In this document: one piece after another, positions 1 to 64,000 of the stretch
How the letters are laid out: each line of letters begins with the position of its first letter
How positions within the stretch are numbered: the stretch's first letter is position 1
Assembly: GCA_045652445.1 (NCBI GenBank)
Contig: JAZRUJ010000028.1
Span: 3,478 to 67,477, forward strand
DNA length: 64,000 bases
Origin: Eubacteriales bacterium
Lineage (GTDB): Bacteria; Bacillota; Clostridia; Oscillospirales; UBA644
Direction: 5' to 3'
Notes under the pieces: model-generated
What the model saw: only the letters and a program-made list of their open reading frames with translations
What the model was told of the DNA's origin: nothing
Database searches by the model: none
Program-made: the position numbers and the translations under genes

Positions 1-1857
1 AATGCGAACCAAAAAAACTATTCCTATCCCTATCTGGGCATGGGGGTTGCCATTGAAAACGGAGTAAATCAATACACTTTTTTTGGAAACCTTCATACGA
101 TCACCCAATACGGTGCTATCGGTCAATTGCAAGCCCAGGCTGAATTTAAAAGGGGTAATTGCATTAAAGAAACCATCTATACCGCAGAGGGAAATGTAAA
201 TTACTATTACACCCACGAATATGACGGTGATTTTCGCATTGGATCTGCCTTGTATCAAGATGGACAGATTGTTCAATCGGTCAGCTATGCAAAAGAAAAA
301 GATGGTAAAATTAAGGCAACAACCATTTATTATTTGGAAGAAAATCGGGAAGAAATTTCCCTTCTAACCCTATCAGAAGATGGAAACCTGACGCTAAAAG
401 AAACCCAAACTGACGGTCAAATTCTTCTGCAACAATATAACGGACCCCTGGTAGCGGAATCAACTTTGACCGAAAATGACGGAACCGTTGTTTCTCGGTA
501 TGTTTATGAATACAACGGCAATAAACAATTATTAACCCAGACGGAGTACGATGGAAATAACGGAATTCAAAGCCGCACAGTCAACCAATACAACGAAAAA
601 AATTTGTTGACGAAAACAATTTTCTATAACGGCGACGGCGATATTCTCAATTACGACACCTATAATTACGATCAAAACGGAAACCCCATCAAACAGGTTC
701 AATATTCCGGCAACGGAACAATGCTGAATCAAATTTTGAGGGTGTTTAACGATAAAAACCGTGTTGTAAAAGAAACCAGCCTGAAATCCGACGGTTCCAT
801 TCAATATTGCACCGGATACGATTACGATGACCGGGGAAATGTATTCAAATCCATTGTTTACGATACGGAAAACAGTACCGTCATTCGGCAATATACATTA
901 TTGACTCGTAACGAAGCGGGAACCGTTATTGAAAGCAACACTTACAATGCTGCAAAAACGCTTATTGAAAAAATTCTATACAACCATAGTGGTTTTCTAA
1001 CAAACCGCTATCAATACAATGACAGCGGAAATCTAACGTTGGAAGAACTTTTGCAGTATGATCAAAAACAACGGGTCACCCTGAAATCCACAACCAACTA
1101 TACCGACGACGGAAAAAAGAAGAACGCTTTTAGCGAACAGTACGACGAAATGGGGCTTGTGGTTGTTCAGGTGGAAGAAAATGTAGAAGAAAGCCTTTAT
1201 ATCCAACGCCTATTTGAATATCATTCAGACGGATGGAGACAAAAAGAAACCGCTTTCGACAAAAACGGAAAAACCCTCTTTGAACGGCAATACGACCAAA
1301 AAGGCCGCATTAAATCCGAAAAATTGTTTGAAAAGGGTGTTCAAACGGTCTCGAATGAATACGTCTATGATGAAAATGACCGTGTCGTTACGAAAAGTTC
1401 TTTGGATTCTCTGACAAGTATTCTCATTAAAACCGTTTATACCTACGATAAAAACGGCATTCTTCTTTCTTCGCTGGATTCCAACGTGTTAGGCGTTGCC
1501 ATAACAAAACGGGAATATGACAAACAAGGATTGGTTACCGAAATTACTAATTATGACGACGACGGATTCATAAACGGTTATGTTAAATTTGAATACGATG
1601 ATCAATCCCGCGTAATTGTTGAAAAACGCTATGATATTGAAAAAAATTACGTAGGAAAAACCGTATATTACTACCGCGTCGACGGTGGGACTGATTACAC
1701 AATCTATGACGAATCGGACGTCGCTGTGGAAGATTCCAGAGGCTCGGAATATCTACCCGACAATGACGACAGTAATAACGATGATCAAAATCAAAATACC
1801 GACAGCACAGACACCAATACCCCATCTAGCGACGCAACGCAAAACAACAACAACTAA
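1..1857 (+). CDS. YD/RHS-like repeat protein, 5' partial, with an N/D/T/Q-rich low-complexity C-terminal tail
   Basis: Frame 1 has no stop from nt 1 up to the first ATG at 40, so the gene continues upstream of the window. The product consists of many degenerate units with Y-x-Y-D-x-x-G-N type cores (YEYDGDF, YNYDQNGNPIK, YDYDDRGNVFK, YQYNDSGNLT, YTYDKNGILL, FEYDDQSRVIV). It ends in ...DDSNNDDQNQNTDSTDTNTPSSDATQNNNN. Confidence 0.6.
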   Translation, partial: NANQKNYSYPYLGMGVAIENGVNQYTFFGNLHTITQYGAIGQLQAQAEFKRGNCIKETIYTAEGNVNYYYTHEYDGDFRIGSALYQDGQIVQSVSYAKEKDGKIKATTIYYLEENREEISLLTLSEDGNLTLKETQTDGQILLQQYNGPLVAESTLTENDGTVVSRYVYEYNGNKQLLTQTEYDGNNGIQSRTVNQYNEKNLLTKTIFYNGDGDILNYDTYNYDQNGNPIKQVQYSGNGTMLNQILRVFNDKNRVVKETSLKSDGSIQYCTGYDYDDRGNVFKSIVYDTENSTVIRQYTLLTRNEAGTVIESNTYNAAKTLIEKILYNHSGFLTNRYQYNDSGNLTLEELLQYDQKQRVTLKSTTNYTDDGKKKNAFSEQYDEMGLVVVQVEENVEESLYIQRLFEYHSDGWRQKETAFDKNGKTLFERQYDQKGRIKSEKLFEKGVQTVSNEYVYDENDRVVTKSSLDSLTSILIKTVYTYDKNGILLSSLDSNVLGVAITKREYDKQGLVTEITNYDDDGFINGYVKFEYDDQSRVIVEKRYDIEKNYVGKTVYYYRVDGGTDYTIYDESDVAVEDSRGSEYLPDNDDSNNDDQNQNTDSTDTNTPSSDATQNNNN

Positions 1858-1861
1858 CAAA

Positions 1862-1891
1862 AAGAGCGAGTTGAAAAACTCGCTCTTTTTT
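1862..1891. terminator. Bidirectional intrinsic terminator between convergent genes
   Basis: Perfect 11-bp stem AAGAGCGAGTT / AACTCGCTCTT with loop GAAA. An A-run lies upstream and a T-run downstream. Confidence 0.75.
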
Positions 1892-1892
1892 A

Positions 1893-2462
1893 TTAACGTT
1901 TCATATCGTTGAAAAATTCTTCCCGGCTTCGCATTAGATTTAAAATTTCAAGAAATTTTCGGGGAGACAAATGTGCCGGAAGTCCCAGCCGTTTTTGATA
2001 TTCCGCCCTTAATTTACGGCTTTCTGCCCCACCTAAAAGCCCCATTTCATACAGGTCCGCATTGGTGACGGGATTTTTTGTGTCACAAATCGGAGCAGAT
2101 GCAAATTCCAAAATAGAAGAAAGCAACTCTTCCGGCATCGCCTCTACACCCAATTTCCCCTCTGCAGAAGGATTCTTTTTTCGCTTCTCTTTCCCGAACC
2201 GATCGGGAATATAGGCATTTCGAATATATTGAGGTCCGATGGCACCAATCAAATAATTGCGAATTGCCATTCCAGAACGGTCGGAATCGGTTAACAAAAT
2301 CAATCCTTTTTCCCGTGCAAGCGTTCGTAAGGTTTCCAATTTCGCAGTATCGGAAAAGATTCCAAACCCTCCGGTTTGTACGATAACTCCGTCCACCACT
2401 TTAGACAACGCTATTTGATCGTATTTTCCTTCTACTACGATTACGGAATCTACGTGGATCAT
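1893..2462 (-). CDS. Toprim-domain protein, RNase M5-like (DUF4093-type)
   Basis: N-terminus VIVVEGKYDQIAL...LILLTDSDRSG has the Toprim E and DxD signatures. The C-terminal region ADLYEMGLLGG...RKLRAEY resembles the RNase M5 tail. Its start overlaps the holA stop (ATGA). Confidence 0.6.
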   Translation of the reverse strand: MIHVDSVIVVEGKYDQIALSKVVDGVIVQTGGFGIFSDTAKLETLRTLAREKGLILLTDSDRSGMAIRNYLIGAIGPQYIRNAYIPDRFGKEKRKKNPSAEGKLGVEAMPEELLSSILEFASAPICDTKNPVTNADLYEMGLLGGAESRKLRAEYQKRLGLPAHLSPRKFLEILNLMRSREEFFNDMKR

Positions 2463-3451
2463 AATACCTCCATGGCTTCCGTCAAAAGACGGACAACTAA
2501 AAGATCCGCATCTACGGCAGAAGATTTAGAAAGGACATCAATTTCAGCACAAACGTCCATCAACCGTTCTAAAGATTCCAAGGGAATTTTAGAAAGAATT
2601 TGAGAATAACGGCGAACCAAAAATTCCTTAAATTCCGAAATTTCGGCTCGAACCGACTCCGGTTGTCCTTCCGTCAATTTCAATTTATAAAGCCCACCGA
2701 AACAAGCATACAAAGACCCCAGGATCTTTTGAGGAGGGGTTCGCAATGCACGGAGATCGTTCAACACCTCAAATACCTTGTCCGGTTGCTTTTTCAACAG
2801 ATAGTCATTCAATTCATAGGCTCGTGCCTGAACGGTTTTTACGCATAATTTTTCCAATGCCGTACGGGTAACTTCCCCGTGACAGTAAGAAGCAATTTTG
2901 TCTATTTCCGAGAGCATCAACTCCATGTTTCGCTCTTCCACCGACAAAAAATAGTCCACCTGTTCAGGGGATATGGAACATCCCCGTCGTTGAAATTGCT
3001 GTGCAACCCACCGGGACAAGGTCCGATCATCTACGATTTGAATCTTCAGCATTAGCCCAACATCCGAAATTTTGGACTTCAATGCCTTGTAGGTTTTGCT
3101 TCGGGCGTCCGGCTCTTCAATATCTTGGCAGATAATAATTGAGGTATCTTCGGGAATATCACAATCTTGACTTGCTAAAAATTCGGCTACAGGAGAAGAC
3201 ATCGGGAGATCTGAAATCAATAAAATCTTACGCTCGCCCAAAGGACATAGCCATAATTCTTCGGAAAACGTATCTAAATCCACTTTTTTTCCTTCATAAC
3301 GATGCAAGTCCGTATCCTGATTATCAGGCAACATAGCAGAAATTAGGGATTTAAGGTAGAAACGCTTTAAATAGGGTTCTTCTCCATAAAAGTAGTACAA
3401 AGGACGGAACGTTTTTCGTTCCAGGTCTTGCTTGAGAGCGTCAAGACTCAT
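2459..3451 (-). CDS. holA: DNA polymerase III delta subunit
   Basis: 330 aa. The N-terminus ...FRPLYYFYGEEPYLKRFYLKSL is typical of HolA, and the position downstream of comEC matches Firmicute synteny. Confidence 0.75.
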   Translation of the reverse strand: MSLDALKQDLERKTFRPLYYFYGEEPYLKRFYLKSLISAMLPDNQDTDLHRYEGKKVDLDTFSEELWLCPLGERKILLISDLPMSSPVAEFLASQDCDIPEDTSIIICQDIEEPDARSKTYKALKSKISDVGLMLKIQIVDDRTLSRWVAQQFQRRGCSISPEQVDYFLSVEERNMELMLSEIDKIASYCHGEVTRTALEKLCVKTVQARAYELNDYLLKKQPDKVFEVLNDLRALRTPPQKILGSLYACFGGLYKLKLTEGQPESVRAEISEFKEFLVRRYSQILSKIPLESLERLMDVCAEIDVLSKSSAVDADLLVVRLLTEAMEVL

Positions 3452-5813
3452 AATCGACTACCTCCATTCGAGCTCCGTCAGAGCGAATCGTCACCGTGGA
3501 TAATTGATCCGTCCGTAGAATCTGGGAACCTACCCCCAAGATCCGATCTATCGCTTCTTGGGTTGGGTGTCCATAAGAATTTTTTGCTCCCACGGAGATT
3601 ACGGAATAAACGGGAGTCACAGCATCCAGAAAATTCTTGGAAGAAGAAGATTTGGAACCATGATGGGGAACCAACAGCACATCACAATCCAGACCGGAAC
3701 CGTAGCAAGAAACCAAGCGTGTTTCCGCTTTTGACGTTATATCACCGGTGAACAGCCCCCGATAATTGCCAAATTCACAAAGTCCCACGATGGAGTTTTC
3801 ATTTTGGTCATCGGATGTGGCATCCAAGTGCCGGGTCAAAAGACGAAGATTGGAAGAACCCAGGGATCGTTGGGAATCATCCTCTAAAACCGTCAGAGTT
3901 GCTCCCTCATTTTCCGCCAATACGACAATTTGTGCATAAAGAGAAGCATCGCCCTCTGTATAAGGAATGATGATTTCCTTGATTTCTTTTTCCTCGCAGA
4001 GATCTTCCAAACCATTGGCGTGATCATCGTGAAGATGAGAGATTAAAACAAACTCAACTTCGTTAATCCCCGCAGACGTAAGATAATCGGATGCTACCAT
4101 CCCCGGCTGTTTTGTTCCGCCGCAATCCACCACATAGGCTTGTTGATTTAAAATCGTAACAATGCAATTCCCCTGACCAACATCCAAAAATGCTGTTTGC
4201 AAAACATTTTCCGAGGGGGCAACGTCTCCCACCGTAATACGGGAAGAAACCGATTCTGCAGCCTGATAGATCGTCAAAAGGGAAATTGCCGCAAAAACCA
4301 AGGAAATTCCTCTGCGAACCATTCGTTTCTTTTTCTTTTTTGAAGTAGTTTTAGGCATGGGGAGAAAATAAATTAACGCGGCAAGAATCAGCATAACAAC
4401 AGCAAAAATCCATTGTAATGCCGGAGGAACCATTTCCACCGCGTCCATCCATGATACGGCGAAAGAAGAACAATAGATCATAAATTTTACTCCATAGCTA
4501 ATTAATAACCCGAGAATTTTACAAAATGGTGAGAATACAGAAATTAACGCAATTAGAAGCAAAATCAACGCTCCGAAAAAGCATAATTGCAAGATCGGAA
4601 GCAGTATGGGAGACAAAAATAACGACCATACGGAATAAGAATCTAACCGCATCCAAAGAATGGGCAAGGTTAAGATAAAAGCAGAAACCGAAACGCTAAA
4701 CAAGGAAATGAGGTTCCGCAAAACAGACCCGCAAATCACATGACAGCGAACAAATAACCATTGTATAATTGCTTTAATAACGGGGGAAGAAAACAATAGA
4801 ATGCCCAACGCTGCACAAAAAGATAATTGAAAAGACAGAGACCATACGGAGTATGGCGAAACCAAAAGGATTACAATCGCAGAAAGACCCAGCCGATTAA
4901 ACGGCTCCGTGCGAACAGAGACCCATGTGCCTCCAAACACAATAAGGTTCATGATAACGGCTCGACAAACCGAAGGTGTAAATCCTGAAAAAAGCAAAAT
5001 AATCCCGAGAGACAAAACCGATAGAATTATTTGAAGCCGTATGTCCCTCATTTTTTGAAGGAAAAATAAAACGAAAGAAATAAAGACCGAAACGTGAAGT
5101 CCGGATACCGCAACCACGTGAAGCATACCGGTTTGTTGTAATACCTGATAATCTCCCGAAGACAAGGTATCTTTATTTCCCGTAAGAACAGCGTTCATAA
5201 ATCCGCCTTCATCACCTCCGATATACCGGAGAAAGGTGGTATAAGCGTATCTACGAAGGGAAGAACTTACGGTATAAAAAGACGGTTCCGGCTCGGCAGC
5301 GATAACCTCTTGGGGATTGCGAATTACCCCGATCAACGCCACACCGTCGGAGAGATTTTCCAAAAAGTATACGTCTTTTGGGCGGGAAAAGGTAAATTCT
5401 GCCGTAACCGTTCCACCGCCGTCCGTATAATAAACAGAGCTAAAAAAGACAATTTTTTGAGAAAACGGTCCGTCCACGGGTTTTGCAACGTATCGATACG
5501 AACCTGTAGAAACGACTTTCGGATCCTCAGTTAATTGCACCGTTGCAGTAACGGTTTTTCCATCATATGTATCAACTGTGCGATAATAATCCGTTACCGG
5601 AAAATAAAGAATCAACGTGGAGATCAGAAAACAGCAGAGTGCAAATAAAAGATCTCTTAACCAACGAGTTTTGTATAATACGAACAGAGCCGTAAAAATC
5701 CCGACACCGAAAAGAGAAATCAGGAATCCCGAAAGAAATGCCCCGGGAAAATACCAATACAGCAATGCCGCAATACAAAGAACTACAGCTCCAAGAAAAG
5801 ACGCCCGTTTCAT
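3441..5813 (-). CDS. comEC: DNA internalization competence protein ComEC/Rec2
   Basis: 790 aa polytopic membrane protein. It has a central competence domain and a C-terminal metallo-beta-lactamase motif (VLISHLHDDHANG). Confidence 0.9.
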   Translation of the reverse strand: MKRASFLGAVVLCIAALLYWYFPGAFLSGFLISLFGVGIFTALFVLYKTRWLRDLLFALCCFLISTLILYFPVTDYYRTVDTYDGKTVTATVQLTEDPKVVSTGSYRYVAKPVDGPFSQKIVFFSSVYYTDGGGTVTAEFTFSRPKDVYFLENLSDGVALIGVIRNPQEVIAAEPEPSFYTVSSSLRRYAYTTFLRYIGGDEGGFMNAVLTGNKDTLSSGDYQVLQQTGMLHVVAVSGLHVSVFISFVLFFLQKMRDIRLQIILSVLSLGIILLFSGFTPSVCRAVIMNLIVFGGTWVSVRTEPFNRLGLSAIVILLVSPYSVWSLSFQLSFCAALGILLFSSPVIKAIIQWLFVRCHVICGSVLRNLISLFSVSVSAFILTLPILWMRLDSYSVWSLFLSPILLPILQLCFFGALILLLIALISVFSPFCKILGLLISYGVKFMIYCSSFAVSWMDAVEMVPPALQWIFAVVMLILAALIYFLPMPKTTSKKKKKRMVRRGISLVFAAISLLTIYQAAESVSSRITVGDVAPSENVLQTAFLDVGQGNCIVTILNQQAYVVDCGGTKQPGMVASDYLTSAGINEVEFVLISHLHDDHANGLEDLCEEKEIKEIIIPYTEGDASLYAQIVVLAENEGATLTVLEDDSQRSLGSSNLRLLTRHLDATSDDQNENSIVGLCEFGNYRGLFTGDITSKAETRLVSCYGSGLDCDVLLVPHHGSKSSSSKNFLDAVTPVYSVISVGAKNSYGHPTQEAIDRILGVGSQILRTDQLSTVTIRSDGARMEVVDYES

Positions 5814-8161
5814 CGTTGTTTTAAGGTAACGATGGTAACACCGGTCTCCCCTTCACCATAAACACCCAAACGGAAAGATTCCACCGTCTTATCTTTGCGA
5901 AGCATGGCGTGAACCCCCTGACGCAAAGCACCGGTTCCTTTCCCGTGAATGATGCTGACGGTGGTAAGTCCGGACATTCTGCACCGATCCAAAAATCCTT
6001 CCACCACCGGTTCTGCTTCCAAAATATTCATTCCGCGGATATCAATTTCGTTGGAAACGTCTCTGGTATCCCGTCCTAACGAATAGACAGATTTTCCTTG
6101 AGGTTGCGGGGGGATTTTTGTTTTTTGTTCAATCAGTTCCAAATCATCCAACTTAATTTTGGTCTTAATAATTCCGATCTGGATGGAAACTTGCTTTTTG
6201 TTATCCGGCAATGCAAGAACAGTCCCGGTTTTTCCGAGAGAGATTACTTTTACCGTATCTCCTTCCCGTAACGGACGGGGCAAAGGTTTCTTTTCTTTTT
6301 TAGGGGCTACGGCAGATTCCATTTGGTTCAACGTGTCCGCCGTAGATTTCTTGACAGCACCGATCTTTTCCCGGAAATCCGCCCGGTCTTTTTCTTTCCG
6401 AAGCTCGTCAATTTCGTCCAGCAACCGGTCGGTATCCCGCCGTGCCTGATCCACGATATCGGCGGCTTTCCGTTTTGCCGCTTCCAAATGTTCCTGAGCT
6501 TTGGCTTCTAATTCTTCCCGTTCTGCCTTGGCACGATTTAAGGCACACTGTGCCTCAAAGCGAAGTTCTTCCGCCTGTTTTTTATCGTATTCCAGAGTTT
6601 TACGGGTGGTTTCCAGATCCGCAAGAACGCTTTCCAATTTTACGGTCTCATGATCCAAATGATATTTTGCACCTTGAATGACAAGATCGTCCATGCCTAA
6701 TTTTTGCACGATGGCAAAGGCGTTGGATTTACCGGGTATTCCGGTAATTAAGCGATAGGTGGGGCGGAGCGTGGATACATCAAATTCACAGGAAGCATTT
6801 TCCACATCGGGGGTTTGCAAAGCATACAATTTCAGTTCTGCATAATGGGTGGTACACATGACCTTTGCACCCATGGACTGAATAGATTCTATGATAGACA
6901 TGGCAAGGGCCGCCCCTTCGGAGGGGTCGGTGCCGCTTCCCAACTCGTCCAAAAGAACCAACGAACGATCGGTAATCTGCCCAAGAATAGAAATGATATG
7001 GGTCATATGGGCAGAAAAGGTGGAGAGAGATTGCTCAATACTCTGTTCGTCTCCGATATCTGCAAAAACCCGGTCGTAAAACGCCACGGAAGATCCTTCC
7101 TTGGCACAAATAAACAAACCGGATTTTGCCATCAAACACGCCAAACCAAGAGTCTTCAAAGAAACGGTTTTCCCTCCGGTGTTGGGACCGGTGACAATCA
7201 AAACCGAATACTCTTTTCCGATGGAAACGTCAATGGCTACGACTTTGTCTTTGGAAATTAAAGGGTGACGTGCCGCTGTAAGTACCGTACTTCCGTCTTC
7301 GGTGAGAATGGGTTTAAAGGCGGAAATTTCCGTGGCATAACGAGCCTTAGCAAAGCAAAAATCAAAGAAACAAACGGTTTTGAAATCGCTGACAAGCCAA
7401 TCGGCACGATCCCCGATCTGTTGAGAAAAGGACATTAATATTTTATCGATCTCTCGACGTTCTTCCGCAACCAAAACGGCAATTTCATTGTTGGCATTTA
7501 CCACCGCCATAGGCTCTATAAATACCGTCGCACCGCTGGAGGAAGTATCGTGAACCAAACCGGGAACGTCGTTGCGGCATTCTGCACGCACCGGCAACAC
7601 GTAGCGGTCGTTACGCATAGTAACGATGGCGTCTTGCAGATATTGACCGGCGGAGCGAAGATAACTATCCAGTACGTTCCGGATTTTTGCCCGGGCGGCA
7701 GACTGTTTCCGGCGAATATCTCGCAACGTGGAAGAAGCCGCATCAGAAACTTCTTCCGGAGAAGGAAATGCGGCATTAATGCTGTTTTCCAGAGAAACGT
7801 CCGAAACCAGCAAATCAAAATATTCAGTTAATGCTCCGCTATCCGAGGGTTTATTCTCCCGAAGAGAACGAACGATCCGTAAAAGATCGGCAATTGCAAT
7901 TAATTCGGAAATGGCAAGAGTTGCCCCGTTTTGTGCACGGCGGGCAGAGGAAACAATATTTTTCAAATCGGAAAAGGAAGGGGCTCCATACCGCTGCAAG
8001 ATCGTAAGAGCGGCATCGGTTTCTTCCAAAGCCTTTCGAGCCTCCCCGGGGGTCTTGTGGGGTTTTAAGTCCCGGCACAGTTCCTTTGCAGAATCCGAGA
8101 TGGCGTGAACCGCCAATTTTTCTAAAATTTTAGGATATTCGAGAGGATTCAATTCATCCAT
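5810..8161 (-). CDS. mutS2: Endonuclease MutS2 (MutS ATPase plus C-terminal Smr domain)
   Basis: Walker A motif TGPNTGGKTV, a long coiled-coil region, and a C-terminal Smr domain (IDIRGM...IIHGKGTGALR). I chose the start at MDELNPLEY (ATG at 8161) rather than the ORF-track start at 8236, which would overlap recO. Confidence 0.9.
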   Translation of the reverse strand: MDELNPLEYPKILEKLAVHAISDSAKELCRDLKPHKTPGEARKALEETDAALTILQRYGAPSFSDLKNIVSSARRAQNGATLAISELIAIADLLRIVRSLRENKPSDSGALTEYFDLLVSDVSLENSINAAFPSPEEVSDAASSTLRDIRRKQSAARAKIRNVLDSYLRSAGQYLQDAIVTMRNDRYVLPVRAECRNDVPGLVHDTSSSGATVFIEPMAVVNANNEIAVLVAEERREIDKILMSFSQQIGDRADWLVSDFKTVCFFDFCFAKARYATEISAFKPILTEDGSTVLTAARHPLISKDKVVAIDVSIGKEYSVLIVTGPNTGGKTVSLKTLGLACLMAKSGLFICAKEGSSVAFYDRVFADIGDEQSIEQSLSTFSAHMTHIISILGQITDRSLVLLDELGSGTDPSEGAALAMSIIESIQSMGAKVMCTTHYAELKLYALQTPDVENASCEFDVSTLRPTYRLITGIPGKSNAFAIVQKLGMDDLVIQGAKYHLDHETVKLESVLADLETTRKTLEYDKKQAEELRFEAQCALNRAKAEREELEAKAQEHLEAAKRKAADIVDQARRDTDRLLDEIDELRKEKDRADFREKIGAVKKSTADTLNQMESAVAPKKEKKPLPRPLREGDTVKVISLGKTGTVLALPDNKKQVSIQIGIIKTKIKLDDLELIEQKTKIPPQPQGKSVYSLGRDTRDVSNEIDIRGMNILEAEPVVEGFLDRCRMSGLTTVSIIHGKGTGALRQGVHAMLRKDKTVESFRLGVYGEGETGVTIVTLKQR

Positions 8162-8174
8162 AATCGGGAACCTT

Positions 8175-8894
8175 TCAAAATGTAGTTCGTACCGAACGGT
8201 AATATTCCAAGGAGGAAAAATCCGTATCGGTAACAAAAGAGACGTAATCGGATAGAAGTTTTGACAAATAATGCACCGAATCGTCGTTCATAGAAAAAAG
8301 ATACGCCTTCTTTCCATCATACTCCGTAATATGCTTTAAGGCGGAAATCATTCCGGGAGTTATAGGGTATCCGTTTCCGCATTCTTCGCAGCAAAAACCG
8401 TCTTTGAACGACCATTTGACGGGAGACTTTTCACAGCGGGAGCAGGAAACTTGAGGAAAAACACCTTCGATTACGCAATATTTTGTTTCAAACACCAATT
8501 TGATCAATCTTTCGTCAAGGTCCGTAGAACTCAACAAATACAAAGAATTAAGCAACAATGAACACAACGCGGCAGCATCGGTCTCTTCTCCGCTTTTTGC
8601 GGCAACGTCGGCAAAATATTGTGCCAACGCCAGCCGAGTGATGTCTTGGCGAAGCCCATAAAAGGCCTCTTCCACATCGGCAGAATTAACCACGTACATT
8701 CCCTTTCCCTTAAACAATACGTAATGAGAAAAAACGAAGTTTTGGGCGTAGAGAACCGATTGCTTCTTATTCTTTCCCACCGATCGGGCAAGAACCGTCA
8801 TTCTTCCCCGTTCGGGAGTTAAAAGTGTCAGAATCATGTCTCGTTCGCCGTAAGGACGGGCTTTGAGAACGATTCCGTCGGTGACCACTTCCAT
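8175..8894 (-). CDS. recO: DNA repair protein RecO
   Basis: N-terminal OB-fold sequence (GIVLKARPYGERDMILTLLT), a C-terminal Cys-cluster zinc motif (CSRC...CCEEC), and era-recO synteny. Confidence 0.85.
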   Translation of the reverse strand: MEVVTDGIVLKARPYGERDMILTLLTPERGRMTVLARSVGKNKKQSVLYAQNFVFSHYVLFKGKGMYVVNSADVEEAFYGLRQDITRLALAQYFADVAAKSGEETDAAALCSLLLNSLYLLSSTDLDERLIKLVFETKYCVIEGVFPQVSCSRCEKSPVKWSFKDGFCCEECGNGYPITPGMISALKHITEYDGKKAYLFSMNDDSVHYLSKLLSDYVSFVTDTDFSSLEYYRSVRTTF

Positions 8895-8906
8895 GAAACG
8901 GACTCC

Positions 8907-9788
8907 TTAAAATTCGTTGTATTCGTTGATCAGATTGTCGTTGTTTCTCCAATCTTCCTTGACCTTAACCCGGCATTCCAGATAAACTTTTCTACCAAGC
9001 ATATTTTCGATTTCGGAACGGGCTTCGGTTGCGATCTTTTTCAACATCGCTCCTTGCTTTCCGATAATGATCCCCTTATGGGAATCCCGTTCACAAATGA
9101 TATTCACGTAAATTTCGGTGAGATTTCCGTCTTCCCGATCTTTGAAAAGAACCGTTTCTACTGCCGTCCCGTGAGGCACTTCTTCCCGAAGATTACGGAG
9201 CAATTTTTCCCGTACCAACTCCCCTGCCAAATACCGTTCCGAACGGTCGGTTGCGGCATCGGTGGGATAGTAAGCCACGGGGGATTCTTCCACGTGCTTG
9301 AGGATTTCGTCCAAAACGATCTTCACACCATCCCGTTGTAACGCACTGATGGGAACGATGGAATCAAATTCGTTCAATTCTGCATAGGCGGAAATGACAT
9401 TGAGAATCTCGTCCTTGCGGATTTTATCAATCTTATTCAGCACCAGAATACAAGGCAATCCCGACGCCTGAATTTTCTTAATAACCTCCCGTTCCATAGA
9501 GCCGGGAATACGGCATTCCGCAACAAACAAAACCAAATCTACGTCGCCGATGGATTCTTCGGCAACTTCGATCATGCGGGCTCCCAACTTATTTTCGGGA
9601 CGGTGAAACCCGGGGGTGTCCAAGAAGGCAATTTGCACGTCTTCCCCATTATAAACCCCGACGATCCGACTACGGGTGGTTTGGGGTTTATCGGAAATAA
9701 TGGAAATTTTTTCGCCGAGAATGGCATTCAACAGGGTGGACTTCCCTACGTTAGTACGTCCGATAATGGAAACAAAAGCTGTTTTCAT
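8907..9788 (-). CDS. era: GTPase Era
   Basis: G1 motif GRTNVGKST, G3 motif DTPG, G4 motif NKID, and a C-terminal KH domain (GIIIGKQGAMLKKI). Confidence 0.95.
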   Translation of the reverse strand: MKTAFVSIIGRTNVGKSTLLNAILGEKISIISDKPQTTRSRIVGVYNGEDVQIAFLDTPGFHRPENKLGARMIEVAEESIGDVDLVLFVAECRIPGSMEREVIKKIQASGLPCILVLNKIDKIRKDEILNVISAYAELNEFDSIVPISALQRDGVKIVLDEILKHVEESPVAYYPTDAATDRSERYLAGELVREKLLRNLREEVPHGTAVETVLFKDREDGNLTEIYVNIICERDSHKGIIIGKQGAMLKKIATEARSEIENMLGRKVYLECRVKVKEDWRNNDNLINEYNEF

Positions 9789-9804
9789 AACTTACCTCAC
9801 AAAT

Positions 9805-10266
9805 TTATTTACGCTTTCCGCCCCAGACAAAAAACAAGGCGAAAAGAACAAAAATTACAATACAAACGATTCCCAGGGGATTGGCAATCTTGTTCCAAAC
9901 TAAGCCCCAATTATGGGCATTTCGGAACATAAGTACGGCAACAACGACCGAGGCGATTGCACCTACTAAAACAGCCCCTGCAGCGGCATCCTTTGCCTTT
10001 TCCGCCAAAGGGTGCTTGTCCGGAGAAGCAAGATCCACCGTTTTTTCCACAGCGGTATTCAGCAATTCCAAGGACAAAACCAGGGCAAATAAAATTACGA
10101 GAATTACCGCCTGTCCCACGGTCACTTCGTACAGCACGGAAAACCAGCTAACGAGAAAAACCGCCACCAAATGAATGCGAAAATTTCGTTCTTCCCGAAT
10201 GGTTCGTAAGATACCCTTTGCGGCATAACCAAAGGAACGGAAGATACTCTGAAACATTTTTATCAT
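9805..10266 (-). CDS. dgkA: Diacylglycerol/undecaprenol kinase family membrane protein
   Basis: About 150 aa with three TM segments. It carries DgkA-type motifs (RNFRIHL..., LELLNTAVE, AKDAAAGAVL) and sits in the ybeY-dgkA-era synteny. Confidence 0.8.
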   Translation of the reverse strand: MIKMFQSIFRSFGYAAKGILRTIREERNFRIHLVAVFLVSWFSVLYEVTVGQAVILVILFALVLSLELLNTAVEKTVDLASPDKHPLAEKAKDAAAGAVLVGAIASVVVAVLMFRNAHNWGLVWNKIANPLGIVCIVIFVLFALFFVWGGKRK

Positions 10267-10730
10267 CGGGTCAACCCCATTCCTTGTAAGATTGCTTCCT
10301 GACGAGTAAACATCTCTTTTTCCTGTTCTTCCCCATCTACGTGGTCATAACCCAGACAATGAAGAACCGAATGAGCAGTCAAAAAAGCAATTTCACGCTC
10401 ATAACTGTGTCCGTATTCTTCCGCCTGTTTTCTTGCCCGTTCCAAAGAAAGAGCCATATCCCCCACGTAAAGGCTGTCCGCCCCTTCTGCCAGAGGATAT
10501 TCTCCCGAGGGAAAAGACAAAACGTCGGTAGCCCGGTCAATTTGCCGAAAATCCCGGTTCAATTCCCGAATGGATTTATCATCTACTAAAAGCACCGACA
10601 ATTCGCTTTCCACAGAAACACCTTCGTAATCCAATACGGCAGAAACCACGGATCGAATCAAGTCTTTCAATGCCTTTGGTGTGCGTTCTTTTCGTTGCTG
10701 ATTGGTGATGCTAACGTAACAACGGCTCAT
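10263..10730 (-). CDS. ybeY: rRNA maturation endoribonuclease YbeY
   Basis: Zinc motif HSVLHCLGYDH. I placed the start at MSRCYV (10730), just downstream of the phoH stop. The longer track ORF overlaps phoH. Confidence 0.9.
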   Translation of the reverse strand: MSRCYVSITNQQRKERTPKALKDLIRSVVSAVLDYEGVSVESELSVLLVDDKSIRELNRDFRQIDRATDVLSFPSGEYPLAEGADSLYVGDMALSLERARKQAEEYGHSYEREIAFLTAHSVLHCLGYDHVDGEEQEKEMFTRQEAILQGMGLTR

Positions 10731-10737
10731 ACTTTTC

Positions 10738-11715
10738 TCATTTCTTCCGGCAATCCGGATGGTTGTTCTGACCTGAAAAACAGTCGTACGCATGGATAAT
10801 TTTTTGAACCAATGCATGGCGGACCACGTCTTTTGCCGACAGTTTTTGAATGGAAATATCTTCGATATTCTCTAAAACTTTCATCGCCTGTTTCAAGCCG
10901 CTCTGCTTTCCGTCGGGAAGGTCAATTTGGGTGATATCCCCGGTTATAACGATTTTAGACCGAAAACCCAAACGGGTCAAAAACATTTTCATCTGCTCAC
11001 AGGTGGTATTCTGTGCTTCATCCAGAATAATAAAAGAATCGTCCAGCGTACGTCCCCGCATATAGGCAAGGGGGGCAACTTCGATGATATTCTTCTCCAT
11101 ATAGCTGCGATAGGTCTCAACACCTAAAAAATCAAAAAGGGCATCGTGGAGAGGGCGAAGATAGGGATCTACTTTGTCCTGCAGATCCCCGGGTAAAAAG
11201 CCAAGCTTTTCCCCCGCTTCCACGGCAGGACGAGTCAAGACAATCCGGTCGACCTGTTTATTCCGAAGAGCAGTTACCGCCATGGCAACGGCAAGATAGG
11301 TCTTCCCCGTACCCGCAGGACCGATTCCCAGGGTGATGGTATTGGAACGGATGGCAGAAACGTATTCTTTTTGCCCTAAAGTCTTGGGCTTAATGGGCTT
11401 TCCCCGGGAAGTGATGCAGATACAGTCTCCCCCAAGGTCGGACAGCGATTCTTCTTTCCCTTCCCGCACCGAAAGGATAAAATAACCTACGTTTTGAGCG
11501 TCAATCAATTCTCCTTTTCGGGCAAGAGTAATCAGCAGTTCAATCACCTTAACGGCATCTGCCACATTCTCCGGATCTCCCACAATTTTCAGTTCTTCTC
11601 CTCGATTGGTGACAGAAACCCCCAATTCGGTTTCGATCCGACGGATGTTTTCATCCAAATGACCGAACAGATTGGAGATCAGATCGAGAGATTCCAATTC
11701 CAAGATTTTTTCCAC
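10738..11715 (-). CDS. phoH: PhoH-family ATPase
   Basis: Walker A motif GPAGTGKTYLAVA, Walker B motif FIILDEAQN, and a PhoH C-terminal region. Confidence 0.9.
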   Translation of the reverse strand: MEKILELESLDLISNLFGHLDENIRRIETELGVSVTNRGEELKIVGDPENVADAVKVIELLITLARKGELIDAQNVGYFILSVREGKEESLSDLGGDCICITSRGKPIKPKTLGQKEYVSAIRSNTITLGIGPAGTGKTYLAVAMAVTALRNKQVDRIVLTRPAVEAGEKLGFLPGDLQDKVDPYLRPLHDALFDFLGVETYRSYMEKNIIEVAPLAYMRGRTLDDSFIILDEAQNTTCEQMKMFLTRLGFRSKIVITGDITQIDLPDGKQSGLKQAMKVLENIEDISIQKLSAKDVVRHALVQKIIHAYDCFSGQNNHPDCRKK

Positions 11716-11730
11716 GGTACTTCATCCTTT

Positions 11731-12921
11731 TTAATCTTCAAAATAAAACGCTTTGTCTTCGCAAATATCAACGATTACACTTCTTACCCGAGTCAAAACC
11801 AGCCGATCGTCGTAACAATCTACCGTTTCTTTCATAGACTCCACTTCCACCCCGTAATACCGCAACCGATCCGCTTCATCCAACCGTTTTCGAGCTTCTT
11901 GTTCCGCCTCTTCCGGAGTAATATCTACCGAAGCAGAAACAACCTCGTAATAATACGTTTCCGTTAAACTGACGGGAAAAACACAGTCTTTTCCAAAAGA
12001 AAGCCGTTTGGTTTGACATTCGGTTTCGTATTCAGAATAAGGACAGGAATCCCAAGGAGTAGAGGTAAAGGTTCTTCCAAAAAAATTCCATTCACGGACA
12101 ACCATACAACGACCGGTGCGAATCGCTTTCGTTTCCACAAGAGGAACCGTCTCGCTTTGGGTATCGGTAATCCGTGCCATAATCTTTGCCTTAGCATGAA
12201 CAACGTAATACCCTAACCGAGTATCCATAATCCCGCCTACGAGAAGATCGCCTTTTTGTACCGTCTGCCCTTTCTGAACGTAACGCATTCCCGATTGCAC
12301 CAGAACGGAAACAATCTGACCGTCCCGGGAGGCGACGATATTACAAGGAGTTCCGTCGTCCACAGCTTCCGGAACCGGTTCGGAAAAATGAACTTCTACC
12401 ATTGCCCGGCAACCGTTCATATTCACCGAAACAAAAGAAATCTCATCCATGGTAAGCATCAGCTGATAGCGAAGATTTTTATAATCTACGGTGGGAATAA
12501 AAGAGCCGACACCAAATCCCTCATCCAACAAAACCGATTGAATTTTTTGCCGTTGGACGGGATCTGCGGAGGGAATTTCTACCGACCAGACGAATCGACT
12601 CAAAAGAAACAGGGAAATTACGTACAGTCCGATCCCCAAAAAGAGCCCGGGACGGAACCGATATCTCTTTAACATTACGGGAAGCCCTATCTGTTGAGGA
12701 AATTCCAACGTAACGCCGCTTTTTCGGGCAAGAGCATCCAAATGTTTCACAGAAAATAAAAACACTTTTGCCTGTATAATTCCAGGACATTCCCGACGGA
12801 TTTCCCACAAATCAATCTGCTGTTTCATGCAAAGCGTAATAAATTTTTCGCCGTACGCTCCCCGGATCTCAATTCGGGCATATCCAATCAACCAACGAAG
12901 GCAAGACCATAAAAACACCAT
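11731..12921 (-). CDS. yqfD: Sporulation protein YqfD
   Basis: About 396 aa with a single central TM segment. It lies directly downstream of yqfC, which is the conserved yqfC-yqfD-phoH order of endospore formers. Confidence 0.8.
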   Translation of the reverse strand: MVFLWSCLRWLIGYARIEIRGAYGEKFITLCMKQQIDLWEIRRECPGIIQAKVFLFSVKHLDALARKSGVTLEFPQQIGLPVMLKRYRFRPGLFLGIGLYVISLFLLSRFVWSVEIPSADPVQRQKIQSVLLDEGFGVGSFIPTVDYKNLRYQLMLTMDEISFVSVNMNGCRAMVEVHFSEPVPEAVDDGTPCNIVASRDGQIVSVLVQSGMRYVQKGQTVQKGDLLVGGIMDTRLGYYVVHAKAKIMARITDTQSETVPLVETKAIRTGRCMVVREWNFFGRTFTSTPWDSCPYSEYETECQTKRLSFGKDCVFPVSLTETYYYEVVSASVDITPEEAEQEARKRLDEADRLRYYGVEVESMKETVDCYDDRLVLTRVRSVIVDICEDKAFYFED

Positions 12922-12924
12922 GGC

Positions 12925-13158
12925 TTACCCCTCAAATTCCACAGAATCCACCATTCCGCGAATCAATACGGCGTTTTCTGTAAGACTGCACAGGTCAAGG
13001 CATCGTCCATTGATACGGACAAACCGTTTTCCGGCACGAAGTTTTACCGTTTCCGGTTCATACTCCAAGATTCCCTCACAGGAACCCACCCAAACCCGGG
13101 TGTTTCCCGACAATTCAATCAACGGAAATTCTGACCATTGAGGCTGACGTTGTTTCAT
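12925..13158 (-). CDS. yqfC: Sporulation protein YqfC (YabP/YqfC family)
   Basis: Small protein with the GNTRVWVGSCEGILEYEPETVKLRAG... pattern. I chose the ATG at 13158, which is preceded by AAGGAG at 8-nt spacing. Confidence 0.75.
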   Translation of the reverse strand: MKQRQPQWSEFPLIELSGNTRVWVGSCEGILEYEPETVKLRAGKRFVRINGRCLDLCSLTENAVLIRGMVDSVEFEG

Positions 13159-13275
13159 TCCCACCACTCCTTCGCTGAATGATATTCAAAACGCGAAGTA
13201 GATATGCGGAACGAAACAGTACTATTATATTTTATATATTCTAAAATATTATAACACAGAACAAAAAATTTGTCA

Positions 13276-13302
13276 ATATAAAAAACCCACCTAACGGTGG
13301 GT
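13276..13302 (-). terminator. Intrinsic terminator downstream of the GNAT/QueG-like gene
   Basis: On the minus strand the stem is ACCCACC / GGTGGGT, followed by TTTTTTATATT. Confidence 0.7.
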
Positions 13303-13307
13303 TTCTT

Positions 13308-14408
13308 TCACTCTTTTCGGGGACAACAACGAACACATTGATCACATTCAGCATACCGTCCGGTTTGGGAATAGGAACGGGATCGGTATTCCAAACAAGC
13401 AGATTCATCAATCAGGTCTTTTCGTGGTACTTTGGTCGACCATTTTTTATTTTTCAGGCATTCCACGGGACAGGCGTCTACACATTTTCGGCAGTCTCCG
13501 CAATGGTTTCTTCGAACGTGGGTATTGACCGGTAAAAGAGAGTTTAAATAAATTCGACACGAAACGGTCTGTGAACCATACACCCGGTGTACTACGCGAT
13601 CGTTTTTTCCAAGCCACCCCAATCCGGCACGCATTGCCGCCGCTTTTCGGGCAAGACTTTCGTCTACGTCGTGGCGATGCAAAGGCATGGGAAGATTTTG
13701 AATGCCGAGATCGTTCAAATAGTTGGAAATAGAGCGTAACACCGTATTCAAATGTTCTTTTTCACGCAGCAGCATCTCATGATACGATTCATCACTTTCC
13801 AACCCGGTACAGTGATAAGGACGCATCAAAACAAGAGCCGTAGGATAGGTATCACAATAAGGATCTTCGTCTACGGCGTAAAATCCGTAAACAAGATCCG
13901 CATATTGGTCCAACGTTTCGCACAAATCCAAATAAAACAGGATTTTTTCATCGATGGTAAGAGTTAGAGAAATTCCGTCGTCGGTTCCTCGTTTTGCGGG
14001 TGCAAATCCCATACTCATAAACCATTTTCGCTCTTGCTTTTTATTGGGATCGGTTTGCAAAAGCACCGTTCCGCCGCCCCTCTCCGCAACAGAACGAATC
14101 ATGGAACGAACCAATTTTCCACCGGCTCCGTCATGACGATACAAAGGGTCAACGGCAATATGAGAGATTCGATAGGTATTATTTTTTAAGTCACGAAGAA
14201 TACCAAATCCAATTTGAGAAGCACCCTGGAACACGCCAAAACACTCGGTTTGTTCCAATTTCTTAAACATATTCGTTTTTTTAGGCAAATTGTCAGCCGC
14301 AGATCTCCGGTCGGAAGAATTGTTGAACGCAGCGTATAAAATCCGGAAAGAATCCTGCTGTACACCGGGACGGGATACGTCCAATTTCTTCACGATATAT
14401 TTCGCCAC
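13308..14408 (-). CDS. Fusion protein: N-terminal GNAT acetyltransferase plus C-terminal QueG/reductive-dehalogenase-like 2x[4Fe-4S] domain
   Basis: GTG start with AAAGGAGGG at 7-nt spacing. The N-terminal roughly 140 aa are GNAT-like (ISHIAVDPLYRHDGAGGKLVRSM). The C-terminal half carries AGLGWLGKN and two ferredoxin-type clusters (CGDCRKCVDACP and CDQCVRCCP), as in epoxyqueuosine reductase. Confidence 0.6.
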   Translation of the reverse strand: MAKYIVKKLDVSRPGVQQDSFRILYAAFNNSSDRRSAADNLPKKTNMFKKLEQTECFGVFQGASQIGFGILRDLKNNTYRISHIAVDPLYRHDGAGGKLVRSMIRSVAERGGGTVLLQTDPNKKQERKWFMSMGFAPAKRGTDDGISLTLTIDEKILFYLDLCETLDQYADLVYGFYAVDEDPYCDTYPTALVLMRPYHCTGLESDESYHEMLLREKEHLNTVLRSISNYLNDLGIQNLPMPLHRHDVDESLARKAAAMRAGLGWLGKNDRVVHRVYGSQTVSCRIYLNSLLPVNTHVRRNHCGDCRKCVDACPVECLKNKKWSTKVPRKDLIDESACLEYRSRSYSQTGRYAECDQCVRCCPRKE

Positions 14409-14477
14409 GAAACTCCCTCCTTTCTGTCCGAAGACGAATAATTTGAAATGTAACTATCATAGGTTTTTGTGGTGGTT

Positions 14478-15989
14478 ATGATGATAAAAAGAGAATTTAT
14501 AAAAAATGCGATTGCAGTCTCCGCCGTCTCCCTGATTATGAGTTCGGTTGGTGTCTTATTTCGAACCTATGCATCTAATCGGGTCGGCTCGGAAGTAATG
14601 GGGCTGTTGCAGTTAATTATGTCGGTTTATCTTCCGGCTTGCACTTTGGCGTCGTCGGGAGTATACGTTGCATCGACTCGACTTTGTTCTGAAGCCTTGG
14701 CAAAAAAGAGTAAAACCATAGAAGGAATCTTAAATCGCTGTATTTTATATGGGTTGATCTTTGGCATGTCCGCCTTTTTGATTCTCTTCTTCGGTGCAAA
14801 TGTAATTTCCACCCTTTGGTTATCATACCCCGATGCGGAAATTCCCTTAAAAATTTTATCTTTCGGGCTCCCTTTTTTGTCCATAGCAAACGCATTGCAG
14901 GGATTCTTCCTTTCTCTGCGAAAAGCGACGTATTCTACGGTGCTGCAGGTAACCGAAGACTTGTCAAAAATCGGGGCTACCATTCTTCTTTTTGCCATTT
15001 TTCTGGAAAAAAGTCCCCATGCGGCACTTTGTGCCATGGTTGCCGGAATGGCGGTGGGAGAAACGGTGTCTTGTCTGATCGGATATGTTTTATACCGGAG
15101 AAAAATGCACCAAAGTCCCTCTCAAGAACCGTGTAAACCAGGAATTTTAAGGGAAATTATTAAAATTGCTCTCCCCTGTGCTTTTAGTGGATATCTTCGA
15201 TCGGGAATCGGCATGATTGAAGGAATTTTGGTTCCAAAGGGGCTTCAATCCTTTGGGCTTACCTCGGAGCAGACCCTGTCCGTCATGGGGAAATTTGAGG
15301 GAATGGCACTTCCCATTCTAATTTTCCCCGCAACCTTTTTGGCAGTAGTATCAAAACTACTGGTTCCGGAAATCACAGCAGAACACACCCTGGGAAACGA
15401 GAAAGACAACATAAAAACAATTTATTCCACTCTAAAATGGACCTTAACTTATAGCATTTTTTTGGCTGTTTTTGTAGGACTGTTCGGGAACGATCTTGGC
15501 ATGGCGATCTACAGAGATAAAACCTGCGGTCTTTATCTGACAATCCTTGCCCCTCTCGTCCCAATTCTCTATACAGATCGAGTTGTAGACGGAATCATGA
15601 AAGGGTATAACCAGCAACTGACTACCATGAAAATTAACCTGGCAGACACCGTAATACAAACGTTAGGAGCCTGGATCATCATTCCAAAAACGGGAATTGT
15701 GGGATATATTGCTCTTTTCTGTTTCGGGGCAGTATTTAATTTCAGTCTTTCGCTTTATGGTTTGAACAAAACCGGCGTTTTGCGGTTTCCCGTTAAAGAT
15801 GGAATTGTAAAACCGTTGTTTTATTCCCTAGCCGCAACTCTTCCATTGAAAGTACTTCGAAAAATCTTCCCTCTATCCGTTTGGATCTGGGCAGGCACTT
15901 CGGCGATTCTGTTTTTATTCTTTCAACAAATCTGCAAAAACAATTCCCAAAAAACAGGAAATGTCAAAAGGCTTCTTTCCCGGAGATAA
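14478..15989 (+). CDS. MOP-superfamily flippase, SpoVB/MurJ-like polysaccharide biosynthesis protein
   Basis: About 500 aa with 12-14 predicted TM segments. The N-terminus FIKNAIAVSAVSLIMSSVGVLFRTYASNRVGSEVMGLLQL resembles SpoVB. The start is uncertain (GTG at 14469 or ATG at 14478/14481). Confidence 0.6.
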   Translation: MMIKREFIKNAIAVSAVSLIMSSVGVLFRTYASNRVGSEVMGLLQLIMSVYLPACTLASSGVYVASTRLCSEALAKKSKTIEGILNRCILYGLIFGMSAFLILFFGANVISTLWLSYPDAEIPLKILSFGLPFLSIANALQGFFLSLRKATYSTVLQVTEDLSKIGATILLFAIFLEKSPHAALCAMVAGMAVGETVSCLIGYVLYRRKMHQSPSQEPCKPGILREIIKIALPCAFSGYLRSGIGMIEGILVPKGLQSFGLTSEQTLSVMGKFEGMALPILIFPATFLAVVSKLLVPEITAEHTLGNEKDNIKTIYSTLKWTLTYSIFLAVFVGLFGNDLGMAIYRDKTCGLYLTILAPLVPILYTDRVVDGIMKGYNQQLTTMKINLADTVIQTLGAWIIIPKTGIVGYIALFCFGAVFNFSLSLYGLNKTGVLRFPVKDGIVKPLFYSLAATLPLKVLRKIFPLSVWIWAGTSAILFLFFQQICKNNSQKTGNVKRLLSRR

Positions 15990-17001
15990 TGCTCAAATAT
16001 TCCAAAGCAACCTCTTCCAGAGGAGATGTATAAAGGGAATGAGAATCCTTCAAAGGAGCATTTCGCAGAATTCCACGGGGATAAGGAAATTTTAAAATAA
16101 CCGTTGCAGAACCTTTTACTCCCCGTTTTACCGTCACACTTCCGCCGACGGATTCCATTCGACGAAGAACGGAAAAATGACCAAGGTCAATCCCTTCCAA
16201 ATCGTCTTCACAAGGCACGTTTAAGGGGATTTGTAACGGACCGGACACAAACTGAATCAAAACTCCATCCTCTTCCGAAGTAGCGGAAACTCGAACTTTG
16301 GGATCTTCTTGCCGCAACGAAAGATTGGAAAGAACGTCGGTAAAAGTCAAAACCAAGAAATCACGATCGACAGGTACAACGCAAACTTCGGATGGCTTGT
16401 ACTTCACATGCTCAAAGACATTGGAAATCTGTGTTAAAACAGCAGAAGCATCGCAAAGAGAATAGTCCCCTTTGCGATCGCAAATAAGTTCAGTAACCCG
16501 TGCAGAAAACAGAACCTGACGAATCAGTTTCATTCGCAAGGTTTGATACACAAGCATCGCTTTTTCAATTTCACCGGCACGAAGAAAATCTTCGCCGTAC
16601 TTGGTCTGTTTAATTAAAAAATGCAGTGACGGAATTAAATCCCGTCTCATGGCATGAATTAATTCACTATCGGTCATAGCGGGAAAAAGATTCTCCGTTG
16701 CTTCTTTACTGCATGAAACGTAAATGAAAATATAGTCAAAAGTTGCAATCCAAGAATACGAAGGCATGAATAACAACGACAATTTGAGAGAATCGTCGTA
16801 AGGAAGAGTATGATGTTCCCCATTTTCCAAAGAAGAAATCGCCATTTCCAGATCCGCAGAGTCATACCGTGAAATCAACGTATTTTCTCCGGTTAAAAAG
16901 GGAAATCTCCTTTTTACAGAGTGATTGGCATAGAGAACTTTCCAATCGGTAGATGCAATCAAAATAGGAGCTAACACTCCATCAAAATAAGTAAAATCCA
17001 T
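15964..17001 (-). CDS. Soluble orphan histidine-kinase-like protein (PAS-like N-terminus, H-box-like helix, degenerate HATPase_c)
   Basis: H-box-like ELIHAMRRDLIPSL, N-box-like DRDFLVLTFTDVLSNLS, and G2-like GIDLGHFSVLRRMESVGGSVTV...GSATVILKFP. No clear DxGxG box and no TM segments. I moved the start to MDFTYF (17001, RBS AGAGGTG) because a promoter -10 overlaps the track start at 17034. Confidence 0.45.
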   Translation of the reverse strand: MDFTYFDGVLAPILIASTDWKVLYANHSVKRRFPFLTGENTLISRYDSADLEMAISSLENGEHHTLPYDDSLKLSLLFMPSYSWIATFDYIFIYVSCSKEATENLFPAMTDSELIHAMRRDLIPSLHFLIKQTKYGEDFLRAGEIEKAMLVYQTLRMKLIRQVLFSARVTELICDRKGDYSLCDASAVLTQISNVFEHVKYKPSEVCVVPVDRDFLVLTFTDVLSNLSLRQEDPKVRVSATSEEDGVLIQFVSGPLQIPLNVPCEDDLEGIDLGHFSVLRRMESVGGSVTVKRGVKGSATVILKFPYPRGILRNAPLKDSHSLYTSPLEEVALEYLSIISGKEAF

Positions 17002-17032
17002 GTAACACCTCTGGTGCACAAATTTTTTACTC

Positions 17033-17062
17033 ATTATAACATACTGTAGCTTAAATTGTCAA
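17033..17062 (-). promoter_or_regulatory. Sigma-A-type promoter for the kinase-like gene
   Basis: On the minus strand: TTGACA, 18-nt spacer, TATAAT. The -35 overlaps the spoIIID stop codon. Confidence 0.5.
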
Positions 17063-17328
17063 GAGGATTTCTTATGAATTTCCTGTAAAATCCGATATTT
17101 TTCCCGGGTTGCAAAACCACCCCGCAGATGACGTTCCGACTTATTCTGTTCCAGAACATCACGAACCTGCTCATATAGCCCCGTATGATACTCTTTCAGC
17201 CGACAGGTAACATCTTTATGTACCGTAGATTTGGATACTCCAAACTGTTTTGCCGTATCTCGCACCGTGGCACCGCTTTGGGCAATATATGAAGCAAGAG
17301 TCATAACCCGTTGACGAAGTTCATCCAT
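17059..17328 (-). CDS. spoIIID: Sporulation transcriptional regulator SpoIIID
   Basis: 89 aa. The HTH sequence TVRDTAKQFGVSKSTVHKDV and the basic C-terminal region (ERHLRGGFATREKY) are characteristic of SpoIIID. Confidence 0.9.
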   Translation of the reverse strand: MDELRQRVMTLASYIAQSGATVRDTAKQFGVSKSTVHKDVTCRLKEYHTGLYEQVRDVLEQNKSERHLRGGFATREKYRILQEIHKKSS

Positions 17329-17361
17329 TCTCTTCCATCCTCCAATTGTTATTCTGTTAAA

Positions 17362-17390
17362 ATCCTATGATTCTCCGCCTTTGGATATTC
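17362..17390 (-). promoter_or_regulatory. Candidate sigma-E-type sporulation promoter of spoIIID
   Basis: On the minus strand: GAATAT, 15-nt spacer, CATAGGAT. The recalled sigma-E consensus is ATATT ... CATACA-T. This is a by-eye match only. Confidence 0.3.
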
Positions 17391-17402
17391 CGAAATACAC
17401 AC

Positions 17403-17431
17403 TTGACATTTCTATTTTAATGTTGTATAAT
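17403..17431 (+). promoter_or_regulatory. Consensus sigma-A promoter of the DD-carboxypeptidase gene
   Basis: TTGACA, 17-nt spacer, TATAAT. Confidence 0.65.
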
Positions 17432-17469
17432 ATTCATACGAATATTAATTTTTTATGTAGGTACGGGTT

Positions 17470-18873
17470 ATGAAACGACTTTTTGCTATTTTTCTTGCAA
17501 TCTCTCTTGCCCTTTCCTTGGTTTTGTTTACCTCTGCAGAAAAGACACACAACGAACTTCCGGAACCCAAAATCTCCTCCGGAGCTGCGTTGGTTATGGA
17601 CAAAGAGACCGGAACAATCTTATATCAAAAAAATATAAACGAAAAACTCTCTCCTGCGGACACCGTACAGATTTTGACAATACTTCTTGGAATTGAGTCC
17701 GGAGATATCAACCGAACCGTTACGGTTACAAAAGAAATCATTGATAGCGTGGATCGGGAAGGGTCTCACATTTCCCTTTCTCCGGAAGAAAACGTTGTTT
17801 TCAAAGACCTTCTCTATGCCACCATGCTCACTTCCGCCGCAGATGCTGCAAAAACAATCGCCCATACCGTAAGTGGTTCCCCCAAAGACTTTGCAGATGG
17901 AATGAATCGGCGGGCAAAAGAGTTGGGGGCAGAAAACAGCCTGTTTACGAATCCGGACGGTACTTATGATGAAAATCAGTACACCACAGCAAAAGATCTT
18001 GCTGTTTTAACCGGGAAAGCTCTGGAAAATAAAACATTCCAATCAATTTTTGCACAAAGTTCCTACACTATGGGCGAAACCAATAAAAACACTACCGGAC
18101 GTTCCTTTACTACCCTCTGTCTTCTGATGAAAAACAGTGATATGAACGTAAAGTACGAATCTGCCATTGGAGGAAAAACCGGCTGGAACGAGAAATCCGG
18201 ATATAATCTGGTCTCTGCCGCAACCAAAGACGGAAGGACTCTGATTTGCGTAATTCTTAACGCAGAAACTTCCAAAAAACGGTACGAAGAAACCATCGCC
18301 CTGTTCGACTACGCTTTTTCTGCCTATCGGAACGTGGCAGTACCGACAAGCCTTTTAACGCCAACAGAAATTCCCGTAATGCGGGACGGTGTTATCGTCC
18401 GCAAAATTACCGTATCCATTCCCGAGGAAACGTATTTTTCCACCAACGTAGAGTTCCAGGAAGGAACGATGACCGTATCCTCTCTCCCAAAACATCTGAA
18501 CGAAGGCGATACGAACCTTCAGTTGACGGTATCTGCCAAAGATATGAAAAATAACACCGTCGTTTTAGGAACAGTCTCTTTGGACGTAGAAACAAGAGAT
18601 GTCTCTCTGGAAGAAGCACCCGGAGGCGAAAAAGTCGTTACCCCCTCCGTTGCATCAAAAGTATGGAAAGTGATTGGCACGATTTTGCTGATTATTGTCT
18701 GTGTCATCGGTGGCATTTGTCTCTTGATCGCCTTGCTCATTTTGGTCTCATATCTGCAACGCAGAAAACGGAAAGCCTTACGCCGTCGCAGACTGGAAGA
18801 AGAACGGAATGAAGCAGAGGCAGAGGCAAATCAAAATCGCCCCGTGGGTCGCAGACACAAGAAAGATAATTAA
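17470..18873 (+). CDS. Serine-type D-alanyl-D-alanine carboxypeptidase (PBP5/DacB-like) with C-terminal TM anchor and basic tail
   Basis: Signal peptide and a peptidase S11-like core (SxxK region LSPADTVQ, later GKTG). A C-terminal TM segment (VIGTILLIIVCVIGGICLLIALLILV) is followed by an R/K-rich tail. Confidence 0.8.
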   Translation: MKRLFAIFLAISLALSLVLFTSAEKTHNELPEPKISSGAALVMDKETGTILYQKNINEKLSPADTVQILTILLGIESGDINRTVTVTKEIIDSVDREGSHISLSPEENVVFKDLLYATMLTSAADAAKTIAHTVSGSPKDFADGMNRRAKELGAENSLFTNPDGTYDENQYTTAKDLAVLTGKALENKTFQSIFAQSSYTMGETNKNTTGRSFTTLCLLMKNSDMNVKYESAIGGKTGWNEKSGYNLVSAATKDGRTLICVILNAETSKKRYEETIALFDYAFSAYRNVAVPTSLLTPTEIPVMRDGVIVRKITVSIPEETYFSTNVEFQEGTMTVSSLPKHLNEGDTNLQLTVSAKDMKNNTVVLGTVSLDVETRDVSLEEAPGGEKVVTPSVASKVWKVIGTILLIIVCVIGGICLLIALLILVSYLQRRKRKALRRRRLEEERNEAEAEANQNRPVGRRHKKDN

Positions 18874-18904
18874 GAAATTAACACTACAGATAGGAGAAAT
18901 CACC

Positions 18905-19903
18905 ATGATTTTAGTTACCGGAGGAGCAGGTTACATCGGAAGCCACACCTGCGTAGAACTATTGGAACGGGGATATGAAATCGTCATTATGGACAATTTC
19001 AGCAACTCGAAACCCGACGCCCTGGATAAGATCCGTAAAATTACAGGAAAAGACTTCAAATTTTATGAAGCCGATATGTGTGACCGGGAAGCGATGGATC
19101 TCATTTTTGCGGAAAATTCCATTGATGCTGTCATTCATTTTGCCGGATACAAAGCCGTGGGAGAATCGGTTCAAAAGCCTCTCATGTATTACTATAACAA
19201 CCTGATGGGAACCATCGCGTTGTGCGAATCTATGAAAAAATACGGTTGCAAAAAGATGCTCTTCTCCTCTTCCGCCACCGTTTACGGAAATCCCGCTACC
19301 GTTCCCATTAAAGAAGATTTCCCCTTGTCGACTACAAACCCCTATGGAACTACAAAACTGTTTATTGAACGGATTTTGGAAGATATGGTTGTTGCAAACC
19401 CCGATTGGAGTGTTGTACTGTTGCGGTACTTCAATCCCATCGGAGCCCATAAAAGTGGCATGATCGGAGAAAACCCCAACGGAATTCCCAACAACTTGGT
19501 GCCTTACGTTGCCCGGGTTGCCTGCGGAAAATATGAAGCTGTTCACGTTTTCGGTAACGATTATCCCACCCCCGACGGAACCGGAGTGCGAGACTACATT
19601 CACGTAGTTGACTTGGCGTTGGGTCACGTGAAGGCAATGGAAAAAGCGATGACTTGTACCGGAGTTAACGTTTATAACTTGGGTACCGGCAAGGGATATA
19701 GCGTATTGGATATTATTAAAGCATACGAAAAAGCTTGCGGCAAGGAAATCCCCTACGTAATCGACCCCCGTCGTCCCGGAGATATCCCTACCTGCTATGC
19801 TGACCCCGCAAAATCCCTGGAAGAGTTGGGTTGGAAAGCAACCATGGGGATTGAAGAAATGTGCGAAGATTCTTGGAGATTTACGGTCAACAATCAAGAC
19901 TAA
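18905..19903 (+). CDS. galE: UDP-glucose 4-epimerase
   Basis: MILVTGGAGYIGSH Rossmann motif and YxxxK (YGTTKLFIE). I set the start at the ATG at 18905, which follows AGGAGA. The track ORF start at 18809 overlaps the upstream gene. Confidence 0.9.
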   Translation: MILVTGGAGYIGSHTCVELLERGYEIVIMDNFSNSKPDALDKIRKITGKDFKFYEADMCDREAMDLIFAENSIDAVIHFAGYKAVGESVQKPLMYYYNNLMGTIALCESMKKYGCKKMLFSSSATVYGNPATVPIKEDFPLSTTNPYGTTKLFIERILEDMVVANPDWSVVLLRYFNPIGAHKSGMIGENPNGIPNNLVPYVARVACGKYEAVHVFGNDYPTPDGTGVRDYIHVVDLALGHVKAMEKAMTCTGVNVYNLGTGKGYSVLDIIKAYEKACGKEIPYVIDPRRPGDIPTCYADPAKSLEELGWKATMGIEEMCEDSWRFTVNNQD

Positions 19904-19921
19904 TCTCGGAAAGGACCACCT

Positions 19922-20551
19922 ATGAGCAAAAAGTTTGTTATTACAATTGCCCGTCAATTCGGAAGCGGTGGTAGCGAAATCGGTTACCGTTTGGCACAAG
20001 AATTGGGTATCAAATATTATGATAAAGACATTATTGTACAGGCAGCAAAAGAAAGTGGCATGTGCGAACAAGTGGTAGAAATGGAAGAAGAAAAAACCAC
20101 CGGAAGTTTCCTGTATTCCATGGTCCTTGCTCCCCACGCGGCGGCAAATCACTTCCTGAATTGGACGGAAGATTCGCTGAACGACCGGATCTATAAAGCA
20201 CAGGCAACGGTGATTCGCAATGCGGCGGCGAAAGAATCTTGTATCTTTATCGGGCGATGTGCAGACTATCTCTTGTGGGACGAAGCAAATGTTCTCCGCA
20301 TTTTTATTCAGGCTGATTTGGAAGATCGCAAGGCTCGAATTGCCGAAGAAGGCAACCTCACCTTAAACAAAGCGGAAGAAATCATCAAAAAGAAAGATAA
20401 GACCCGTGCCAATTATTATAATTTTCATACCAACAACAAATGGACAAATTTGACCAACTACGATCTTTGCATCAATGTTTCTAAAGTTGGCGGCATCGAT
20501 AATGCGGTTCAACTGATCAAAGATACCATCAACCTGCGATTCAAGGATTAA
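19922..20551 (+). CDS. Cytidylate kinase-like family (AAA-type) protein
   Basis: N-terminal P-loop-like ITIARQFGSGGSEIG and the approximately 200-aa length typical of this family. Confidence 0.65.
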   Translation: MSKKFVITIARQFGSGGSEIGYRLAQELGIKYYDKDIIVQAAKESGMCEQVVEMEEEKTTGSFLYSMVLAPHAAANHFLNWTEDSLNDRIYKAQATVIRNAAAKESCIFIGRCADYLLWDEANVLRIFIQADLEDRKARIAEEGNLTLNKAEEIIKKKDKTRANYYNFHTNNKWTNLTNYDLCINVSKVGGIDNAVQLIKDTINLRFKD

Positions 20552-20558
20552 AAATCAA

Positions 20559-20584
20559 GGGGACAGAAGCCTCTGTCCCCTTTT
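20559..20584 (+). terminator. Weak intrinsic terminator or processing hairpin immediately 5' of tRNA-Arg
   Basis: Stem GGGGACAGA / TCTGTCCCC (9 bp), loop AGCC, then only four T residues. The tRNA begins 6 nt after the T-run. Confidence 0.55.
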
Positions 20585-20589
20585 CACAC

Positions 20590-20664
20590 GCCCTCATAGT
20601 TAAATGGATATAACAAGCCCCTCCTAAGGGCTAGTTACAGGTTCGATTCCTGTTGGGGGTGCCA
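20590..20664 (+). tRNA. tRNA-Arg (anticodon CCT)
   Basis: Cloverleaf built by hand. Acceptor stem GCCCTCA / TGGGGGT, anticodon stem AGCCC / GGGCT with loop CTCCTAA, T-arm ACAGG TTCGATT CCTGT, and an encoded CCA end. Confidence 0.9.
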
Positions 20665-20669
20665 AAAGA

Positions 20670-20700
20670 GCCGAGAACTGAAACGTTTTCGGCATTTTTA
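20670..20700 (+). terminator. Intrinsic terminator after tRNA-Arg
   Basis: Stem GCCGAGAAC / GTTTTCGGC (one G-U pair), loop TGAAAC, followed by ATTTTTA. Confidence 0.7.
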
Positions 20701-20796
20701 CTATCAAAAACTTTTTTCTTGAGCAGAAATAATGATTAAAATTCTTGTAACGTTTTGGTAATTTTCGAATCTATTAGTTGAAAGGACGGTGAAACT

Positions 20797-21273
20797 GTGA
20801 TTGAATTTGAGAAACTTTTTAACGAAAACCGAGATTTCATTTTCAAATATCTGATGAAAATGACAAGGGATCATTCATTATCCGACGAGTTGACACAAGA
20901 AACTTTTTTTCGCGCATATATGAACGGTTCCTCTCTTCGCAACAAAGAAAAAGCGCCTGCCTGGCTCTGCCAAATCGCAAAAAACACCTATTACGCTTGG
21001 TACAACGAACAAAAGAAAAACCACTCTTTGGAAAATTTTGAACTCGTCCAAGATGAAGAAAATCTCGAAGAAGTGTTCGTGCAAAAAGAACTTTCCCAAA
21101 AAGCTCTGATTTGCTTGCATGAATTAGAGGAGCCTTACAAGGAAGTGTTTATGCTTTCTGTGTTCGGAAATTTTTCATTGAAAGAAATCAGTTCTATATT
21201 CGGGAAAAGCGAAAGCTGGGCACGGGTCACGTTTTACCGAGCCAAACAAAAACTATCGGAAAGAATGAGGTAA
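20797..21273 (+). CDS. ECF-type RNA polymerase sigma-70 factor
   Basis: 158 aa, GTG start. Region 2 (DELTQETFFRAY) and the region 4 HTH (SLKEISSIFGKSESWARVTFYRAKQKL) are present. Confidence 0.85.
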   Translation: MIEFEKLFNENRDFIFKYLMKMTRDHSLSDELTQETFFRAYMNGSSLRNKEKAPAWLCQIAKNTYYAWYNEQKKNHSLENFELVQDEENLEEVFVQKELSQKALICLHELEEPYKEVFMLSVFGNFSLKEISSIFGKSESWARVTFYRAKQKLSERMR

Positions 21274-21277
21274 TTAC

Positions 21278-21907
21278 ATGAATTGCAACGTTGTAAAAGA
21301 TTTAATTCCGCTTTACATCGACGGTTGTTGTAGTGAAGAAAGCAAAAAAATCATTGAAGAACACATAAAAACTTGCAACTCTTGCAAAACACTTTTGAAA
21401 GAAATGAATACACCCCAGGATTTTGCAACAGAATTACAGACACCATTAAAACTCCGTAAAATCAATGATTGGAAAGCATCTGTTTTACAGTCGATTTTGT
21501 TGTTCTTATCCTTTGCCCTGATTACGTTGGGGGTTTCCCTAGAAGCAAGTACTCCTCTGGGGCTAAGCAACGGTTTTTGGGCAATCAACCTTGTCATTCC
21601 CTCAACCGGATTTATGCTTTCGTTGGCAAACTGGTATTTTGTCAGAATTTATAAGAACAGGAAAACGTTTACGAATTGCTCTCTGATTGCGACCCTAGGA
21701 ATCACAGTCTGTGCTTTTGTTTGGGCAGGGTTCCATTATAAATTTAATCTCCTTGAACTATTTTCGGGAGTAAGTTTCGAAGTTTTCTTGGAAATTTTAT
21801 CTTCGATCTTACTTATCAATGGGATCGGAATCTTTTTTACCATTGTTTTCTGCATTTTATCCAAGACCCTCTCTAATGAATATGCAAAAATGCTGGGGAA
21901 AGAGTGA
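21278..21907 (+). CDS. Membrane anti-sigma factor with N-terminal zinc-finger (zf-HC2-like) domain
   Basis: It starts 4 nt after the sigma gene. The N-terminus reads CNVVKDLIPLYIDGCCSEES...HIKTCNSCK and is followed by multiple TM segments. Confidence 0.7.
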   Translation: MNCNVVKDLIPLYIDGCCSEESKKIIEEHIKTCNSCKTLLKEMNTPQDFATELQTPLKLRKINDWKASVLQSILLFLSFALITLGVSLEASTPLGLSNGFWAINLVIPSTGFMLSLANWYFVRIYKNRKTFTNCSLIATLGITVCAFVWAGFHYKFNLLELFSGVSFEVFLEILSSILLINGIGIFFTIVFCILSKTLSNEYAKMLGKE

Positions 21908-21917
21908 GTGATTTCCG

Positions 21918-22622
21918 ATGAAACGGACCATCCCAGTCTTAATATGCCTGTTGTTTGCATTAACCGTGCTGCTTCCAACAGGAACCTTGATTTCCGCCTG
22001 TTTCGGATATTATTTTGTGCTGACCAGCGTTCCCGCTTTTGCAATTACCACGTCGATCATATCGGTTTGCACGGCTATCCTGAGCTGTATATTCCATTGC
22101 TCATTAGAGAACCAAACCATTCGTGTTTTAACAGCCTTGATCGCCCCCTTATCGTTTATCAATTCTGCTTTTTACCTGTTTGAGTGCAATCAACCGAGCG
22201 TAATCATAAGTGTTTTTGTGTCCACCGTATGTTGTTGCATATTGGCAGTTCAACACGGAAAACCATTGGCGCTCAAAATCGCAGCATTGGCATCTGCCAT
22301 GCTCATGATATTACCCTTAGGGTTTTTCTGTTTTCTTGCCATTCTTTTTGGAGATTTTTCAAGCAATACCGTGGTGCAAACCGTGGAATCCCCAAATGGA
22401 GAATATTATGCTCAACTTATTGCTAATGATCAGGGTGCATTAGGGGGAAGCACGATTGTTGAAGTGTGCCAGAACCATAAAATCAATTTGGTGCTTTTCA
22501 AGACAGAAAAGAAGCCGCGGAGAGTTTACGTGGGCGACTGGGGAACCTTTGAAAGCATGGAAATTTATTGGAAAGACAATCATCACTTGATGATTGGCAG
22601 TACCGAATACGAGATAGATTAG
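21918..22622 (+). CDS. Polytopic membrane protein with C-terminal extracytoplasmic domain (DUF5412-like), function unknown
   Basis: About 5 TM segments, then ESPNGEYYAQLIANDQGALGGSTIVEV...MEIYWKDNHHLMI. It is the third gene of the ECF module, 10 nt after the anti-sigma gene. Confidence 0.45.
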   Translation: MKRTIPVLICLLFALTVLLPTGTLISACFGYYFVLTSVPAFAITTSIISVCTAILSCIFHCSLENQTIRVLTALIAPLSFINSAFYLFECNQPSVIISVFVSTVCCCILAVQHGKPLALKIAALASAMLMILPLGFFCFLAILFGDFSSNTVVQTVESPNGEYYAQLIANDQGALGGSTIVEVCQNHKINLVLFKTEKKPRRVYVGDWGTFESMEIYWKDNHHLMIGSTEYEID

Positions 22623-22652
22623 CACATTACTTAACGAACTCAAAAAGATTTA

Positions 22653-22690
22653 ATAAGCGCTTACAATTGTAAGTGCTTATTTCTTTTTTA
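22653..22690 (+). terminator. Intrinsic terminator after the ECF module
   Basis: Long stem ATAAGCGCTTACA / TGTAAGTGCTTAT followed by TTCTTTTTT. Confidence 0.75.
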
Positions 22691-22743
22691 CTAATTTTTG
22701 CAACGAAATTGTCAACAAAATTATGAACTGTAAAAAGCGACCG

Positions 22744-22772
22744 TTGACAGGGTATATATAATATGTTATAAT
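22744..22772 (+). promoter_or_regulatory. Consensus sigma-A promoter of xpt
   Basis: TTGACA, 17-nt spacer, TATAAT. Confidence 0.7.
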
Positions 22773-22880
22773 ACATTTATAATTCGACAATATTTCTTGT
22801 GACATACCACATATTTGATATAATCTACACGGTTGAACCATAAAATCGATTTCCGTGCATTTCCCTGTGGCATGGAATTC

Positions 22881-22914
22881 GACAGACTCCCTATCAGTCT
22901 GTCGTTTTTATTTT
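22881..22914 (+). terminator. Leader (attenuator) terminator inside the xpt 5' UTR
   Basis: Stem GACAGACT / AGTCTGTC, loop CCCTATC, then GTTTTTATTTT. It ends 20 nt before the xpt start codon. Upstream alternative pairings exist (CACGG 22828-32 or GCATGG 22870-75 with CCGTGC 22853-58). Confidence 0.7.
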
Positions 22915-22933
22915 AGCATATTTGGAGGCACCC

Positions 22934-23515
22934 ATGAAAGCAATGGAAGAAAAAATCCGGAAGGAAGGCAAGGTCTTCCCCGGTCATATTTTAAAAGTGG
23001 GCAGTTTTTTGAACCACCAGTTGGATACCGCCTTTTTGACGGAAGTGGGAAAAGAAATTGCAGATCTTTATAAAGACGAAAAAATCGACAAGGTCGTTAC
23101 CATTGAGACTTCCGGAATTGCAGTTGCATTTGCGGCGGCACAATTTATCGGAGTTCCCGTGGTCTATGCAAAAAAGCATAAATCTTCCAATCTTCCCCCG
23201 GATCTGTATTCCGCTATTGTTCATTCCTTTACTCACAATACAGACTATACCGTTTATATCAGCAAAGATTATCTTCAAAAAGGAGAAAACGTTCTGATCG
23301 TAGACGATTTTCTTGCCGTTGGGAATGCTTTAAACGGACTGATGGACATGGTAAAGCAAGCCGGAGCGAATACCGTCGGAATTGCTACAGCCATCGAAAA
23401 AGGATTCCAGGGCGGCGGTGACGCGATTCGTCAAAAAGGAATTCGAGTAGAATCCATGGCAATCATTGACGAAATGACCGATACAGACCTCGTCTTCCGC
23501 CCCCAAGAACGCTAA
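22934..23515 (+). CDS. xpt: Xanthine phosphoribosyltransferase
   Basis: MKAMEEKIRKEGKVFPGHILKVGSFLNHQLD... matches the Xpt N-terminus. The PRPP loop is VLIVDDFLAVGNA. GGAGG lies 6 nt upstream of the ATG at 22934. Confidence 0.9.
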   Translation: MKAMEEKIRKEGKVFPGHILKVGSFLNHQLDTAFLTEVGKEIADLYKDEKIDKVVTIETSGIAVAFAAAQFIGVPVVYAKKHKSSNLPPDLYSAIVHSFTHNTDYTVYISKDYLQKGENVLIVDDFLAVGNALNGLMDMVKQAGANTVGIATAIEKGFQGGGDAIRQKGIRVESMAIIDEMTDTDLVFRPQER

Positions 23516-23584
23516 CCGTGATATGTAATTTTTTTACATATAAATTTTGAAAAATTTTTGCTTAACAGCAAGGAGGAAAACAAA

Positions 23585-24844
23585 ATGAAAAAGATTTTCG
23601 CACTTCTGCTGGTTCTTTGCTTGGCGACTGCCCTGTTTGTGGGTTGTGCTCCTGCCGAAGAATCCGCAAAACTCAAAGTTGGCGTAATTCTGATCGGTGA
23701 TAAAAACGAAGGTTACACCTACGCTCACATCAAGGGAATCCGTGACGCCGTTGCTGCTTTGGGCGAAGACAAGATCGAAGTGATCTGGAAGTACAACGTC
23801 GCTGACGACACCGACGCTGCTTATCCTGCAGCAACCGACCTGGTTGAACAGGGTTGTACCTACATCTTCTCCAACTCCTACGGTCATCAGAGCCACATTC
23901 TCCGTGCCGCAAAGGAAAACCCCGAAGTAAACTTTGTTGCCGTTACCGGTGACACCGCAAAAAATGAAAATCTCCCCAACTTCTCCAACGCTTTCAATGC
24001 TACTTACCAGTCCCGTTACGTTTCCGGTGTTGTTGCAGGTATGAAGATCAAGGAATTGGTCGAAGGCAACAAACTGTCCGACAAAAACTACGATGCTGAC
24101 GGCAACGTTAAAGTCGGTTACGTAGGTGCTTTCCCCTACGCTGAAGTTGTTTCCGGCTACACCGCTTTCTATCTGGGCGTAAAATCTGTTTATGACAAAG
24201 TTGTTATGAACGTTTCCTACACCAACTCTTGGTTCGATCCTATCGGCGAAGGTGCTGCTGCGGAAGCTTTCATCGCTGACGGTTGTGTCGTTATTTCTCA
24301 GCACGCAGACTCCACCGGTGCTCCTTCTGCCGTCCAGGCGAAGAACAAGGCCGGTACCGTTGTTTACTGTGTTGGTTACAACATTGACATGATTTGCGTT
24401 GCTCCCGATGCTGCCCTGACCTCCGCTACCAACGACTGGTCCGTATACTACACCTATGCTATCGGACAGGCTCTGAAGGGCGAAGCGATTGCAACCAACT
24501 GGTCCAAGGGTTACAGTGACGGTGCTGTCGGCATCACCGCTCTCGGTACTGCTGCCGCTGCCGGTACTGCTGAAAAAGTTGCTACCGTAGAAGCCGCTCT
24601 GAAAGACGGTTCTTTGAAAGTATTCGATACTGCTACCTTCACCGCAAAAGCTGCTGACGGCGTTAAAGTTGACGAAAACGGCAAGGTTACCGAATACCTG
24701 GCTGACATCAACGGCGACTTTGTTGGCGAAACCAACGTCCTGAAAGACGGTTACATCGATGAATCCAACTCCGATGATTTCCGCAGTGCTCCTTACTTCG
24801 CTCTGCGTATCGACGGCATCATCGAAAACGTTAAAGCTGAATAA
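23585..24844 (+). CDS. BMP-family (PnrA-like) nucleoside-binding ABC transporter lipoprotein
   Basis: Lipoprotein signal MKKIFALLLVLCLATALFVGC followed by a Bmp-type periplasmic binding domain. I set the start at 23585, which follows AGGAGG. Confidence 0.85.
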   Translation: MKKIFALLLVLCLATALFVGCAPAEESAKLKVGVILIGDKNEGYTYAHIKGIRDAVAALGEDKIEVIWKYNVADDTDAAYPAATDLVEQGCTYIFSNSYGHQSHILRAAKENPEVNFVAVTGDTAKNENLPNFSNAFNATYQSRYVSGVVAGMKIKELVEGNKLSDKNYDADGNVKVGYVGAFPYAEVVSGYTAFYLGVKSVYDKVVMNVSYTNSWFDPIGEGAAAEAFIADGCVVISQHADSTGAPSAVQAKNKAGTVVYCVGYNIDMICVAPDAALTSATNDWSVYYTYAIGQALKGEAIATNWSKGYSDGAVGITALGTAAAAGTAEKVATVEAALKDGSLKVFDTATFTAKAADGVKVDENGKVTEYLADINGDFVGETNVLKDGYIDESNSDDFRSAPYFALRIDGIIENVKAE

Positions 24845-25002
24845 TTCAGATACGTTACAAATCAATAAGGGAGGTCCCCTCCGGGACTTCCCTTATTTGG
24901 TACTTATATATGCCGAAACGGACGGAGCCCCCGTCTAATTCGGTACAACAAAACGTAATACAAAATCTCCCATATAGGAAATAAAACAAAGGAGTTCTGC
25001 CC

Positions 25003-26586
25003 ATGGAAAAGTCCAGTGCCATTCGCCTGGAAAACGTAACGAAAACCTTTGGTTCGGTCGTTGCGAATAAAGACATCTGCCTCGATATTCGAAGCGGAGA
25101 AATTCTTTCTTTGCTAGGAGAAAACGGAAGCGGAAAAACCACACTGATGAATATGCTGTCGGGAATTTATTATCCCGATGCCGGTAAAATTTACGCTTAT
25201 GGAAAAGAAGTTTCCATTCGCTCTCCGAAGGATGCGTTTGACCTGCATATCGGTATGATTCACCAACACTTTAAGTTGGTGGACATCTTTACTGCTGCAG
25301 AAAATGTGGTTTTAGGCAGTGGCTCCGGTAAAAAAGAAAACCTGAAAGCCGCTACCGCCAAGATTCGTGAAATTTGCGACAAATACGGATTTGACGTAGA
25401 CCCGAATCAAAAGGTATATAACATGTCCGTTTCTCAAAAGCAGACCCTGGAAATCGTAAAAGTTTTGTATCATGGGGCAGAAATTTTAATTTTGGACGAA
25501 CCTACCGCGGTTCTCACCCTACAAGAAACAGAGAAGCTTTTTGCCGTTCTTCGGAATATGAAAGAAGCGGGAAAAGCAATCGTTATTATTACCCATAAAC
25601 TGAACGAAGTTTTGAGTATTTCCGACCGTGTTTCTATCCTGCGTCGGGGAGAATATATCGGAACGGTGGACACAAAAGACGCCACCGAACTTTCCTTGAC
25701 CGAAATGATGGTGGGCAAAAAGGTCAGCCTGGATATTGCCCGTCCTATGGTGGAAAAGAAAAAACCCTTGCTTGAAATCCGTGATCTTTCCATTAAAAAC
25801 GATGAAGGTCACACTGCCATCGAGGACGTTAATTTTTATATTCGAGGCGGGGAAATCCTTGGGGTTGCCGGAATTGCCGGTTGCGGTCAAAAAGAACTTT
25901 GCGAAGCAATTGCGGGACTTCGGAAAATTGAAAAAGGTATGATGATTCATCAGGGAGAAGATATTTCTACCATGTCTCCCAAGCAAATTTTGGAAAAAGG
26001 CATTTCCATGAGCTTTATTCCGGAAGACCGTCTAGGCATGGGGCTTGCACCTTCTCTATCCATTACCGACAACATGATTTTAAAGACCTATTCCGAAGGA
26101 TTCTCTCCCTTGGTCAACCGAAAAAAAGGTCGTCAGGAAGCAGAAAAAATCATTCAAGATTTGGGCGTAGTTACCCCGTCTACCGAAACTCCCGTTCGCA
26201 GACTTTCGGGAGGGAACGTGCAGAAAGTATTGCTTGGCAGAGAAATCAAGAGCGGTCCTAATGTGATCATTACCGCCTATCCCGTTCGCGGATTAGATAT
26301 CAACTCTTCTTACTTAATCTACGATATTCTCAACCAACAAAAAATGAAAGACGTGGGTATTCTCTTTATCGGAGAAGATTTGGACGTTATGCTGTCCCTG
26401 TGCGATAAAATCATGGTTCTCTGTCACGGGAAAGTCATGGGGATTGTTAATGCAGAAAATACGTCCAAAGAAGAACTGGGACTGATGATGACCGGTACCA
26501 TCAATTTGACGGAAGCCCGGACAACCGACGAGAAAAAGCCGGGAATTGCAAAAGACTCTTACATTAAGGAGGGTGACCATGAGTAA
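25003..26586 (+). CDS. ABC transporter ATP-binding protein with duplicated ATPase domains
   Basis: Two nucleotide-binding domains. Walker A is GENGSGKTT, with signature and Walker B motifs (ILILDEPT), and a degenerate second Walker A (GIAGCGQKE), as in RbsA/NupO-type proteins. Confidence 0.9.
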   Translation: MEKSSAIRLENVTKTFGSVVANKDICLDIRSGEILSLLGENGSGKTTLMNMLSGIYYPDAGKIYAYGKEVSIRSPKDAFDLHIGMIHQHFKLVDIFTAAENVVLGSGSGKKENLKAATAKIREICDKYGFDVDPNQKVYNMSVSQKQTLEIVKVLYHGAEILILDEPTAVLTLQETEKLFAVLRNMKEAGKAIVIITHKLNEVLSISDRVSILRRGEYIGTVDTKDATELSLTEMMVGKKVSLDIARPMVEKKKPLLEIRDLSIKNDEGHTAIEDVNFYIRGGEILGVAGIAGCGQKELCEAIAGLRKIEKGMMIHQGEDISTMSPKQILEKGISMSFIPEDRLGMGLAPSLSITDNMILKTYSEGFSPLVNRKKGRQEAEKIIQDLGVVTPSTETPVRRLSGGNVQKVLLGREIKSGPNVIITAYPVRGLDINSSYLIYDILNQQKMKDVGILFIGEDLDVMLSLCDKIMVLCHGKVMGIVNAENTSKEELGLMMTGTINLTEARTTDEKKPGIAKDSYIKEGDHE

Positions 26587-27685
26587 TTTTCAAACAAAAA
26601 CGAAAGAACCCCTCCTGCGAATCGTCAAACGGGATGGCATGAAGGGTTGGCAAGGCTGGTTAATTCGCAGCGGTGCCTTGTTGGTTGCATTGATCATCTG
26701 TGCCTTGTTCGTCTTTGCAATTACAAAACTTAACCCTATATCAGTCTATGAATCCATGGCAAAAGGTGCGTTTGGAACGACTCGCCGAACTTGGATTACA
26801 TTCCAGGACACGGCAATTTTGCTGTGCGTTGCACTGGGCCTTGCTCCCGCATTTAAAATGAAATTCTGGAACATCGGTGCAGAAGGTCAAATTCTGGTAG
26901 GCGGGATAGCCACCGCGGCATGCATGATCTATTTTGGAGACACTCTTGCCCCCTGGCTCACCATTCTTCTTATGGTAGTAACTTCTGTTTTGGCCGGTGC
27001 AATTTGGGGTCTTATTCCCGCATTGTTCAAGGCAAAATGGAACACAAACGAAACTCTGTTCACCTTGATGATGAACTATATTGCCATTCAGTTGACCATG
27101 TTTTTCGTTGCAAAATGGGAAAACCCCAAGGGATCCAATACCGTCGGGATCATCAACCCAAATACCAAGGGAGGTTGGTTGCCGGAAATCGGATCGAACC
27201 GTATGGTTTCCCCTTATGTTTTTCCGGTTTTGATCGTTTTGGGAATTACAGTCTTTATGTTCTTCTATTTGCGAAACAGTAAACAAGGCTATGAAATTTC
27301 CATCGTCGGGGACAGTGAAAACACCGCACGGTATGCAGGGATGAACGTTAAAAAAATCATTCTTCGCACCATGCTTCTCTCCGGCGGCATTTGTGGGATT
27401 GCCGGGTTTATCAGCGTTGCAGGCGTAAGCCACACCATTTCTACCAACACTTCCGGAGGCCGTGGATTTACGGCAATTATCGTTGCTTGGTTGGCGAAAT
27501 TCAACGCCTTCGTTATGATTTTCTTCTCCCTTCTTCTCATTTTCCTGGAAAAGGGTGCATCACAAATTGCATCCGACTACGGTCTGAACAATGAAGCCTC
27601 CCAAATCATGAAGGGAATTATTCTTTTCTTTGTTTTGGGTAGTGAATTTTTCATCAACTATCGCTTAATTTTCCGTAAAAAATAA
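26579..27685 (+). CDS. ABC transporter permease (BMP/nucleoside type)
   Basis: Polytopic membrane protein. The ATG at 26579 overlaps the end of the ATPase gene and follows AAGGAGGG. Confidence 0.85.
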   Translation: MSNFQTKTKEPLLRIVKRDGMKGWQGWLIRSGALLVALIICALFVFAITKLNPISVYESMAKGAFGTTRRTWITFQDTAILLCVALGLAPAFKMKFWNIGAEGQILVGGIATAACMIYFGDTLAPWLTILLMVVTSVLAGAIWGLIPALFKAKWNTNETLFTLMMNYIAIQLTMFFVAKWENPKGSNTVGIINPNTKGGWLPEIGSNRMVSPYVFPVLIVLGITVFMFFYLRNSKQGYEISIVGDSENTARYAGMNVKKIILRTMLLSGGICGIAGFISVAGVSHTISTNTSGGRGFTAIIVAWLAKFNAFVMIFFSLLLIFLEKGASQIASDYGLNNEASQIMKGIILFFVLGSEFFINYRLIFRKK

Positions 27686-27703
27686 GAAAGGGGGATCTAT
27701 CTT

Positions 27704-28717
27704 ATGAATTTTGACTCTTGGATTCAATGGTTTCAATCCGCGGTTTTCTTCGGGACGGTTATCATGTTCGGTTGCACCGGTGAAATCTTGACTGAAAAAT
27801 CCGGGAACCTGAACCTTGGGATCCCCGGAACCATGTACTTGGGCGGAATTGCAAGTCTTATCGGCACATTCTTCTACGAAAACGCCTGTATAAAGGCTGG
27901 TATTACTCCGAATCCCATTCTCTGTGTCCTGATTGCCTTTGTCTGTGCGTTTCTTGCAGGTGCTTTGGGCGGTTTGATTTACAGTTTCTTGACCACAACC
28001 CTGCGAGCAAATCAAAACGTAACGGGGCTTACCTTGACCATTTTCGGAGCCGGAGTTGCAAACTTCTTCGGAGGTTCTCTGAACAAATTGGCAGGGGGCG
28101 TTGGACAAATTTCCATCGCCGCAACCAGCGAAGCATTCCGAACAACCGTACCCTTTGCAAATACCACGGGTGCTTTTGGAAAACTATTTTTATCTTATGG
28201 ATTTTTGGCATATCTTGCCGTTGCGGTTTCGATTGCCATGGCAATTTTCCTAAAAAAATCCCATGCCGGATTAAACTTGCGAGCCGTTGGAGAAAACCCT
28301 GCGACCGCAGACGCCGCCGGAATCAACGTTGCCAAGTATCAATATCTCTCCACCTGCATCGGTTGTGGGATTGCCGGATTGGGTGGTCTTTACTACGTGG
28401 TAGACTACACGAAGGGAACTTGGGCAAACGACGGAACCATCGAAACTCTGGGCTGGCTTGCTGTAGCATTGGTTATCTTTACCACATGGAAACCGTTAAA
28501 TGCTATCTGGGGTTCCTACCTGTTTGGCATGCTTTACTGGATGTTCCTTTATACGGAACTGTTTGGATTCTCCCTGACTCGTAGTTCTATGCCTATCTTC
28601 CGAATGTTGCCCTATCTGGCAACGGTCTTGGTTTTGATCCTGACCAGCATTCGTAAAAAACGGGAAGACCAACCCCCCGCAAACTTGGGTCTGCCCTATT
28701 TCCGGGAAGAACGGTAA
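27704..28717 (+). CDS. ABC transporter permease (BMP/nucleoside type), second subunit
   Basis: Polytopic membrane protein and the last gene of the bmp ABC operon. Confidence 0.85.
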   Translation: MNFDSWIQWFQSAVFFGTVIMFGCTGEILTEKSGNLNLGIPGTMYLGGIASLIGTFFYENACIKAGITPNPILCVLIAFVCAFLAGALGGLIYSFLTTTLRANQNVTGLTLTIFGAGVANFFGGSLNKLAGGVGQISIAATSEAFRTTVPFANTTGAFGKLFLSYGFLAYLAVAVSIAMAIFLKKSHAGLNLRAVGENPATADAAGINVAKYQYLSTCIGCGIAGLGGLYYVVDYTKGTWANDGTIETLGWLAVALVIFTTWKPLNAIWGSYLFGMLYWMFLYTELFGFSLTRSSMPIFRMLPYLATVLVLILTSIRKKREDQPPANLGLPYFREER

Positions 28718-28720
28718 CAA

Positions 28721-29227
28721 TCAATACAACAAATTGATTATTACAACCGATATCAACAATGTAATTATATCGCAAACAACGGCACAGGTAAGAAGTTTTC
28801 CTGTGCCGTGTTGTTTTGTTCGGGGAAGGTAAATTCCCAGGGTATAGAATGTGGTTTCGGTAGACGCAGACAGGACGGCGGCCATTCTTCCAATCAGGGA
28901 ATCTGCACCGTAGGTAACAAGTAAATCTTCGCAAACCGACAATGCCCCGCCGCCGGACAGGGGGCGAACCAAAGCAAGAGGGAGAATTTGGGGAGGGATG
29001 GAAAGAATTTGACAAATTGGCGAAAGCACGGAAATCAAAATATCCATGGCTCCGGAAGAACGAAATACAGCAACCGAGGTCAACATCAATAGCAGGGTTG
29101 GGAAAATCTGCATACAGACTTTGAGTCCATCCTTAACACCGTCGCAAAAAAGAGAAAAAACCGGGACTTTTCGAATTAATCCATAACCAAACACAAAAAT
29201 CATTAAAACCGGCAAAATTACACTCAT
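28721..29227 (-). CDS. spmB: Spore maturation protein B
   Basis: Nucleoside-recognition-type membrane protein beginning MSVILPVLMIFVFGYGLIRKVPVF. Its ATG overlaps the spmA stop (ATGA). Confidence 0.8.
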   Translation of the reverse strand: MSVILPVLMIFVFGYGLIRKVPVFSLFCDGVKDGLKVCMQIFPTLLLMLTSVAVFRSSGAMDILISVLSPICQILSIPPQILPLALVRPLSGGGALSVCEDLLVTYGADSLIGRMAAVLSASTETTFYTLGIYLPRTKQHGTGKLLTCAVVCDIITLLISVVIINLLY

Positions 29228-29793
29228 TTCGTCCCCCGAAAAAAAATTTTTGTCAAAATAATTCCCACGGCACAAGATAAAATCTGCACCAACCAAACCG
29301 TCGGGAGAATATCCATGGGGTTGCTTGCTCCGTTGGCTTGGCGAAGAGCACATATCGTGGTGGGAATCAATTGAATAGAACAAGTATTCAGCAACAAAAA
29401 CGCTGCCAGAGAGCGGGAAACAGTACCGTCTGCCATCTGCCCTGCTGCCTTGATTCCGTAAGGAGTAGCGGCGTTACCCAAGCCAAAAAAATTGGATGCC
29501 AAATTCATAGTTACGGAAGATCGCAGCGATAGATCGGTTTTTGTTTTGGGAATCAAAGCTCCTACAGGTTTTTTCAATATTCGAGAAAAACGATCTACTA
29601 ATCCGGAACCTTCCGCCACCCGTATAAGACCGCTAAAGAAACAAATGGAACCTCCGATCTTCAACAAAAGAGAAACCGTATCGGCGGGGGTGGACAAAAT
29701 GGCAGAAGAGATTTGGTCCAGATTTCCGGTAACGGCCCCGCAAACCGCTCCCGAGACCAACAAAACAAAGCAAATCCAACCAATCACAACCAT
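29224..29793 (-). CDS. spmA: Spore maturation protein A
   Basis: Membrane protein with SpmA-like sequence (LLKIGGSICFFSGLIRVAEGSGL). The RBS AAAGGGGAGA lies upstream. Confidence 0.8.
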   Translation of the reverse strand: MVVIGWICFVLLVSGAVCGAVTGNLDQISSAILSTPADTVSLLLKIGGSICFFSGLIRVAEGSGLVDRFSRILKKPVGALIPKTKTDLSLRSSVTMNLASNFFGLGNAATPYGIKAAGQMADGTVSRSLAAFLLLNTCSIQLIPTTICALRQANGASNPMDILPTVWLVQILSCAVGIILTKIFFRGTK

Positions 29794-29866
29794 CTCCCCT
29801 TTCGGTACATTTTATGGATAAACGGAAAAGTTATGTCATAAAATGGAGCAGAACGGAGGGTTTGAT

Positions 29867-30685
29867 ATGAAAATTTCAGAGCGATTCTTTCGAGGATTGG
29901 AAAAAAACTGGCAGACCGTTGCCCTGTCAGCAGTTTGTATTTGCCTTCTTTTAATTATGATTGCAGCAGGTCAAGCACAAACCGCAGAAGCTTTTTCATG
30001 TTCCGATTGGGGATTATCCTTTGGAATACCGGGAGCATCTCCCCAGGGAAACATAAGTGCGGAAGAATTAAAGGAATACAATGCCTATTACATGGGTGAC
30101 AAGGAATCCAAGACCATCTATTTAACCTTTGATGCCGGGTACGAAAACGGATACACGGAACAGATTTTGGACGTTTTGAAAAAGCATCAAGTTCCGGCGG
30201 CATTTTTTCTGGTAAATCACTATCTTAAAACGGAACCGGAATTGGTAAAACGCATGGCGAATGAGGGGCATATCGTGGCAAATCATACCGCATCCCACCC
30301 GGACATGAGCGAAATTACTGAAATAGAGCAATTAGCGGAAGAATTACAGAAAGTAGAAACCCATTACAAAGAAATCACCGGACAAGAGATGAAAAAATTG
30401 TACCGCCCGCCCCAGGGTAAGTTCAGTCAGACGAATCTTCAACAAGCAAAAGAACTGGGGTATACCACGATTTTTTGGAGTTTGGCTTATGCGGATTGGA
30501 ACAATGCAAAACAACCCGACCCCCAGGCATCCATTCAAAAATTAAATTCTCGCATTCACAACGGAGCTATTGTGTTGTTGCACAGTACCTCCAAAACCAA
30601 TGCCGAAATCCTTGACACTTTGCTCACGAATTGGAAAGCACAAGGCTATACCTTTGGGACGTTAGAAGATTTTATAAATCCATAA
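29867..30685 (+). CDS. pdaA: Delta-lactam-biosynthetic de-N-acetylase (polysaccharide deacetylase, sporulation)
   Basis: NodB-fold motifs (YLTFDAGYENGYT, HIVANHTASHPDM, LYRPPQGKFS, IVLLHSTS) closely follow the PdaA pattern. I chose the start at 29867, which follows GGAGGG. Confidence 0.8.
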   Translation: MKISERFFRGLEKNWQTVALSAVCICLLLIMIAAGQAQTAEAFSCSDWGLSFGIPGASPQGNISAEELKEYNAYYMGDKESKTIYLTFDAGYENGYTEQILDVLKKHQVPAAFFLVNHYLKTEPELVKRMANEGHIVANHTASHPDMSEITEIEQLAEELQKVETHYKEITGQEMKKLYRPPQGKFSQTNLQQAKELGYTTIFWSLAYADWNNAKQPDPQASIQKLNSRIHNGAIVLLHSTSKTNAEILDTLLTNWKAQGYTFGTLEDFINP

Positions 30686-30691
30686 AAAGTA

Positions 30692-30721
30692 ATGCGACCG
30701 ATTCTCTCGGTCGCATTTTTA
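30692..30721. terminator. Bidirectional terminator between pdaA and the PiT gene
   Basis: Stem ATGCGACCGA / TCGGTCGCAT, loop TTCTC, flanked by an A-run and a T-run. Confidence 0.75.
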
Positions 30722-31759
30722 TTATAGAAACAGCAAAAGCAATTTTACAGCCAGGTATCCCAACAAACCACACCCGGGAAAGGTAAAAATCCACGCAAAA
30801 ATCATTTGTCCCGCAACACTCCAATTAACCGATCGCAAACGAACTGAAGCCCCGGCACCCATCAAGGCGGTCGTTTTTACGTGGGTGGTACTGACCGGAA
30901 ATCCGTATAACGTACAGATTCCCAAACTGATTGCCGATGCAAAATCTGCAGCAACGCCCTGGTATGACTCGGTTTTTATCATTTTCATGCCTACCGCACG
31001 TATGATCCGACCGCCTCCAAGACAGGTACCAAGAGATAGAACGATACAACAGAGCAAAATCATCCAAAAAGGAATGGTTTCGGGGGGTGCGACGTTTCCG
31101 GCAGAAGCAACGGACAGAAGCAAAACCCCGATAAATTTTTGCCCGTCCTGGGATCCATGAAGAAAGGCATTGAGCATCCCTCCTAAAATTTCCGTACGGC
31201 GAAAGAGACGCTCCGCATCTTTTCGTCGGGTCTTTCGAAAAAAGTAAAAGATCAGCCGAACCAACAACCAACCAAATCCAAAACCGAAGAAAACCGAAAT
31301 TCCCAATCCCCATAGAACACGGCTCCATATGGAAAACCTTACCCCATCTCCCCCATTTAAGGCGAGGGCGGATCCTGTAATTCCAGCAATTAAAGCGTGG
31401 CTTTCACTGGTGGGGATCCCGAAATACCACGCAACTGCTGCCCAGACCACCACCGCAACCATTCCGGCACATAAGGCAATACGCGATAATCTTTCATTGT
31501 TCCCAAAATCTACCATTGAGTAAATGGTATCCGTCACCGTACGATTCAATGAAACGGTTATAATGAGTCCTAGAAAATTAAAAACCGCTGCCATTCCCAC
31601 CGCGACCCCGGGAGTCAAAGCACGGGTTGCAACGCAAGACGCAATGGCATTTGGGGCATCCGTCCATCCGTTAACAAATATTACAGCAAGAGTAAGTGTA
31701 GTCAACAACCCCAATGGCAGAGATGAAAAAACTGCTGAAACCCACATCGAAAAAGACAT
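30722..31759 (-). CDS. Inorganic phosphate transporter, PiT family
   Basis: Polytopic membrane protein with PiT signatures (NGWTDAPNAIA, GSQDGQKF, STTHV). I set the start at MSFSMWV (31759), which follows GGAGGG. The track's TTG extension is unlikely. Confidence 0.85.
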   Translation of the reverse strand: MSFSMWVSAVFSSLPLGLLTTLTLAVIFVNGWTDAPNAIASCVATRALTPGVAVGMAAVFNFLGLIITVSLNRTVTDTIYSMVDFGNNERLSRIALCAGMVAVVVWAAVAWYFGIPTSESHALIAGITGSALALNGGDGVRFSIWSRVLWGLGISVFFGFGFGWLLVRLIFYFFRKTRRKDAERLFRRTEILGGMLNAFLHGSQDGQKFIGVLLLSVASAGNVAPPETIPFWMILLCCIVLSLGTCLGGGRIIRAVGMKMIKTESYQGVAADFASAISLGICTLYGFPVSTTHVKTTALMGAGASVRLRSVNWSVAGQMIFAWIFTFPGCGLLGYLAVKLLLLFL

Positions 31760-31861
31760 AAAAATCCCTCCGTTATAACAATATGGTAGGAGAGAAAAAA
31801 CATTCGTAAAACTGCAAAAAATCAGGGTAAAAAATTCTTTGTGACATTTTCGTGAACCCCC

Positions 31862-31890
31862 TTGACATCTCCAAAGAATCGTGCTATAAT
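31862..31890 (+). promoter_or_regulatory. Consensus sigma-A promoter of tRNA-Asn
   Basis: TTGACA, 17-nt spacer, TATAAT, ending 24 nt before the tRNA. Confidence 0.7.
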
Positions 31891-31913
31891 GTTCAGGTAA
31901 CAAAACGAAATAT

Positions 31914-31989
31914 TCCTCCTTAGCTCAGTTGGTAGAGCCCGCGGCTGTTAACCGCGTTGTCGTTGGTTCGAGTCCGACAGGGGGAGCCA
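31914..31989 (+). tRNA. tRNA-Asn (anticodon GTT)
   Basis: Acceptor stem TCCTCCT / AGGGGGA, D-arm GCTCAGTTGGTAGAGC, anticodon stem CGCGG / CCGCG with loop CTGTTAA, T-arm GTTGG TTCGAGT CCGAC, and an encoded CCA end. Confidence 0.9.
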
Positions 31990-32020
31990 AACCCAAGTCA
32001 AAAGACTTGGGTTTTTTCTT
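31990..32020 (+). terminator. Intrinsic terminator after tRNA-Asn
   Basis: Stem AACCCAAGTC / GACTTGGGTT, loop AAAA, then TTTTCTT. Confidence 0.8.
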
Positions 32021-32310
32021 GCTTTCGGATTAATTTTAAGTTTTATACGTGCCACAATGGGATTCGGCTTCGACGGATTGGCGTTTTCATTTTCCATAGA
32101 GCGAGCCTGTTGTTTAGAGGGGAAACAAGGAATTGGAAGAATTGTTCTTTCCGCCCTTTTATGCACGGCATGAATCCTCATATCCGTCCTTGGTACTATT
32201 GCTTGTTTTTTTATATGACAAATTACAAAAAAATACTACATATAGAACGTTGGAATAAAAAACAACACCACATCTTGTATTTCTGTCACAAAAAAATTAC
32301 ATCTGAACTC

Positions 32311-32339
32311 TTGACAAATGTCGTATTATGTTGTATAAT
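32311..32339 (+). promoter_or_regulatory. Consensus sigma-A promoter of the pflBA operon
   Basis: TTGACA, 17-nt spacer, TATAAT. Confidence 0.7.
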
Positions 32340-32351
32340 ATATATACACCT

Positions 32352-32422
32352 TTTACATGACTGACGGAATGCGGAGTACCGCAAGGAAGTGTAAAGGAAT
32401 TGACATGCCGACCGTCTGGGCA
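32352..32422 (+). promoter_or_regulatory. ZTP riboswitch (pfl motif) aptamer
   Basis: P1 is TTTACAT / GTGTAAA. It encloses GACTGACGG-AAT-GCGG AGTA CCGC-AAGGAA. After a linker comes CCGACCGTCTGGGCA. The recalled consensus is GACUGGCGG ... CCGCCUGGGCA. Here the pseudoknot pair GACGG / CCGTC carries a compensatory double change. Confidence 0.8.
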
Positions 32423-32455
32423 ATTCTTTTATGGAAAAGGATTGCTCATTTTTTT
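32420..32455 (+). terminator. Expression-platform terminator of the ZTP riboswitch
   Basis: The 11-bp stem GCAATTCTTTT / AAAAGGATTGC (one G-U pair) is followed by TCATTTTTTT. Its 5' arm starts inside the conserved GGGCA of the aptamer, so the two structures are mutually exclusive. Confidence 0.75.
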
Positions 32456-32490
32456 GTATATGAAGCAATCACGAAGAAAAGGAGAACGAT

Positions 32491-34722
32491 ATGCAGCACG
32501 AACATTGGAACGGATTTAAACAAGGCGTTTGGACCGACGAAATTAACGTCCGGGACTTTATCCAGACCAACTATAAAGGCTATTTTGGCGATGATAGTTT
32601 TCTCGCCGAAGCCACCGAACGCACTAAAAATTTGATGAACAAGGTTCAAGCACTTTTTGCATTGGAACGTCAAAAGGGCGGGGTTTTGGACATTGACACT
32701 GATACCGTCACTTCTTTGACCGCTTATGAACCTGGATACGTTGATAAAGAAAACGAACTGATTGTAGGGTTACAAACCGATGAACCGCTGAAACGGGGAG
32801 TAAACCCCTTCGGTGGCATGCGGATGTGTAAAAACGCATGTGAAGCTTACGGCTATAAATTAAGCGAAAAAATTGAAAATAAATTTAAATTCCGCACCAC
32901 CCACAACGACGGGGTATTCCGTGCTTATTCCGATGAAATGCGGAAAGCTCGTAAGTGTCACGTTATCACCGGTCTTCCCGATGCTTATGGGCGGGGTAGA
33001 ATCATTGGGGACTACCGTCGAGTTGCACTGTACGGTGTGGATCGCTTGATTGAAGGAAAGAAAAAAGATAAAGCAAATATTGCGATCGGTGATTTCAGCA
33101 CCGAACAAGTTCGCAAGAGCGAAGAAGTATTTCAGCAAATTGAATTCTTGGGACAACTGAAAGAAATGGCCGCAATGTATGGTTATGATATTAGCGGTCC
33201 CGCAAAAGATGCAAAAGAAGCCATTCAATGGACCTATTTTGCTTACCTTGCCGCAATTAAAGAACAAAACGGTGCCGCCATGTCTTTGGGCAGAGTCAGC
33301 ACGTTCTTTGACATTTACATTGAACGGGATTTGGAAAATGGAACGTTGACCGAAGAAGCCGCTCAAGAACTGATTGACGATTTTGTCATCAAACTGCGTC
33401 TTGCTCGCCATCTTCGCACTCCCGAATACAACGAGTTGTTCGGCGGAGACCCCATGTGGATCACAGAAGCGGTGGGCGGTATGGGTGTAGATGGAAGAAC
33501 GCTTGTTACAAAGAGCAGTTTCCGTATTTTAAATACCCTATACACCTTAGAATCCTCTCCCGAACCCAACTTGACCATTCTTTGGTCTGTAAATCTTCCG
33601 GACGGATTTAAACGGTTCTGTGCAAAAGTTTCGAAAGATACGGACTCCATTCAATATGAAAACGATGACGTGATGCGTCCTATTTATGGGGACGATTATG
33701 CCATTGCCTGCTGCGTTTCCGCTATGAAAGTCGGGAAACAAATGCAATTCTTCGGAGCTCGCTGCAACCTTGCAAAACTGTTATTAATTGCCCTGAACGG
33801 CGGTTATGATGCCGAAAGCAAAATGGCCATTGGGCCTCAAATGTCCGTTCTCGCAGGGGAAAAACTAGACTATCAGCAAGTTATGCAGCGTTTTGACATT
33901 TACATTCAATGGCTGTCTCGCCTGTACGTCAATACCATGAACGTCATCCACTACATGCATGATAAATACGCCTATGAAAAGATTCAAATGGCATTGCATG
34001 ATACCGACGTAGAACGATTGATGGCGTTCGGTATTGCCGGTCTTTCCGTCGTTGCAGACTCTTTAAGTGCTATCAAATATGCAAAGGTTATTCCTATCAA
34101 AGACGAAACCGGTCATATTATCTCCTTTAAAACCGAAGGAGATTTCCCCAAATTCGGAAACGATGACGATCGTGTCGACCTGATTGCAAAGGAAATGACC
34201 CATAAAGTTATCACCGAATTGAGAAAAACCCCCACGTATCGCCATGCGATTCACACTCTTTCGGTTTTGACAATTACTTCCAACGTTATGTATGGTAAAA
34301 ATACCGGAGCTACCCCCGACGGTCGTGCCGCCGGTGATGCTTTCGCTCCCGGTGCAAACCCCATGCACAACCGGGAAGAAAATGGTGCATTGGCATCTTT
34401 GAATTCTGTAGCTAAAATCAGTTATGAAGATTGTCAGGATGGTATTTCCAATACATTTTCCATTACCCCCGATGCTTTGGGAAGAACCGAAGAAGAACGT
34501 ATCGACAATCTGGTTTCCATTCTGGACGGCTATTTCGCAAAAAATGCACACCACATTAACGTCAACGTTCTGAATCGAGAAACCTTGATGAAAGCTTACG
34601 AAAATCCCGAAGATTATCCTAACCTGACCATTCGCGTTTCCGGGTATGCGGTACACTTTAACAAATTGTCCAAAGAACAGCAGAGAGAAGTTATCAGCAG
34701 AACCTTCCACGAGGCTCTGTAA
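32491..34722 (+). CDS. pflB: Pyruvate formate-lyase (formate C-acetyltransferase)
   Basis: 743 aa. The active-site Cys pair is present (IACCVS), as is the glycyl-radical motif RVSGYAV near the C-terminus. Confidence 0.95.
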
Positions 34723-34724
34723 CC

Positions 34725-35423
34725 GTGGGAAAGATTCATTCCATACAATCCTTGGGCACGGTAGATGGTCCCGGAATTCGGTTTGTAGTATTCCTGCAAG
34801 GGTGTAACCTTCGTTGCGGATGCTGTCATAATCCCGACACCTGGAACCCGGAAGATGGGACGGACATTTCTGCGGAAGATATCGTTGCAAAAGCCGAGCG
34901 ATATAAAAGCTACTTTGGAAAAGAGGGCGGAATTACCCTCTCCGGAGGAGAACCGCTGTTACAACCGGTCTTTGCAAAAGAGATTTTTTCCCTTTGTAAA
35001 CAACGAGGAATTCATACCTGTCTTGACACGTCGGGAAGCCTTATAAACGATGATATATCTTCTCTTTTAGACCAAACCGATCGGGTGCTTTTGGATATAA
35101 AATACCCCACGGAAGAACAATATCAAAAATACGTGGGCTGCGATCTTGCAACACCGTTACAGTTTTTGGAAATCCTAAATCAGAAGAAGATACCCACCAC
35201 CTTACGGCAGGTAATTATTCCCACGCTGAATGACAATGATACGTCGATAGAATTTCTCAATCGGTTAAAGAAATCATATCCTTGCGTAGACAAAATGGAA
35301 CTGTTGCCTTTCAAGAAAATCTGCACGGTAAAGTACCAAAATATGGGTATTTCCTTTCGGTTTGATTCCTTTGATACTCCTACGGTAGATCAAATGAAGG
35401 CACTGCAAGAAAAATTGAATTAA
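34725..35423 (+). CDS. pflA: Pyruvate formate-lyase activating enzyme (radical SAM)
   Basis: GTG start 2 nt after the pflB stop. N-terminus GTVDGPGIRFVVFLQGCNLRCGCCHNPDTW contains the CxxxCxxC radical-SAM motif. Confidence 0.9.
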   Translation: MGKIHSIQSLGTVDGPGIRFVVFLQGCNLRCGCCHNPDTWNPEDGTDISAEDIVAKAERYKSYFGKEGGITLSGGEPLLQPVFAKEIFSLCKQRGIHTCLDTSGSLINDDISSLLDQTDRVLLDIKYPTEEQYQKYVGCDLATPLQFLEILNQKKIPTTLRQVIIPTLNDNDTSIEFLNRLKKSYPCVDKMELLPFKKICTVKYQNMGISFRFDSFDTPTVDQMKALQEKLN

Positions 35424-35428
35424 AAAAA

Positions 35429-35458
35429 ATCCCACCGAAAAATCGGTGGGATTTTTTA
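35429..35458. terminator. Bidirectional terminator between pflA and the gpsA-like gene
   Basis: Stem ATCCCACCGA / TCGGTGGGAT, with an A-run upstream and TTTTTATT downstream. Confidence 0.8.
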
Positions 35459-35467
35459 TTGCTTTTG

Positions 35468-36514
35468 TTATCTTTCAAAGGTGAAGGCATCCCAGGGAAT
35501 GTTAACTTCTGCTTTTTCAGACAGAATAGCATCCACGTGAGTAAGCAGGGGGAAGTCCTTCATATCCAATTTGCCGAGAGCGGCAGCGGCACGAATGGCA
35601 CGGGAAACACGAACGGCAACAACCAAGGATTCCAAGGTAACGCCATTCAGTTCAGCTTTAGCCTGATCGATGTCAAGACCGCGACCCAGCAAAATACCAA
35701 CCAAACGGGTACGACCGCCATAAACGGTAACGTAAAGATCACCGGCACCGACACACAGATTATCCAGGTGACCGGAACCTTGATAATCCAGCAACTTAGA
35801 CATTTCTTTCACAGCCTGACCGAAAACGGCAGCTTGAGAGTTGAAGTGCAGTTCGCTATCGATTCCGAAAGCTTTCTGATTGACACCGATAGTAAGAGCA
35901 ACGGCAAGAGCGTAACCGTTTTTCAATGCAACAGCACTTTCGATCCCGACAACGTCGGTGGTAATGCTAACATGATAGTAATCGGTTTCCATGATTGCTT
36001 TGATCTTCCGAAGAACTTCAATATCGTCACCGCAGAAAGCGACTTCGGTCTGATCGTGAGCAACCAGTTCGTAAGAGGTGCAAGGACCGCCGATGGCGTT
36101 CAGGCAAACTTTTTTGCCGATTTTATCCATCATGGCTTTCCACAGATCGGGGTAGGTCAAAAGAGTACCGTCTTCCGTGTCCATCAAACCTTTGGTAACA
36201 GACAAAACGGGAACGTTTTCGGGAATTTTGGGGAGAACAACTTCGCCGAACCAATCCACACCGAAGGAACTAACGCCACCGATGACAAGATCAGCACCAA
36301 CCAAAGCTTCTTCCAAATCTTCGATTTGATAGTACTTCAAACCTGCGGGGAAGTCACGGGTAAATTTGGGGTGACGGTCAGTTTTGATGCAAGCATCGAT
36401 AATGTCACGGTCCAAATGAGTACCAACCAAACGGACTTCGTTGCCATTTTCTCTTGCGGGGAATGCGAGGGCGGATCCCATCATGCCGGATCCAACGATA
36501 GTTACGATAGCCAT
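35468..36514 (-). CDS. NAD(P)H-dependent glycerol-3-phosphate dehydrogenase family protein (divergent GpsA-like)
   Basis: Rossmann motif MAIVTIVGSGMMGSALA and a GpsA-like C-terminal domain (GIESAVALKNGYALAV). I set the start at 36514, which follows AAGGAGAG. Confidence 0.65.
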   Translation of the reverse strand: MAIVTIVGSGMMGSALAFPARENGNEVRLVGTHLDRDIIDACIKTDRHPKFTRDFPAGLKYYQIEDLEEALVGADLVIGGVSSFGVDWFGEVVLPKIPENVPVLSVTKGLMDTEDGTLLTYPDLWKAMMDKIGKKVCLNAIGGPCTSYELVAHDQTEVAFCGDDIEVLRKIKAIMETDYYHVSITTDVVGIESAVALKNGYALAVALTIGVNQKAFGIDSELHFNSQAAVFGQAVKEMSKLLDYQGSGHLDNLCVGAGDLYVTVYGGRTRLVGILLGRGLDIDQAKAELNGVTLESLVVAVRVSRAIRAAAALGKLDMKDFPLLTHVDAILSEKAEVNIPWDAFTFER

Positions 36515-36550
36515 ATGAATTCTCTCCTTAAAAAATTTTTTTGAAAAGAC

Positions 36551-36579
36551 TTGCAAAAGTTTGAAAAAAATGTTATAAT
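36551..36579 (+). promoter_or_regulatory. Sigma-A promoter toward the DeoR regulator
   Basis: TTGCAA, 17-nt spacer, TATAAT. Confidence 0.55.
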
Positions 36580-36598
36580 ATAATAAAACCTTGTTTTT

Positions 36599-36627
36599 AT
36601 TATAGAACCTAATAACATTTTTGTCAA
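36599..36627 (-). promoter_or_regulatory. Consensus sigma-A promoter toward the gpsA-like gene
   Basis: On the minus strand: TTGACA, 17-nt spacer, TATAAT. It is arranged face-to-face with the plus-strand promoter (convergent, with overlapping transcripts) rather than divergently. Confidence 0.6.
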
Positions 36628-36713
36628 TATGTGGAGCAAAATTTGATAGATTATCATTTTGTGCGAAAAAAGTTTTTCATAAATTTTCAAACTTTTTCTA
36701 AAGGAGCGTTGTT

Positions 36714-37493
36714 ATGATTCAATACGAACGCCAACAGGCTATATTGCGATTTTTAGAGAGACATTCTCCTGCCTCCATCAAAGATATTGCAAAAAGCATC
36801 TATACCAGCGAGGCATCCGTACGCCGAGACGTCGCTGCCATGGAAGAAAAAGGATTGGTACAGAAAATTTACGGCGGTGTACTGTTATCCGACCGGAAGA
36901 ATGCGGTAATTCCCCTTGATTTGCGAGACGGAGATCACGCGAATGCAAAAGACGTGGTGGCAAAAAAGGCGGCGGAATTGGTCTTTGACGGAGCCGCCGT
37001 TTATTTGGACGCCTCCTCTACCGTTTGGCGAATGATGAAATATTTAAAAGGATACAAAGGGCTGAAAATTATTACAAACAATCCCCGTATCGTTTCGGAA
37101 ACCGAAGCTTTTGACGGAACGATCTACTGCACCGGAGGAACCTATGACCCAAAAAATCGTTCCTTTTACGGTCCGGGTGCCATACGGTTCATGGATTCTG
37201 TATCGGTAGATTTCTTCTTCTTTTCCAGCCAAGGGATTACCGAGGACGGAGAAATTTCCGATCCCGCGGAAAACGAGACCGAACTGCGGCAAAAGGTTTT
37301 AAAACGGGCAACAAAAAGTTATTTTCTCTGTGACTCTTCCAAAATCGGAAGAAAAAACGTCTTTACCGTCTGCCACAAAGATGACTTGGACGGCATTTTC
37401 TGTGACGTAAAATTACCCTGGGAACGAGAGGAAAAAACAGAGGAACCCTACGATACCGCTCCATCCGAGGCGTCTTTTCCGCAAAAACCGTGA
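36714..37493 (+). CDS. DeoR-family transcriptional regulator
   Basis: N-terminal wHTH (RQQAILRFLERHSPASIKDIAKSIYTSEASVRRDVAAMEEKGLV) plus a DeoR C-terminal sugar-phosphate sensor domain. Confidence 0.85.
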   Translation: MIQYERQQAILRFLERHSPASIKDIAKSIYTSEASVRRDVAAMEEKGLVQKIYGGVLLSDRKNAVIPLDLRDGDHANAKDVVAKKAAELVFDGAAVYLDASSTVWRMMKYLKGYKGLKIITNNPRIVSETEAFDGTIYCTGGTYDPKNRSFYGPGAIRFMDSVSVDFFFFSSQGITEDGEISDPAENETELRQKVLKRATKSYFLCDSSKIGRKNVFTVCHKDDLDGIFCDVKLPWEREEKTEEPYDTAPSEASFPQKP

Positions 37494-37575
37494 AAATGCA
37501 CATCTATAAAAACCAGGAGTAACGATACATGAATCCGGGAATAATATCAAGAGAACCCCGGAAAGAGAGGACGTT

Positions 37576-38949
37576 ATGACGCAGGACGAACGATACCATT
37601 TAATGACCGAATCCAATCTCCACTCGCTGATTCCGAAAATGGCAATTCCGACCATTATCAGCATGTTGGTAACGTCGGTCTACAATCTGGCAGACACGTA
37701 TTTTGTCAGCAAAATTTCCACAGAAGCCTCCGCGGCGGTAGGCGTTATCTTCTCCTTAATGGCGTTGATTCAAGCTCTGGGATTTACCCTCGGCATCGGG
37801 TCTGCAACTTACGTTTCCCGCCTTTTGGGACAGAAAAACCGAGAAGAAGCAGAGAAAACCGTCTCCACCGCGTTTTTTACTGCATTAGGCGTCGGAACGC
37901 TATTTGCGATTATCGGCGTTCTTTTTCGAGAAAAGATCGTAACGCTTTTGGGAGCAATTCCGGAAGTCCACAACCTTGCAGTGGACTATGCCACGTATAT
38001 TTTCATCGGTGCCCCTTTTATGATGGGACTGTACGTTTTAAACAATCAAATGAGAGCACAAGGCAGTGCCATTCTTTCTATGATAGGTGTTCTTACGGGT
38101 TGCGTTTTAAATATTGGTCTGGATCCTCTTTTGATCTTTGTTTTTCATTGGGGGATTGCGGGGGCAGCCATCGCTACGGTTTTCAGCCAATTTCTTTCCT
38201 TTTGCATCTTGCTCGCATTAAATAACCGGGTAAAAAATATTATTTCGGTACGGTTTAAAACATTAAGACCCTCTTGGCGGATTTATAAAGAAATTTTACA
38301 CAACGGATTTCCCTCTCTGTGTCGTCAGGGGTTGGCAAGTTTATCGGGCGTTGCCCTGAATTTTGCTGCGGGTTCCTTTGGGGCAGCCGCCCTTTCTGCC
38401 CTTTCCATCGTAAATCGGTTTATGTCTTTCCTGTATTCTGCCTTAATTGGATACGGACAGGGATTTCAGCCGGTCTGCGGATTTAATTTTGGAGCGAAGA
38501 AATACGACCGGGTACTAAACTCTTATTGGTTTAGCCTCAAAGTTGGCATTATCTTAATTTCCGCCTTGGGCGTTGCCGCTTATCTTTTGGCACCCCAAGT
38601 AATGACTTGGTTTCGAGCTGACGATCCCCAAGTCATTGAGATCGGAATCAAAGCCTTGCGTGCCCAATGCTTTACACTGCCGTTACAAGCCTTCATGATG
38701 TTGTCTCAGTTCCTATGTCAATCCATCGGCTACGGATTCAGAGCAGCGTTAATCGCCATGGGACGGCAGGGGCTATTCCTCATTCCGGCATATTTGTTAT
38801 TTTCAAGGCTATGGCAAGTTACCGGATTAATTATTTCTCAGCCTTGCTCTGACGTTCTTACAGCAACTATGGCGGGAATTATTATGATTGGAGTCTTAAA
38901 ACGATTGCATAAACTCATAGACAAACAGCATTCATTACAAAAAAATTAA
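37576..38949 (+). CDS. MATE-family efflux transporter
   Basis: 457 aa with 12 TM segments. The N-terminus (LIPKMAIPTIISMLVTSVYNLADTYFVSKI) is typical of MATE/NorM proteins. Confidence 0.85.
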   Translation: MTQDERYHLMTESNLHSLIPKMAIPTIISMLVTSVYNLADTYFVSKISTEASAAVGVIFSLMALIQALGFTLGIGSATYVSRLLGQKNREEAEKTVSTAFFTALGVGTLFAIIGVLFREKIVTLLGAIPEVHNLAVDYATYIFIGAPFMMGLYVLNNQMRAQGSAILSMIGVLTGCVLNIGLDPLLIFVFHWGIAGAAIATVFSQFLSFCILLALNNRVKNIISVRFKTLRPSWRIYKEILHNGFPSLCRQGLASLSGVALNFAAGSFGAAALSALSIVNRFMSFLYSALIGYGQGFQPVCGFNFGAKKYDRVLNSYWFSLKVGIILISALGVAAYLLAPQVMTWFRADDPQVIEIGIKALRAQCFTLPLQAFMMLSQFLCQSIGYGFRAALIAMGRQGLFLIPAYLLFSRLWQVTGLIISQPCSDVLTATMAGIIMIGVLKRLHKLIDKQHSLQKN

Positions 38950-38952
38950 AAC

Positions 38953-38990
38953 AACACCCGAAGAACATTCTTCGGGTGTTTTCTTTTATT
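38953..38990. terminator. Bidirectional terminator between the MATE and histidine kinase genes
   Basis: 13-bp stem AACACCCGAAGAA / TTCTTCGGGTGTT followed by TTCTTTTATTT. Confidence 0.8.
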
Positions 38991-40398
38991 TCTTTTTCGC
39001 AACGGGTAGTATAATCTCAAATACCGCCCCGGTTTCTCCACTCTTTCCGGAACGATTATAGGCACGAACGACTCCATCGTGTGCAACAACGATTGCATTG
39101 ACGATGGAAAGTCCTAATCCGTATTTTCCTTGTCGCCCTTTGAAAAACCGATCAAAAATATGGTCAACTTCATCTGCCGGAATCCCCGGACCGTCGTCCC
39201 GAACGGTAATAACCGCATTTCCGTCCCGCAGAACAGCGGAAAGTTCAATTTCTGCAGAGGCAAAACGAAATGCATTAGATAGCAAATTCGTAATAGCCGT
39301 TACCATGGTTTCCGAATCGACACAAACCGAAAGATCCGCAATTTTTCCATACACCAAACGAACGCCGTCTAATCCCGTAAAGCCGGAAACACGGGAGACC
39401 GCCTCATTTAAAAGATCGGAAACTGCAACGGAAGATTTCACCAAAACTTCGTCTGCCGTTTCAATTTTGGAAAGATAAATTAACTCCCCAGTCAATTTTT
39501 CCAAACGATCAACCTGTTCCAACACGTTGTCGCTAACCTGGTCTACGTTAGTAAAAACACCGTCTTTCATGCCTTCTACATATCCGCGTATTGACATTAA
39601 CGGGGTTCGCAGTTCGTGAGATGCGTTTTGCAAAAATTTCTTCTGTCGAGCATCATACTCACTAAGAGACTGTGCCATCTGATCAATGGATCGTGCCAAA
39701 TCGCCCACTTCGTCTTTCGTTGCGATTATAGGAACTTCCGCATCAAATTGACGGTTTGCCACAAGATCGGCACGGACTTTCAATCGGCGGAGATTTTTGG
39801 TAAGCCCGGTACTAAACAACAAGGCAATTGCAATACCGAAAACCGAAGCTACGACAAGGGAAAACAGATAGAGAGTTAACAGAGAATCCTGTATTTCATA
39901 GGATGTGGGAGCTGTAAACAAAATTACATACCCCAAAACCTGCTCCGTAGTGGCATTGTAGACCTGTTGTATGGCGACGGCATAGATTGTATCCCCATAA
40001 CGAATCACACGAGATCCCAAACTGCGGTCGTACCGGGCAAGGTAATCTACGAATCGCTCAGGTGAGGTGCTTAAATGGTCTACGTTCATGCCGGTATTTG
40101 CAATATAACGAAATTCCGTATCGGCAAGCACCAGAGAGGTGGAGGAATCCATGTTTCGACGGAAAATTTCCTGTAAATCCGTAATTTTGGTATCCGCTGT
40201 CCAATCCGGAATACGAGAAGCATCTTCCGCAAAGGCTACACCATTTTCCGACAAGGTTTGTCTGGCTTGCAAGATTACATAACTGTTCGCAAAAATGTGT
40301 ACAAACGCCAGGGAAATAATACCGATAATGGAAATGAGCATAATATAAGACAGAATCAGCTTGAAATTAAGGCTGTTTCGAATGTCCTTCTTTTCCAT
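38986..40398 (-). CDS. Sensor histidine kinase (2 TM, extracytoplasmic domain, HAMP, HisKA, HATPase_c)
   Basis: H-box ASHELRTPLMSI, N-box LLSNAFRF, and G-boxes DDGPGI and GLGLSIV. Confidence 0.85.
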   Translation of the reverse strand: MEKKDIRNSLNFKLILSYIMLISIIGIISLAFVHIFANSYVILQARQTLSENGVAFAEDASRIPDWTADTKITDLQEIFRRNMDSSTSLVLADTEFRYIANTGMNVDHLSTSPERFVDYLARYDRSLGSRVIRYGDTIYAVAIQQVYNATTEQVLGYVILFTAPTSYEIQDSLLTLYLFSLVVASVFGIAIALLFSTGLTKNLRRLKVRADLVANRQFDAEVPIIATKDEVGDLARSIDQMAQSLSEYDARQKKFLQNASHELRTPLMSIRGYVEGMKDGVFTNVDQVSDNVLEQVDRLEKLTGELIYLSKIETADEVLVKSSVAVSDLLNEAVSRVSGFTGLDGVRLVYGKIADLSVCVDSETMVTAITNLLSNAFRFASAEIELSAVLRDGNAVITVRDDGPGIPADEVDHIFDRFFKGRQGKYGLGLSIVNAIVVAHDGVVRAYNRSGKSGETGAVFEIILPVAKKK

Positions 40399-40400
40399 AT

Positions 40401-41105
40401 TTACTCCGCACCGTCGGTTACTTTATAACCGTAGCCCCAAACCGTATCGATTTCAAAGGAAGTTTGGGCAGCATCCAATTTCTTTCGGATACGCTTAACC
40501 AAATCGTCTACGGCTCTTGTATCACCAATATATTGATAATCCCAAATACTCGTCAGCAATTGGTTTCGGGTAAAAACCCGGTTCTTATTGGTTATCATGT
40601 ACAGAAGAAAATCATACTCCATAGCAGTAAACGCCAAATCCGTCTCATTTTCCCCTTCTACTTTGACAACGCGACGCTGGGTGGGATAAATCTTCAGATC
40701 CCGGCAACGAGGTTCTGCCACGGTCCTTTCGTCATTCATGCCGTCCACCCGACGAAAGACCGCCTTGACGCGGGCAACCAATTCCCGGGGAGAAAAGGGC
40801 TTCATCATATAATGATCCGCACCCATTTCGATTCCCAAAATCCGATCCAGCTCTTCGTCCCGGGCAGAAACGATAATAATGGGCGTGTTATCAATCTTGC
40901 GGATTTCGTTGCACAGTTCAAACCCGGACATCCCCGGCATCATAATATCCACGATCAGCATGTCGGGCTTATAGCGGGAAAACGCCTCCAAAGCCGGCTC
41001 TGCAGAATCAAATTCCATAACGGAAAAAGATTCTTTTTCCAAATAAGAACGAATGATCTGCCGAATATTTTTTTCGTCGTCAATCACAAAAATTAATTTT
41101 GCCAT
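40401..41105 (-). CDS. OmpR-family response regulator
   Basis: Receiver domain (IFVIDDE ... DMLIVDIMMPGMSG) plus a winged-helix output domain (VWGYGYKV). The start at MAKLIF follows GGAGAGGG. Confidence 0.9.
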   Translation of the reverse strand: MAKLIFVIDDEKNIRQIIRSYLEKESFSVMEFDSAEPALEAFSRYKPDMLIVDIMMPGMSGFELCNEIRKIDNTPIIIVSARDEELDRILGIEMGADHYMMKPFSPRELVARVKAVFRRVDGMNDERTVAEPRCRDLKIYPTQRRVVKVEGENETDLAFTAMEYDFLLYMITNKNRVFTRNQLLTSIWDYQYIGDTRAVDDLVKRIRKKLDAAQTSFEIDTVWGYGYKVTDGAE

Positions 41106-41252
41106 AAAGACCACCCTCTCCGCCCACAGGCAGTTTTTTATCTTAATAATACCATTATAAAATAATTTATCATATATCTTATTAAGATTTTGTGTCTTTT
41201 TTTAGTATTTATTAAAACAATGAAGATTTTCAAAAAAGGGAGGAGGGGAAGA

Positions 41253-41324
41253 ATGTCCAAAAGCAGTAAAGGACACGCTTCCCCTCAGGCATGGAAAAAC
41301 TGTTGTATAAAGAATAGGAATTAA
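41253..41324 (+). CDS. Candidate 23-aa micro-ORF (MSKSSKGHASPQAWKNCCIKNRN)
   Basis: The ATG is preceded by an unusually strong SD (AAAGGGAGGAGGGG) at about 7-nt spacing. It lies in the gap between the response regulator gene and the Cys-rich gene. There is no homology support. Confidence 0.25.
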   Translation: MSKSSKGHASPQAWKNCCIKNRN

Positions 41325-41376
41325 GCAAGTTTCATCCGGTTCTTCCCTGTTTACAAAACCATTATACAACACAAAT

Positions 41377-41456
41377 TCCGAAAAAATAAGATCGGTTTGT
41401 GGCAGGTTTTCGGAAAAAAAGGAACAAAAAAAGACCGAATCTTTCGACTCGGTCTT
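41377..41456 (-). terminator. Tandem terminator hairpins downstream of the Cys/Asp-rich gene
   Basis: Hairpin 1 (41431-41456) is AAGACCGA...TCGGTCTT with T7 on the minus strand. Hairpin 2 (41377-41415) is TTCCGAAAA / TTTTCGGAA (9 bp) followed by TTTGTGTT on the minus strand. Hairpin 1 also has a T-rich tract on the plus strand, so it may act in both directions. Confidence 0.65.
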
Positions 41457-41469
41457 TATTTACGTGAAA

Positions 41470-41703
41470 TTATTCGGCGTCAGCAGATTCGTCGCAACAA
41501 CCATCGCAACCGTCTACGACTTCAAAATAGCCGCATTCATCGTCATCACAATCGCAATCACAGCAATCACAGTCACAACCGTCGCCGCAACCGATCAGCA
41601 TGCGAAGCTTATCCCGGAAGATGTAGCACAGAAGAGCTACAACCCCTACAAATGCGATGACCCCCAAAATAATACCGAGAACGGTTCCCGATTTCTTACT
41701 CAT
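41470..41703 (-). CDS. Small single-pass membrane protein with Cys/Asp-rich acidic tail (metallothionein-like; FeoB-associated Cys-rich-like)
   Basis: MSKKSGTVLGIILGVIAFVGVVALLCYIF (TM segment), then ...GCGDGCDCDCCDCDCDDDECGYFEVVDGCDGCCDESADAE. The gene has its own consensus promoter, an RBS (AGGAAAGG) and terminators. Confidence 0.6.
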   Translation of the reverse strand: MSKKSGTVLGIILGVIAFVGVVALLCYIFRDKLRMLIGCGDGCDCDCCDCDCDDDECGYFEVVDGCDGCCDESADAE

Positions 41704-41752
41704 AAAACACACGCCTTTCCTAAAAAAATCAATGTTTGTTTTGCTTAATCTT

Positions 41753-41781
41753 ATTATAACTTATCTTTTTTGTTTTGTCAA
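41753..41781 (-). promoter_or_regulatory. Perfect consensus sigma-A promoter of the Cys/Asp-rich gene
   Basis: On the minus strand: TTGACA, 17-nt spacer, TATAAT. Confidence 0.7.
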
Positions 41782-41805
41782 CAGTTTGCCCGGATTTTTC
41801 ATAAT

Positions 41806-42813
41806 TTATTCCGCATTTCCCCCGACAGAAACTTGGTAAATGGATTCTGCATTCCGAGAAAACTCCCGAAGCCGATCCACCATCTGTTCCGGATATAAAA
41901 GTCGAATTTCTTCACAATGAATCAAAAGCCAACCAAAGAGAGACTCATCTGCAGGAATATCACAGGTTAGAAGATAAGAACCGTCGGCAGCAGATTCTAC
42001 CGTAGAATCAGGAGGAAAACGATGCTCTGCCGCGGCAAGAAAATCTTCAGAAACCCAGAAAATCATGCGAAGAGAATCTTCCAGAGAAGAAAAGTACCCC
42101 TTAATATATTGATTCAAATCAAAGTCAAGGTCTCCCCCGACTTCCCGCAAGTCCGTTGCCCGAAGCGTCGCTTGTACAACTTCTTCCATTCGGTCTGCTC
42201 GATAGAAAGCGAGTGTTCCTTCTTCATCGGCACCCACCAAATAGTATCCGTCCTGCCAAACCATACGATAAGGAGACACCGTTTGATGCCGCGAGGTCTT
42301 TTTTCGGGATCCGTCCGACAAGACAGAACCTTTATATAAAAATCGGACTTTACAGCCGTTGGAGATCGCGTCAAACAAGGTTTCTACGTTGGAATAGACC
42401 CGCTCGGTAACAGAACTGTCGGGAATGACCGATATGAGATCTTGAAAAACACCCTGAGAAAAGCCGTCGGACGCAAGAATGCGTAATTTTCGTTCCAATT
42501 CCGGCTTCCGTTTCCGGGGAATGACGGGAGCAATTCGAATCAGGTTGGACAAAAGGCGAAAATCGTTACGAGTAAAGGGGCTTCCTGCCCAATAATACCG
42601 GGTATCTTTCGATCGAACCGTTCCTACGGTAAATCCGGCATCATTAAGGGCATGGAGATCCCGATAAAGGGATTTTCGCTCACATTCAACCCCCACCCTT
42701 TTCAACTGTGCTTCTAATTCAAAAAGAGTCATAGGGTGTTCCCGATCGGTCTGCTCACACAAAATACGTAAAAGGTGTAAAATCTTTTGCTTTTGTCGGG
42801 GCGTTCCCGCCAT
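41806..42813 (-). CDS. WYL-domain transcriptional regulator (HTH-WYL-WCX architecture)
   Basis: N-terminal wHTH (QKQKILHLLRILCEQTDREHPMTLFELEAQL) and a WYL core (VSPYRMVWQDGYYLVGADEEGTLAFYRADRM). I set the start at MAGTPRQ (42813). Confidence 0.8.
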   Translation of the reverse strand: MAGTPRQKQKILHLLRILCEQTDREHPMTLFELEAQLKRVGVECERKSLYRDLHALNDAGFTVGTVRSKDTRYYWAGSPFTRNDFRLLSNLIRIAPVIPRKRKPELERKLRILASDGFSQGVFQDLISVIPDSSVTERVYSNVETLFDAISNGCKVRFLYKGSVLSDGSRKKTSRHQTVSPYRMVWQDGYYLVGADEEGTLAFYRADRMEEVVQATLRATDLREVGGDLDFDLNQYIKGYFSSLEDSLRMIFWVSEDFLAAAEHRFPPDSTVESAADGSYLLTCDIPADESLFGWLLIHCEEIRLLYPEQMVDRLREFSRNAESIYQVSVGGNAE

Positions 42814-42887
42814 CAAAGTCACCTTCTTTATACATATTGCACAAATCAACAGAGGTTCGGTTGTATATATTCAACAACTATTACCTC

Positions 42888-42915
42888 TTGATTTTTTTGG
42901 AAAATGTGGTATAAT
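42888..42915 (+). promoter_or_regulatory. Orphan strong sigma-A promoter with extended -10, on the strand opposite to both flanking genes
   Basis: TTGATT, 16-nt spacer, TG-g-TATAAT. Confidence 0.55.
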
Positions 42916-42921
42916 AAGTTA

Positions 42922-43030
42922 TGTGATCGGGAACAAGTTTTCCTCTTCACATTTTAAGGCTTATTCGTTCCATAACATATACCCCCTCTTTTTTGACCGA
43001 GAGTTTTTTTAAACTCCCGGTTTTTTTTAT
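42922..43030 (+). ncRNA. Candidate small RNA of about 110 nt, defined by the orphan promoter and a plus-strand terminator
   Basis: The promoter lies at 42888-42915. The terminator stem is GACCGAGAG (42995-43003) / CTCCCGGTT (43014-43022) followed by T8. The interval contains no ORF beyond ATG-TGA. Confidence 0.3.
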
Positions 43031-43054
43031 CCAATTTTGGAAGAGAGGGGATTT

Positions 43055-44350
43055 TTATTGCCCGGACACGGTAATTCCTTTTATTTTCACCCAAGGAAGA
43101 CAAGATGCACCATCGCAAATCCGTTCTTTGGAAAGTGCTACAATATCGAGCATCATCTTGGCGAGATTCCCGGAAATCATCACTTCACTAACCGCATCAC
43201 AAATCTCCCCGTTACGAATTTCAAAACTGTTTTTTGCAACCCCGGACATGGTTCCATCAGAAGAAGGAGATCCGCCGGAGAAGCGACCTACAATCAGACC
43301 ATGTTCCACCGAAGAAACCATTTCGTTTAGGGTTTGATCCCCGGCGTCAACGAAATAGCATCCGCCTCCGGAAACGTTCCGTTTCAGCCCGGTTTTTTTG
43401 GCGGCATAACGTCCCAGCATAAAATCTTTCAGAATGCCGTGTTTAATAATTTCCGAATTCTGAACCACGTACCCATCGGAAACAAAATAACCGCCTGCCA
43501 GATCCTTATTCCGAGGTTGACAAGACCAATTCAGGCAGGACGCAGCCACTTGTTTATCCAGATTGTCTTTCCAAAGACTGGTTCCGTCAATGAGTACTTC
43601 CCCGGAAAGAAAATTTCCCGCAACGGAACCTAAAATATCCCCGAAACACGAAGGGGTAAAAATAACGTCACCAACAAATTTTCCGCGAAAAGGTACGGGA
43701 GTAATTTGCTTCAAACTGTCTTCGATAATCGTTCGTCCTCCCGCAAGATCAATAAGAGGAGTATCGGGGCTGTCAAACATGGCACCAAAGTAGTTAAAGG
43801 AAGAGGTATTTTCCCCGTCTGTACACATAAACATGGGGGAAAAACTATATGCCCCCTGTTTTGTCGACAGGCAAATGCCACCGGTTGTACTGTAACAAGA
43901 TTCACTCAACACGTGATCGATGGAAGCACTGTCTACCGAAACTTGGGGATATTTTTCTTTTAATTCATCAAAAAACTCCGTGATCCGTTGTAACATCATT
44001 TCCGGATTGGGGGTCATAGGACCTTTTTCAAAGGATTCCACGACGATTTCTTCGGGAAGCCCTTCGGCGGGATCGTCCCGAGAAATCAGGGCGGCATTAA
44101 CAGCTTCCTTTGCAGCATTTTTCAAGTCTTCTTCTTCAAAAGAGTTGACAGATGCAATCCCTTTTTTGCTTCCAACCAAAGCTTTCAGAGAGATCGAAAC
44201 GTTCCGAACAGTCCGCAGAAGCCCCAATTTTCCCGATTCATAATAGAACTCGGTCTTTGTCCCTACGGAAGCGGAGCAAATACCGTCGGTAGCACCGGCG
44301 GCAACCATATATTCCAAGCACTTTCGAGCGATGGATTCATTGGTATTCAT
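43055..44350 (-). CDS. pmbA: TldE/PmbA-family metalloprotease subunit
   Basis: 431 aa PmbA_TldD-fold protein that lacks HExxxH. It starts 1 nt after the tldD stop. Confidence 0.85.
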   Translation of the reverse strand: MNTNESIARKCLEYMVAAGATDGICSASVGTKTEFYYESGKLGLLRTVRNVSISLKALVGSKKGIASVNSFEEEDLKNAAKEAVNAALISRDDPAEGLPEEIVVESFEKGPMTPNPEMMLQRITEFFDELKEKYPQVSVDSASIDHVLSESCYSTTGGICLSTKQGAYSFSPMFMCTDGENTSSFNYFGAMFDSPDTPLIDLAGGRTIIEDSLKQITPVPFRGKFVGDVIFTPSCFGDILGSVAGNFLSGEVLIDGTSLWKDNLDKQVAASCLNWSCQPRNKDLAGGYFVSDGYVVQNSEIIKHGILKDFMLGRYAAKKTGLKRNVSGGGCYFVDAGDQTLNEMVSSVEHGLIVGRFSGGSPSSDGTMSGVAKNSFEIRNGEICDAVSEVMISGNLAKMMLDIVALSKERICDGASCLPWVKIKGITVSGQ

Positions 44351-44351
44351 A

Positions 44352-45725
44352 TTAGTTTCCCCCTACGTTCATTTCACATTTGACGTGAGGACCGCCCATT
44401 CCCACAGGGAATGGCTGTTTTTTTCCGCACATCCCGGAATTGAGCCAAACCATTTCATCGGAAATCATATCTACTGTTTTCAAAACGTCAAAGGCCACGC
44501 CGGAAACGGTGGTGTCTCGAATGGCTCTTCCGAGTTTTCCGTTCTTGATTTCGTATCCCATGGTCACACCGAACATAAACTCACCGGTGGAGTCCGCTTG
44601 TCCGTTGCCGGTTGCAGTAAAATAATATCCGTCGTCGATAGAAGAAATCATTTCATCCAGGGTGTTATTCCCCGGAAGAATGGCAGTATTTCGCATCCGA
44701 ATCAACGGTTCGTCGGCAAAGGAAAACGCCAGTGCATTTCCGGTAGCAACATCTCCGTACCGGGCGGCAGTGGCACGGTTGTGCATCCAGCCGGTTAACA
44801 TGCCGTTTTCAATTAAAACCGCGTCTTTGGCAAGGGTTCCTTCATCATCCACATAAATAGGGGTAGGCAAAACCAATCCGTTATAAGTGTTCGCAAAGTC
44901 CGTCAACGTAACAATCGGTGAAGCGACTTCTTTTCCCCGACAAGGGCCCGCAACCGAACCGCTAATTACAAAATCCGCTTCCGCCGTATGCCCCACCGCT
45001 TCGTGAGCAAGAATTCCTGACAATTCTGGAGAAATCACGCAGGTCTTTCGCCCAGCTTGGGCAAAAATCCCGTCTCTTTTTTGCATCAACTCATCCACCA
45101 ATGCATCTAATTTCCCATGCAAATCGACAGGTCTAGAAAAATGATCTGCAAACAATCCGGAACCACCAAAAATGCCGTATCGTTCTACCGGAGATCCGTC
45201 GGATGTCAACGCAGTCAGGGAAACAATTATATTACTGCGAGGCAAAAAGGAATAAGAATAGACCCCGTCGCCGGTTTTCAATTCTTTTTCCAAAGAAAGA
45301 CAAGAACAAATGACTCGACGGGAAACCAGATTTTGATTTTTCTTTAAATAATCATCGATTTCCCCAAGAAAATCCAAAATTTCCTTTTGAGAAACCGTAT
45401 CTTCCCTCCACACACCTTCATAGCAAGCTGTCTGTCGAACAGGAAGACTGATCTCGTCGGAAGGGAGGCGATCGGCAAGAAACGTGGCATTATCGGATGC
45501 TTGTTTTAAAACTCTCTCCGCAGACGAAAGATCTAATTCCGGAGCCGAAGCAAATCCGCAACGGCCGGCTCGAAGAACTCGGGCATTAATTCCGCGTTGT
45601 TGCCCATTGGAATTTCCCATTACGTCACCGTTTAAAAGAGAAACTCGACGCTCCCGATTGCATTGACGACGAACTTCTACTTCTGCAGAAAATCCCGACA
45701 AAGATTTAAAAGAATCTTTAAACAT
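44352..45725 (-). CDS. tldD: TldD-family zinc metalloprotease
   Basis: 457 aa with the HExxxH motif (LAHEAVGHTAEAD) and the C-terminal GxC...beta-barrel region typical of TldD. Confidence 0.9.
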   Translation of the reverse strand: MFKDSFKSLSGFSAEVEVRRQCNRERRVSLLNGDVMGNSNGQQRGINARVLRAGRCGFASAPELDLSSAERVLKQASDNATFLADRLPSDEISLPVRQTACYEGVWREDTVSQKEILDFLGEIDDYLKKNQNLVSRRVICSCLSLEKELKTGDGVYSYSFLPRSNIIVSLTALTSDGSPVERYGIFGGSGLFADHFSRPVDLHGKLDALVDELMQKRDGIFAQAGRKTCVISPELSGILAHEAVGHTAEADFVISGSVAGPCRGKEVASPIVTLTDFANTYNGLVLPTPIYVDDEGTLAKDAVLIENGMLTGWMHNRATAARYGDVATGNALAFSFADEPLIRMRNTAILPGNNTLDEMISSIDDGYYFTATGNGQADSTGEFMFGVTMGYEIKNGKLGRAIRDTTVSGVAFDVLKTVDMISDEMVWLNSGMCGKKQPFPVGMGGPHVKCEMNVGGN

Positions 45726-45739
45726 AATTGTACCTCATT

Positions 45740-46333
45740 TCATAACTTCCCTTTGAGCCAAGGAGAAAGTCTCTTATAAATCAACATGGTAATTCCTGTC
45801 GCCACAACACCTTTGACTAACGTTAAGGGCAGATTGAAAATCAGCAATGCTTCCCACAACGTATCCGCGGAAGGAAGAATTACCGTATACATTCCCACGA
45901 TTGCCCCCATGGGAATTCCCAAAGCGGCAGAAAATAGAGGATAACCAACAAAATAGTTGTAAATTACACTGACAATTCCAGAAGACACCGTTCCGGCAAC
46001 CGAGCCGAGCAACGCAGTTTTGCGGTTTTTGTTCCGATGATAGATCAATCCGGCGGGAATCACAAACAACGCCCCGATGACGAAGTTATTCAGTTCCCCT
46101 ACACCGGCAGTACTGGTAGAAAATAAGTGTAAAAGATTTTTCAACAAACAAACCAACGCCCCATGCCATGGAGAGACGGCAAAAGAAACAATTAAAGCGG
46201 GAAAGTCAGAAAAATCAAATTTTAAAAATGCGGGAAGAATCGGAAGACCGATTTGTATGTACATCAACACGGCAGAAACGCCCGAAAACACGGCGGTCAC
46301 AACCAAATTGCGAAGAGATTTTTTTTGCTTCAT
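45740..46333 (-). CDS. ECF-transporter substrate-specific (S) component, RibU-like
   Basis: About 197 aa with 5-6 TM segments and the motif PAFLKFDFSDFPALIVSF, recalled from RibU-type S components. The start at MKQKKS follows GAGAGG. I see no FMN riboswitch upstream. Confidence 0.6.
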   Translation of the reverse strand: MKQKKSLRNLVVTAVFSGVSAVLMYIQIGLPILPAFLKFDFSDFPALIVSFAVSPWHGALVCLLKNLLHLFSTSTAGVGELNNFVIGALFVIPAGLIYHRNKNRKTALLGSVAGTVSSGIVSVIYNYFVGYPLFSAALGIPMGAIVGMYTVILPSADTLWEALLIFNLPLTLVKGVVATGITMLIYKRLSPWLKGKL

Positions 46334-46380
46334 GATGAACCTCTCTTTCAGTTTCTCCACAAAAAAAATGTATATACCAT

Positions 46381-46409
46381 ATTATACTATAAAGTGGGGA
46401 TAAAATCAA
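46381..46409 (-). promoter_or_regulatory. Sigma-A promoter of the ECF-S/tldD/pmbA operon
   Basis: On the minus strand: TTGATT, 17-nt spacer, TATAAT. The leader is about 40 nt. Confidence 0.65.
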
Positions 46410-46520
46410 GAGAGCAAGGCAAATTTCTTAAAAATTTCACGGAAAAACAAAAAGGTTGAAAGTACAATTTAAAAAATTAAAAAAAATGATAATTCATACA
46501 AAAAAAATTAAAAACAACTC

Positions 46521-46549
46521 TTGACAAAAACCGAAAAAAGTTATATAAT
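46521..46549 (+). promoter_or_regulatory. Consensus sigma-A promoter of the CofE-like / GMPS-like pair
   Basis: TTGACA, 17-nt spacer, TATAAT. It is followed by a leader of about 105 nt containing the hairpin CACATTCT...AGAATGTG. Confidence 0.7.
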
Positions 46550-46661
46550 ATACTGTGTATTTCTTTGCACATTCTCTGTATGGTTTGAAAGAATGTGGGA
46601 AATAATCTTTATGCGTATCACCTTGTTTAATTTTCGATACAAGAAGGATGGGAAAAAATTT

Positions 46662-47864
46662 ATGAACAACAAAGAACGCAGAGTCGGAACCGTTTCCAGA
46701 GGCATCCGTTGCCCCATTATCCGGGAAGGTGACGATCTTGCCTCTCTCGTAACGGATAGCGTTTTGGAAGCCGCAGAAATCGAAGGATTCGAATTGCGAG
46801 ACAGAGACGTTATTGCTATGACCGAATCTATCGTTGCACGGGCACAGGGAAACTATGCAAGTGTAGACGATATTGCAGCTGATGTAAAAGCAAAATTGGG
46901 CGGGGAAACTGTTGGGGTCATCTTCCCCATTCTTTCCCGGAACCGGTTTGCCATCTGTCTGCGTGGGATCGCAAAGGGCGTTAAGAAAGTCGTTCTTATG
47001 CTCAGCTATCCCTCTGATGAAGTAGGAAATGAACTGGTCAGTTTGGACAAGATTGATGAAGCGGGTATTAACCCCTACAGCGACGTTCTCACCGAAGCTC
47101 AATATCGGGAACTGTTCGGCGAAAACAAACACGAATTTACCGGCGTAGACTACGTTCAGTACTACGGTGATTTGATTCGCGAAATGGGTGCGGAAGCTGA
47201 AATTATTTTTGCAAACCAAGCAAAAACCATCCTTAAATACACCGATTGCGTCCTGAACTGTGATATTCACACTCGTGCCCGCACCAAACGTATTCTGCTT
47301 GCCAATGGTGCAAAGGTTGTTTGCGGATTGGACGACATTTTGAACAAGCCTGTGAACGGAAGCGGATGCAACGAACGATACGGTCTTCTCGGCTCGAACA
47401 AGTCTACAGAAGATAAGATCAAACTGTTCCCCCGGGAATGCAAGGATTTGGTTTTGGATATTCAGGATCGTGTACAAAAAGCCACCGGAAAACACGTGGA
47501 AGTTATGGTCTACGGCGACGGTGCATTTAAAGATCCTCAAGGTAAAATTTGGGAATTGGCAGATCCCGTGGTCTCCCCTGCCTTTACCGACGGTTTGATT
47601 GGGACTCCCAACGAACTGAAGCTGAAATATCTTGCCGACAATGATTATAAGGATCTCTCCGGTGAAGAATTGAAAAAAGCCATTTCCGAAAGCATCAAGG
47701 CCAAAGACGGCAGCAGTTTGGTGGGCAACATGGCAGCACAAGGAACCACCCCCCGTCAACTGACTGACCTGATCGGTTCTCTCTGCGACCTGACCAGCGG
47801 TTCCGGAGACAAAGGGACTCCCGTTATTTTGGTTCAGGGTTATTTTGACAACTACACCAACTGA
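46662..47864 (+). CDS. CofE-like (F420-0:gamma-glutamyl ligase family) protein, about 400 aa with an insertion
   Basis: N-terminus VSRGIRCPIIREGDDLASLV...DRDVIAMTESIVARAQG and C-terminus GLLGSN...VMVYGDGAFKDP...GTPVILVQG follow the CofE fold pattern. The ATG at 46662 was chosen. The upstream part of the track ORF is promoter and leader. Confidence 0.6.
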   Translation: MNNKERRVGTVSRGIRCPIIREGDDLASLVTDSVLEAAEIEGFELRDRDVIAMTESIVARAQGNYASVDDIAADVKAKLGGETVGVIFPILSRNRFAICLRGIAKGVKKVVLMLSYPSDEVGNELVSLDKIDEAGINPYSDVLTEAQYRELFGENKHEFTGVDYVQYYGDLIREMGAEAEIIFANQAKTILKYTDCVLNCDIHTRARTKRILLANGAKVVCGLDDILNKPVNGSGCNERYGLLGSNKSTEDKIKLFPRECKDLVLDIQDRVQKATGKHVEVMVYGDGAFKDPQGKIWELADPVVSPAFTDGLIGTPNELKLKYLADNDYKDLSGEELKKAISESIKAKDGSSLVGNMAAQGTTPRQLTDLIGSLCDLTSGSGDKGTPVILVQGYFDNYTN

Positions 47865-47892
47865 TTGATTCGCACATAGGAAGGATAAAAAT

Positions 47893-48894
47893 ATGGATAC
47901 GAACAGACGTCCCGACACTATGCTCCGCATTACGACCAAAGAATTGGCAGATGCCTTTATTGCAGAACAGGTCAAGGAAATTCAAGCCCAAGTCGGCGAT
48001 AAAAAAGTACTTTTGGCCCTCTCCGGCGGGGTCGACTCTTCCGTCGTTGCAGCTCTTTTGATTAAAGCAATTGGAAAACAGTTAGTTTGCGTTCACGTAA
48101 ATCATGGTTTGATGCGTAAAAACGAGTCTGAAAACGTTATTAAACTGTTCCAGGACGGTTTGGATGCAAACTTGGTCTACGTCGATGCTACCGATCGGTT
48201 TTTAAACCTGTTGGCAAACGTTGCCGATCCCGAACAAAAACGGAAAATCATCGGGAAAGAATTTATTGAAGTTTTCGCAGACGAAGCCCGCAAATTGGAA
48301 GGCATTTCCTATCTTGCACAAGGCACCATTTACCCCGATATTTTGGAATCTATCAAACAAGCAGAAGGCAAAAAAGCCGTTAAATCCCATCACAACGTAG
48401 GCGGACTTCCCGAAGATCTGCAATTTGAATTGGTAGAACCCCTCAAATTGCTCTTTAAAGACGAAGTTCGTGTTGTTGGCGAAGCTCTCGGTCTGCCCCA
48501 TGCCATGGTATACCGTCAACCCTTCCCCGGTCCCGGTTTGGGTGTCCGTTGCTTGGGTGCCATCACCCGGGACAGACTCCACGCTCTGCGGGAAGCTGAC
48601 GCGATTTTAAGAGAAGAATTTGACAACTGCGGTCTTGCAGAAAAGGTTTGGCAGTATTTTGTTGTCGTTCCTGATATTAAGAGTGTAGGTGTCCGTGACG
48701 AAAGCCGTTACGAAGGTTGGCCCGCCATCATTCGTGCCGTCAACACCACCGATGCAATGTCCGCAACCATCGAAGAAATCCCCTACGAAGTTCTTCACAA
48801 AATCACCAATCGCATCACCCACGAAGTCGAAGGTATCAACCGCGTACTTATGGACCTCACTCCGAAGCCCGTCGGCACCATCGAGTGGGAATAA
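47893..48894 (+). CDS. GMP synthase ATP-pyrophosphatase plus dimerization domains only (no glutamine amidotransferase domain)
   Basis: PP-loop ALSGGVDSSV, KSHHNVGGLPE, RQPFPGPGLGVRCLG, and the canonical C-terminus PKPVGTIEWE. The protein is only 333 aa and begins at the GATase/ATP-PPase linker. The RBS AGGAAGGA precedes the ATG. Confidence 0.8.
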   Translation: MDTNRRPDTMLRITTKELADAFIAEQVKEIQAQVGDKKVLLALSGGVDSSVVAALLIKAIGKQLVCVHVNHGLMRKNESENVIKLFQDGLDANLVYVDATDRFLNLLANVADPEQKRKIIGKEFIEVFADEARKLEGISYLAQGTIYPDILESIKQAEGKKAVKSHHNVGGLPEDLQFELVEPLKLLFKDEVRVVGEALGLPHAMVYRQPFPGPGLGVRCLGAITRDRLHALREADAILREEFDNCGLAEKVWQYFVVVPDIKSVGVRDESRYEGWPAIIRAVNTTDAMSATIEEIPYEVLHKITNRITHEVEGINRVLMDLTPKPVGTIEWE

Positions 48895-48941
48895 GTTGGA
48901 TGTCTTAGCAAATCTTTTTTATCCTATTTAGGGTAAAATTC

Positions 48942-49121
48942 TTTATCCTTTGAATTAAAAAACATAAAGACCTTGTTCGAATGAACAAGGTCTTTTTTTC
49001 TATAAAACATTCTCGCAAAGAAATCCCTTTGAGTAGAAAAAGGAAGGACAAATCCTTCGTCTTTTTCCTCATCTTCTTTCTCACAAAAGAAGATAACATT
49101 TCTTTGATTTGTAACAATAAA
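48942..49121 (+). repeat. Left copy of an imperfect direct repeat (intergenic module: terminator plus GA/CT-rich box plus promoter-like region)
   Basis: Blocks shared with 55575-55729. TTTATCCTTTGAAT matches 14/15. AAAGACCTTGTTC-loop-GAACAAGGTCTTTTTT matches 31/34, with the stem identical and the loop different. CTCGCAAAG is shared. CCCTTTG..TAGAAAAAGGAAGGA matches 22/24. AACATT...TTGA..T..ACAATAAA is also shared. Confidence 0.7.
48969..48999 (+). terminator. Intrinsic terminator after the GMPS-like gene
   Basis: Stem GACCTTGTTC / GAACAAGGTC, loop GAAT, then T7. Confidence 0.85.
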
Positions 49122-49251
49122 TGCTTTGTATGTTGATATTTCCTTGGCATACAATCGCCCCCTTGATATGGTATATTCATTCTACCACATCAAGGGGGTT
49201 TTTGTCTATTGTCCGTTTTTAACGGATTTGTTCATTTGCGGGATGTTTATT

Positions 49252-50082
49252 TTAACTGTTCTTTCGAAATTGTAGGGGCGTCACGCCCATCTGCTTTTTA
49301 AAGGCACGGATGAAATAGTTATAATCGGGGAATCCCAGCTCGGCGGCAATCACCGTAATGGGTACATTGGTCTCCCGCAATGCCTCAAGAGACATTTGGA
49401 TTCGTTTATTCAAAATATACTTTCCGATGGTCGTGCCAAACTCTTCCTCGAACAGACGGTAAAGGGCATTCTTGGAAAGAAAGAATTTTCGACAAATCTC
49501 CTCCACGTACAACTTTTCCTTGATGTGTTCGAGAATATACTGCTCGATCTTGATGGAAAGCATACTGCGATGATGGCGAATCAGACTGTCGTCCCAAAAA
49601 TTCTTAATGAGGATCAAGAGAATTTTTTGAAGGGCGTTGAATTTCTCGGTGGACACCACGGGAATTTCCTCGTAAAGCTTGAGCATGGGCTCACGGTCAA
49701 GCTCGTAAATCTCAAGCGCCTTTCCCACCTTTTTTACCGACGAATAGGTCTCCCCTTCATCGCGAAACTGACCGATCTGCATAAAGGCGATCAACGTGTC
49801 CTCGTAGATTACAGGCATGACGGTTTCCATCAAACCTGCATGGCAAGTATAAGAGATCGTCGTTCTGCTTTTTGCCGCCTCCTTCATGTGCGCAAGATTG
49901 GAACGATTGCAATTCTTTTTACGCTCGCCATCCTCTCGGATTCTCATGCAATAATTCGAGTACGTAGGGGAGGTTGCCACTATATTCATCTCGGAATCGT
50001 AAAAGGTTACGGCGATTCCCGTGGCAATATAAAAGTCAAATAAAAGCCGCTTGATTTTTTCAATATTAAAAATGTAATTCAT
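49252..50082 (-). CDS. AraC-family transcriptional regulator with PocR-type sensory domain
   Basis: The N-terminal PocR-like region (FYIATGIAVTFYDSEMNIVA...YTCHAGLMETVMPV) is followed by a C-terminal AraC HTH pair. I set the start at MNYIFN (50082), 7 nt downstream of a consensus -10. Confidence 0.8.
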   Translation of the reverse strand: MNYIFNIEKIKRLLFDFYIATGIAVTFYDSEMNIVATSPTYSNYCMRIREDGERKKNCNRSNLAHMKEAAKSRTTISYTCHAGLMETVMPVIYEDTLIAFMQIGQFRDEGETYSSVKKVGKALEIYELDREPMLKLYEEIPVVSTEKFNALQKILLILIKNFWDDSLIRHHRSMLSIKIEQYILEHIKEKLYVEEICRKFFLSKNALYRLFEEEFGTTIGKYILNKRIQMSLEALRETNVPITVIAAELGFPDYNYFIRAFKKQMGVTPLQFRKNS

Positions 50083-50088
50083 ATTTTT

Positions 50089-50117
50089 ATTATAACACAA
50101 GCTCAAAAAAATGTCAA
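50089..50117 (-). promoter_or_regulatory. Consensus sigma-A promoter positioned to yield a leaderless araC/pocR mRNA
   Basis: On the minus strand: TTGACA, 17-nt spacer, TATAAT, AAAAAT, then ATG. No SD sequence is present. Confidence 0.55.
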
Positions 50118-50226
50118 TAGTTTTCTATTCGGGAAAATAATGCTACTTTTCAAAACAAAATAGGCTATCAATTTTTTTCTCATTTTGTTATGATATATTT
50201 AGTAAACAAAGATAGGAAGATTGATC

Positions 50227-50889
50227 ATGGAAATTCAAACGATTCTTCGCGCCGTTGCGAAAGCATACCGAGATTTTGCCCATGCCTTTTCTCCGGAAAA
50301 AAATACTGATGCTCTTTTTTTCGCCTTTGAGCATTCCCTTCTTGAAAGCCTTGGCGAATGCGAAATCGTATATGACTACATCTGGGGTCGGGATACTTTA
50401 AATGTGGACGGTGTAACCAAAAGTTATCTTCCGCGAACAGGCGACACGCTGATTATGGATATTAGCGTCGGCATTGACGATGTCTTTTGCGACGTATGCC
50501 GAACTTATTTTGTAGGAGAACCCTCCGAGAAGCAAAAACAAGCTTACCAAACGGTGTTGGATTCCCTTCGGGCAGGTCATCATGCCTTGCGTGCCGGTGC
50601 GAAAGCTTCCGAAATCTACCACGCGGTCAATTCCGTTTATCAAAAAGAGGGCAAGGAGTTGATCCATCACGCGGGACACAGAATTGGGGAAAAACCATTA
50701 CTGCAACCTCAATTTTTACCCGAAAACGATACCCCGCTCGCGGAAGGAAGCATCTACACGGTGGAATCGGGACTTTACGAGGACTTTGGCATTCGCCTTG
50801 AAAACGATTTTTTGATCGAAAAAACGGGAGCGGTTGATCTTTTCGAAGATCTTCTTCCCTTGGATATGAAGGAGTATATACTGAGATGA
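50227..50889 (+). CDS. M24-family (pita-bread fold) metallopeptidase/creatinase-like protein, catalytic domain only
   Basis: The metal-ligand pattern runs D(MDISV) D(CDVCRT) H(HAGHRIG) E(TVESG) E(RLEND). The RBS AGGAAG precedes the ATG at 50227. Confidence 0.65.
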   Translation: MEIQTILRAVAKAYRDFAHAFSPEKNTDALFFAFEHSLLESLGECEIVYDYIWGRDTLNVDGVTKSYLPRTGDTLIMDISVGIDDVFCDVCRTYFVGEPSEKQKQAYQTVLDSLRAGHHALRAGAKASEIYHAVNSVYQKEGKELIHHAGHRIGEKPLLQPQFLPENDTPLAEGSIYTVESGLYEDFGIRLENDFLIEKTGAVDLFEDLLPLDMKEYILR

Positions 50890-51707
50890 GTAAATTATTA
50901 ACAGGTCCTTTTGCCGTTTTGATGACCCCCTTTGTTGGAACAAAGATCGACGAGGAAGCCTTTGTAGCACAGATCAAGCTGGCAAACGAAAGCGACATTT
51001 CCGGATTTGTAACCAACGGAAGCACGGCAGAGTACATTCAGCTTTCTCTTGAAGAGCAGATGCGAGTATCCGAGCTGACCGCCAAGGAAAAAGCAAAGAA
51101 CAAAAAACTGATTGTCAGTGCATGCACAGGTAATCTTGCCGATACGGTTAAGCTTTGCCGTCACGCGGGAAGCATTGGTGCCGATGCGGTGCTGGTTTGT
51201 CCTCCCTACTATTTCAAGTATCCTACAAAGGAGCGGGAGGAGTATTTCAAGCGCGTGGCAGATCTCTCTCCCGTTCCTGTGGTCCTCTACAGCGTTCCAT
51301 TCTTCACGCAGGAGATTGAGCTGGACGTGGTATTCCGTCTTTTTGAGCATAAAAACATTGTGGGAATCAAAGACAGCAGTGCCAACATGAAACGTCTGTT
51401 GCACATGGCAGAGTATACCGACGGCAAGGACATTTCGATTATGACGGGTACGGACGATATTCTGATCTCCGCACTTGTAGGCGGTTGTGCAGGAAGCCTA
51501 ACGGCATTTGCCGCCATATATCCCCACCAGATCGCGGCACTTTACGCGGCGGTTGCCAAAGGAGATCTGAAAACGGCAAAGGAGATCCAATACTCGATGA
51601 TGCCCAAGCTTCGCGAGGCGGATTCCCAAACCTTCCCCAGAGGCTACAAAAAATTAATGGCAGAAGCCGTAGGCTTCGCCTTCGGTGACAAGGAGGTATC
51701 CGAGTGA
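50886..51707 (+). CDS. DapA/NAL-family class I aldolase (dihydrodipicolinate synthase family)
   Basis: GSTAEY motif and the Schiff-base lysine context (IVGIKDSS). Its ATG overlaps the upstream stop (ATGA). Confidence 0.8.
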   Translation: MSKLLTGPFAVLMTPFVGTKIDEEAFVAQIKLANESDISGFVTNGSTAEYIQLSLEEQMRVSELTAKEKAKNKKLIVSACTGNLADTVKLCRHAGSIGADAVLVCPPYYFKYPTKEREEYFKRVADLSPVPVVLYSVPFFTQEIELDVVFRLFEHKNIVGIKDSSANMKRLLHMAEYTDGKDISIMTGTDDILISALVGGCAGSLTAFAAIYPHQIAALYAAVAKGDLKTAKEIQYSMMPKLREADSQTFPRGYKKLMAEAVGFAFGDKEVSE

Positions 51708-52732
51708 AAGCAGCAGTATGGCTTGGTGATAATCAGGTAGAGGTACGAGAGGTGCCGATTCCCGAGATCGGCGAGGAAGAAGCGCTTCTCAAGGTACGTG
51801 CGGCAGGTGTTTGCTCCACTGACTTTCATATTATCTCGGGTAAATTAAAGATTGGAAAATCCCCCAACGTGCAGGGTCATGAGATCTGCGGTGAGGTGGT
51901 AAAGATCAATTCGAGAAGGACCGATATTCCCGTCGGTCAGCGTTGTGTGGTTTCCACCTCCATCGGTTGCGGCTACTGCGATGCCTGCCGTGAGGGAAAA
52001 CAGTACATCTGTAACGATAGCAGAGAGATCGGTTATTACCCACACAACGGCGGCTATGCCGAATACGTAAAGGTTCCCGTATCTGCCATCGTACCCATCT
52101 CGGACGCAGTCAGCGACAAGGCGGGCGCAATTCTTGAAAGCACGGTTTGTCCCACCGAATCCCTCATGCGAATCGGCGTTCCCTTTGGCGGAAGTGTTTT
52201 GGTTGCGGGAACGGGCCCTGCTGGTATTTCCTTTATTATTGTGGCTAAGCTAATGGGCGCGGACAAGGTGATCGTTCTGGTACGCGATGAGGAATCTACG
52301 AAGCGTGCCTTCGAATTCGGTGCGACGCATGTGGTAAATCTTAAGACCTCTCCCTCCCCTGTGGCAGAGGTTGAAGAGATCACAGGCGGCAAGAAAGCAG
52401 ATATTGTAATCGAGGCAACGGGTGCGAAGAGTGTGATTGAATCCATACCCGACTATGTAAAGAAGGGCGGGAACATCATTCTTTACGGAATCCCCTCGGC
52501 TGAAGAGCAGATCGTCTTCCCTGTTACCAAGATGATCGTTGAGGAGATCTCGGTACACGGTGCGGTAGGAAATACCAAGGCATGGTATCCGCTGGTTAAG
52601 ATGATCGAATGCGGCAAATTGGATCTGGATCGTCTTGTTACCCACGAGTTTTCGCTGGACGAGATCAATGATGCGTTTGATCTTTTCCGCAACAAGGATA
52701 AGACCCTGATTAAGGCAGTTATTAAGTTTTAA
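51704..52732 (+). CDS. Zinc-dependent medium-chain alcohol/polyol dehydrogenase
   Basis: GVCSTDFH, GHEICGEV, structural-zinc cysteines (CGYCDACREGKQYIC), and the Rossmann motif GTGPAG. The GTG start overlaps the upstream stop. Confidence 0.85.
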   Translation: MKAAVWLGDNQVEVREVPIPEIGEEEALLKVRAAGVCSTDFHIISGKLKIGKSPNVQGHEICGEVVKINSRRTDIPVGQRCVVSTSIGCGYCDACREGKQYICNDSREIGYYPHNGGYAEYVKVPVSAIVPISDAVSDKAGAILESTVCPTESLMRIGVPFGGSVLVAGTGPAGISFIIVAKLMGADKVIVLVRDEESTKRAFEFGATHVVNLKTSPSPVAEVEEITGGKKADIVIEATGAKSVIESIPDYVKKGGNIILYGIPSAEEQIVFPVTKMIVEEISVHGAVGNTKAWYPLVKMIECGKLDLDRLVTHEFSLDEINDAFDLFRNKDKTLIKAVIKF

Positions 52733-52759
52733 AATATAATTTTCAAAAGGAGAACGATT

Positions 52760-53878
52760 ATGAAAATCACAGACGTTGAGGTTGTTGTTGTCCGTCAGGA
52801 CGAGGTAAAAATGATCGGTGACGGAAGTCAGGATACTGCGGTTATTCTGGTTCACACCGACGAGGGTATTACGGGTATCGGTGAGGTTGACAGCTCTCCC
52901 GAGGTCGTGAAGGCGATCGTTGAGACCCCGGCTTCCCACGACCAGTGCAGAGGCCTCAAGGAGATCCTCATCGGCGAAGACCCCACCAACGTAGAATACC
53001 TCTGGCACAAAATGTACCACTACAGCTACTACTACACTCGCCGTTCTGTCGGTATCCACGCAATGAGCGGTATCGACATCGCCCTTTGGGATATCACGGG
53101 TAAGAAGTATGGTCTGCCCGTTTCCAAGCTGATCGGCGGTCGTTTCAGAGAAAAGATTCCTGCTTACTGCTCGGTTTTGATGCCCGGCACCAAGGAAGAA
53201 ATCGACGAGCTTGTAGCACACCATAAGGCAGACTGTAACTACCACGGTTATAAGTTCGGTTGGGGCGCTCTGGGCGAGAGCGAAGAAAAGGATATCAAGC
53301 TGGTTGAATATTGCCGCGAGGCAGTTGGAGACAACCGTCTAATGATCGACATCGGTATGAGATGGACCGATTATAAGTACGCACTCCGCGTTTCCAAAGA
53401 GTACGAAAAGCAGAAGGTCTACTGGTTGGAAGAGCCCTTCGCTCCCGACAGAACCCCTGATTTCGGCCGTCTTGCCGACAACATCAACATTTCTCTCGCA
53501 TCGGGCGAGGAATTTGGTACGATGTACGAGTTCCAGGATATGCTGGATAACGGCAGAGTGGACATCGTTCAGCCCGACATGAGCCGTTGCGGCGGTATCA
53601 CCATGGCGAAGAAGATCGCCGACATGGCTTACCTGCGTGGTAAGAAACTGATCCCTCACGCATTCAAGACGGGTATTTTGATTGGTGCGACGCTGCAGCT
53701 GATTGCGGCAATTCCCAACGCCGACATTCTTGAGTACTGTGCTCAGGAAACCGTTCTTTCGAAAAACCTCGTAAAACATCACTTCCAGCTCGATAAGGAT
53801 GGTTATGTAACCATTCCCGACCTCCCCGGTATCGGTGTTGAGCTGAACATGGATATTCTGAACAAGTATAGGAGATAA
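52760..53878 (+). CDS. Enolase-superfamily enzyme (mandelate racemase/muconate lactonizing family; probable sugar-acid dehydratase)
   Basis: N-terminal capping domain (MKITDVEVVVV...) and barrel metal ligands in the contexts MIDIG, WLEEP and SGEE. The length is 372 aa. Confidence 0.85.
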   Translation: MKITDVEVVVVRQDEVKMIGDGSQDTAVILVHTDEGITGIGEVDSSPEVVKAIVETPASHDQCRGLKEILIGEDPTNVEYLWHKMYHYSYYYTRRSVGIHAMSGIDIALWDITGKKYGLPVSKLIGGRFREKIPAYCSVLMPGTKEEIDELVAHHKADCNYHGYKFGWGALGESEEKDIKLVEYCREAVGDNRLMIDIGMRWTDYKYALRVSKEYEKQKVYWLEEPFAPDRTPDFGRLADNINISLASGEEFGTMYEFQDMLDNGRVDIVQPDMSRCGGITMAKKIADMAYLRGKKLIPHAFKTGILIGATLQLIAAIPNADILEYCAQETVLSKNLVKHHFQLDKDGYVTIPDLPGIGVELNMDILNKYRR

Positions 53879-53881
53879 GTT

Positions 53882-54598
53882 ATGAACCTTTTAGCTGTAG
53901 GATGTCATCCCGACGATCTGGAGATCAATGCGGGCGGTACACTTGCAAAATGCGCTAAGCGCGGCGACAAGGTAACCATGTGTGTTCTTGGAAACGGAAG
54001 TGCAGGTCATAAGGTTTACTCCAAGGAGGAAATCGCGGCAATCCGTTTGCAGGAAGCAACGAACTCCGCTGCCATCATCGGTGCGGAATACATCAACCTT
54101 GGTGTAGACGATATGTTCCTTCGTCAGAACTACGATCTGCTCGTCAAACGTCTCTCCGACGTAATTCGCAAAGTCCGTCCCGACTTCATCATCACACACG
54201 GGCCTGACGAGTATATGGTAGACCACAGCATCACCAATACCATCACCTTTGATGCCACCATGGCAGCTACCGTTGACCACTACCCTACCGATCATCCCGA
54301 ATATCCCGTTTTTGAAAAATTCACCCCAATTTTCCAAATGGAAAACACCATGCTGATCAACTCCTTCCCCGAGATTTTTGTGGATATTTCCGATACGGTT
54401 GATACGAAGGTTGAGATGTTCAAGCAGCACAAGAGCCAACACGATTGGCTTCAGGCACACGACGGTAAGGATGTGGTAGAGGACATGCTTGCCTGTGCCA
54501 GACTGAGAGGCGTTCAATGTAACACCCGTTACGTAGAGGGCTTTACGATTCTCAAGCAGTCTCACCATCTGCCCTTGAAGAGATACCTACCCGAATGA
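53882..54598 (+). CDS. PIG-L/LmbE-family N-acetyl-sugar deacetylase
   Basis: Signature AVGCHPDDLEINAGGTLAK and a later HxDH-type region (ITHGPDEYMVDHS). Confidence 0.8.
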   Translation: MNLLAVGCHPDDLEINAGGTLAKCAKRGDKVTMCVLGNGSAGHKVYSKEEIAAIRLQEATNSAAIIGAEYINLGVDDMFLRQNYDLLVKRLSDVIRKVRPDFIITHGPDEYMVDHSITNTITFDATMAATVDHYPTDHPEYPVFEKFTPIFQMENTMLINSFPEIFVDISDTVDTKVEMFKQHKSQHDWLQAHDGKDVVEDMLACARLRGVQCNTRYVEGFTILKQSHHLPLKRYLPE

Positions 54599-55512
54599 TC
54601 GTAAAAGAGTCAAAATTCAAGAACGTCCTTGCCTTTGAGCTGATCACAAAAAGCAACACGGCAAAGGTCGTTCCCTTGGAGGGCGGAAAGATCGCGTCCT
54701 TCAAGGATCGAAAAAGCGGAAAGGAATATCTCCTGCAAAATCCGTCCGAGAAGTTTTTACATACGGGATTTGACGACGACTTTGTAGATGGTGAGTGTTG
54801 CGGCTTTGACGACATGTTTCCCACCATCGACCCTGTTTCGGTGACCTATCCCGATGGAACAATCATGGAGTATCCCGATCATGGTGAGGTCGCCCGTGTT
54901 TCCTTTTCCTATGAGGCTACCGAAGATTCCCTCACCCTTCACTTCTCATCCGCACGGTTTGGTTATGAGTATACCAAGACCTTTCGGGAGAGTGCGGAGG
55001 GTGGCTTACAGGTGGATTATCGAATTGAAAACCGCTCGGATTACGATCTGGACGTTTTATGGGCAGCCCATTGTCTCGTAAATGCCGAGCAAGGCGGACA
55101 AGTTCTCGTTCCCTTCGGTGAGGGAGAGGACGTGGATATCATGTTCGACACAGTGTCCCGCTTTACACCCGGTGCGAGGATTCCCTTCCGCGAGGAATAT
55201 TTTTTGACCACGTGGACGGTAGGTGCTCCCGAATGCAGAAAATTTTATTTTCCAAGAAAAGCTCCCGAGGGTTATCTGGGGTACCGCTATCCCTCAGGGG
55301 ACGTGTTGATGATGGAATTTGATCCTGATCGGATTTCCTGCATCGGAGTATGGGAAAACTTTGCCCGCTTCAACGGTGCCTACTGTATTGGCTTTGAGCC
55401 GAGCTCTGTAGGTTACGATACGGTTAAGAACGCCGAAAAATACGGGCAAAAGAGACCTATTAAAAAGGGTGAGAGTCTGGAATTTTTCATTCGGCTTACC
55501 GTAAAAAAATAA
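54595..55512 (+). CDS. Aldose-1-epimerase-like (galactose mutarotase fold) protein
   Basis: 305 aa of beta-rich sequence with an N-terminal pattern of mutarotase-like proteins (ELITKSNTAKVVPLEGGKIASFKD...EYLLQNP). The start overlaps the upstream stop (ATGA). The assignment is tentative. Confidence 0.5.
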   Translation: MIVKESKFKNVLAFELITKSNTAKVVPLEGGKIASFKDRKSGKEYLLQNPSEKFLHTGFDDDFVDGECCGFDDMFPTIDPVSVTYPDGTIMEYPDHGEVARVSFSYEATEDSLTLHFSSARFGYEYTKTFRESAEGGLQVDYRIENRSDYDLDVLWAAHCLVNAEQGGQVLVPFGEGEDVDIMFDTVSRFTPGARIPFREEYFLTTWTVGAPECRKFYFPRKAPEGYLGYRYPSGDVLMMEFDPDRISCIGVWENFARFNGAYCIGFEPSSVGYDTVKNAEKYGQKRPIKKGESLEFFIRLTVKK

Positions 55513-55518
55513 AAAACG

Positions 55519-55567
55519 CCTCAGGCGGTGTGACTAAAAAACTCACACCCCTGAGGTGTACTTTTTT
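55519..55567 (+). terminator. Intrinsic terminator of the island operon
   Basis: Long stem CCTCAGGcGGTGTGA / TCACACCcCTGAGG followed by TGTACTTTTTT. Confidence 0.8.
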
Positions 55568-55574
55568 AAAAATT

Positions 55575-55729
55575 TTTATCCTTTGAATACAAAGACCTTG
55601 TTCATTTGAACAAGGTCTTTTTTCTTTCTTCATTTCTTCTTTTTCTCTTCCCTCGGCCTCGCAAAGCTCGGTCTCGGTCTCCCCTTTGCATAGAAAAAGG
55701 AAGGAAAAACATTGACATTTACAATAAAA
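55575..55729 (+). repeat. Right copy of the imperfect direct repeat, including a second redundant terminator hairpin at 55594-55623
   Basis: See the left copy. It contains GACCTTGTTC-ATTT-GAACAAGGTC plus T6, only about 27 nt after the island's own terminator. Confidence 0.7.
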
Positions 55730-55740
55730 CATGATATAAT
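55712..55740 (+). promoter_or_regulatory. Consensus sigma-A promoter of the LysR gene
   Basis: TTGACA, 17-nt spacer, TATAAT. A degenerate homolog of this sequence occurs in the left repeat copy at about 49103-49135. Confidence 0.7.
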
Positions 55741-55770
55741 GGACTGGATTACAAAAAGGCGGTGAGAGTT

Positions 55771-56691
55771 ATGAATCTTTTGCACATGAAGCATGCGTTG
55801 GAGGTAGCAAAAGCCGGTTCTCTGAGTAAAGCTTCGGAGGTTTTACTGATTGCGGCCCCGAACATTAGCCGTTCCATTAAGGAGCTGGAAACTGATCTTG
55901 GAATTACGATCTTTGACCGCACGCAAAACGGAATGAAGCTAACCCCTGACGGAGAAGAATTTATTAACTTTGCCAAGGGAATTCTTGGACAAATTGATGA
56001 GGTTGAAAAATTTTATAAAGCCGGTGCCCCGAAAAAACAAAAGTTTTCTATTTCCGTCCCCCGTGCCTGCTATATTTCCGAAGCCTTTGCCAATTTTTCC
56101 AGATCGCTAACAAAAGATTCTGCCGAGATTTTTTATAAAGAAACGAACTCCCAACGCACCATACGCAATATGGTAGAACACGATTATAAACTAGGCATTA
56201 TCCGATATGCGGAAAATTATGACAAATATTTCAAATCTATGCTGGAAGAAAAGGGCTTTCAGTACGAATTGGTCACAGAATTTACCTACTCCTTGATCAT
56301 GAGTGCAGACAACCCTTTGGCAAAGAAAGAGCAAATTACGTTTGAAGATCTGACCAATTATATTGAAATAGCACATGCGGATCCCTACGTTCCCTCTATG
56401 CCTCTTTCCAAAGTGATAAAGGAAGAACTGCCCGATAATATTGACCGAAGAATTTTTATTTTTGAACGTGCAAGTCAATTTGATTTGTTATCTTTGAATC
56501 CCGAAACCTTTATGTGGGTCTCCTCTGCATCGAAGAGTTTACTGGATCGGTATAATTTAGTTTTGAAAAAATGTGATGACAATAAAAAAATATACAAAGA
56601 CGTTTTGATTTACAAAAAGGGGTACGAATTATCAAAACTTGACCGTCAGTTTATTGCAAACCTGTGCGAATCGAAGCGAAAGCATATATAA
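55771..56691 (+). CDS. LysR-family transcriptional regulator
   Basis: N-terminal HTH (MNLLHMKHALEVAKAGSLSKASEVLLIAAPNISRSIKELE) and a C-terminal substrate-binding domain. Confidence 0.85.
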   Translation: MNLLHMKHALEVAKAGSLSKASEVLLIAAPNISRSIKELETDLGITIFDRTQNGMKLTPDGEEFINFAKGILGQIDEVEKFYKAGAPKKQKFSISVPRACYISEAFANFSRSLTKDSAEIFYKETNSQRTIRNMVEHDYKLGIIRYAENYDKYFKSMLEEKGFQYELVTEFTYSLIMSADNPLAKKEQITFEDLTNYIEIAHADPYVPSMPLSKVIKEELPDNIDRRIFIFERASQFDLLSLNPETFMWVSSASKSLLDRYNLVLKKCDDNKKIYKDVLIYKKGYELSKLDRQFIANLCESKRKHI

Positions 56692-56791
56692 TCTCCCTCA
56701 AAGTTTCCTCTTTTTTTGTTATCAATACAGGTGTTATCGATAATGATAATGCTGATTATCTATTTTAAGAATTTTCAAACCTCAAAAAAAA

Positions 56792-56800
56792 TGGTATAAT
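56792..56800 (+). promoter_or_regulatory. Extended -10 element (TGgTATAAT) upstream of the rex remnant and adhE
   Basis: Sequence TGGTATAAT. I recognise no good -35. An AGGAG follows at 56801. Confidence 0.4.
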
Positions 56801-56818
56801 AGGAGCATACCAAGAAAA

Positions 56819-56991
56819 ATGGAGGTGCCGGTGGTGGAAAAGGCTCGATTTCCAAGGCAACACTGGGAAGACTTCTCATGTATCTAAATTTTTTAAGAGA
56901 CCTGCCGCCGGATAAAGCACCGCACATTTCCGCAACGTCCATCGCTGCACACTTCCACTTGGGAGAAGTTCAAGTTCGAAAAATTGTGTAA
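56819..56991 (+). pseudogene. rex: Frameshifted and 3'-truncated remnant of the redox-sensing repressor gene rex (N-terminal winged helix only)
   Basis: The frame from 56842 reads GSISKATLGRLLMYLNFLRDLPPDKAPHISATSIAAHFHLGEVQVRKIV*. This parallels the Rex N-terminus (..IS.AT..RLP.Y.R.L..L.....ISS.ELA...G....QVRKD). The only ATG (56819, MEVPVVEK) is in another frame. It joins the Rex frame if one A is added to the A4 run at 56838-41. The Rossmann domain is absent. Confidence 0.6.
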
Positions 56992-57012
56992 CATAAATTA
57001 GGAGGATGAAAA

Positions 57013-59715
57013 ATGGAGACTCAAAATCGTTTCATCGTAGACAGTGTGGAAAAGCTGCAGGAAGCTATTGCGCGTACCAGAGCAGCTCAAAAAGTTTTTG
57101 CAACCTACACGCAGGAACAGGTAGATAAAATCTTTTTGGCTGCCGCTTCCGCCGCAAATAAGGCTCGAATTCCTCTTGCAAAAATGGCAGTAGAAGAAAC
57201 CGGCATGGGCGTGGTAGAAGATAAGGTTATTAAAAACAACTATGCCGCCGAATATATCTATAACGCCTACAAAGACACAAAAACCTGCGGTGTAATCGAA
57301 GAAGACAAGGCGTTCGGGATTCAGAAAATCGCGGAACCCATCGGGGTAATTGCAGCGGTTATTCCTACTACAAACCCCACTTCCACCGCAATTTTCAAGT
57401 GCCTTTTAGCTTTGAAAACTCGTAACGCCATTATTATCTCTCCTCACCCCCGTGCAAAGAACTGCACCATCGCTGCCGCGAAGTTGATTTTGGATGCCGC
57501 AGTTGCCGCAGGTGCTCCCGAAGGGATTATTGACTGGATTGACGTCCCCTCTTTGGATATGACCAACACCGTTATGAAAGAAGCTGATATCATTCTTGCC
57601 ACCGGTGGTCCCGGTATGGTTAAGGCAGCTTATTCTTCCGGTAAGCCTGCTCTGGGCGTCGGTGCCGGGAACACTCCCGCCATTATTGACGATTCTGCCG
57701 ACATTTTGTTAGCAGTCAACTCCATTATTCATTCTAAAACCTTTGATAACGGTATGATCTGTGCTTCCGAACAGTCTGTTCTGGTTCTGGAAAACATTTA
57801 TGATGCTGTTAAGACCGAATTTGCCACCCGTGGCTGCTACTTCTTGAACAGCGAAGAAACGGAAAAAGTTCGCAAAACCATTATCATTAACGGTGCGTTG
57901 AATGCCAAAATCGTTGGACAGAAAGCCGCTAAAATTGCGGAACTTTCCGGGTTAACCGTTCCTGCTGACACCAAGATATTGATCGGCGAAGTGGAAAGTG
58001 TAGAACTATCTGAAGAATTTGCTCATGAAAAATTGTCTCCCGTTTTGGCAATGTATAAAGTTAAGACCTTTGAAGAAGCTTTGGACAAAGCCGACAAATT
58101 GGTTGCTGACGGTGGTTACGGTCACACCGCTTCCGTATACCTGAACGACGTTACTGCTCGGGAAAAACTGTCTGCATTCGCAGCTCGCATGAAGACCTGC
58201 CGTATTCTCGTGAATACTCCCTCTTCTCACGGTGGTATCGGAGACTTGTACAACTTCAAATTGGCTCCTTCCCTGACTTTGGGTTGTGGCTCTTGGGGTG
58301 GTAACTCTGTCTCCGAAAACGTTGGAGTGAAACATCTTCTCAACATCAAAACCGTTGCCGAAAGAAGGGAAAATATGCTTTGGTTCCGAGCACCTGAAAA
58401 AGTTTATATTAAGAAAGGCTGCCTGCCCGTTGCCCTCGACGAACTGAAGACGGTCCGCGGCTCCAAAAAAGCTTTCATTGTTACCGATACGTTCCTGTAT
58501 CAGAACGGTTACACCAAGCCCATCACCGATAAATTGGACGAAATGGGCATTACCCATGCCACATTCTTCAACGTTCAGCCGGACCCCACCTTGGCAAACG
58601 CCATCGAAGGGGCAGCACAAATGCGTGCCTTCCAGCCCGATACCATCATCGCTCTGGGCGGTGGTTCTGCTATGGACGCAGCCAAGATTATGTGGGTTCT
58701 TTACGAACATCCCGATGCTGACTTCATGGATATGGCAATGCGGTTTATCGATATCCGCAAACGCGTTTATACCTTCCCCAAACTGGGTGAAAAGGCATAC
58801 TTTATTGCCATCCCCACCTCTGCCGGTACCGGTTCGGAAGTAACTCCTTTCGCCGTTATTACCGACGAAAAGACCGGTGTAAAATATCCCTTGGCAGATT
58901 ATGAACTTTTGCCCAACATGGCAATTATTGACACGGATTTCCACATGTCTGCCCCCAAAGGCTTAACCGCCGCTTCCGGGATTGACGCCGTCACCCACGC
59001 AGTGGAAGCTTATGCAGCAATGCTTGCAACCGATTACACCGACGGTCTGGCTCTCCAAGCTCTGAAGAATATCTTTAAATATCTGCCCCGTGCTTATGAA
59101 AACGGTCAAACCGACGTGGAAGCCCGTGAAAAGATGGCAAACGCAGCTACGATGGCCGGTATGGCATTCGCCAATGCTTTCTTGGGAATTTGCCACTCTA
59201 TGGCTCACAAGTTGGGTGCATTCCATCATCTGCCCCACGGCGTTGCCAATGCCCTGATGATTGAACAGGTTATTCGTTTCAACGCCTCTGAAGCTCCCGT
59301 TAAGATGGGTACTTTCTCTCAATACGATCATCCTCACACCTTGGCTCGGTATGCTGAAATTGCAGATTACCTGGGTCTGGGCGGAAAAAATGATGAAGAA
59401 AAGATGGAAAACCTTATCAAAGCCATCAATGACCTGAAAGCCAAGGTCGGCATCAAGGAAACCATCCGTGAATACGGCATCGGAGAACAAGACTTCCTGG
59501 ACCGTTTGGACGACATGGTAGAACAAGCCTTTGACGATCAGTGCACCGGAGCAAACCCCCGTTATCCCCTGATGAGCGAACTGAAGCAAATGTATCTGAA
59601 TGCTTATTACGGCACCGCGTATACCGATGCAAAAATGCCCACTGCCGTAGATATTGCTACCGAAGGCACTGCCGACAAGGGAAAAGCATCCTACCGCAAG
59701 GGCAAGAAAGCGTAA
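57013..59715 (+). CDS. adhE: Bifunctional acetaldehyde-CoA/alcohol dehydrogenase
   Basis: 900 aa. An N-terminal ALDH domain (catalytic Cys context MICASEQS) is fused to a C-terminal iron-ADH domain (GGGSAMDAAK, HxxxH region CHSMAHKLG). The RBS is AGGAGGA. Confidence 0.95.
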   Translation: METQNRFIVDSVEKLQEAIARTRAAQKVFATYTQEQVDKIFLAAASAANKARIPLAKMAVEETGMGVVEDKVIKNNYAAEYIYNAYKDTKTCGVIEEDKAFGIQKIAEPIGVIAAVIPTTNPTSTAIFKCLLALKTRNAIIISPHPRAKNCTIAAAKLILDAAVAAGAPEGIIDWIDVPSLDMTNTVMKEADIILATGGPGMVKAAYSSGKPALGVGAGNTPAIIDDSADILLAVNSIIHSKTFDNGMICASEQSVLVLENIYDAVKTEFATRGCYFLNSEETEKVRKTIIINGALNAKIVGQKAAKIAELSGLTVPADTKILIGEVESVELSEEFAHEKLSPVLAMYKVKTFEEALDKADKLVADGGYGHTASVYLNDVTAREKLSAFAARMKTCRILVNTPSSHGGIGDLYNFKLAPSLTLGCGSWGGNSVSENVGVKHLLNIKTVAERRENMLWFRAPEKVYIKKGCLPVALDELKTVRGSKKAFIVTDTFLYQNGYTKPITDKLDEMGITHATFFNVQPDPTLANAIEGAAQMRAFQPDTIIALGGGSAMDAAKIMWVLYEHPDADFMDMAMRFIDIRKRVYTFPKLGEKAYFIAIPTSAGTGSEVTPFAVITDEKTGVKYPLADYELLPNMAIIDTDFHMSAPKGLTAASGIDAVTHAVEAYAAMLATDYTDGLALQALKNIFKYLPRAYENGQTDVEAREKMANAATMAGMAFANAFLGICHSMAHKLGAFHHLPHGVANALMIEQVIRFNASEAPVKMGTFSQYDHPHTLARYAEIADYLGLGGKNDEEKMENLIKAINDLKAKVGIKETIREYGIGEQDFLDRLDDMVEQAFDDQCTGANPRYPLMSELKQMYLNAYYGTAYTDAKMPTAVDIATEGTADKGKASYRKGKKA

Positions 59716-59733
59716 TTAAAGGAGGGAATCGGA

Positions 59734-60483
59734 ATGAAACTTGACAGAGTAATTGCAGTACGAAACAACAAGACTATCTATCGCGACGGAGATCGCTGCG
59801 TTAAAGTTTTTGACGAAGATTATTCCAAAGCAGACGTTCTCAATGAAGCATTGAATCAGGCAAGAATTGAAGAAACCGGTTTGAACATTCCCAAAATCCT
59901 GGAAGTTACCATGGTTGACGGAAAATGGGCAATTGTTTCTGAATATATTGAGGGAAAAACTCTTGCTCAGCTGATGGAAGAAGATGTAGAGAAAAAAGAT
60001 GAATATATCGAGTTTCTCGTGGATCTTCAGCTTGGCGTTCACACTAAAACAAGTCCTTTACTTAACAAATTAAAGGACAAAATGAACCGTAAAATCAGCA
60101 TTTCCGAGCTTGATGCTACCACCCGGTATGATCTTCATACCCGTTTGGAAGGTATGCCCAAGCACAACAAAGTTTGCCACGGCGACTTCAACCCCTCCAA
60201 CATCATTATTTCCGAAGACGGAACTCCTTATATCCTTGACTGGTCCCATGCAACTCAGGGGAACGCTTCCGCCGATGCTGCTCGCACCTATCTCCTGTTC
60301 TGTTTGAACGGAGACATTGAAGGTGCAAAGAAGTATTTGGATCTTTTCTGTCAAAAGAGTAACACAGCAAAACAATACGTTCAGAAATGGATGCCCATTG
60401 TTGCCGCTTCTCAATCCGTAAAGGGCAACGAAAAAGAACGGGAATTCCTCCTTTCTTGGGTTGACGTTGTAGATTACGAATAA
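59734..60483 (+). CDS. Phosphotransferase-family small-molecule kinase (APH/choline kinase fold)
   Basis: Brenner motif CHGDFNPSNIII and the downstream ILDWSHA. It starts 18 nt after the adhE stop with the RBS AAAGGAGGG. Confidence 0.7.
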   Translation: MKLDRVIAVRNNKTIYRDGDRCVKVFDEDYSKADVLNEALNQARIEETGLNIPKILEVTMVDGKWAIVSEYIEGKTLAQLMEEDVEKKDEYIEFLVDLQLGVHTKTSPLLNKLKDKMNRKISISELDATTRYDLHTRLEGMPKHNKVCHGDFNPSNIIISEDGTPYILDWSHATQGNASADAARTYLLFCLNGDIEGAKKYLDLFCQKSNTAKQYVQKWMPIVAASQSVKGNEKEREFLLSWVDVVDYE

Positions 60484-60500
60484 AGGTATAAAGAAAAAAA

Positions 60501-60546
60501 CCACCCCCCATCCTGAAAATTCCTTCGGGTAGGGGGGTGGTTTATT
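60501..60546. terminator. Bidirectional terminator between the kinase and aldo/keto reductase genes
   Basis: Stem CCACCCCCC / GGGGGGTGG, with A7 upstream and TTTATT downstream. Confidence 0.75.
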
Positions 60547-60557
60547 CTATCTTGTTG

Positions 60558-61475
60558 TTACGGCAAACAGTGACCGGCAGCGAGATACAAATCGTACCAT
60601 TCCGAGCGAGTGAGGGTGACGTCGGATGCCTTACAGATTTCTGCAAGATGTTGGGGATTCATAGTACCAACAATCACCTGCATATTGGCGGGGTGGCGTA
60701 AAATCCAAGCAGTAGCGATGCCGTACTTCGTCATTCCATATTTTTCGCCAAGTTCGTCAAGTTTTTGGTTCAATTCAGGGAAATCGGGGTGGTCGATAAA
60801 ATTCCCTTTAAAGAAACCAAATTGATAAGGAGACCAGGCTTGAATGGTGATCTTATTGATCCGAGCATATTCCAAAAACGAGCCGTCATGCATGACCGAA
60901 TCGGCATTTTTCATATTCACGTTCATGCCGGAAGTAACCATCCCGGCTTCCGTGAGAGAAAATTGCAGTTGATTTACAAGCAAGGGTTGTTTTACGGCAG
61001 TTTTGAGCAATTCCATCTGCATTCGATTGTGATTGGAAACCCCAAAACGGCGAACTTTCCCGGAAGATTCAAGAATGTCAAACGCTTCCGCCACTTCTTC
61101 CGGCTCCATTAAAGTATCCGGACGGTGAAGGAGAAGATAATCCACATAGTCTACACCGAGACGGGACAGGCTTCCCTCTACGGCAGATAGGATTTGTTCT
61201 TTGGAAAAGTCATAATAATGGTCATGCAAGGAACATTTTGTTTGTATCAAAATCTTGTCTCTCACACCGGGATGACGCTTGAGATATTCTCCAAAACGAG
61301 CTTCGCATTTTCCGTAATCATAAATGTCGGAATGGTCAAAAAAGTTGATCCCCTGCTCTAGGGCGGTGTCCATGATAGCATCAATTCCTTTTTCGCCCAA
61401 TTTACTGCCCATCCTCATGCATCCCAGAGAGATTGCCGATGCGGAAAGTTGATTCCCAATTAAAATTTGTTTCAT
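60558..61475 (-). CDS. Aldo/keto reductase
   Basis: AKR pattern (FFDHSDIYDYG, LLHRPD, GVSNH). I set the start at MKQILIG (61475), which follows AAGGAGG. Confidence 0.85.
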   Translation of the reverse strand: MKQILIGNQLSASAISLGCMRMGSKLGEKGIDAIMDTALEQGINFFDHSDIYDYGKCEARFGEYLKRHPGVRDKILIQTKCSLHDHYYDFSKEQILSAVEGSLSRLGVDYVDYLLLHRPDTLMEPEEVAEAFDILESSGKVRRFGVSNHNRMQMELLKTAVKQPLLVNQLQFSLTEAGMVTSGMNVNMKNADSVMHDGSFLEYARINKITIQAWSPYQFGFFKGNFIDHPDFPELNQKLDELGEKYGMTKYGIATAWILRHPANMQVIVGTMNPQHLAEICKASDVTLTRSEWYDLYLAAGHCLP

Positions 61476-61492
61476 ATAGACCTCCTTAACGA

Positions 61493-62158
61493 TCACCAAA
61501 TGAAAGGGAACAAACGATATTTTACCCGTTTTTTATATTCTGCATACTCGGGAAGCCCTTGTTCTAAAACCTGTTCTTCGTTTTTAATACGAAATGCAAT
61601 TATAACAACGTAGGGCAGAAAACAAAGAAAGGCCCACAAAGACCCTAACACCAACGGAATGGACAAAAAAAGCCAAATGGTGACGGCATACATGGGGTGA
61701 CGAACAATCCCGTATAGCCCGGTATCGATCAATTTTTGCCCCGCCTGGACTTCCACCGTCCGAGAGAGGTAAGCATTCTCCCTCATAACTTCCGCGTATA
61801 ATCCGTAGGATCCGAGCAAAACGAAAGATGCAACTGCCACAACCCAGCCGGGAACGTAAGACCATTCAAAACGAAAATCCAATCCGGAGATCACAAACCC
61901 GACAAAAAACAAAAAACCGGAAAGGGCCACAACACCTTTTTGCAGGGCTTGATCTTCCTTTCCGTTTAATCGCTTTTCTAACAAAACGGGGGACTTAAAA
62001 AGCAAAACCATTCCCAATATAAAAATCGGAACAAATAACAAAAGAATAAAAATCCATGCATTATAGAATTTAAAGGTCCCGGCGGAAAGAAACAAAAGCC
62101 CGCCCACCAAAAGAAGTCCAATCGCAAATTTTAACAATGCTTTTAGAGCAAGTTTCAT
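61493..62158 (-). CDS. Isoprenylcysteine carboxyl methyltransferase (ICMT)/phospholipid methyltransferase family membrane protein
   Basis: Multi-TM protein with the C-terminal signature GLYGIVRHPMY...EEQVLEQGLPEYAEYKKRV. Confidence 0.75.
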   Translation of the reverse strand: MKLALKALLKFAIGLLLVGGLLFLSAGTFKFYNAWIFILLLFVPIFILGMVLLFKSPVLLEKRLNGKEDQALQKGVVALSGFLFFVGFVISGLDFRFEWSYVPGWVVAVASFVLLGSYGLYAEVMRENAYLSRTVEVQAGQKLIDTGLYGIVRHPMYAVTIWLFLSIPLVLGSLWAFLCFLPYVVIIAFRIKNEEQVLEQGLPEYAEYKKRVKYRLFPFIW

Positions 62159-62248
62159 CTAAAAAAATCCTTTCGCTGAAGTGTTAAATAATTCTGATAA
62201 AAGTATAACATACCCTACCTATATTGTCAAGTACAGCGAAGAGATTGC

Positions 62249-62277
62249 TTGACTTTTTTATAAAAATATGTTATACT
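62249..62277 (+). promoter_or_regulatory. Sigma-A promoter of the acyltransferase-gtrA pair
   Basis: TTGACT, 17-nt spacer, TATACT. Confidence 0.6.
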
Positions 62278-62338
62278 AAACCATAAATTTTATCGCCTGT
62301 TTTACAGTAAATAATACGTCTTAAGAAAGGAGAATCCC

Positions 62339-63421
62339 ATGGGAGAACCATTGACAAAACGAGATTACGGCGTTGATCTTCTGCGAATTTTCTCCATGAT
62401 TATGGTGGTTCTCCTCCACGTTTTAGGTGCCGGCGGAGTTTTGGAGAGCACAAAACAGGGATCGGCTTGGTATGAAGTGGCGTGGCTCTTGGAAACCGCT
62501 GCATACTGTGCCGTGAATTGCTATGCCTTGATCTCCGGTTACGTAGGATACCGATCCAAGCCAAAATACGCAAACATCGTTTTATTGTGGTTGCAGGTTC
62601 TTCTCTGTTCCGTGGGAATCCATCTGATTTTTGCTACCATTGACCCGGGCAGCGTGGACGGGATGACAATTTTACGGGCATTCTTCCCGGTAATCAACAA
62701 CTACGCTTGGTATTTTACCTGTTATTTTGCCCTGTTTTTTATGATGCCCCTACTCAACCATGCAATCAACACCATGACCGAGGGAATGTTGAAAATTTTG
62801 TGTGGTAGTATTTTGGGATTCTCGGTGTTGACCACCGTTTCTTTGAAAGATATTTTTCAGGTAAAAGACGGTTACAGCGTAATTTGGCTTGCGGCTCTGT
62901 ATTTATTCGGGGGTTGCATTGGGCGATTCGGCTGGTTTAAGCATGTAAAAGGGTGGATCTTAGGGTTGATTTACGGAGGATGCGTCCTGGTCTCATGGGG
63001 TGCAAAATATCTGTTGGAGAGCTGGAAAAATCCTTTTTTGAGCCAGTTTACCTATTCGGAAATGCTGATTCGGTACAAATCTCCCACCATTTTGATCGCG
63101 GCGATTTGTTTGCTGCTTTTATTCTCCGGAAAACCCCTTTCGAAATACGGACAATGGATGGTAAACTTCCTTGCTCCCACCTGCTTTGGCGTCTATATTA
63201 TTCATTTACACCCTCAAATTTGGAACCGTTTCATCGTTGGGAAATTTACCGGATTTGCGGCAGATTCCGTCGGGGTCATGGTTTTGAAAATTATCGGAAC
63301 GACTTTTTTGATTTATCTTGCGGTTTCTTTGTTGGATTTTTTGCGGCATCTCCTTTTCCGGGGGCTGCGGCTGAAAGAGGTTTTAAAAAACATCGAACTT
63401 CGTATTAAAGAACGGAAGTAA
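62339..63421 (+). CDS. Acyltransferase family 3 (membrane O-acyltransferase)
   Basis: 360 aa with about 10 TM segments. The N-terminus RDYGVDLLRIFSMIMVVLLHVLG is typical of the acyl_transf_3 family. Confidence 0.8.
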   Translation: MGEPLTKRDYGVDLLRIFSMIMVVLLHVLGAGGVLESTKQGSAWYEVAWLLETAAYCAVNCYALISGYVGYRSKPKYANIVLLWLQVLLCSVGIHLIFATIDPGSVDGMTILRAFFPVINNYAWYFTCYFALFFMMPLLNHAINTMTEGMLKILCGSILGFSVLTTVSLKDIFQVKDGYSVIWLAALYLFGGCIGRFGWFKHVKGWILGLIYGGCVLVSWGAKYLLESWKNPFLSQFTYSEMLIRYKSPTILIAAICLLLLFSGKPLSKYGQWMVNFLAPTCFGVYIIHLHPQIWNRFIVGKFTGFAADSVGVMVLKIIGTTFLIYLAVSLLDFLRHLLFRGLRLKEVLKNIELRIKERK

Positions 63422-63425
63422 CGTT

Positions 63426-63839
63426 ATGAAAGCATTTTATCAAAAGCATCGCCAAGTGATCTCCTATTTCCTATACGGAGCGGGAACGTCGGTGCTTAAC
63501 GTCCTTTTGTATGCGGTATTGGTAAACGTTTTGGGCATTACCGCAAGTAACGCCATCGCGTGGGCAGGAGCGGTGATCTTTGCCTTTGTGACCAACAAAA
63601 TTTTTGTATTCCACAGTGAAAGCTGGGCATGGAAGACACTTTTAAAAGAAGTTTCAACCTTTCTGGGAGCAAGAATCTTATCCGGGTTTGTGGAAGTCTT
63701 TTTACCCACCCTGCTCTTCTACATCGGTCTTGATTACGACCTGTTCGGCATTGAGGGTTTTTTAGCGAAAATCATCGTCAGCGTGATCGTTATCATCATG
63801 AACTACATTTTGAGTAAAAAGATCGTGTTTCATAAATAA
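63426..63839 (+). CDS. GtrA-family membrane protein
   Basis: 137 aa with 4 TM segments and a GtrA-like pattern (YFLYGAGTSVLNVLLY...VTNKIFVF...YILSKKIVF). Confidence 0.8.
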   Translation: MKAFYQKHRQVISYFLYGAGTSVLNVLLYAVLVNVLGITASNAIAWAGAVIFAFVTNKIFVFHSESWAWKTLLKEVSTFLGARILSGFVEVFLPTLLFYIGLDYDLFGIEGFLAKIIVSVIVIIMNYILSKKIVFHK

Positions 63840-63844
63840 GAAAA

Positions 63845-63872
63845 ACGCAGAAGATTCGTCTTCTGCGTTTTT
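63845..63872. terminator. Bidirectional terminator
   Basis: Stem ACGCAGAAGA / TCTTCTGCGT, loop TTCG, flanked by A5 and T4. Confidence 0.8.
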
Positions 63873-63875
63873 CGT

Positions 63876-64000
63876 TTATTTAGAATATTCTTTTAAGTAA
63901 ACCATCAAATCTTCCAAACTGCCGTGGTTCCATTGGGAAATATCTTCGTTATTTTTGTTAATAAGACAATCGGTAACGAGATACGTATTTATCCCCAACC
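63876..64000 (-). CDS. 3' end of an unidentified minus-strand gene, partial at the window edge
   Basis: The minus-strand frame is open from the window end to the TAA at 63878-63876 (...LGINTYLVTDCLINKNNEDISQWNHGSLEDLMVYLKEYSK*). It is followed by the bidirectional terminator. The product cannot be identified. Confidence 0.35.
   Translation of the reverse strand, partial: LGINTYLVTDCLINKNNEDISQWNHGSLEDLMVYLKEYSK

Follow-up and report, generated by a model that had tools for sequence, protein, structure and literature searches.

The 64,000-nucleotide stretch of DNA analysed here (the window) contains on its minus strand, at 41470..41703, an open reading frame that is a genuine gene under very strong purifying selection, far beyond what chance would give. 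It encodes a microprotein of 77 amino acids, in which a single transmembrane (TM) helix precedes an acidic Cys-rich tail, and it belongs to a family that is lineage-restricted, strongly selected and not covered by Pfam or NCBIfam. The description of this microprotein as built like a PF12669 peptide, the family of FeoB-associated Cys-rich peptides, is well supported. As to its function, we tentatively propose, giving the idea slightly less than an even chance, that it may be a membrane-docked, metallothionein-like metal-binding peptide, possibly the partner of a transporter encoded elsewhere. The features of the locus, listed from the upstream to the downstream side, are the following.

41806..42849, minus strand: gene for an HTH-WYL(-WCX) transcriptional regulator (Pfam WYL and PADLOC WYL models)
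41782..41805, minus strand: A/T-rich block ATTATGAAgAAnnnGGGAAnACTG, reaching from the WYL stop codon to the -35 box and conserved in all loci, including L023 and L024
41753..41781, minus strand: sigma-70-type promoter, TTGACA-17 nt-TATAAT, 12/12 (promoter scan)
41714..41721, minus strand: ribosome-binding site (RBS) AGGAAAGG, 10 nt upstream of the ATG, read from the sequence
41470..41703, minus strand: microprotein coding sequence, ATG start, 77 aa, with the TAA stop at 41470..41472 included
41602..41685, minus strand: TM helix (residues 7-29) and juxtamembrane FRDKLR (residues 29-34), the most conserved part of the protein
41473..41595, minus strand: acidic Cys-rich tail (residues 37-77), with clusters C39-C57 and C66-C70, GYFEV at 58-62 and an acidic C-terminus ending in Glu
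41420..41457, minus strand: intrinsic terminator with a 12-bp stem, a GAAA loop and a T-run, the hairpin at 41457..41430 (terminator scan)
41361..41415, minus strand: promoter/operator region of the response regulator-kinase (RR-HK) operon, TTCCGAAAACCTGCCACA ... TTTTCGGAA ... TATAAT, outside the microprotein gene (sequence conservation)

Translation of the coding sequence gives the protein MSKKSGTVLGIILGVIAFVGVVALLCYIFRDKLRMLIGCGDGCDCDCCDCDCDDDECGYFEVVDGCDGCCDESADAE. Its ATG start codon is common to all homologous loci; an in-frame GTG at 41712 is present in the window genome only and the equivalent GTG is out of frame in the homologs, so the ATG is the shared start. Over codons 1-36 the comparison of 18 distinct coding sequences gives a pS of 0.656 and a pN of 0.057 (pN/pS 0.086), which means that synonymous sites are near saturation while the protein is almost constant. 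The Cys codons (TGC/TGT) and the Asp codons (GAT/GAC) of the tail show synonymous variation across homologs, so these residues are selected and do not reflect a DNA repeat. For the neighbouring WYL protein the identity between these genomes is 58-71%, and the TM and juxtamembrane part of the microprotein is far more conserved than that. No second ORF of this kind was found elsewhere in the window.

Every homologous locus of sufficient extent retains the promoter, the RBS and one intrinsic terminator. The perfect TTGACA-17-TATAAT promoter, which a first-pass annotation of this DNA had already pointed out, lies at 41781..41753, and the homologous loci, down to the divergent L023 and L024, keep it without a change. 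Real as this promoter is, it does not set the gene apart: perfect 12/12 promoters number 10 in the window, that of the microprotein among them, against 0.47 expected even when one mismatch is allowed. The high expression that had been read from the promoter is thus not supported. The RBS was likewise seen correctly, at 41721..41714, and the block GAAAGGCGTGTTGTTTT-ATG is conserved across homologous loci. The A/T-rich block in front of the -35 box is possibly an UP element or an operator. It fills the whole gap of 24 nt from the WYL stop codon to the -35 box, and no terminator lies in this gap, so read-through from the WYL gene into the microprotein gene is possible; the earlier description as a stand-alone unit is weaker than stated.

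The terminator hairpin at 41457..41430 folds at -18.5 kcal/mol, and a hairpin of -15 to -25 kcal/mol with a T-run follows the microprotein gene in 19/19 distinct loci, with stem sequences that are mutually unrelated. The only Rfam match in 40900..42000, 'Thr_leader', falls on this terminator at 28.6 bits, below the gathering score of 55, and was set aside as a look-alike. The first-pass annotation had described two tandem terminators, of which this first one, with its T-run, stands. The second is the promoter/operator region of the next operon: the terminator scan called no terminator at 41415..41375, where the predicted fold of the element is weak (0 to -8.7 kcal/mol across loci) and a -10 box comes next in place of a T-run, and the TTCCGAAAACCTGCCACA...TTTTCGGAA element moves with the RR-HK operon, since it precedes the RR gene in L001 (10498) and L015 (7677) despite the genes inserted after the microprotein gene in these two loci. 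An opposite-strand ORF in the RR leader, with AWKNCCIKKG in many loci, has no consistent start codon and was rejected as a gene; it was read as a conserved nucleotide block.

The WYL gene lies directly upstream of the microprotein gene in every locus with enough flank, L023 and L024 included, and is the sole neighbour that is immediately adjacent in every locus. Where the flank suffices, the gene order is TldD, PmbA, WYL regulator and microprotein, usually followed by an OmpR-type response regulator and a HAMP-HisKA kinase; the inserted genes that part the microprotein from RR-HK are an ABC/FtsX cassette in L001 and a 360-aa ORF in L015. The neighbours in the window encode ECF-S, TldD, PmbA, WYL, RR, HK, MatE and DeoR proteins. 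A general WYL-microprotein module was considered and rejected, as 24 scanned loci of distant WYL relatives (24-30% identity; 35 fetched) have no comparable downstream gene, which makes the pairing specific to the clade. The ORFs scanned around the gene contain no FeoB domain, nor do the other window ORFs of at least 500 aa, and feoB is absent among the called genes within 6 kb in L001-L009. Genes for metal transporters (FeoB, CDF, CorC), metalloregulators or metallochaperones are missing within ~15 kb in the window and within 6 kb in the related loci, an observation which counts against a metal-binding reading.

Among 5.8 billion protein clusters 23 homologs were found, which are 66-109 aa long and all devoid of Pfam domains; the family profile has just 7 matches at E <= 1e-3 among 1.84 billion representative proteins, and the true members all come from uncultured gut Clostridia. 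The carriers are 11 species-level genomes, all of them metagenome-assembled genomes (MAGs) of uncultured Clostridia/Eubacteriales, and the names of several MAGs give as their source the cecum or rectum of water deer or the rectum of cattle. With the same upstream WYL gene and the same promoter, P0024 and P0025 count as true members, and P0025 has only 4 tail Cys. The tail of P0023 contains an inserted LysW-like zinc ribbon (E 4.3e-5), a kind of Zn site that is typically cytoplasmic. P0027, which has a Cys-free acidic tail and an unrelated housekeeping context, was not accepted as family evidence, its match (E 9e-5) being borderline and driven by the TM helix. Scans of the microprotein against Pfam, NCBIfam, PADLOC and PHROGs gave no significant family and only TM noise (Syndecan, MacB_PCD, MyrrCad). 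A profile search against solved structures also gave TM-helix noise only (TLR4 TM peptide, E 0.05), with no metallothionein or other match. As the family shows, very strong selection can act on microproteins that Pfam and NCBIfam fail to cover.

The 77-aa length and the one TM helix of the first-pass annotation are borne out by the ORF and by the AlphaFold model built from the family alignment, which is a single helix over residues 3-36 with a mean pLDDT of 76, 95 and 85 for the first three 10-residue blocks. Residues 20-34 (GVVALLCYIFRDKLR) together with G6, G10, G14, F18 and G20 are invariant among 32 distinct family proteins. The helix carries the glycine pattern G6xxxG10xxxG14xxA17xxG20, and the G14..A17-F18..G20 and FRDK motifs are retained in the distant members P0024 and P0025. 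On a helical wheel the variable I/V positions occupy 20-160 degrees and the small residues G6, G10, G14, A17 and G20 occupy 200-320 degrees; a packing face opposite to a lipid-exposed face is only suggested by this pattern, which is not significant by permutation (p = 0.13). Two Lys/Arg precede the helix and three follow it. Charge rules leave the topology ambiguous, since the KK in the N-terminus looks like a signal anchor and export is conceivable for a strongly acidic tail.

The tail (residues 37-77) has 11 Cys (~27%), 12 Asp, 4 Glu and no Lys/Arg, with a net charge of -16. The protein as a whole has 12 Cys, the remaining one being C26 in the TM helix, so that the Cys/Asp-rich composition reported before is right and the count of 14 tail Cys is not. 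The Cys residues form CxC, CC and CxxC motifs in the arrangement CxCxCCxCxC, and the tail is predicted by AlphaFold to be disordered (pLDDT < 50). Non-conserved Cys positions had been named earlier as the sign of a low-complexity artefact; C43, C45 and C48 are invariant, and the Cys codons vary synonymously. D49, Y59, E61 and E77 are conserved at >= 90%, and position 60, in the GYFEV motif, is nearly always Phe or Tyr. Across the family the tail is plastic in length, with insertions and deletions, 4-17 Cys and a net charge of -14 to -22, and throughout it lacks Lys/Arg and keeps the acidic C-terminus, the GYFEV motif and the second small Cys cluster. Two properties of the tail count against a metal-binding reading, namely that the Cys content is not fixed (4-17, with 4 in P0025) and that the Y59/F60 aromatics are atypical of metallothioneins.

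PF12669 peptides are small and are encoded downstream of feoB or fused to it (PMC8749426, PMC8980893). Their motif, Cx3-5Cx2-3Cx6-8C, is thought to bind iron, and their translation and function are unproven (PMC8749426, PMC8980893). A likeness to these peptides had been proposed for the microprotein, and it is measurable at the level of the family. The window protein itself has no match to the PF12669 HMM even at E <= 10, and 16/23 family members have sub-threshold matches, the best with an E of 5.5e-4. P0020, P0023 and P0025 score 13-16.5 bits against a gathering cut-off of 27, and the matches of P0020 and P0023 span nearly the whole model.

For a profile-profile comparison by hhalign, 31 genuine PF12669 members were collected. 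The family aligns to them with 91% probability, an E of 1e-6 and a score of 37.9, over the TM helix, the basic juxtamembrane stretch and the first Cys cluster. Reversed profiles score 15-16 and a fully column-shuffled template 6-12. In 12 shuffles within the TM block and within the tail block, which keep the architecture, the scores are 18.9-28.6 with up to 67% probability. The TM region only (13.6) and the tail region only (11.0) are not significant. These controls trace most of the PF12669 signal to the architecture and composition that the two families have in common; beyond that there is a modest excess. The spacing C43-x3-C47-x2-C50-x6-C57 fits Cx3-5Cx2-3Cx6-8C, but such a fit is nearly unavoidable in a tail with 27% Cys. 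PF12669 membership is not established, because both the HMM threshold and the feoB linkage failed. The microprotein can be described as an acidified, lengthened and relocated counterpart of PF12669 peptides in architecture, and it may descend from them.

The metal-binding proposal can be laid out as follows. The gene would be transcribed from its own consensus promoter, directly behind the WYL gene, and transcription would end at its own terminator. The glycine-rich TM helix and FRDKLR would form a specific helix-helix interface, either by self-association or by docking to a larger membrane protein, and the tail would most likely lie on the cytoplasmic face. There it may bind thiophilic or borderline metals (Fe2+, Zn2+, Ni2+/Co2+, Cu+), possibly in thiolate/carboxylate clusters that involve several chains. 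The microprotein would then serve as a membrane-proximal metal buffer, or as a hand-off or regulatory partner of a metal transporter encoded elsewhere in the genome. If the tail binds metal, uncultured gut anaerobes would have in it a simple, genetically compact metal buffer tethered to the membrane, or a transporter partner of that kind. For now the finding is of modest reach, since it concerns a proposed function and a family that occurs in a single clade.

Other explanations were weighed against this one. That the ORF is a low-complexity artefact, arisen by chance in repetitive DNA, has a negligible probability: the tail is compositionally simple and variable in length, as such an artefact would be, and yet the idea is refuted by the substitution pattern (pN/pS 0.086 with pS 0.66), by the conserved promoter, RBS and terminator, by Cys codons that vary synonymously and by the presence of the gene in at least 11 species-level genomes. 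An MgrB-like accessory peptide of the neighbouring two-component system, whose TM helix would pack on the two-TM kinase and whose tail would modulate signalling (e.g. redox/metal), is unlikely. In most loci of sufficient length the genes of the OmpR-type response regulator and the HAMP-HisKA kinase come next on the same strand, and so extreme a conservation of the TM helix is in keeping with a specific partner in the membrane. A terminator and separate promoters part the microprotein gene from RR-HK, however; unrelated genes are inserted between them in L001 and L015, with the RR-HK promoter element travelling with its operon, and all genomes come from one narrow clade, in which a shared gene order may be simply inherited. 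A thiol/redox device, that is, a membrane-tethered cysteine sink or disulfide switch for a strict anaerobe that meets oxygen or oxidants, would make use of the high Cys density of the tail and would suit the hosts, which, as uncultured gut Clostridia known from MAGs, are presumably anaerobes; for FeoC-like elements, either metal binding or redox sensing has been noted as a possible role of the Cys-rich motifs (PMC8749426). Acidity of this strength and CxC/CC spacing are seen more typically in metal sites, the neighbours scanned include no gene for a thioredoxin, a peroxiredoxin or a redox regulator, and the number of Cys varies fourfold within the family, which leaves this reading rather unlikely.

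Two further explanations start from the upstream genes. The WYL protein might control the consensus promoter and so induce a stress or defence effector, whose glycine-zipper helix would oligomerise and perturb the membrane. The WYL gene is upstream in every locus examined and the conserved ~24-nt block lies before the -35 box even in the most divergent members, and GxxxGxxxG (glycine-zipper) helices can form pores. We consider such an effector improbable, since the distant relatives of the WYL gene (24-30% identity) are not followed by such a gene, PADLOC and PHROGs give no match for the microprotein, the perfect promoter also stands before other genes in the window and, to our knowledge, a Cys/Asp-rich tail has no precedent in small membrane toxins. 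Alternatively, the TldD and PmbA genes, which lie two genes upstream in all longer loci, could encode the protease pair that releases a modified Cys-rich core from a RiPP precursor, much as TldD/E processes the Cys/Ser/Gly-rich microcin B17 precursor in E. coli. This is very improbable: no cyclodehydratase, lanthipeptide synthetase or dedicated radical-SAM maturase is encoded nearby in the window, where the sole radical-SAM gene in the vicinity (34725..35423) is 6 kb away beside pyruvate formate-lyase; conservation is highest in a TM helix, no leader of this type being known, and the putative core varies in length by insertions and deletions.

For the reading as a membrane-docked metal-binding peptide, metallothioneins are the first point of comparison. 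The tail is like them in being small, in having ~27% Cys (11/41) in CxC, CC and CxxC motifs and in being predicted to be unstructured without metal. Metallothioneins have few or no aromatic residues. The microprotein differs from them by its membrane anchor, its extreme acidity and its conserved aromatics (Y59, F60), and it has no sequence match to any solved metallothionein. Small membrane proteins that act as partners of transporters or kinases are known from the pairs MgrB-PhoQ and MntS-MntP and from KdpF. With MgrB, MntS and KdpF the microprotein shares a length of <100 aa, one TM helix that is the most conserved part and a small transcription unit of its own; it has no sequence relation to them, and its long Cys/Asp tail is without counterpart there.

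PF12669 peptides, which also occur in Firmicutes, have the same very short N-terminus, single TM helix, basic juxtamembrane stretch and closely spaced Cys cluster. Unlike theirs, the microprotein gene never adjoins feoB and is never fused to it in the loci scanned, and no family member reaches the 27-bit cut-off where bits were shown. The tail is acidic (CDCD) where that of PF12669 is Gly/Ser-rich and basic (GCGCGCSGC), the microprotein has Lys-Lys in its N-terminus, and it is ~25 residues longer, with GYFEV, a second Cys cluster and a conserved acidic C-terminus. The first-pass annotation was therefore right that the protein is longer and more acidic than the FeoB-associated peptides (~25 residues, tail charge -16) and that no feoB is nearby.

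P0029 and P0028 are metagenomic acidic Cys-rich single-pass microproteins, each a single cluster, that match the family profile at a borderline E of ~4e-4. They resemble the family in having a TM helix followed by a tail of CCCCEDDCDTCDCDCEYDC... or CPCCKCKDCDCEDCDC... chemistry, and differ from it in having no FRDKLR, no GYFEV and no WYL neighbour; they are analogous, be it by homology or by convergence. The P0029 gene precedes, by 74 nt, a gene for a CDF transporter (TIGR01297, 202 bits, cut-off 82), and its flanks hold a gene for a nickel-dependent LarA-family epimerase (643 bits against 500) and an Opp/Nik-type ABC system. The P0028 gene is directly upstream of a gene of the CNNM/CorC family, whose proteins cannot be called metal transporters in the strict sense; PaeA, a polyamine exporter, is the best name that NCBIfam gives to this gene. 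Along with PF12669 and its feoB linkage, P0029 and P0028 suggest a theme, in which Cys-rich single-pass microproteins are encoded beside genes of divalent-cation transporters. These two contexts, the zinc ribbon of P0023 and the PF12669-feoB linkage would favour a tail that is cytoplasmic and binds metal. The argument is one of analogy, and the present family itself lacks a transporter neighbour.

A much broader extension of this theme is speculative and, in our estimate, unlikely to hold. In it, Cys-rich single-pass microproteins would be widespread unrecognised accessory subunits or metal hand-off partners of divalent-cation transporters (PF12669 with FeoB, the P0029 type with CDF, the P0028 type with CNNM/CorC), and the window family would be their free-standing acidified form, a glycine-zipper oligomer acting as a multi-chain metal-thiolate buffer or 'membrane metallothionein'. 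The Feo literature leaves open the role of the FeoB-associated Cys-rich peptides and even their translation (PMC8749426), and the present family, if its tail binds metal and taken with its CDF- and CNNM/CorC-adjacent analogs, would give a testable handle on that role.

The response-regulator/kinase (RR-HK) operon, which lies downstream of the microprotein gene, is preceded at about 250 nt by a conserved element, and two related species (loci L001 and L015) carry differing gene insertions that separate the microprotein gene from this operon:

window 41361..41415 (-), TTCCGAAAACCTGCCACA-N(about 17)-TTTTCGGAA-N(about 12)-TATAAT element
L001 about 10480..10545, the same TTCCGAAAACCTGCCACA/TTTTCGGAA element
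L015 about 7660..7725, the same TTCCGAAAACCTGCCACA/TTTTCGGAA element
L001 6477..10466, insertion of two small ORFs and an FtsX/ABC cassette
L015 6438..7520, insertion of one 360-aa ORF

The element contains the inverted repeat CCGAAAA/TTTTCGG and, where other genes have been inserted, it moves along with the RR-HK genes. It is probably the promoter of the RR-HK operon together with its operator.

Two further conserved nucleotide blocks flank the microprotein gene, one within the long 5' leader that precedes the response-regulator (RR) coding sequence and the other on the side of the upstream HTH-WYL regulator gene (WYL):

window about 41277..41325, conserved block in the RR leader
window 41782..41805 (-), conserved block ATTATGAAgAAnnnGGGAAnACTG, between WYL stop codon and -35 box

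The opposite-strand translation of the RR-leader block reads ...AWKNCCIKKG... in 12 loci. Since this reading has no consistent start codon across the loci, the nucleotide conservation suggests an RNA or DNA element rather than a peptide, and an Rfam scan gave no match at the block. The ATTATGAAgAAnnnGGGAAnACTG block, which is kept even among the most divergent family members, could be an UP element or the binding site of a regulator.

A scan of the whole 64-kb window found 10 perfect TTGACA-N17-TATAAT promoters, against a chance expectation of 0.47 even with one mismatch tolerated. They are located at the following window positions, and exact consensus promoters seem to be used unusually often by this genome:

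13248, 17403, 22744, 31862, 32311, 36599, 41753, 46521, 50089 and 55712

Two long ORFs of the window had no match in the Pfam scan:

40..1857 (+), ORF of 605 aa
46494..47975 (-), ORF of 493 aa

The second is probably spurious because it overlaps, on the opposite strand, an F420-0:gamma-glutamyl ligase-like ORF (46521..47864).

Among Cys-rich proteins, the family member P0023 (109 aa, encoded on a metagenome contig of 1196 bp) carries an inserted zinc ribbon (CPxC...CPxC) that separates its two Cys clusters and matches the Pfam model Zn_ribbon_LysW (E 4.3e-5). The family profile also matches 25 separate stretches of P0026, a very large protein of 1396 aa (E 2.8e-12) that presumably consists of repeats and is either TM or Cys/Asp-rich. 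P0029 and P0028 are two acidic, Cys-rich microproteins with a single TM pass, analogous to the family, and are encoded at two loci:

L063 5001..5225 and
L067 5001..5303

Both are encoded by genes that adjoin cation-transporter genes. P0029 sits between a Ni-dependent LarA homolog and an Opp/Nik ABC system and has a CDF transporter gene directly downstream. A CNNM/CorC gene is located downstream of P0028.

Follow-up and report, generated by a model that had tools for sequence, protein, structure and literature searches.

Organisation of the locus

The window, i.e. the whole 64-kb stretch of DNA that was analysed, contains a guaA-like gene, a seven-gene island and a gene for a LysR-family regulator, the island standing between two direct copies (L on the left, R on the right) of one intergenic module. 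The guaA-like (GMPS-like) gene (47893-48894, plus strand) encodes a PP-loop ATP-pyrophosphatase with a GMP synthase C-terminal domain (Pfam GMP_synt_C, 2e-34, plus NAD_synthase). This 333-aa, PP-loop/GMP_synt_C-only protein is conserved across species at 87-91% in amino acids, and its gene is paired with a CofE-like gene.

The island occupies about 6.5 kb between the repeats, with a core at 49250-55516. Its first gene (49252-50106, minus strand) encodes a PocR-sensor/AraC-family regulator (Pfam PocR, 1.9e-35, and HTH_18) and is divergent from a six-gene operon (50221-55512, plus strand) for an M24 peptidase-like protein, a DHDPS-family aldolase, a Zn-dependent dehydrogenase, an enolase-superfamily (MR/MLE) protein, a PIG-L/LmbE deacetylase and a 305-aa protein, in the relatives of which PF14486 was found. 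At 0.49-0.52, the GC content of the operon exceeds the window mean of 0.44. All seven genes are regulatory or metabolic by Pfam, and the predicted function of the operon is probably that of an (amino-)sugar or sugar-acid catabolic cassette. The operon ends in its own terminator, a long hairpin (55518-55563) with a T-run that also forms the right end of the island (55518-55570, plus strand; fold -30 kcal/mol, z = -7.8).

On the left, a unique segment of 197 nt (49053-49249, plus strand), without homologue anywhere searched, lies between L and the stop codon of the PocR gene. Within it are the inverted repeat ATCTTCTTT/AAAGAAGAT, a weak hairpin (49043-49058) and, on the plus strand, a strong hairpin of terminator type with TTTTT after it (49157-49199; fold -30.4 kcal/mol, z = -6.7). 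On the right, the LysR-family gene (55771-56691, plus strand; Pfam HTH_1) is the first of a separate conserved block (lysR ... rex-adhE), and is preceded by a sigma-70-type promoter (55712-55740, plus strand) of the form TTGACA-17-TATAAT, with TG.

The repeat pair

L (48934-49052, plus strand) comprises the second of two TATCC boxes, a terminator hairpin, the CTCGCAAAG box and the CCCTTTG..TAGAAAAAGGAAGGA box. In R (55567-55709, plus strand) the second TATCC box and the hairpin are followed by a pyrimidine-rich insertion, CTCGCAAAG, a CTCGGT x2 expansion and CCCTTTG..TAGAAAAAGGAAGGA. Three elements are thus shared, colinear and in the same orientation: the TTTATCCTTTGAAT box, the terminator hairpin and the CTCGCAAAG...CCCTTTG..TAGAAAAAGGAAGGA box. 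A repeat search returned three colinear families (D17, D13 and D19) with L-to-R spacings of 6633, 6625 and 6657, and the window contains precisely two instances each of CCCTTTGNNTAGAAAAAGGAAGGA and of the hairpin AAAGACCTTGTTC-N4-GAACAAGGTCTTT, the expected number being 0 in both cases. Smith-Waterman alignment of the two intergenic regions scored 78, compared with a mean of 22.4 for 1000 dinucleotide shuffles (sd 3.2, maximum 39). Nor is the similarity confined to the hairpin, since the parts 5' and 3' of it each separately exceeded all 1000 shuffles. The direct-repeat pair around the island is genuine and far beyond chance.

The two copies are far from identical. The Smith-Waterman blocks agree at 95 of 102 aligned bases, and with MAFFT the identity is 79%, from 88 matches and 23 mismatches, with 40 gap columns besides. 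The divergence is 0.07-0.21 over a repeat of 120-140 bp with 3-9 indels, and the longest identical run is 17 nt. The 5' edge of R overlaps the 3' end of the island by 4 nt (TAAA), and the significant repeat stops about 3 nt 5' of the lysR -35 hexamer, leaving the promoter outside.

A sequence-only reading of this DNA had counted a fourth shared element, the lysR promoter region, described as intact on the right and degenerate on the left. The right-hand promoter does match the consensus at 12 of 12 positions. For the supposed left counterpart the score is 19, whereas the shuffles average 20 and 1220 of 2000 do equally well or better, so that this element is at chance level and only the other three stand. 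The hairpins share an identical stem of 13 bp, rather than the 10 bp first given, and differ in their loops as had been described, GAAT in L and ATTT in R. The L hairpin with its T-run (48966-49002, plus strand), identified by terminator scan and fold, serves the guaA-like gene as its terminator. The scan matched it on both strands and, given the upstream A-run (8-nt TAAAAAAC, missing in R), the L terminator looks bidirectional. The R hairpin and T-run (55591-55626, plus strand) begin about 30 nt 3' of the operon's own strong terminator, and the earlier description of R as a redundant second terminator holds.

The flank of the guaA-like gene in related genomes

The 3' flank of the guaA-like gene carries a conserved motif, a direct pair of TATCCT boxes 24 nt apart (48917-48955, plus strand; boxes at 48920-48925 and 48944-48949), of which the second alone falls inside the repeat; L begins 40 nt 3' of the stop codon. 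The same pair, with AAAAGG between the boxes, is found at seven loci of relatives (L003, L064, L009, L065, L047, L080 and L020). In at least seven other species the order of the flank is the box pair, 24 nt apart, and then GACCTTG...CAAGGTC with a T-run. A search of 101 loci for the motif TATCYTSAAAARG gave 10 matches, eight of them in the guaA-like flank or its duplicates. The orthologous flanks show L to be the guaA-like gene's own 3' flank, in its native position, and R to be a displaced duplicate of it.

What follows this flank is highly changeable. At one locus aligned base by base (L100), homology ends at the guaA-like stop codon (48894), and the region 3' of the gene is hypervariable, 104 of 129 ORFs in 46 relatives being singletons. 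Furthermore, duplication of the flank recurs. In L009, a second copy of about 260 bp of flank lies 3.5 kb downstream (98% identical in the first 119 nt, 83% thereafter), and the two enclose PfkB-AraC and nucleoside-hydrolase genes; in L035, 65-bp repeats (92%) surround 8.6 kb; and in L080 and L020 the flank forms tandem units of about 617-625 nt, a purely non-coding duplication. Integrase tblastn and partial Pfam scans revealed no recombinase in the inserts of L009 and L035. The left edge of the duplication varies by species (+3, +8, +12 or +40 nt after the stop codon) and does not point to a fixed position of crossover.

Moreover, seven relatives carry tyrosine integrases with an Arm-DNA-binding domain at the 3' end of the guaA-like gene, located 95-130 nt (L043, L076), 1.2-1.4 kb (L007, L027) or 0.2-2.5 kb (L013, L026, L062) after its stop codon. 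These integrase-bearing relatives have a different class of flank, made up of a hairpin and boxes with an 11-nt period. Among the TATCC-box loci, a Pfam scan of a subset of ten downstream ORFs in four relatives found no integrase. In the window itself, tblastn with three relatives' integrases as queries gave no match, and Pfam detected no recombinase among the nine genes from guaA-like to lysR, in agreement with what had been read from the sequence.

The island and lysR in other contexts

The earlier view of the AraC-regulated operon as an insertion is borne out by the presence of the island core, without the module, in three other genomic contexts (L097/L098, L099 and L101), at 87-88% and 96% nucleotide identity. 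The entire core 49250-55516 is present in L097 at 86.7% identity, and homology with L097 and L101 is lost at 49250. L099, which is 96% identical, aligns to 53804-55570 of the window and stops at 55570, where R starts; it shows compensatory stem changes in the operon terminator and lacks the module 3' of the island. Its divergence from the window island at fourfold-degenerate sites is 0.11. No mobility genes were found at the borders of the core in L097 and L101, and no mobility-gene remnants in 49053-55566 of the window. The sequence comparisons support the segment between the repeats being a transferable cassette.

As regards the right-hand side, LysR relatives with 91-94% amino-acid identity have varied upstream cargo, often a DUF6809-61aa-TnpV cassette. 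Neither lysR nor the island was found 3' of the guaA-like gene in any of 81 relatives (up to 10 kb fetched; 46 with at least 2 kb), and the two genes were adjacent in none of the 81 GMPS-side or 8 lysR-side relatives. Likewise, an empty site, in which the guaA-like gene would be followed directly by lysR as the earlier reading supposed, was not seen in any relative; the lysR relatives reach just 75-79% DNA identity, and at such distances this result is uninformative rather than negative. As lysR adjoins the TnpV cassette at a variable junction in relatives, it may be another accreted segment and not the original neighbour.

Origin of the bracket

The recurrence of flank duplication, together with the integrases present at this site in seven relatives, argues for site-specific (att-type) integration at the 3' end of guaA, with the island as a decayed, integrase-less islet resembling the CIMEs described below; we give this about an even chance. 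The mechanism, which had been left open, is in this way narrowed. The guaA 3' end would have received an element, or several accreted in a chain, that brought along a flank version of its own (the TATCC box, the guaA-like terminator hairpin and 50-85 nt beyond). The 6.5-kb PocR/AraC-regulated cassette would thereby have been inserted into the guaA-like flank, recombination leaving flank on both sides, and attL and attR would have become the imperfect direct repeats. Genes for integrase and transfer could have been lost later, or never have been present in cis. We infer that a site-specific recombinase made this insertion and that the guaA-like gene and lysR were adjacent before it: R adjoins the lysR promoter and L the GMPS-like gene, so that under any duplicative insertion both were once neighbours. 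One insertion event can explain both divergence values, 0.07-0.21 between L and R and 0.11 between the island and its copy in L099.

Classical att cores are short and identical. Against an att-type origin stand the long, imperfect L and R with their 17-nt longest identical run; the duplication edge that differs between species; the lack of integrase in the ten ORFs scanned in TATCC-class relatives, integrase carriers belonging to the other flank class; and the failure of the integrase tblastn and the nine-gene Pfam scan to reveal a recombinase. In addition, L099 without the module gives no direct sign that the island carried its own flank copy, and no excised circle or empty site was seen. Some of these observations would suit homologous or homeologous recombination with no site-specific recombinase involved, which we consider possible though unlikely. 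Circular or linear DNA with the cassette and a related guaA flank could have entered by a RecA-dependent single (Campbell-type) crossover, or unequal crossing-over between flank copies could have shuffled cassettes; the direct repeats would then be the recombined homology and could drive island loss too. Repeats of 120-260 bp, long and imperfect, resemble homology tracts more than att cores, the tandem non-coding units of L080 and L020 are what unequal crossing-over would be expected to produce, no recombinase was detected in the window, L009 or L035, and the conserved guaA-like gene is a possible homology anchor. However, 17 nt of identity is short for efficient RecA action, unless divergence came later, L099 gives no sign of an island travelling with a flank copy, and the clustering of integrases at exactly this site in relatives is left unexplained.

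The sequence-only reading itself proposed that insertion of the operon, an ancient event, duplicated the whole ancestral region from the GMPS terminator to the lysR promoter, and that the left promoter decayed afterwards. The contiguity of R with the lysR promoter and of L with the GMPS-like gene accords with this, and the L/R divergence, close to that of the island from its nearest copy at neutral sites, is compatible with one old event. The duplicated part includes the guaA-like flank with its terminator but not, detectably, the lysR promoter, the left similarity being at chance level; since, in addition, the GMPS-lysR pair appears on neither side in relatives and lysR lies there at a variable junction beside the TnpV cassette, we regard this version as improbable. 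Still less credible, at a very low probability, is a dispersed intergenic family (a REP- or MITE-like terminator cassette) whose copies flank the island by chance. The source genome was inspected over 64 kb only, and unrelated metagenomic organisms do have the hairpin by itself as a terminator, but those matches are limited to the stem, without the boxes. Within the window the module occurs twice and no more, and across 1.16 Mb of related loci no copy was found besides the guaA flank and its local duplicates; L is orthologous to a flank tied to a single gene across species, and the start of R coincides precisely with the island boundary. The source is apparently a MAG contig, and the relatives are MAGs, so a chimera of two strain variants joined through the shared flank, present in no single cell, was also considered. 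It is the least probable of all: identical L/R runs of at most 17 nt are below assembler k-mers, the structure requires no join inside the repeat, and analogous brackets occur in the independent assemblies L009, L035 and L080.

Comparison with known elements

CIMEs (cis-mobilizable elements), as defined in PMC5704250, are decayed remnants of ICEs or IMEs that keep attL and attR after the loss of integration and transfer genes; those related to ICESt1 and ICESt3 in Streptococcus thermophilus, at the 3' end of fda, are an example. The islet resembles them in lying between direct repeats that derive from the 3' flank of a conserved housekeeping gene, L and R being putative att sites; in having no detected integrase, excisionase or transfer genes inside (Pfam on seven genes; tblastn with three integrases); in its adaptive (catabolic) cargo; in a site which integrase-bearing elements may use in related genomes; and in the signs of tandem accretion at that site in L009 and L080. 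It differs in its repeats (120-140 bp, 79-93% identical, several indels, no short identical core), in a TATCC-box flank class without known cognate integrase, and in its much smaller size (6.5 kb). As to an attB, integrases do lie 3' of the orthologous gene in 7 relatives, but with a different flank class. Descent from an ICE or IME is not attested by mobility remnants or by a related intact element; as neither the island nor the L097 and L101 borders hold such remnants, the islet is called "CIME-like" rather than a CIME in the strict sense.

Tyr-recombinase IMEs target the guaA 3' end (PMC5704250), and Tn5801 is found there with imperfect direct repeats of 11 bp (PMC4844618). As in these guaA-targeting elements, insertion is at a GMP-synthase gene, in its 3' end or flank, and the insert lies between imperfect direct repeats with the gene intact. 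Unlike the islet, those elements carry a tyrosine integrase beside guaA and short repeats; moreover, the gene here encodes a GMP_synt_C-only protein with a CofE-like partner, and the repeat starts 40 nt after its stop codon.

Campbell-type integration, known from suicide-plasmid single crossovers and amplifiable units, also leaves the inserted DNA between two copies of a 100-300 bp homology tract, repeats that can later mediate deletion or amplification. Natural cases normally have near-identical repeats right after the event, whereas those of the islet have low identity and lie at a site that is also an integrase hot spot. Two other kinds of structure were rejected. Target-site duplications made by transposases are short (2-14 bp) and exact, and accompany terminal inverted repeats and a transposase, neither of which was seen with this imperfect duplication of 120-140 bp. 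Integron arrays combine an IntI integrase and attI with cassettes that lack promoters and have an imperfect palindrome, attC, at their ends; here the integrase tblastn gave no match, the seven-gene insert has its own regulator and promoters, and the hairpins of the window are GC-rich stems with T-runs, i.e. terminators.

All in all, the gene island appears as a fairly ordinary genomic islet at a known integration hot spot.

Genes and terminators of the locus

The island, a PocR/AraC-regulated cassette probably for sugar catabolism, is made up of the gene for the PocR/AraC regulator (49252-50106, minus strand) and a six-gene operon (50221-55512, plus strand) coding for an M24 peptidase-like protein, a DHDPS-family aldolase, a Zn dehydrogenase, an MR/MLE enolase-superfamily enzyme, a PIG-L deacetylase and a 305-aa protein, in relatives of which PF14486 is found. 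The GC content of the operon deviates mildly (0.49-0.52 vs 0.44 for the window). The operon ends in a strong terminator of its own (55518-55563; -30 kcal/mol, z = -7.8), and the hairpin of the right-hand repeat, about 30 nt further on, is indeed the redundant second terminator described in the sequence-only reading.

To the left of the island lie plus-strand genes for a CofE-like ligase (46521-47864) and a PP-loop/GMP_synt_C protein (47893-48894), the relatives of which are named 'glutamine-hydrolyzing GMP synthase' in their sources; the latter gene is called guaA-like here. Both genes (46521-48894, the second coding for 333 aa) are conserved as an adjacent pair in 37 of the 81 related loci, the hosts being organisms not expected to make F420 (CofE is the F420-0:gamma-glutamyl ligase family), and a database protein of 435 aa (P0243) carries extra domains on the same scaffold. 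Three near-consensus promoters (32288-32342, 46498-46552 and 17399-17439), one of them upstream of the CofE-like gene, share ACTCTTGACA...TGTTGTATAATAT and are 73-76% identical over 41-55 nt, which may be just strong-promoter convergence.

To the right, a perfect consensus promoter precedes a LysR-family regulator gene (55771-56691, plus strand), followed by the gene for a 900-aa protein (57013-59715, plus strand), whose 900-aa counterpart in the related locus L082 has Aldedh and Fe-ADH domains (AdhE-type). Between the two lies a truncated rex (56826-56990), of which about the first 50 codons are left (ISKATLGRLLMYLNFLRDLPPDKAPHISATSIAAHFHLGEVQVRKIV, then a stop); a related locus, L096, codes for a full Rex of 208 aa. 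In L082, L081 and L092 extra Fe-ADH, DHODB-type and GltD-type genes stand between lysR and rex. The truncation and these extra genes thus indicate that the lysR side of the junction has also been remodelled.

The repeat pair

A repeat search of the window revealed colinear similarity, in direct orientation, between a left copy (L, 48934-49052), downstream of the guaA-like gene, and a right copy (R, 55567-55709), upstream of lysR. Three repeat families, D17 (48934-48963 and 55567-55596), D13 (48961-48998 and 55586-55623) and D19 (49025-49052 and 55682-55709), have nearly the same distance between their two members. The 30-nt hairpin AAAGACCTTGTTC-N4-GAACAAGGTCTTT and the box CCCTTTGNNTAGAAAAAGGAAGGA each occur exactly twice in the 64-kb window, against an expectation of 0. 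Gapped local alignment of both intergenic regions gave a score of 78, compared with 22.4 ± 3.2 (maximum 39) in 1000 dinucleotide shuffles, which bears out the proposal that a direct repeat brackets the island. The similarity is not confined to the hairpin: the segments up- and downstream of it, tested singly, each beat 1000 of 1000 shuffles, and it therefore extends beyond the terminator. Identity reaches 95 of 102 positions in the local-alignment blocks; a MAFFT alignment of L and R has 88 matching and 23 mismatching columns, plus 40 gap columns that make up three long indels, with longest identical runs of 14, 13, 17 and 15 nt.

The sequence-only reading was right about the loops of the hairpin (GAAT in L, ATTT in R), and its stem of 10 bp measures 13 bp in both copies. 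It had also counted a degenerate lysR promoter region on the left as a fourth element of the duplicated unit, and this part has to be given up: the left segment 49053-49251 aligns to the lysR promoter region with a top score of 19, against a shuffle mean of 20, and 1220 of 2000 shuffles do as well. The repeat thus comprises only 48934-49052 and 55567-55709, its end being some 3 nt short of the -35 hexamer of lysR. The junctions are placed precisely at 48934, 49052/49053, 55570/55571 and 55709.

The loops (48979-48982 and 55604-55607) differ at three of four positions, and ATTT is one mismatch away from ATTC, the reverse complement of GAAT. A loop flip by template switching inside a perfect palindrome would account for an unchanged stem with a changed loop, which, with 4 nt only, is merely suggestive. 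An 8-nt A-rich insertion (TAAAAAAC, 48956-48965), present in L and not in R, lies just 5' of the hairpin and provides it with a minus-strand T-run, so that L could end transcription of the guaA-like gene and also of the PocR gene converging on it; the R hairpin is unidirectional.

An Rfam search of 48500-56000 gave no family at threshold, and the sub-threshold matches, PyrR and L10 leader only, arise because terminators drive them. RNAalifold on the flank from 8 species left the box region essentially without consensus structure (-1 kcal/mol). Two minus-strand ORFs across the repeats (91 and 78 aa) were rejected, their translations being unrelated and of low complexity.

The island as a transferable cassette

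The island core (49250-55516), bounded by the stop codons of the PocR gene and of the last operon gene, has a counterpart in the ENA contig L097 (with L098), with 86.7% identity over 6278 nt; there it is neighboured by a Wzy_C-type gene on one side and an ABC-2 transporter on the other. In L101, whose copy is 88% identical and served to assess the left island boundary, similarity is likewise lost at the PocR stop codon, beyond which a flank unlike the others begins. The copy in L099 is 96% identical and retains the operon terminator, with changes in the stem that compensate each other; its homology ends at 55570/55571, R begins at 55567, and the overlap between island end and R start is TAAA. 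The L099 island comes without the repeat module. For the last island gene, copies of at least 90% identity are P0366 (on an ENA contig of 18.7 kb), P0368 (11 kb), P0364 (4 kb) and P0365. Among the relatives listed, none matches the host backbone at more than 75-79% DNA identity, so that the cassette is more closely related to DNA elsewhere than the backbone around it is, which fits horizontal exchange.

Native status of the left copy

The relatives of the guaA-like gene comprised 81 loci, namely 80 GTDB species (the best 80 of roughly 600 or more loci) and L100, the nearest ENA contig found. When the first 150 nt past the stop codon were compared in all of them, a flank like that of the window was found in 7 species (L003, L064, L009, L065, L047, L080 and L020), in which TATCCT(C) occurs twice in direct orientation at a distance of about 24 nt, with AAAAGG in between, ahead of a hairpin with a T-run, whose stem is GACCTTG...CAAGGTC in L003, L064, L047, L080 and L020. 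The motif TATCYTSAAAARG has 10 matches in 101 loci, 8 of them in flanks of this TATCC class or their local duplicates; a box match in L051, inside a coding region, was set aside as chance. In the window, the left side holds both boxes (48920-48925 and 48944-48949) and R begins between the box positions, so that L is in place by descent and R is a displaced duplicate. Thus the central claim, a flank duplicated around an inserted cassette, is upheld, with L native and R at the island end.

A dispersed intergenic repeat family could also have supplied both copies. Against it stand the descent of L as the native guaA-like flank, with R its displaced copy, and the outcome of a two-copy profile search, which found no further module in either the window or the related loci (1.16 Mb); the extra matches of the profile are hairpin-only, in sequences fetched by the hairpin pattern itself. 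Seven metagenomic hairpin matches were discarded as unrelated terminators, with no module.

A second class of 3' flank, seen in the first ~110 nt past the stop in L001, L004, L007, L026, L030, L034, L036, L038, L043, L045, L061, L062, L070, L072-L076, L078 and L100, has a hairpin GAAAACCC...GGGTTTTC followed by two tandem 7-8-mers with a period of exactly 11 nt. Their sequence varies from species to species (TGATACC, TGGCAAC, TGACAAC, TGCAACAC, TGTGACTC, TGATAGCA, TGATAAG and CGAAAAGTACA), and at some of these loci a tyrosine integrase with an Arm-DNA-binding domain directly adjoins. Such pairs probably represent arm-type sites for the integrases of elements inserted at the guaA-like gene.

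Recurrent insertion next to the guaA-like gene

Each relative was searched for direct repeats of its own flank. In L009 about 260 bp of flank recur 3.5 kb downstream (98% identity over the first 119 nt, 83% beyond), around PfkB-AraC, a nucleoside hydrolase and a DnaB_C fragment, and beyond the distal copy lie a further PocR/AraC regulator and a sugar operon. In L035 a 65-bp flank repeat (92% identity) surrounds 8.6 kb coding for a kinase and LRR, TPR and SPFH proteins. No recombinase was found in either insert. L080 and L020 carry tandem non-coding flank units of 617-625 nt (L080 11003-12240, L020 7780-8560). In each unit a box pair and the hairpin are accompanied by A-rich sequence that repeats with an 11-nt period (AGAAAAATAACAGAAAAAAT...), and no ORF reaches 110 aa. 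The left edge of the duplication varies by species (+3, +8, +12 and +40 nt past the stop codon), no fixed crossover point thus being evident.

Downstream gene content is highly variable: in the 46 relatives for which 2 kb or more past the gene were available, 104 of 129 ORFs are singletons. In 7 relatives (L007, L013, L026, L027, L043, L062 and L076) the downstream genes include tyrosine integrases with Arm-DNA-binding domains, and in 2 of the 7 the integrase gene ends 95-130 nt past the guaA-like stop codon. Elements with a Tyr recombinase are known to insert at the guaA 3' end (table in PMC5704250), among them Tn5801 (PMC4844618). In both L001 (11209-11829) and L066 a gene for ToxN (type III toxin-antitoxin) follows the guaA-like gene at a distance of 200 nt, a further sign of defence and mobile cargo landing there.

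Within the downstream sequence fetched, neither lysR nor the island follows the guaA-like gene in any of the 81 relatives. An empty site was found neither via the guaA-like gene, the 80 GTDB species and L100 being too distant, nor via lysR, whose relatives (91-94% aa, 75-77% DNA) are homologous from ~55750 only. In L100, aligned base by base, homology stops at the guaA-like stop codon, the protein being 98% identical over its first 200 residues and the DNA only 78.6%. Upstream of lysR, its relatives carry a DUF6809-61aa-TnpV cassette, TetR-linked cargo or APH-like genes, and none has the module; this junction is a second variable spot. The TnpV cassette stands directly 5' of lysR in several relatives of 91-93% aa identity (loci L081 3591-4460, L082 4051-4920, L083, L092 and L093), with further cargo between it and lysR in L081. 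Adjacency of the guaA-like gene and lysR before the insertion would follow solely from R touching the lysR promoter and L touching the guaA-like gene.

Origin of the duplication

The most likely mechanism, proposed here with moderate confidence, is that DNA integrated (att-type) or accreted at the hot spot formed by the guaA 3' end, after which the mobility genes would have been lost to leave a CIME-like islet; CIMEs are remnants that lack an integrase and retain both attL and attR (PMC5704250). No integrase turned up in the window when three such proteins of relatives were used in tblastn, and Pfam scanning of 10 ORFs downstream of TATCC-class flanks (L047, L064, L020 and L080) found no recombinase. 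The main rival, RecA-mediated recombination between flank copies, appears rather unlikely. A further reading, which we regard as improbable, gives the TATCC box pair, 24 nt apart, and the hairpin the role of a dedicated landing pad, used in Oscillospiraceae and Acutalibacteraceae of the ruminant gut, where integrase-less catabolic cassettes would repeatedly be captured and stacked by a putative recombinase acting in trans, the pad being regenerated each time; such a chromosomal cassette platform would differ from integrons as well as from classical ICE/IME accretion.

As regards timing, fourfold-degenerate divergence between the island of the window and its L099 copy is 26/231 = 0.11, and L and R differ at 0.07-0.21 of aligned positions, plus indels. 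Both values being similar, one insertion at about the time when the two island copies separated suffices. Alternatively, the flank copies may already have been different when joined, one coming from the host and the other from an incoming element.

Implications

The 3' flank of the guaA-like gene emerges as a recurrent site of insertion or accretion for carbohydrate-utilisation cassettes in uncultured ruminant-gut Clostridia. The precise junctions can be used for finding excision products or empty sites in metagenomic reads, and the TATCC box pair with its hairpin is a sequence signature for locating further islets of this kind. If no trans-acting recombinase recognises this signature, the case would add just another decayed island to a hot spot already well known; if one does, it would represent a simple system of gene capture without resident mobility genes.

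Follow-up and report, generated by a model that had tools for sequence, protein, structure and literature searches.

In anaerobic Firmicutes, Rex ties the expression of adhE to the NADH/NAD+ ratio. The closest described arrangement is that of Clostridium (Acetivibrio) thermocellum, in which Cthe_0422-0423 form a rex-adhE operon (PMC3804516). In Thermoanaerobacterium saccharolyticum, Rex represses adhE, and deletion of rex raises adhE expression and the ethanol yield about two-fold; removal of Rex is a known route to higher ethanol output (PMC5886521). Here, we analysed a 64-kb window (the whole stretch of DNA under study) in which the region directly upstream of adhE is very likely a rex pseudogene, left by an internal deletion in a former rex-adhE operon, with adhE now probably free of local Rex control. 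The features of the locus are collected in Table 1.

Table 1. Features of the lysR-adhE region, in coordinates of the window
Feature	Position	Strand	Evidence
LysR-family regulator gene	55762..56691	+	Pfam HTH_1 (E 2e-15) and a weak LysR_substrate match
Conserved non-coding element (..TCAATACAGGTGTTATCGATAATGATAATGCTGATTATCTATTTTAAGAAT), ~50 nt, abutting the -35	56720..56773	+	45/162 sequences
Predicted sigma-A promoter, formerly the rex promoter: TTTTCA, 17-nt spacer, TGgTATAAT	56772..56800	+	consensus scan
Degenerate counterpart of the relatives' Rex operator: ATGGTAT-AATA-GGAGCAT (ATGGTATAATAGGAGCAT)	56791..56808	+	7/14 consensus positions
Former rex RBS GGAGGTG (56821-27) and probable ancestral GTG start (56834-36)	56821..56836	+	codon-level alignment
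1-nt loss cutting off the start codon from the Rex frame	56838..56845	+	codon alignment, three-frame translation
Rex N-terminal DNA-binding domain remnant, residues ~5-50 (SISKATLGRLLMYLNFLRDLPPDKAPHISATSIAAHFHLGEVQVRK)	56845..56982	+	PF06971, tblastn, HMM
Deletion junction within an A-run (56979-83), 1-2 nt microhomology	56981..56983	+	pairwise alignments
Last five codons and stop of ancestral rex, out of frame	56984..57001	+	alignment to relatives' rex 3' ends
adhE RBS AGGAGG, 7 nt upstream of ATG 57013	57000..57005	+	nearly universal in related loci
adhE, intact bifunctional acetaldehyde-CoA/alcohol dehydrogenase, 900 aa	57013..59715	+	NCBIfam, Pfam
APH/Bud32-like small kinase gene	59734..60483	+	Pfam APH (E 1e-14)

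The Rex remnant and its lesions

Translation of the frame opening at 56830 gives GGGKGSISKATLGRLLMYLNFLRDLPPDKAPHISATSIAAHFHLGEVQVRKIV*. The Rex N-terminal DNA-binding domain (PF06971) matches this translation with an E-value of 2.7e-11 and 43.8 bits, compared to the Pfam cut-off of 27, and profile positions 2-46 of 49 are covered. A profile HMM of 28 full-length Rex proteins from related loci aligned the remnant at HMM positions 4-50 only (E 1.7e-14 in a search of upstream regions), and when it was applied to a six-frame translation of the whole window, the remnant was its sole match (E 9.8e-15). Likewise, tblastn with three intact Rex queries covered residues 5-50 at 65% identity (E 6e-15). 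The similarity to Rex at these coordinates is real and far beyond chance, and the Rex N-terminal winged helix that had been proposed upstream of adhE is thus borne out. The findings support the view that the segment is a rex pseudogene, a relic of the Rex family and not one of its members.

The original prediction also held that the whole NADH-sensing Rossmann domain is gone, and this was confirmed: neither Rex residues beyond 50 nor the Rossmann part (PF02629) were found across the 64 kb by Pfam, tblastn or the six-frame HMM search. The NCBIfam Rex models matched only at model positions 6-53 of 217, the best one reaching 33.7 bits against a full-length cut-off of 130. The 3' limit of the remnant falls within the recognition helix or at its end, which corrects the earlier claim of a stop right after this helix; in addition, the wing motif G-x-G-K-P-K-x-G-Y, which follows next in intact relatives, is missing. 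The remnant therefore has the N-terminal domain of a functional Rex and lacks both the Rossmann/dimerisation domain and an uninterrupted frame. A PDB search with the remnant alone as query returned zero matches, and tblastn with an approximate B. subtilis Rex sequence, a distant query for so short a fragment, matched nothing in the window, the remnant included. The sole word-indexed protein match to the 53-aa fragment, P0001, is a truncated rex on a 676-nt, possibly chimeric contig and was not counted.

The left flank of the lesion is colinear with the relatives from the lysR stop through the conserved element, the promoter, the RBS and Rex codons 1-50, the last colinear codons being GAA GTT CAA GTT CGA AAA (...EVQVRK). 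The right flank, TTG TGT AAC ATA AAT TAG (LCNIN*) followed by GAGG, is homologous to the C-terminal codons of rex, which read QLCNKN* in L016, QLCNFN* in L164, QLCK* in L007 and QLCKLN* in L085; in each of these relatives the rex stop overlaps the adhE RBS. Compared with L164, L084 and L016, the remnant thus occupies the orthologous position between colinear flanks. The deletion was sized from the L007 alignment and a manual alignment to L164; low-gap-cost global alignments were fragmented for most comparators. The missing sequence amounts to 458 nt compared with L164, whose bases 1341-1799 are without counterpart in the window, and to 461 nt compared with L007, in which positions 5490-5509 correspond to window 56962-81 and positions 5971-80 to window 56982-91. 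Since the deletion is out of frame, the present Rex frame closes at TAA 56989-91, two foreign codons past ...QVRK and 8 nt before the adhE RBS begins.

It had been proposed that rex was deleted in place. A decayed rex, now forming the adhE leader, is indeed what was found, though the deletion is internal and the last five codons with the stop are kept. This also changes the reading of TTGTGTAA, which had been taken for a remaining Rex half-site at 56983-90. Its coordinates are corrected to 56984-91, and it agrees with the two consensus half-sites at 5/7 and 2/7 positions. Because it aligns to the rex 3' ends of L016, L164, L007 and L085, it is coding debris from the retained rex 3' end, and the operator reading was rejected. 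A search of metagenome contigs with the junction 24-mer gave 0 matches. Both the deletion junction and the 1-nt frameshift described below are known from a single sequence of the organism.

The start of the gene was aligned at the codon level with the rex starts of L084, L045, L085, L081 and L016. In these relatives the start codon (ATG or GTG) lies 5-6 nt past GGAGG(T)G, and the ancestral rex start in the window was probably GTG 56834. Past this GTG the window reads GAA AAG GCT CGA TTT..., and these codons lie outside the Rex frame. The Rex frame itself contains no ATG, GTG or TTG between the stops at 56797-56802 and an internal ATG at 56878, while ATG 56819, which overlaps the GGAGGTG RBS, and GTG 56834 share the neighbouring frame, which closes after 22 codons. 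One base added at the A-run 56838-41 gives GAA AAA GGC TCG ATT, and one base added after the GC at 56843-44 gives GCN TCG ATT; either insertion restores MEK(G/A)SISKATL, to be compared with MEKASVSKATL in L084 and MEKTGVTKATL in L045. A 1-nt loss within 56838-45 is well supported by the alignment, its exact position there not being fixed. Of the proposed break from an ATG by a 1-nt change in the A-run, the 1-nt loss holds; its site is either the A-run or the Ala/Gly codon at 56842-45, and a GTG start is likelier than the ATG.

Besides these lesions, the retained codons themselves carry signs of decay. Of the 14 retained positions that are at least 85% conserved among the 28 intact Rex proteins, 12 are kept and two are changed, namely the near-invariant Pro15 of the RLPxY motif to Leu and the invariant Leu41 to Phe. 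Between the remnant and L164, 24% of residues differ, compared with a mean of 6% and a maximum of 17% for intact N-terminal domain pairs at the same LysR distance; at larger LysR distances the excess divergence is still present, though weaker. Between the window and L164, pN is 0.155 for the remnant, 0.047 for LysR and 0.065 for AdhE. Synonymous sites in this comparison are saturated (pS 0.83-0.86), and omega is therefore not meaningful. Saturation together with a pN of 0.155 suggests that neutral evolution of the remnant takes up no more than a small part of the time elapsed since the split from L164, which agrees with most rex-less relatives keeping no trace of rex. As it reads now, the locus cannot give rise to a Rex protein.

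The adhE locus in related genomes

Scanning a genome collection with AdhE gave 80 loci at 79-91% AdhE identity, most of them from gut and rumen metagenome-assembled genomes (MAGs) of Oscillospirales/Acutalibacteraceae. The common gene order is lysR-(rex)-adhE-small kinase: lysR precedes rex-adhE or adhE in no fewer than 35 related loci, and the kinase gene comes directly after adhE in about 75 of the 80. The window's own AdhE satisfies the equivalog model NF010378 over residues 5-871 (1397.5 bits, cut-off 951) and has the Pfam domains Aldedh, Fe-ADH and ADH_Fe_C. A protein search with LysR recovered the window's own protein, P0002 (100% identical), and closer relatives than the loci derived from AdhE.

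A full rex of 206-208 aa, ending ~20 nt upstream of adhE, is present in 27 of 79 genome loci, among them Acetivibrio mesophilus (L041), and in many metagenome loci in addition. In these relatives rex directly precedes adhE, as had been expected, and the rex-adhE order agrees with the published Cthe_0422-0423 operon (PMC3804516). The closest intact relative, L164, has a LysR that is 93% identical to that of the window, followed by a 208-aa rex (PF06971 and PF02629) and adhE; its Rex matches solved Rex structures over the full length (3wg9, E 2e-34).

The length of the lysR-adhE gap is bimodal. In 18 loci it is 113-309 nt without any trace of rex; the remaining 17 that were measured, almost all with rex, have a gap of at least 763 nt. 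At 321 nt, the gap of the window lies just above the rex-less class, yet it contains rex debris. A different internal rex deletion was found at the same place in L013, where residues 1-25 and the last ~14 codons are kept and the promoter and the adhE RBS are intact. On the AdhE tree, L013 nests among rex-plus loci, and rex-plus and rex-minus loci are interleaved; this tree was built by neighbour joining and has no support values, and AdhE is, moreover, a weak marker. The deletions in L013 and in the window each spare the promoter and the adhE RBS. An apparent split rex in L090 contains NN, a scaffold gap, and was discarded.

Because L013 carries a different deletion and many relatives are rex-less, loss of rex at the adhE locus looks recurrent, with the window as a transient intermediate. 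Seen beside its rex-less relatives, the window gives the direction of change as rex-plus to rex-minus and indicates that such remnants are short-lived. Rather doubtful is the further idea that repeated loss of adhE-linked rex in gut and rumen Oscillospirales (Acutalibacteraceae-like) amounts, if adaptive, to convergent rewiring of ethanol fermentation. Were the losses adaptive, the neighbouring LysR-type regulator would take over control of adhE from NADH-sensing Rex via the upstream element, and the window would represent a transitional form in which repressor and operator are both gone.

Promoter, operator and upstream element

The predicted promoter has 10 of 12 consensus matches plus the TG of an extended -10 and was the top site in 56500-57200 as well as the sole strong promoter-like site between lysR and adhE; its -10 is colinear with TGtTAAAAT of the relatives. 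No terminator-like site was found between lysR and adhE. A Rex box and the -10 of the rex promoter overlap in many relatives, and the TG of the box doubles as that of the extended -10. The corresponding window sequence aligns gap-free to TTGTTAAAATAATAACGA of L164, and L016 and L084 have near-identical Rex boxes at the same place as L164. The window sequence itself is degenerate as an operator and has become a consensus extended -10 (TGgTATAAT). For the operator consensus TTGTTAANNNNTTAACAA, no site with ≤4 mismatches was found in the 1 kb upstream of adhE, and 4 sites with 3 mismatches occur in the whole window, compared with 6.9 expected by chance; the promoter thus has no operator of this type near it. 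Several intact-rex relatives (L006, L007, L009, L012, L045 and L087) have no good box at the rex promoter either, and a degenerate operator alone is therefore no proof of decay after gene loss.

With the operator unrecognisable and rex dead, local Rex control of adhE would be lost, and transcription of adhE most likely starts, free of such control, at the former rex promoter. An improbable alternative is that rex is a pseudogene here while adhE is still regulated by Rex, supplied by a second intact rex elsewhere and acting at a non-canonical or distant site. In rex-less relatives there is usually still a box with at most 2 mismatches, 30-130 nt ahead of adhE; many of these boxes are near-perfect, and an unlinked rex must therefore be present in those genomes. 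Moreover, Rex is described as a global regulator in Firmicutes (PMC6391272). In the window, however, the operator search gave no such site upstream of adhE and nothing above chance in the 64 kb, and no second rex was found within the 64-kb window by tblastn or HMM. These results favour loss of local Rex control over continued regulation by Rex, and derepression of adhE is plausible.

An RNA element was ruled out, as no Rfam family matched the leader at an E-value of 1 or less and its predicted fold (z = 0.48) is no better than that of shuffled sequence.

Upstream of the promoter lies the conserved element, which occurs once per locus and directly upstream of the promoter in all 45 sequences; L166 has a second copy in front of rex. 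The element is dyad-rich, spans about -40 to -90 and co-occurs with an upstream lysR and alcohol-dehydrogenase operons, the operons behind it being rex-adhE, adhE or a stand-alone Fe-ADH(-nfnAB). It is probably the operator of the adjacent LysR regulator. Common to several alcohol-dehydrogenase operons, it is a candidate, open to testing, for the operator of a LysR regulator that is itself uncharacterised. In L162, only 59 aa are left of the Fe-ADH gene that follows the element.

Origin of the remnant and comparison with known systems

The ancestor very likely had a rex-adhE operon downstream of the LysR-family regulator gene. As the sequence comparison shows, one internal deletion of ~460 nt at 1-2 nt microhomology removed codons 51 to about 203. 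Lost were the final part of the recognition helix, the wing and the entire NAD(H)-binding Rossmann and dimerisation domain, while the promoter, the rex RBS, codons 1-50, the last five codons and the adhE RBS were spared. A second lesion, the loss of 1 nt at 56838-45, disconnects the start codon. As a consequence, adhE would be transcribed straight from the former rex promoter with a leader of ~200 nt of rex debris, and its local, autoregulated Rex (NADH/NAD+) control would be lost. It would presumably still be under the control of whatever binds the upstream element, probably the adjacent LysR-type regulator. The event itself is ordinary gene decay, a deletion pseudogene in a known operon type.

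It is very unlikely that the lesions are an assembly or sequencing artefact, in which case an intact rex would be present and the 458-nt gap and the frameshift would stem from mis-assembly or base-calling error. A single sequence of the organism is available, and one candidate frameshift site is a homopolymer. On the other hand, the breakpoints contain no collapsible repeat, just 1-2 nt of microhomology, and the substitutions at near-invariant positions together with the raised non-synonymous divergence could not be produced by such errors. L013 has an analogous but different internal deletion, and complete absence of rex at the same position is common in relatives.

Least credible of all is a functional remnant, either a small DNA-binding peptide or a translated leader tuning adhE expression. 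The peptide would be made as 37 aa from ATG 56878, or as ~52-57 aa via a -1 slip at GAA_AAG behind the Shine-Dalgarno-like GGTGGTGG. In favour of this, codons 1-50 are recognisable with 12 of 14 strongly conserved positions kept, and the start codon would be linked to the Rex frame by a -1 shift at the A-run. Against it, the wing and the whole dimerisation/NADH domain are missing, and Rex, as known from its structures, binds DNA as a domain-swapped dimer; ATG 56878 has no RBS, the slippery site is non-canonical, the near-invariant Pro and Leu are lost, and no identical or similar short ORF was found among the protein records searched. Furthermore, other lineages have deleted rex fully or, as in L013, differently, which argues against selection for the fragment in the window.

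If the stretch is a rex pseudogene, a rex-dead and operator-less adhE promoter predicts constitutive or purely LysR-controlled alcohol/acetaldehyde metabolism in a gut or rumen bacterium. Annotations should record the stretch as rex pseudogene and adhE leader; neither a small ORF nor an operator should be called there.

Gene order and orientation agree with those of the C. thermocellum rex-adhE operon, in which rex ends a few bases before the adhE RBS. In contrast, rex in the window consists of codons 1-50 and the last five, is frameshifted and encodes no repressor. Compared with the Rex family (PF06971 and PF02629; structures 3wg9, 2vt2/2vt3 and 1xcb), the retained 46-50 residues correspond to the N-terminal DNA-binding domain, and the remnant is without the Rossmann/dimerisation domain, the wing and a start codon.

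Engineered rex deletions in T. saccharolyticum and in Caldicellulosiruptor bescii (PMC6391272) likewise remove the repressor that controls adhE. In these studies rex is unlinked and the adhE promoters have two intact Rex boxes, whereas the loss in the window is natural and the operator is unrecognisable as well. Finally, the rex-less Oscillospirales MAG loci (L044, L011, L015 and L024) share with the window the order lysR-element-promoter-adhE-kinase and the lack of a functional rex. They differ in having a gap of 113-309 nt with no trace of rex and, usually, a near-perfect box, while the window has a gap of 321 nt with rex debris and no box.

Truncated rex genes in related loci

The adhE-linked rex of L013, a related locus found by AdhE similarity, carries a second internal deletion, which is independent of the one in the window. 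Of this gene, residues 1–25 (MKGYSIPKATLGRLRQYLEYLRRLS) remain, as do the final ~14 codons (..LSFAYLNNQISK*), and here too the conserved Pro has been lost. Both the promoter (TGcTATAAT) and the ribosome-binding site of adhE are intact.

The closest homologue of the Rex fragment in the window, sharing 77% identity, was found on an ENA metagenome scaffold (L081). This rex is itself truncated to 84 aa and runs into the 5′ portion of a membrane-protein gene of opposite orientation. The join may represent either a genuine rearrangement or a chimeric 676-nt contig.

Gene order downstream of lysR

An alternative gene order was observed in L008, L166 and L167, where lysR is followed by the conserved non-coding element, a stand-alone iron alcohol dehydrogenase gene (Fe-ADH, 405 aa) and NfnA/NfnB-like oxidoreductase genes. 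Downstream of these, L008 carries rex, adhE and the kinase gene, while in L166 at least the start of rex follows before the contig ends. Neither a stand-alone Fe-ADH nor nfnA is present in the window. In L162, from a close relative whose LysR is 93% identical, lysR and the element are followed by an Fe-ADH gene cut to a 59-aa ORF directly before nfnA, a further in-place gene deletion at the same type of locus. Furthermore, the usual site of rex-adhE or adh directly 3′ of lysR is occupied in L095 by an ORF which, judged by reading its translation, looks like an IS3-family transposase OrfA. The region 3′ of lysR seems prone to rearrangement.

Features flanking rex and adhE

Coordinates of the features in the window and in related loci
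Feature	Sequence	Position	Remark
Highly conserved dyad-rich non-coding element	window	56720–56773	directly 5′ of −35
Further copies of the element (examples from L001–L168)	L164	1080–1140	
	L166	about 5270–5330	
Lys-rich C-terminal AdhE tail, about 30 residues	window	59614–59715	residues ~868–900
APH/Bud32-like kinase gene, 249 aa	window	59734–60483	directly 3′ of adhE
rex with second internal deletion	L013	1–312	
Scaffold with truncated rex	L081	1–676	
Alternative gene order	L008	1433–4999	
Fe-ADH remnant	L162	2705–2884	
OrfA-like ORF	L095	about 2190–2560	

The NCBIfam AdhE model matches the window protein up to residue 871, with the tail extending past it. Since tblastn similarity ends at residue 867 in many relatives, this tail is variable. 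Of the 80 loci L001–L080, about 75 have the kinase gene next to adhE on its 3′ side. Some of these lie in MAGs that carry the labels Treponema, Coriobacteriaceae, Erysipelotrichaceae, Anaeroplasmataceae and Bacilli, and even there AdhE identity is 79–83%. This suggests that the adhE-kinase pair is horizontally mobile or that the contigs are mis-binned. The kinase itself could be assigned to no specific family.

The element (consensus tCGATAnaGGnGTTATCGATAWTGATAATACCGATTATnnATTTTAAGAAT) was found just 5′ of −35 in 45 of 162 sequences, upstream of operons consisting of rex-adhE, adhE alone or stand-alone Fe-ADH-nfnAB; in L166 there is an extra, second copy located before rex. The element probably serves as operator for the LysR-family regulator encoded next to it.
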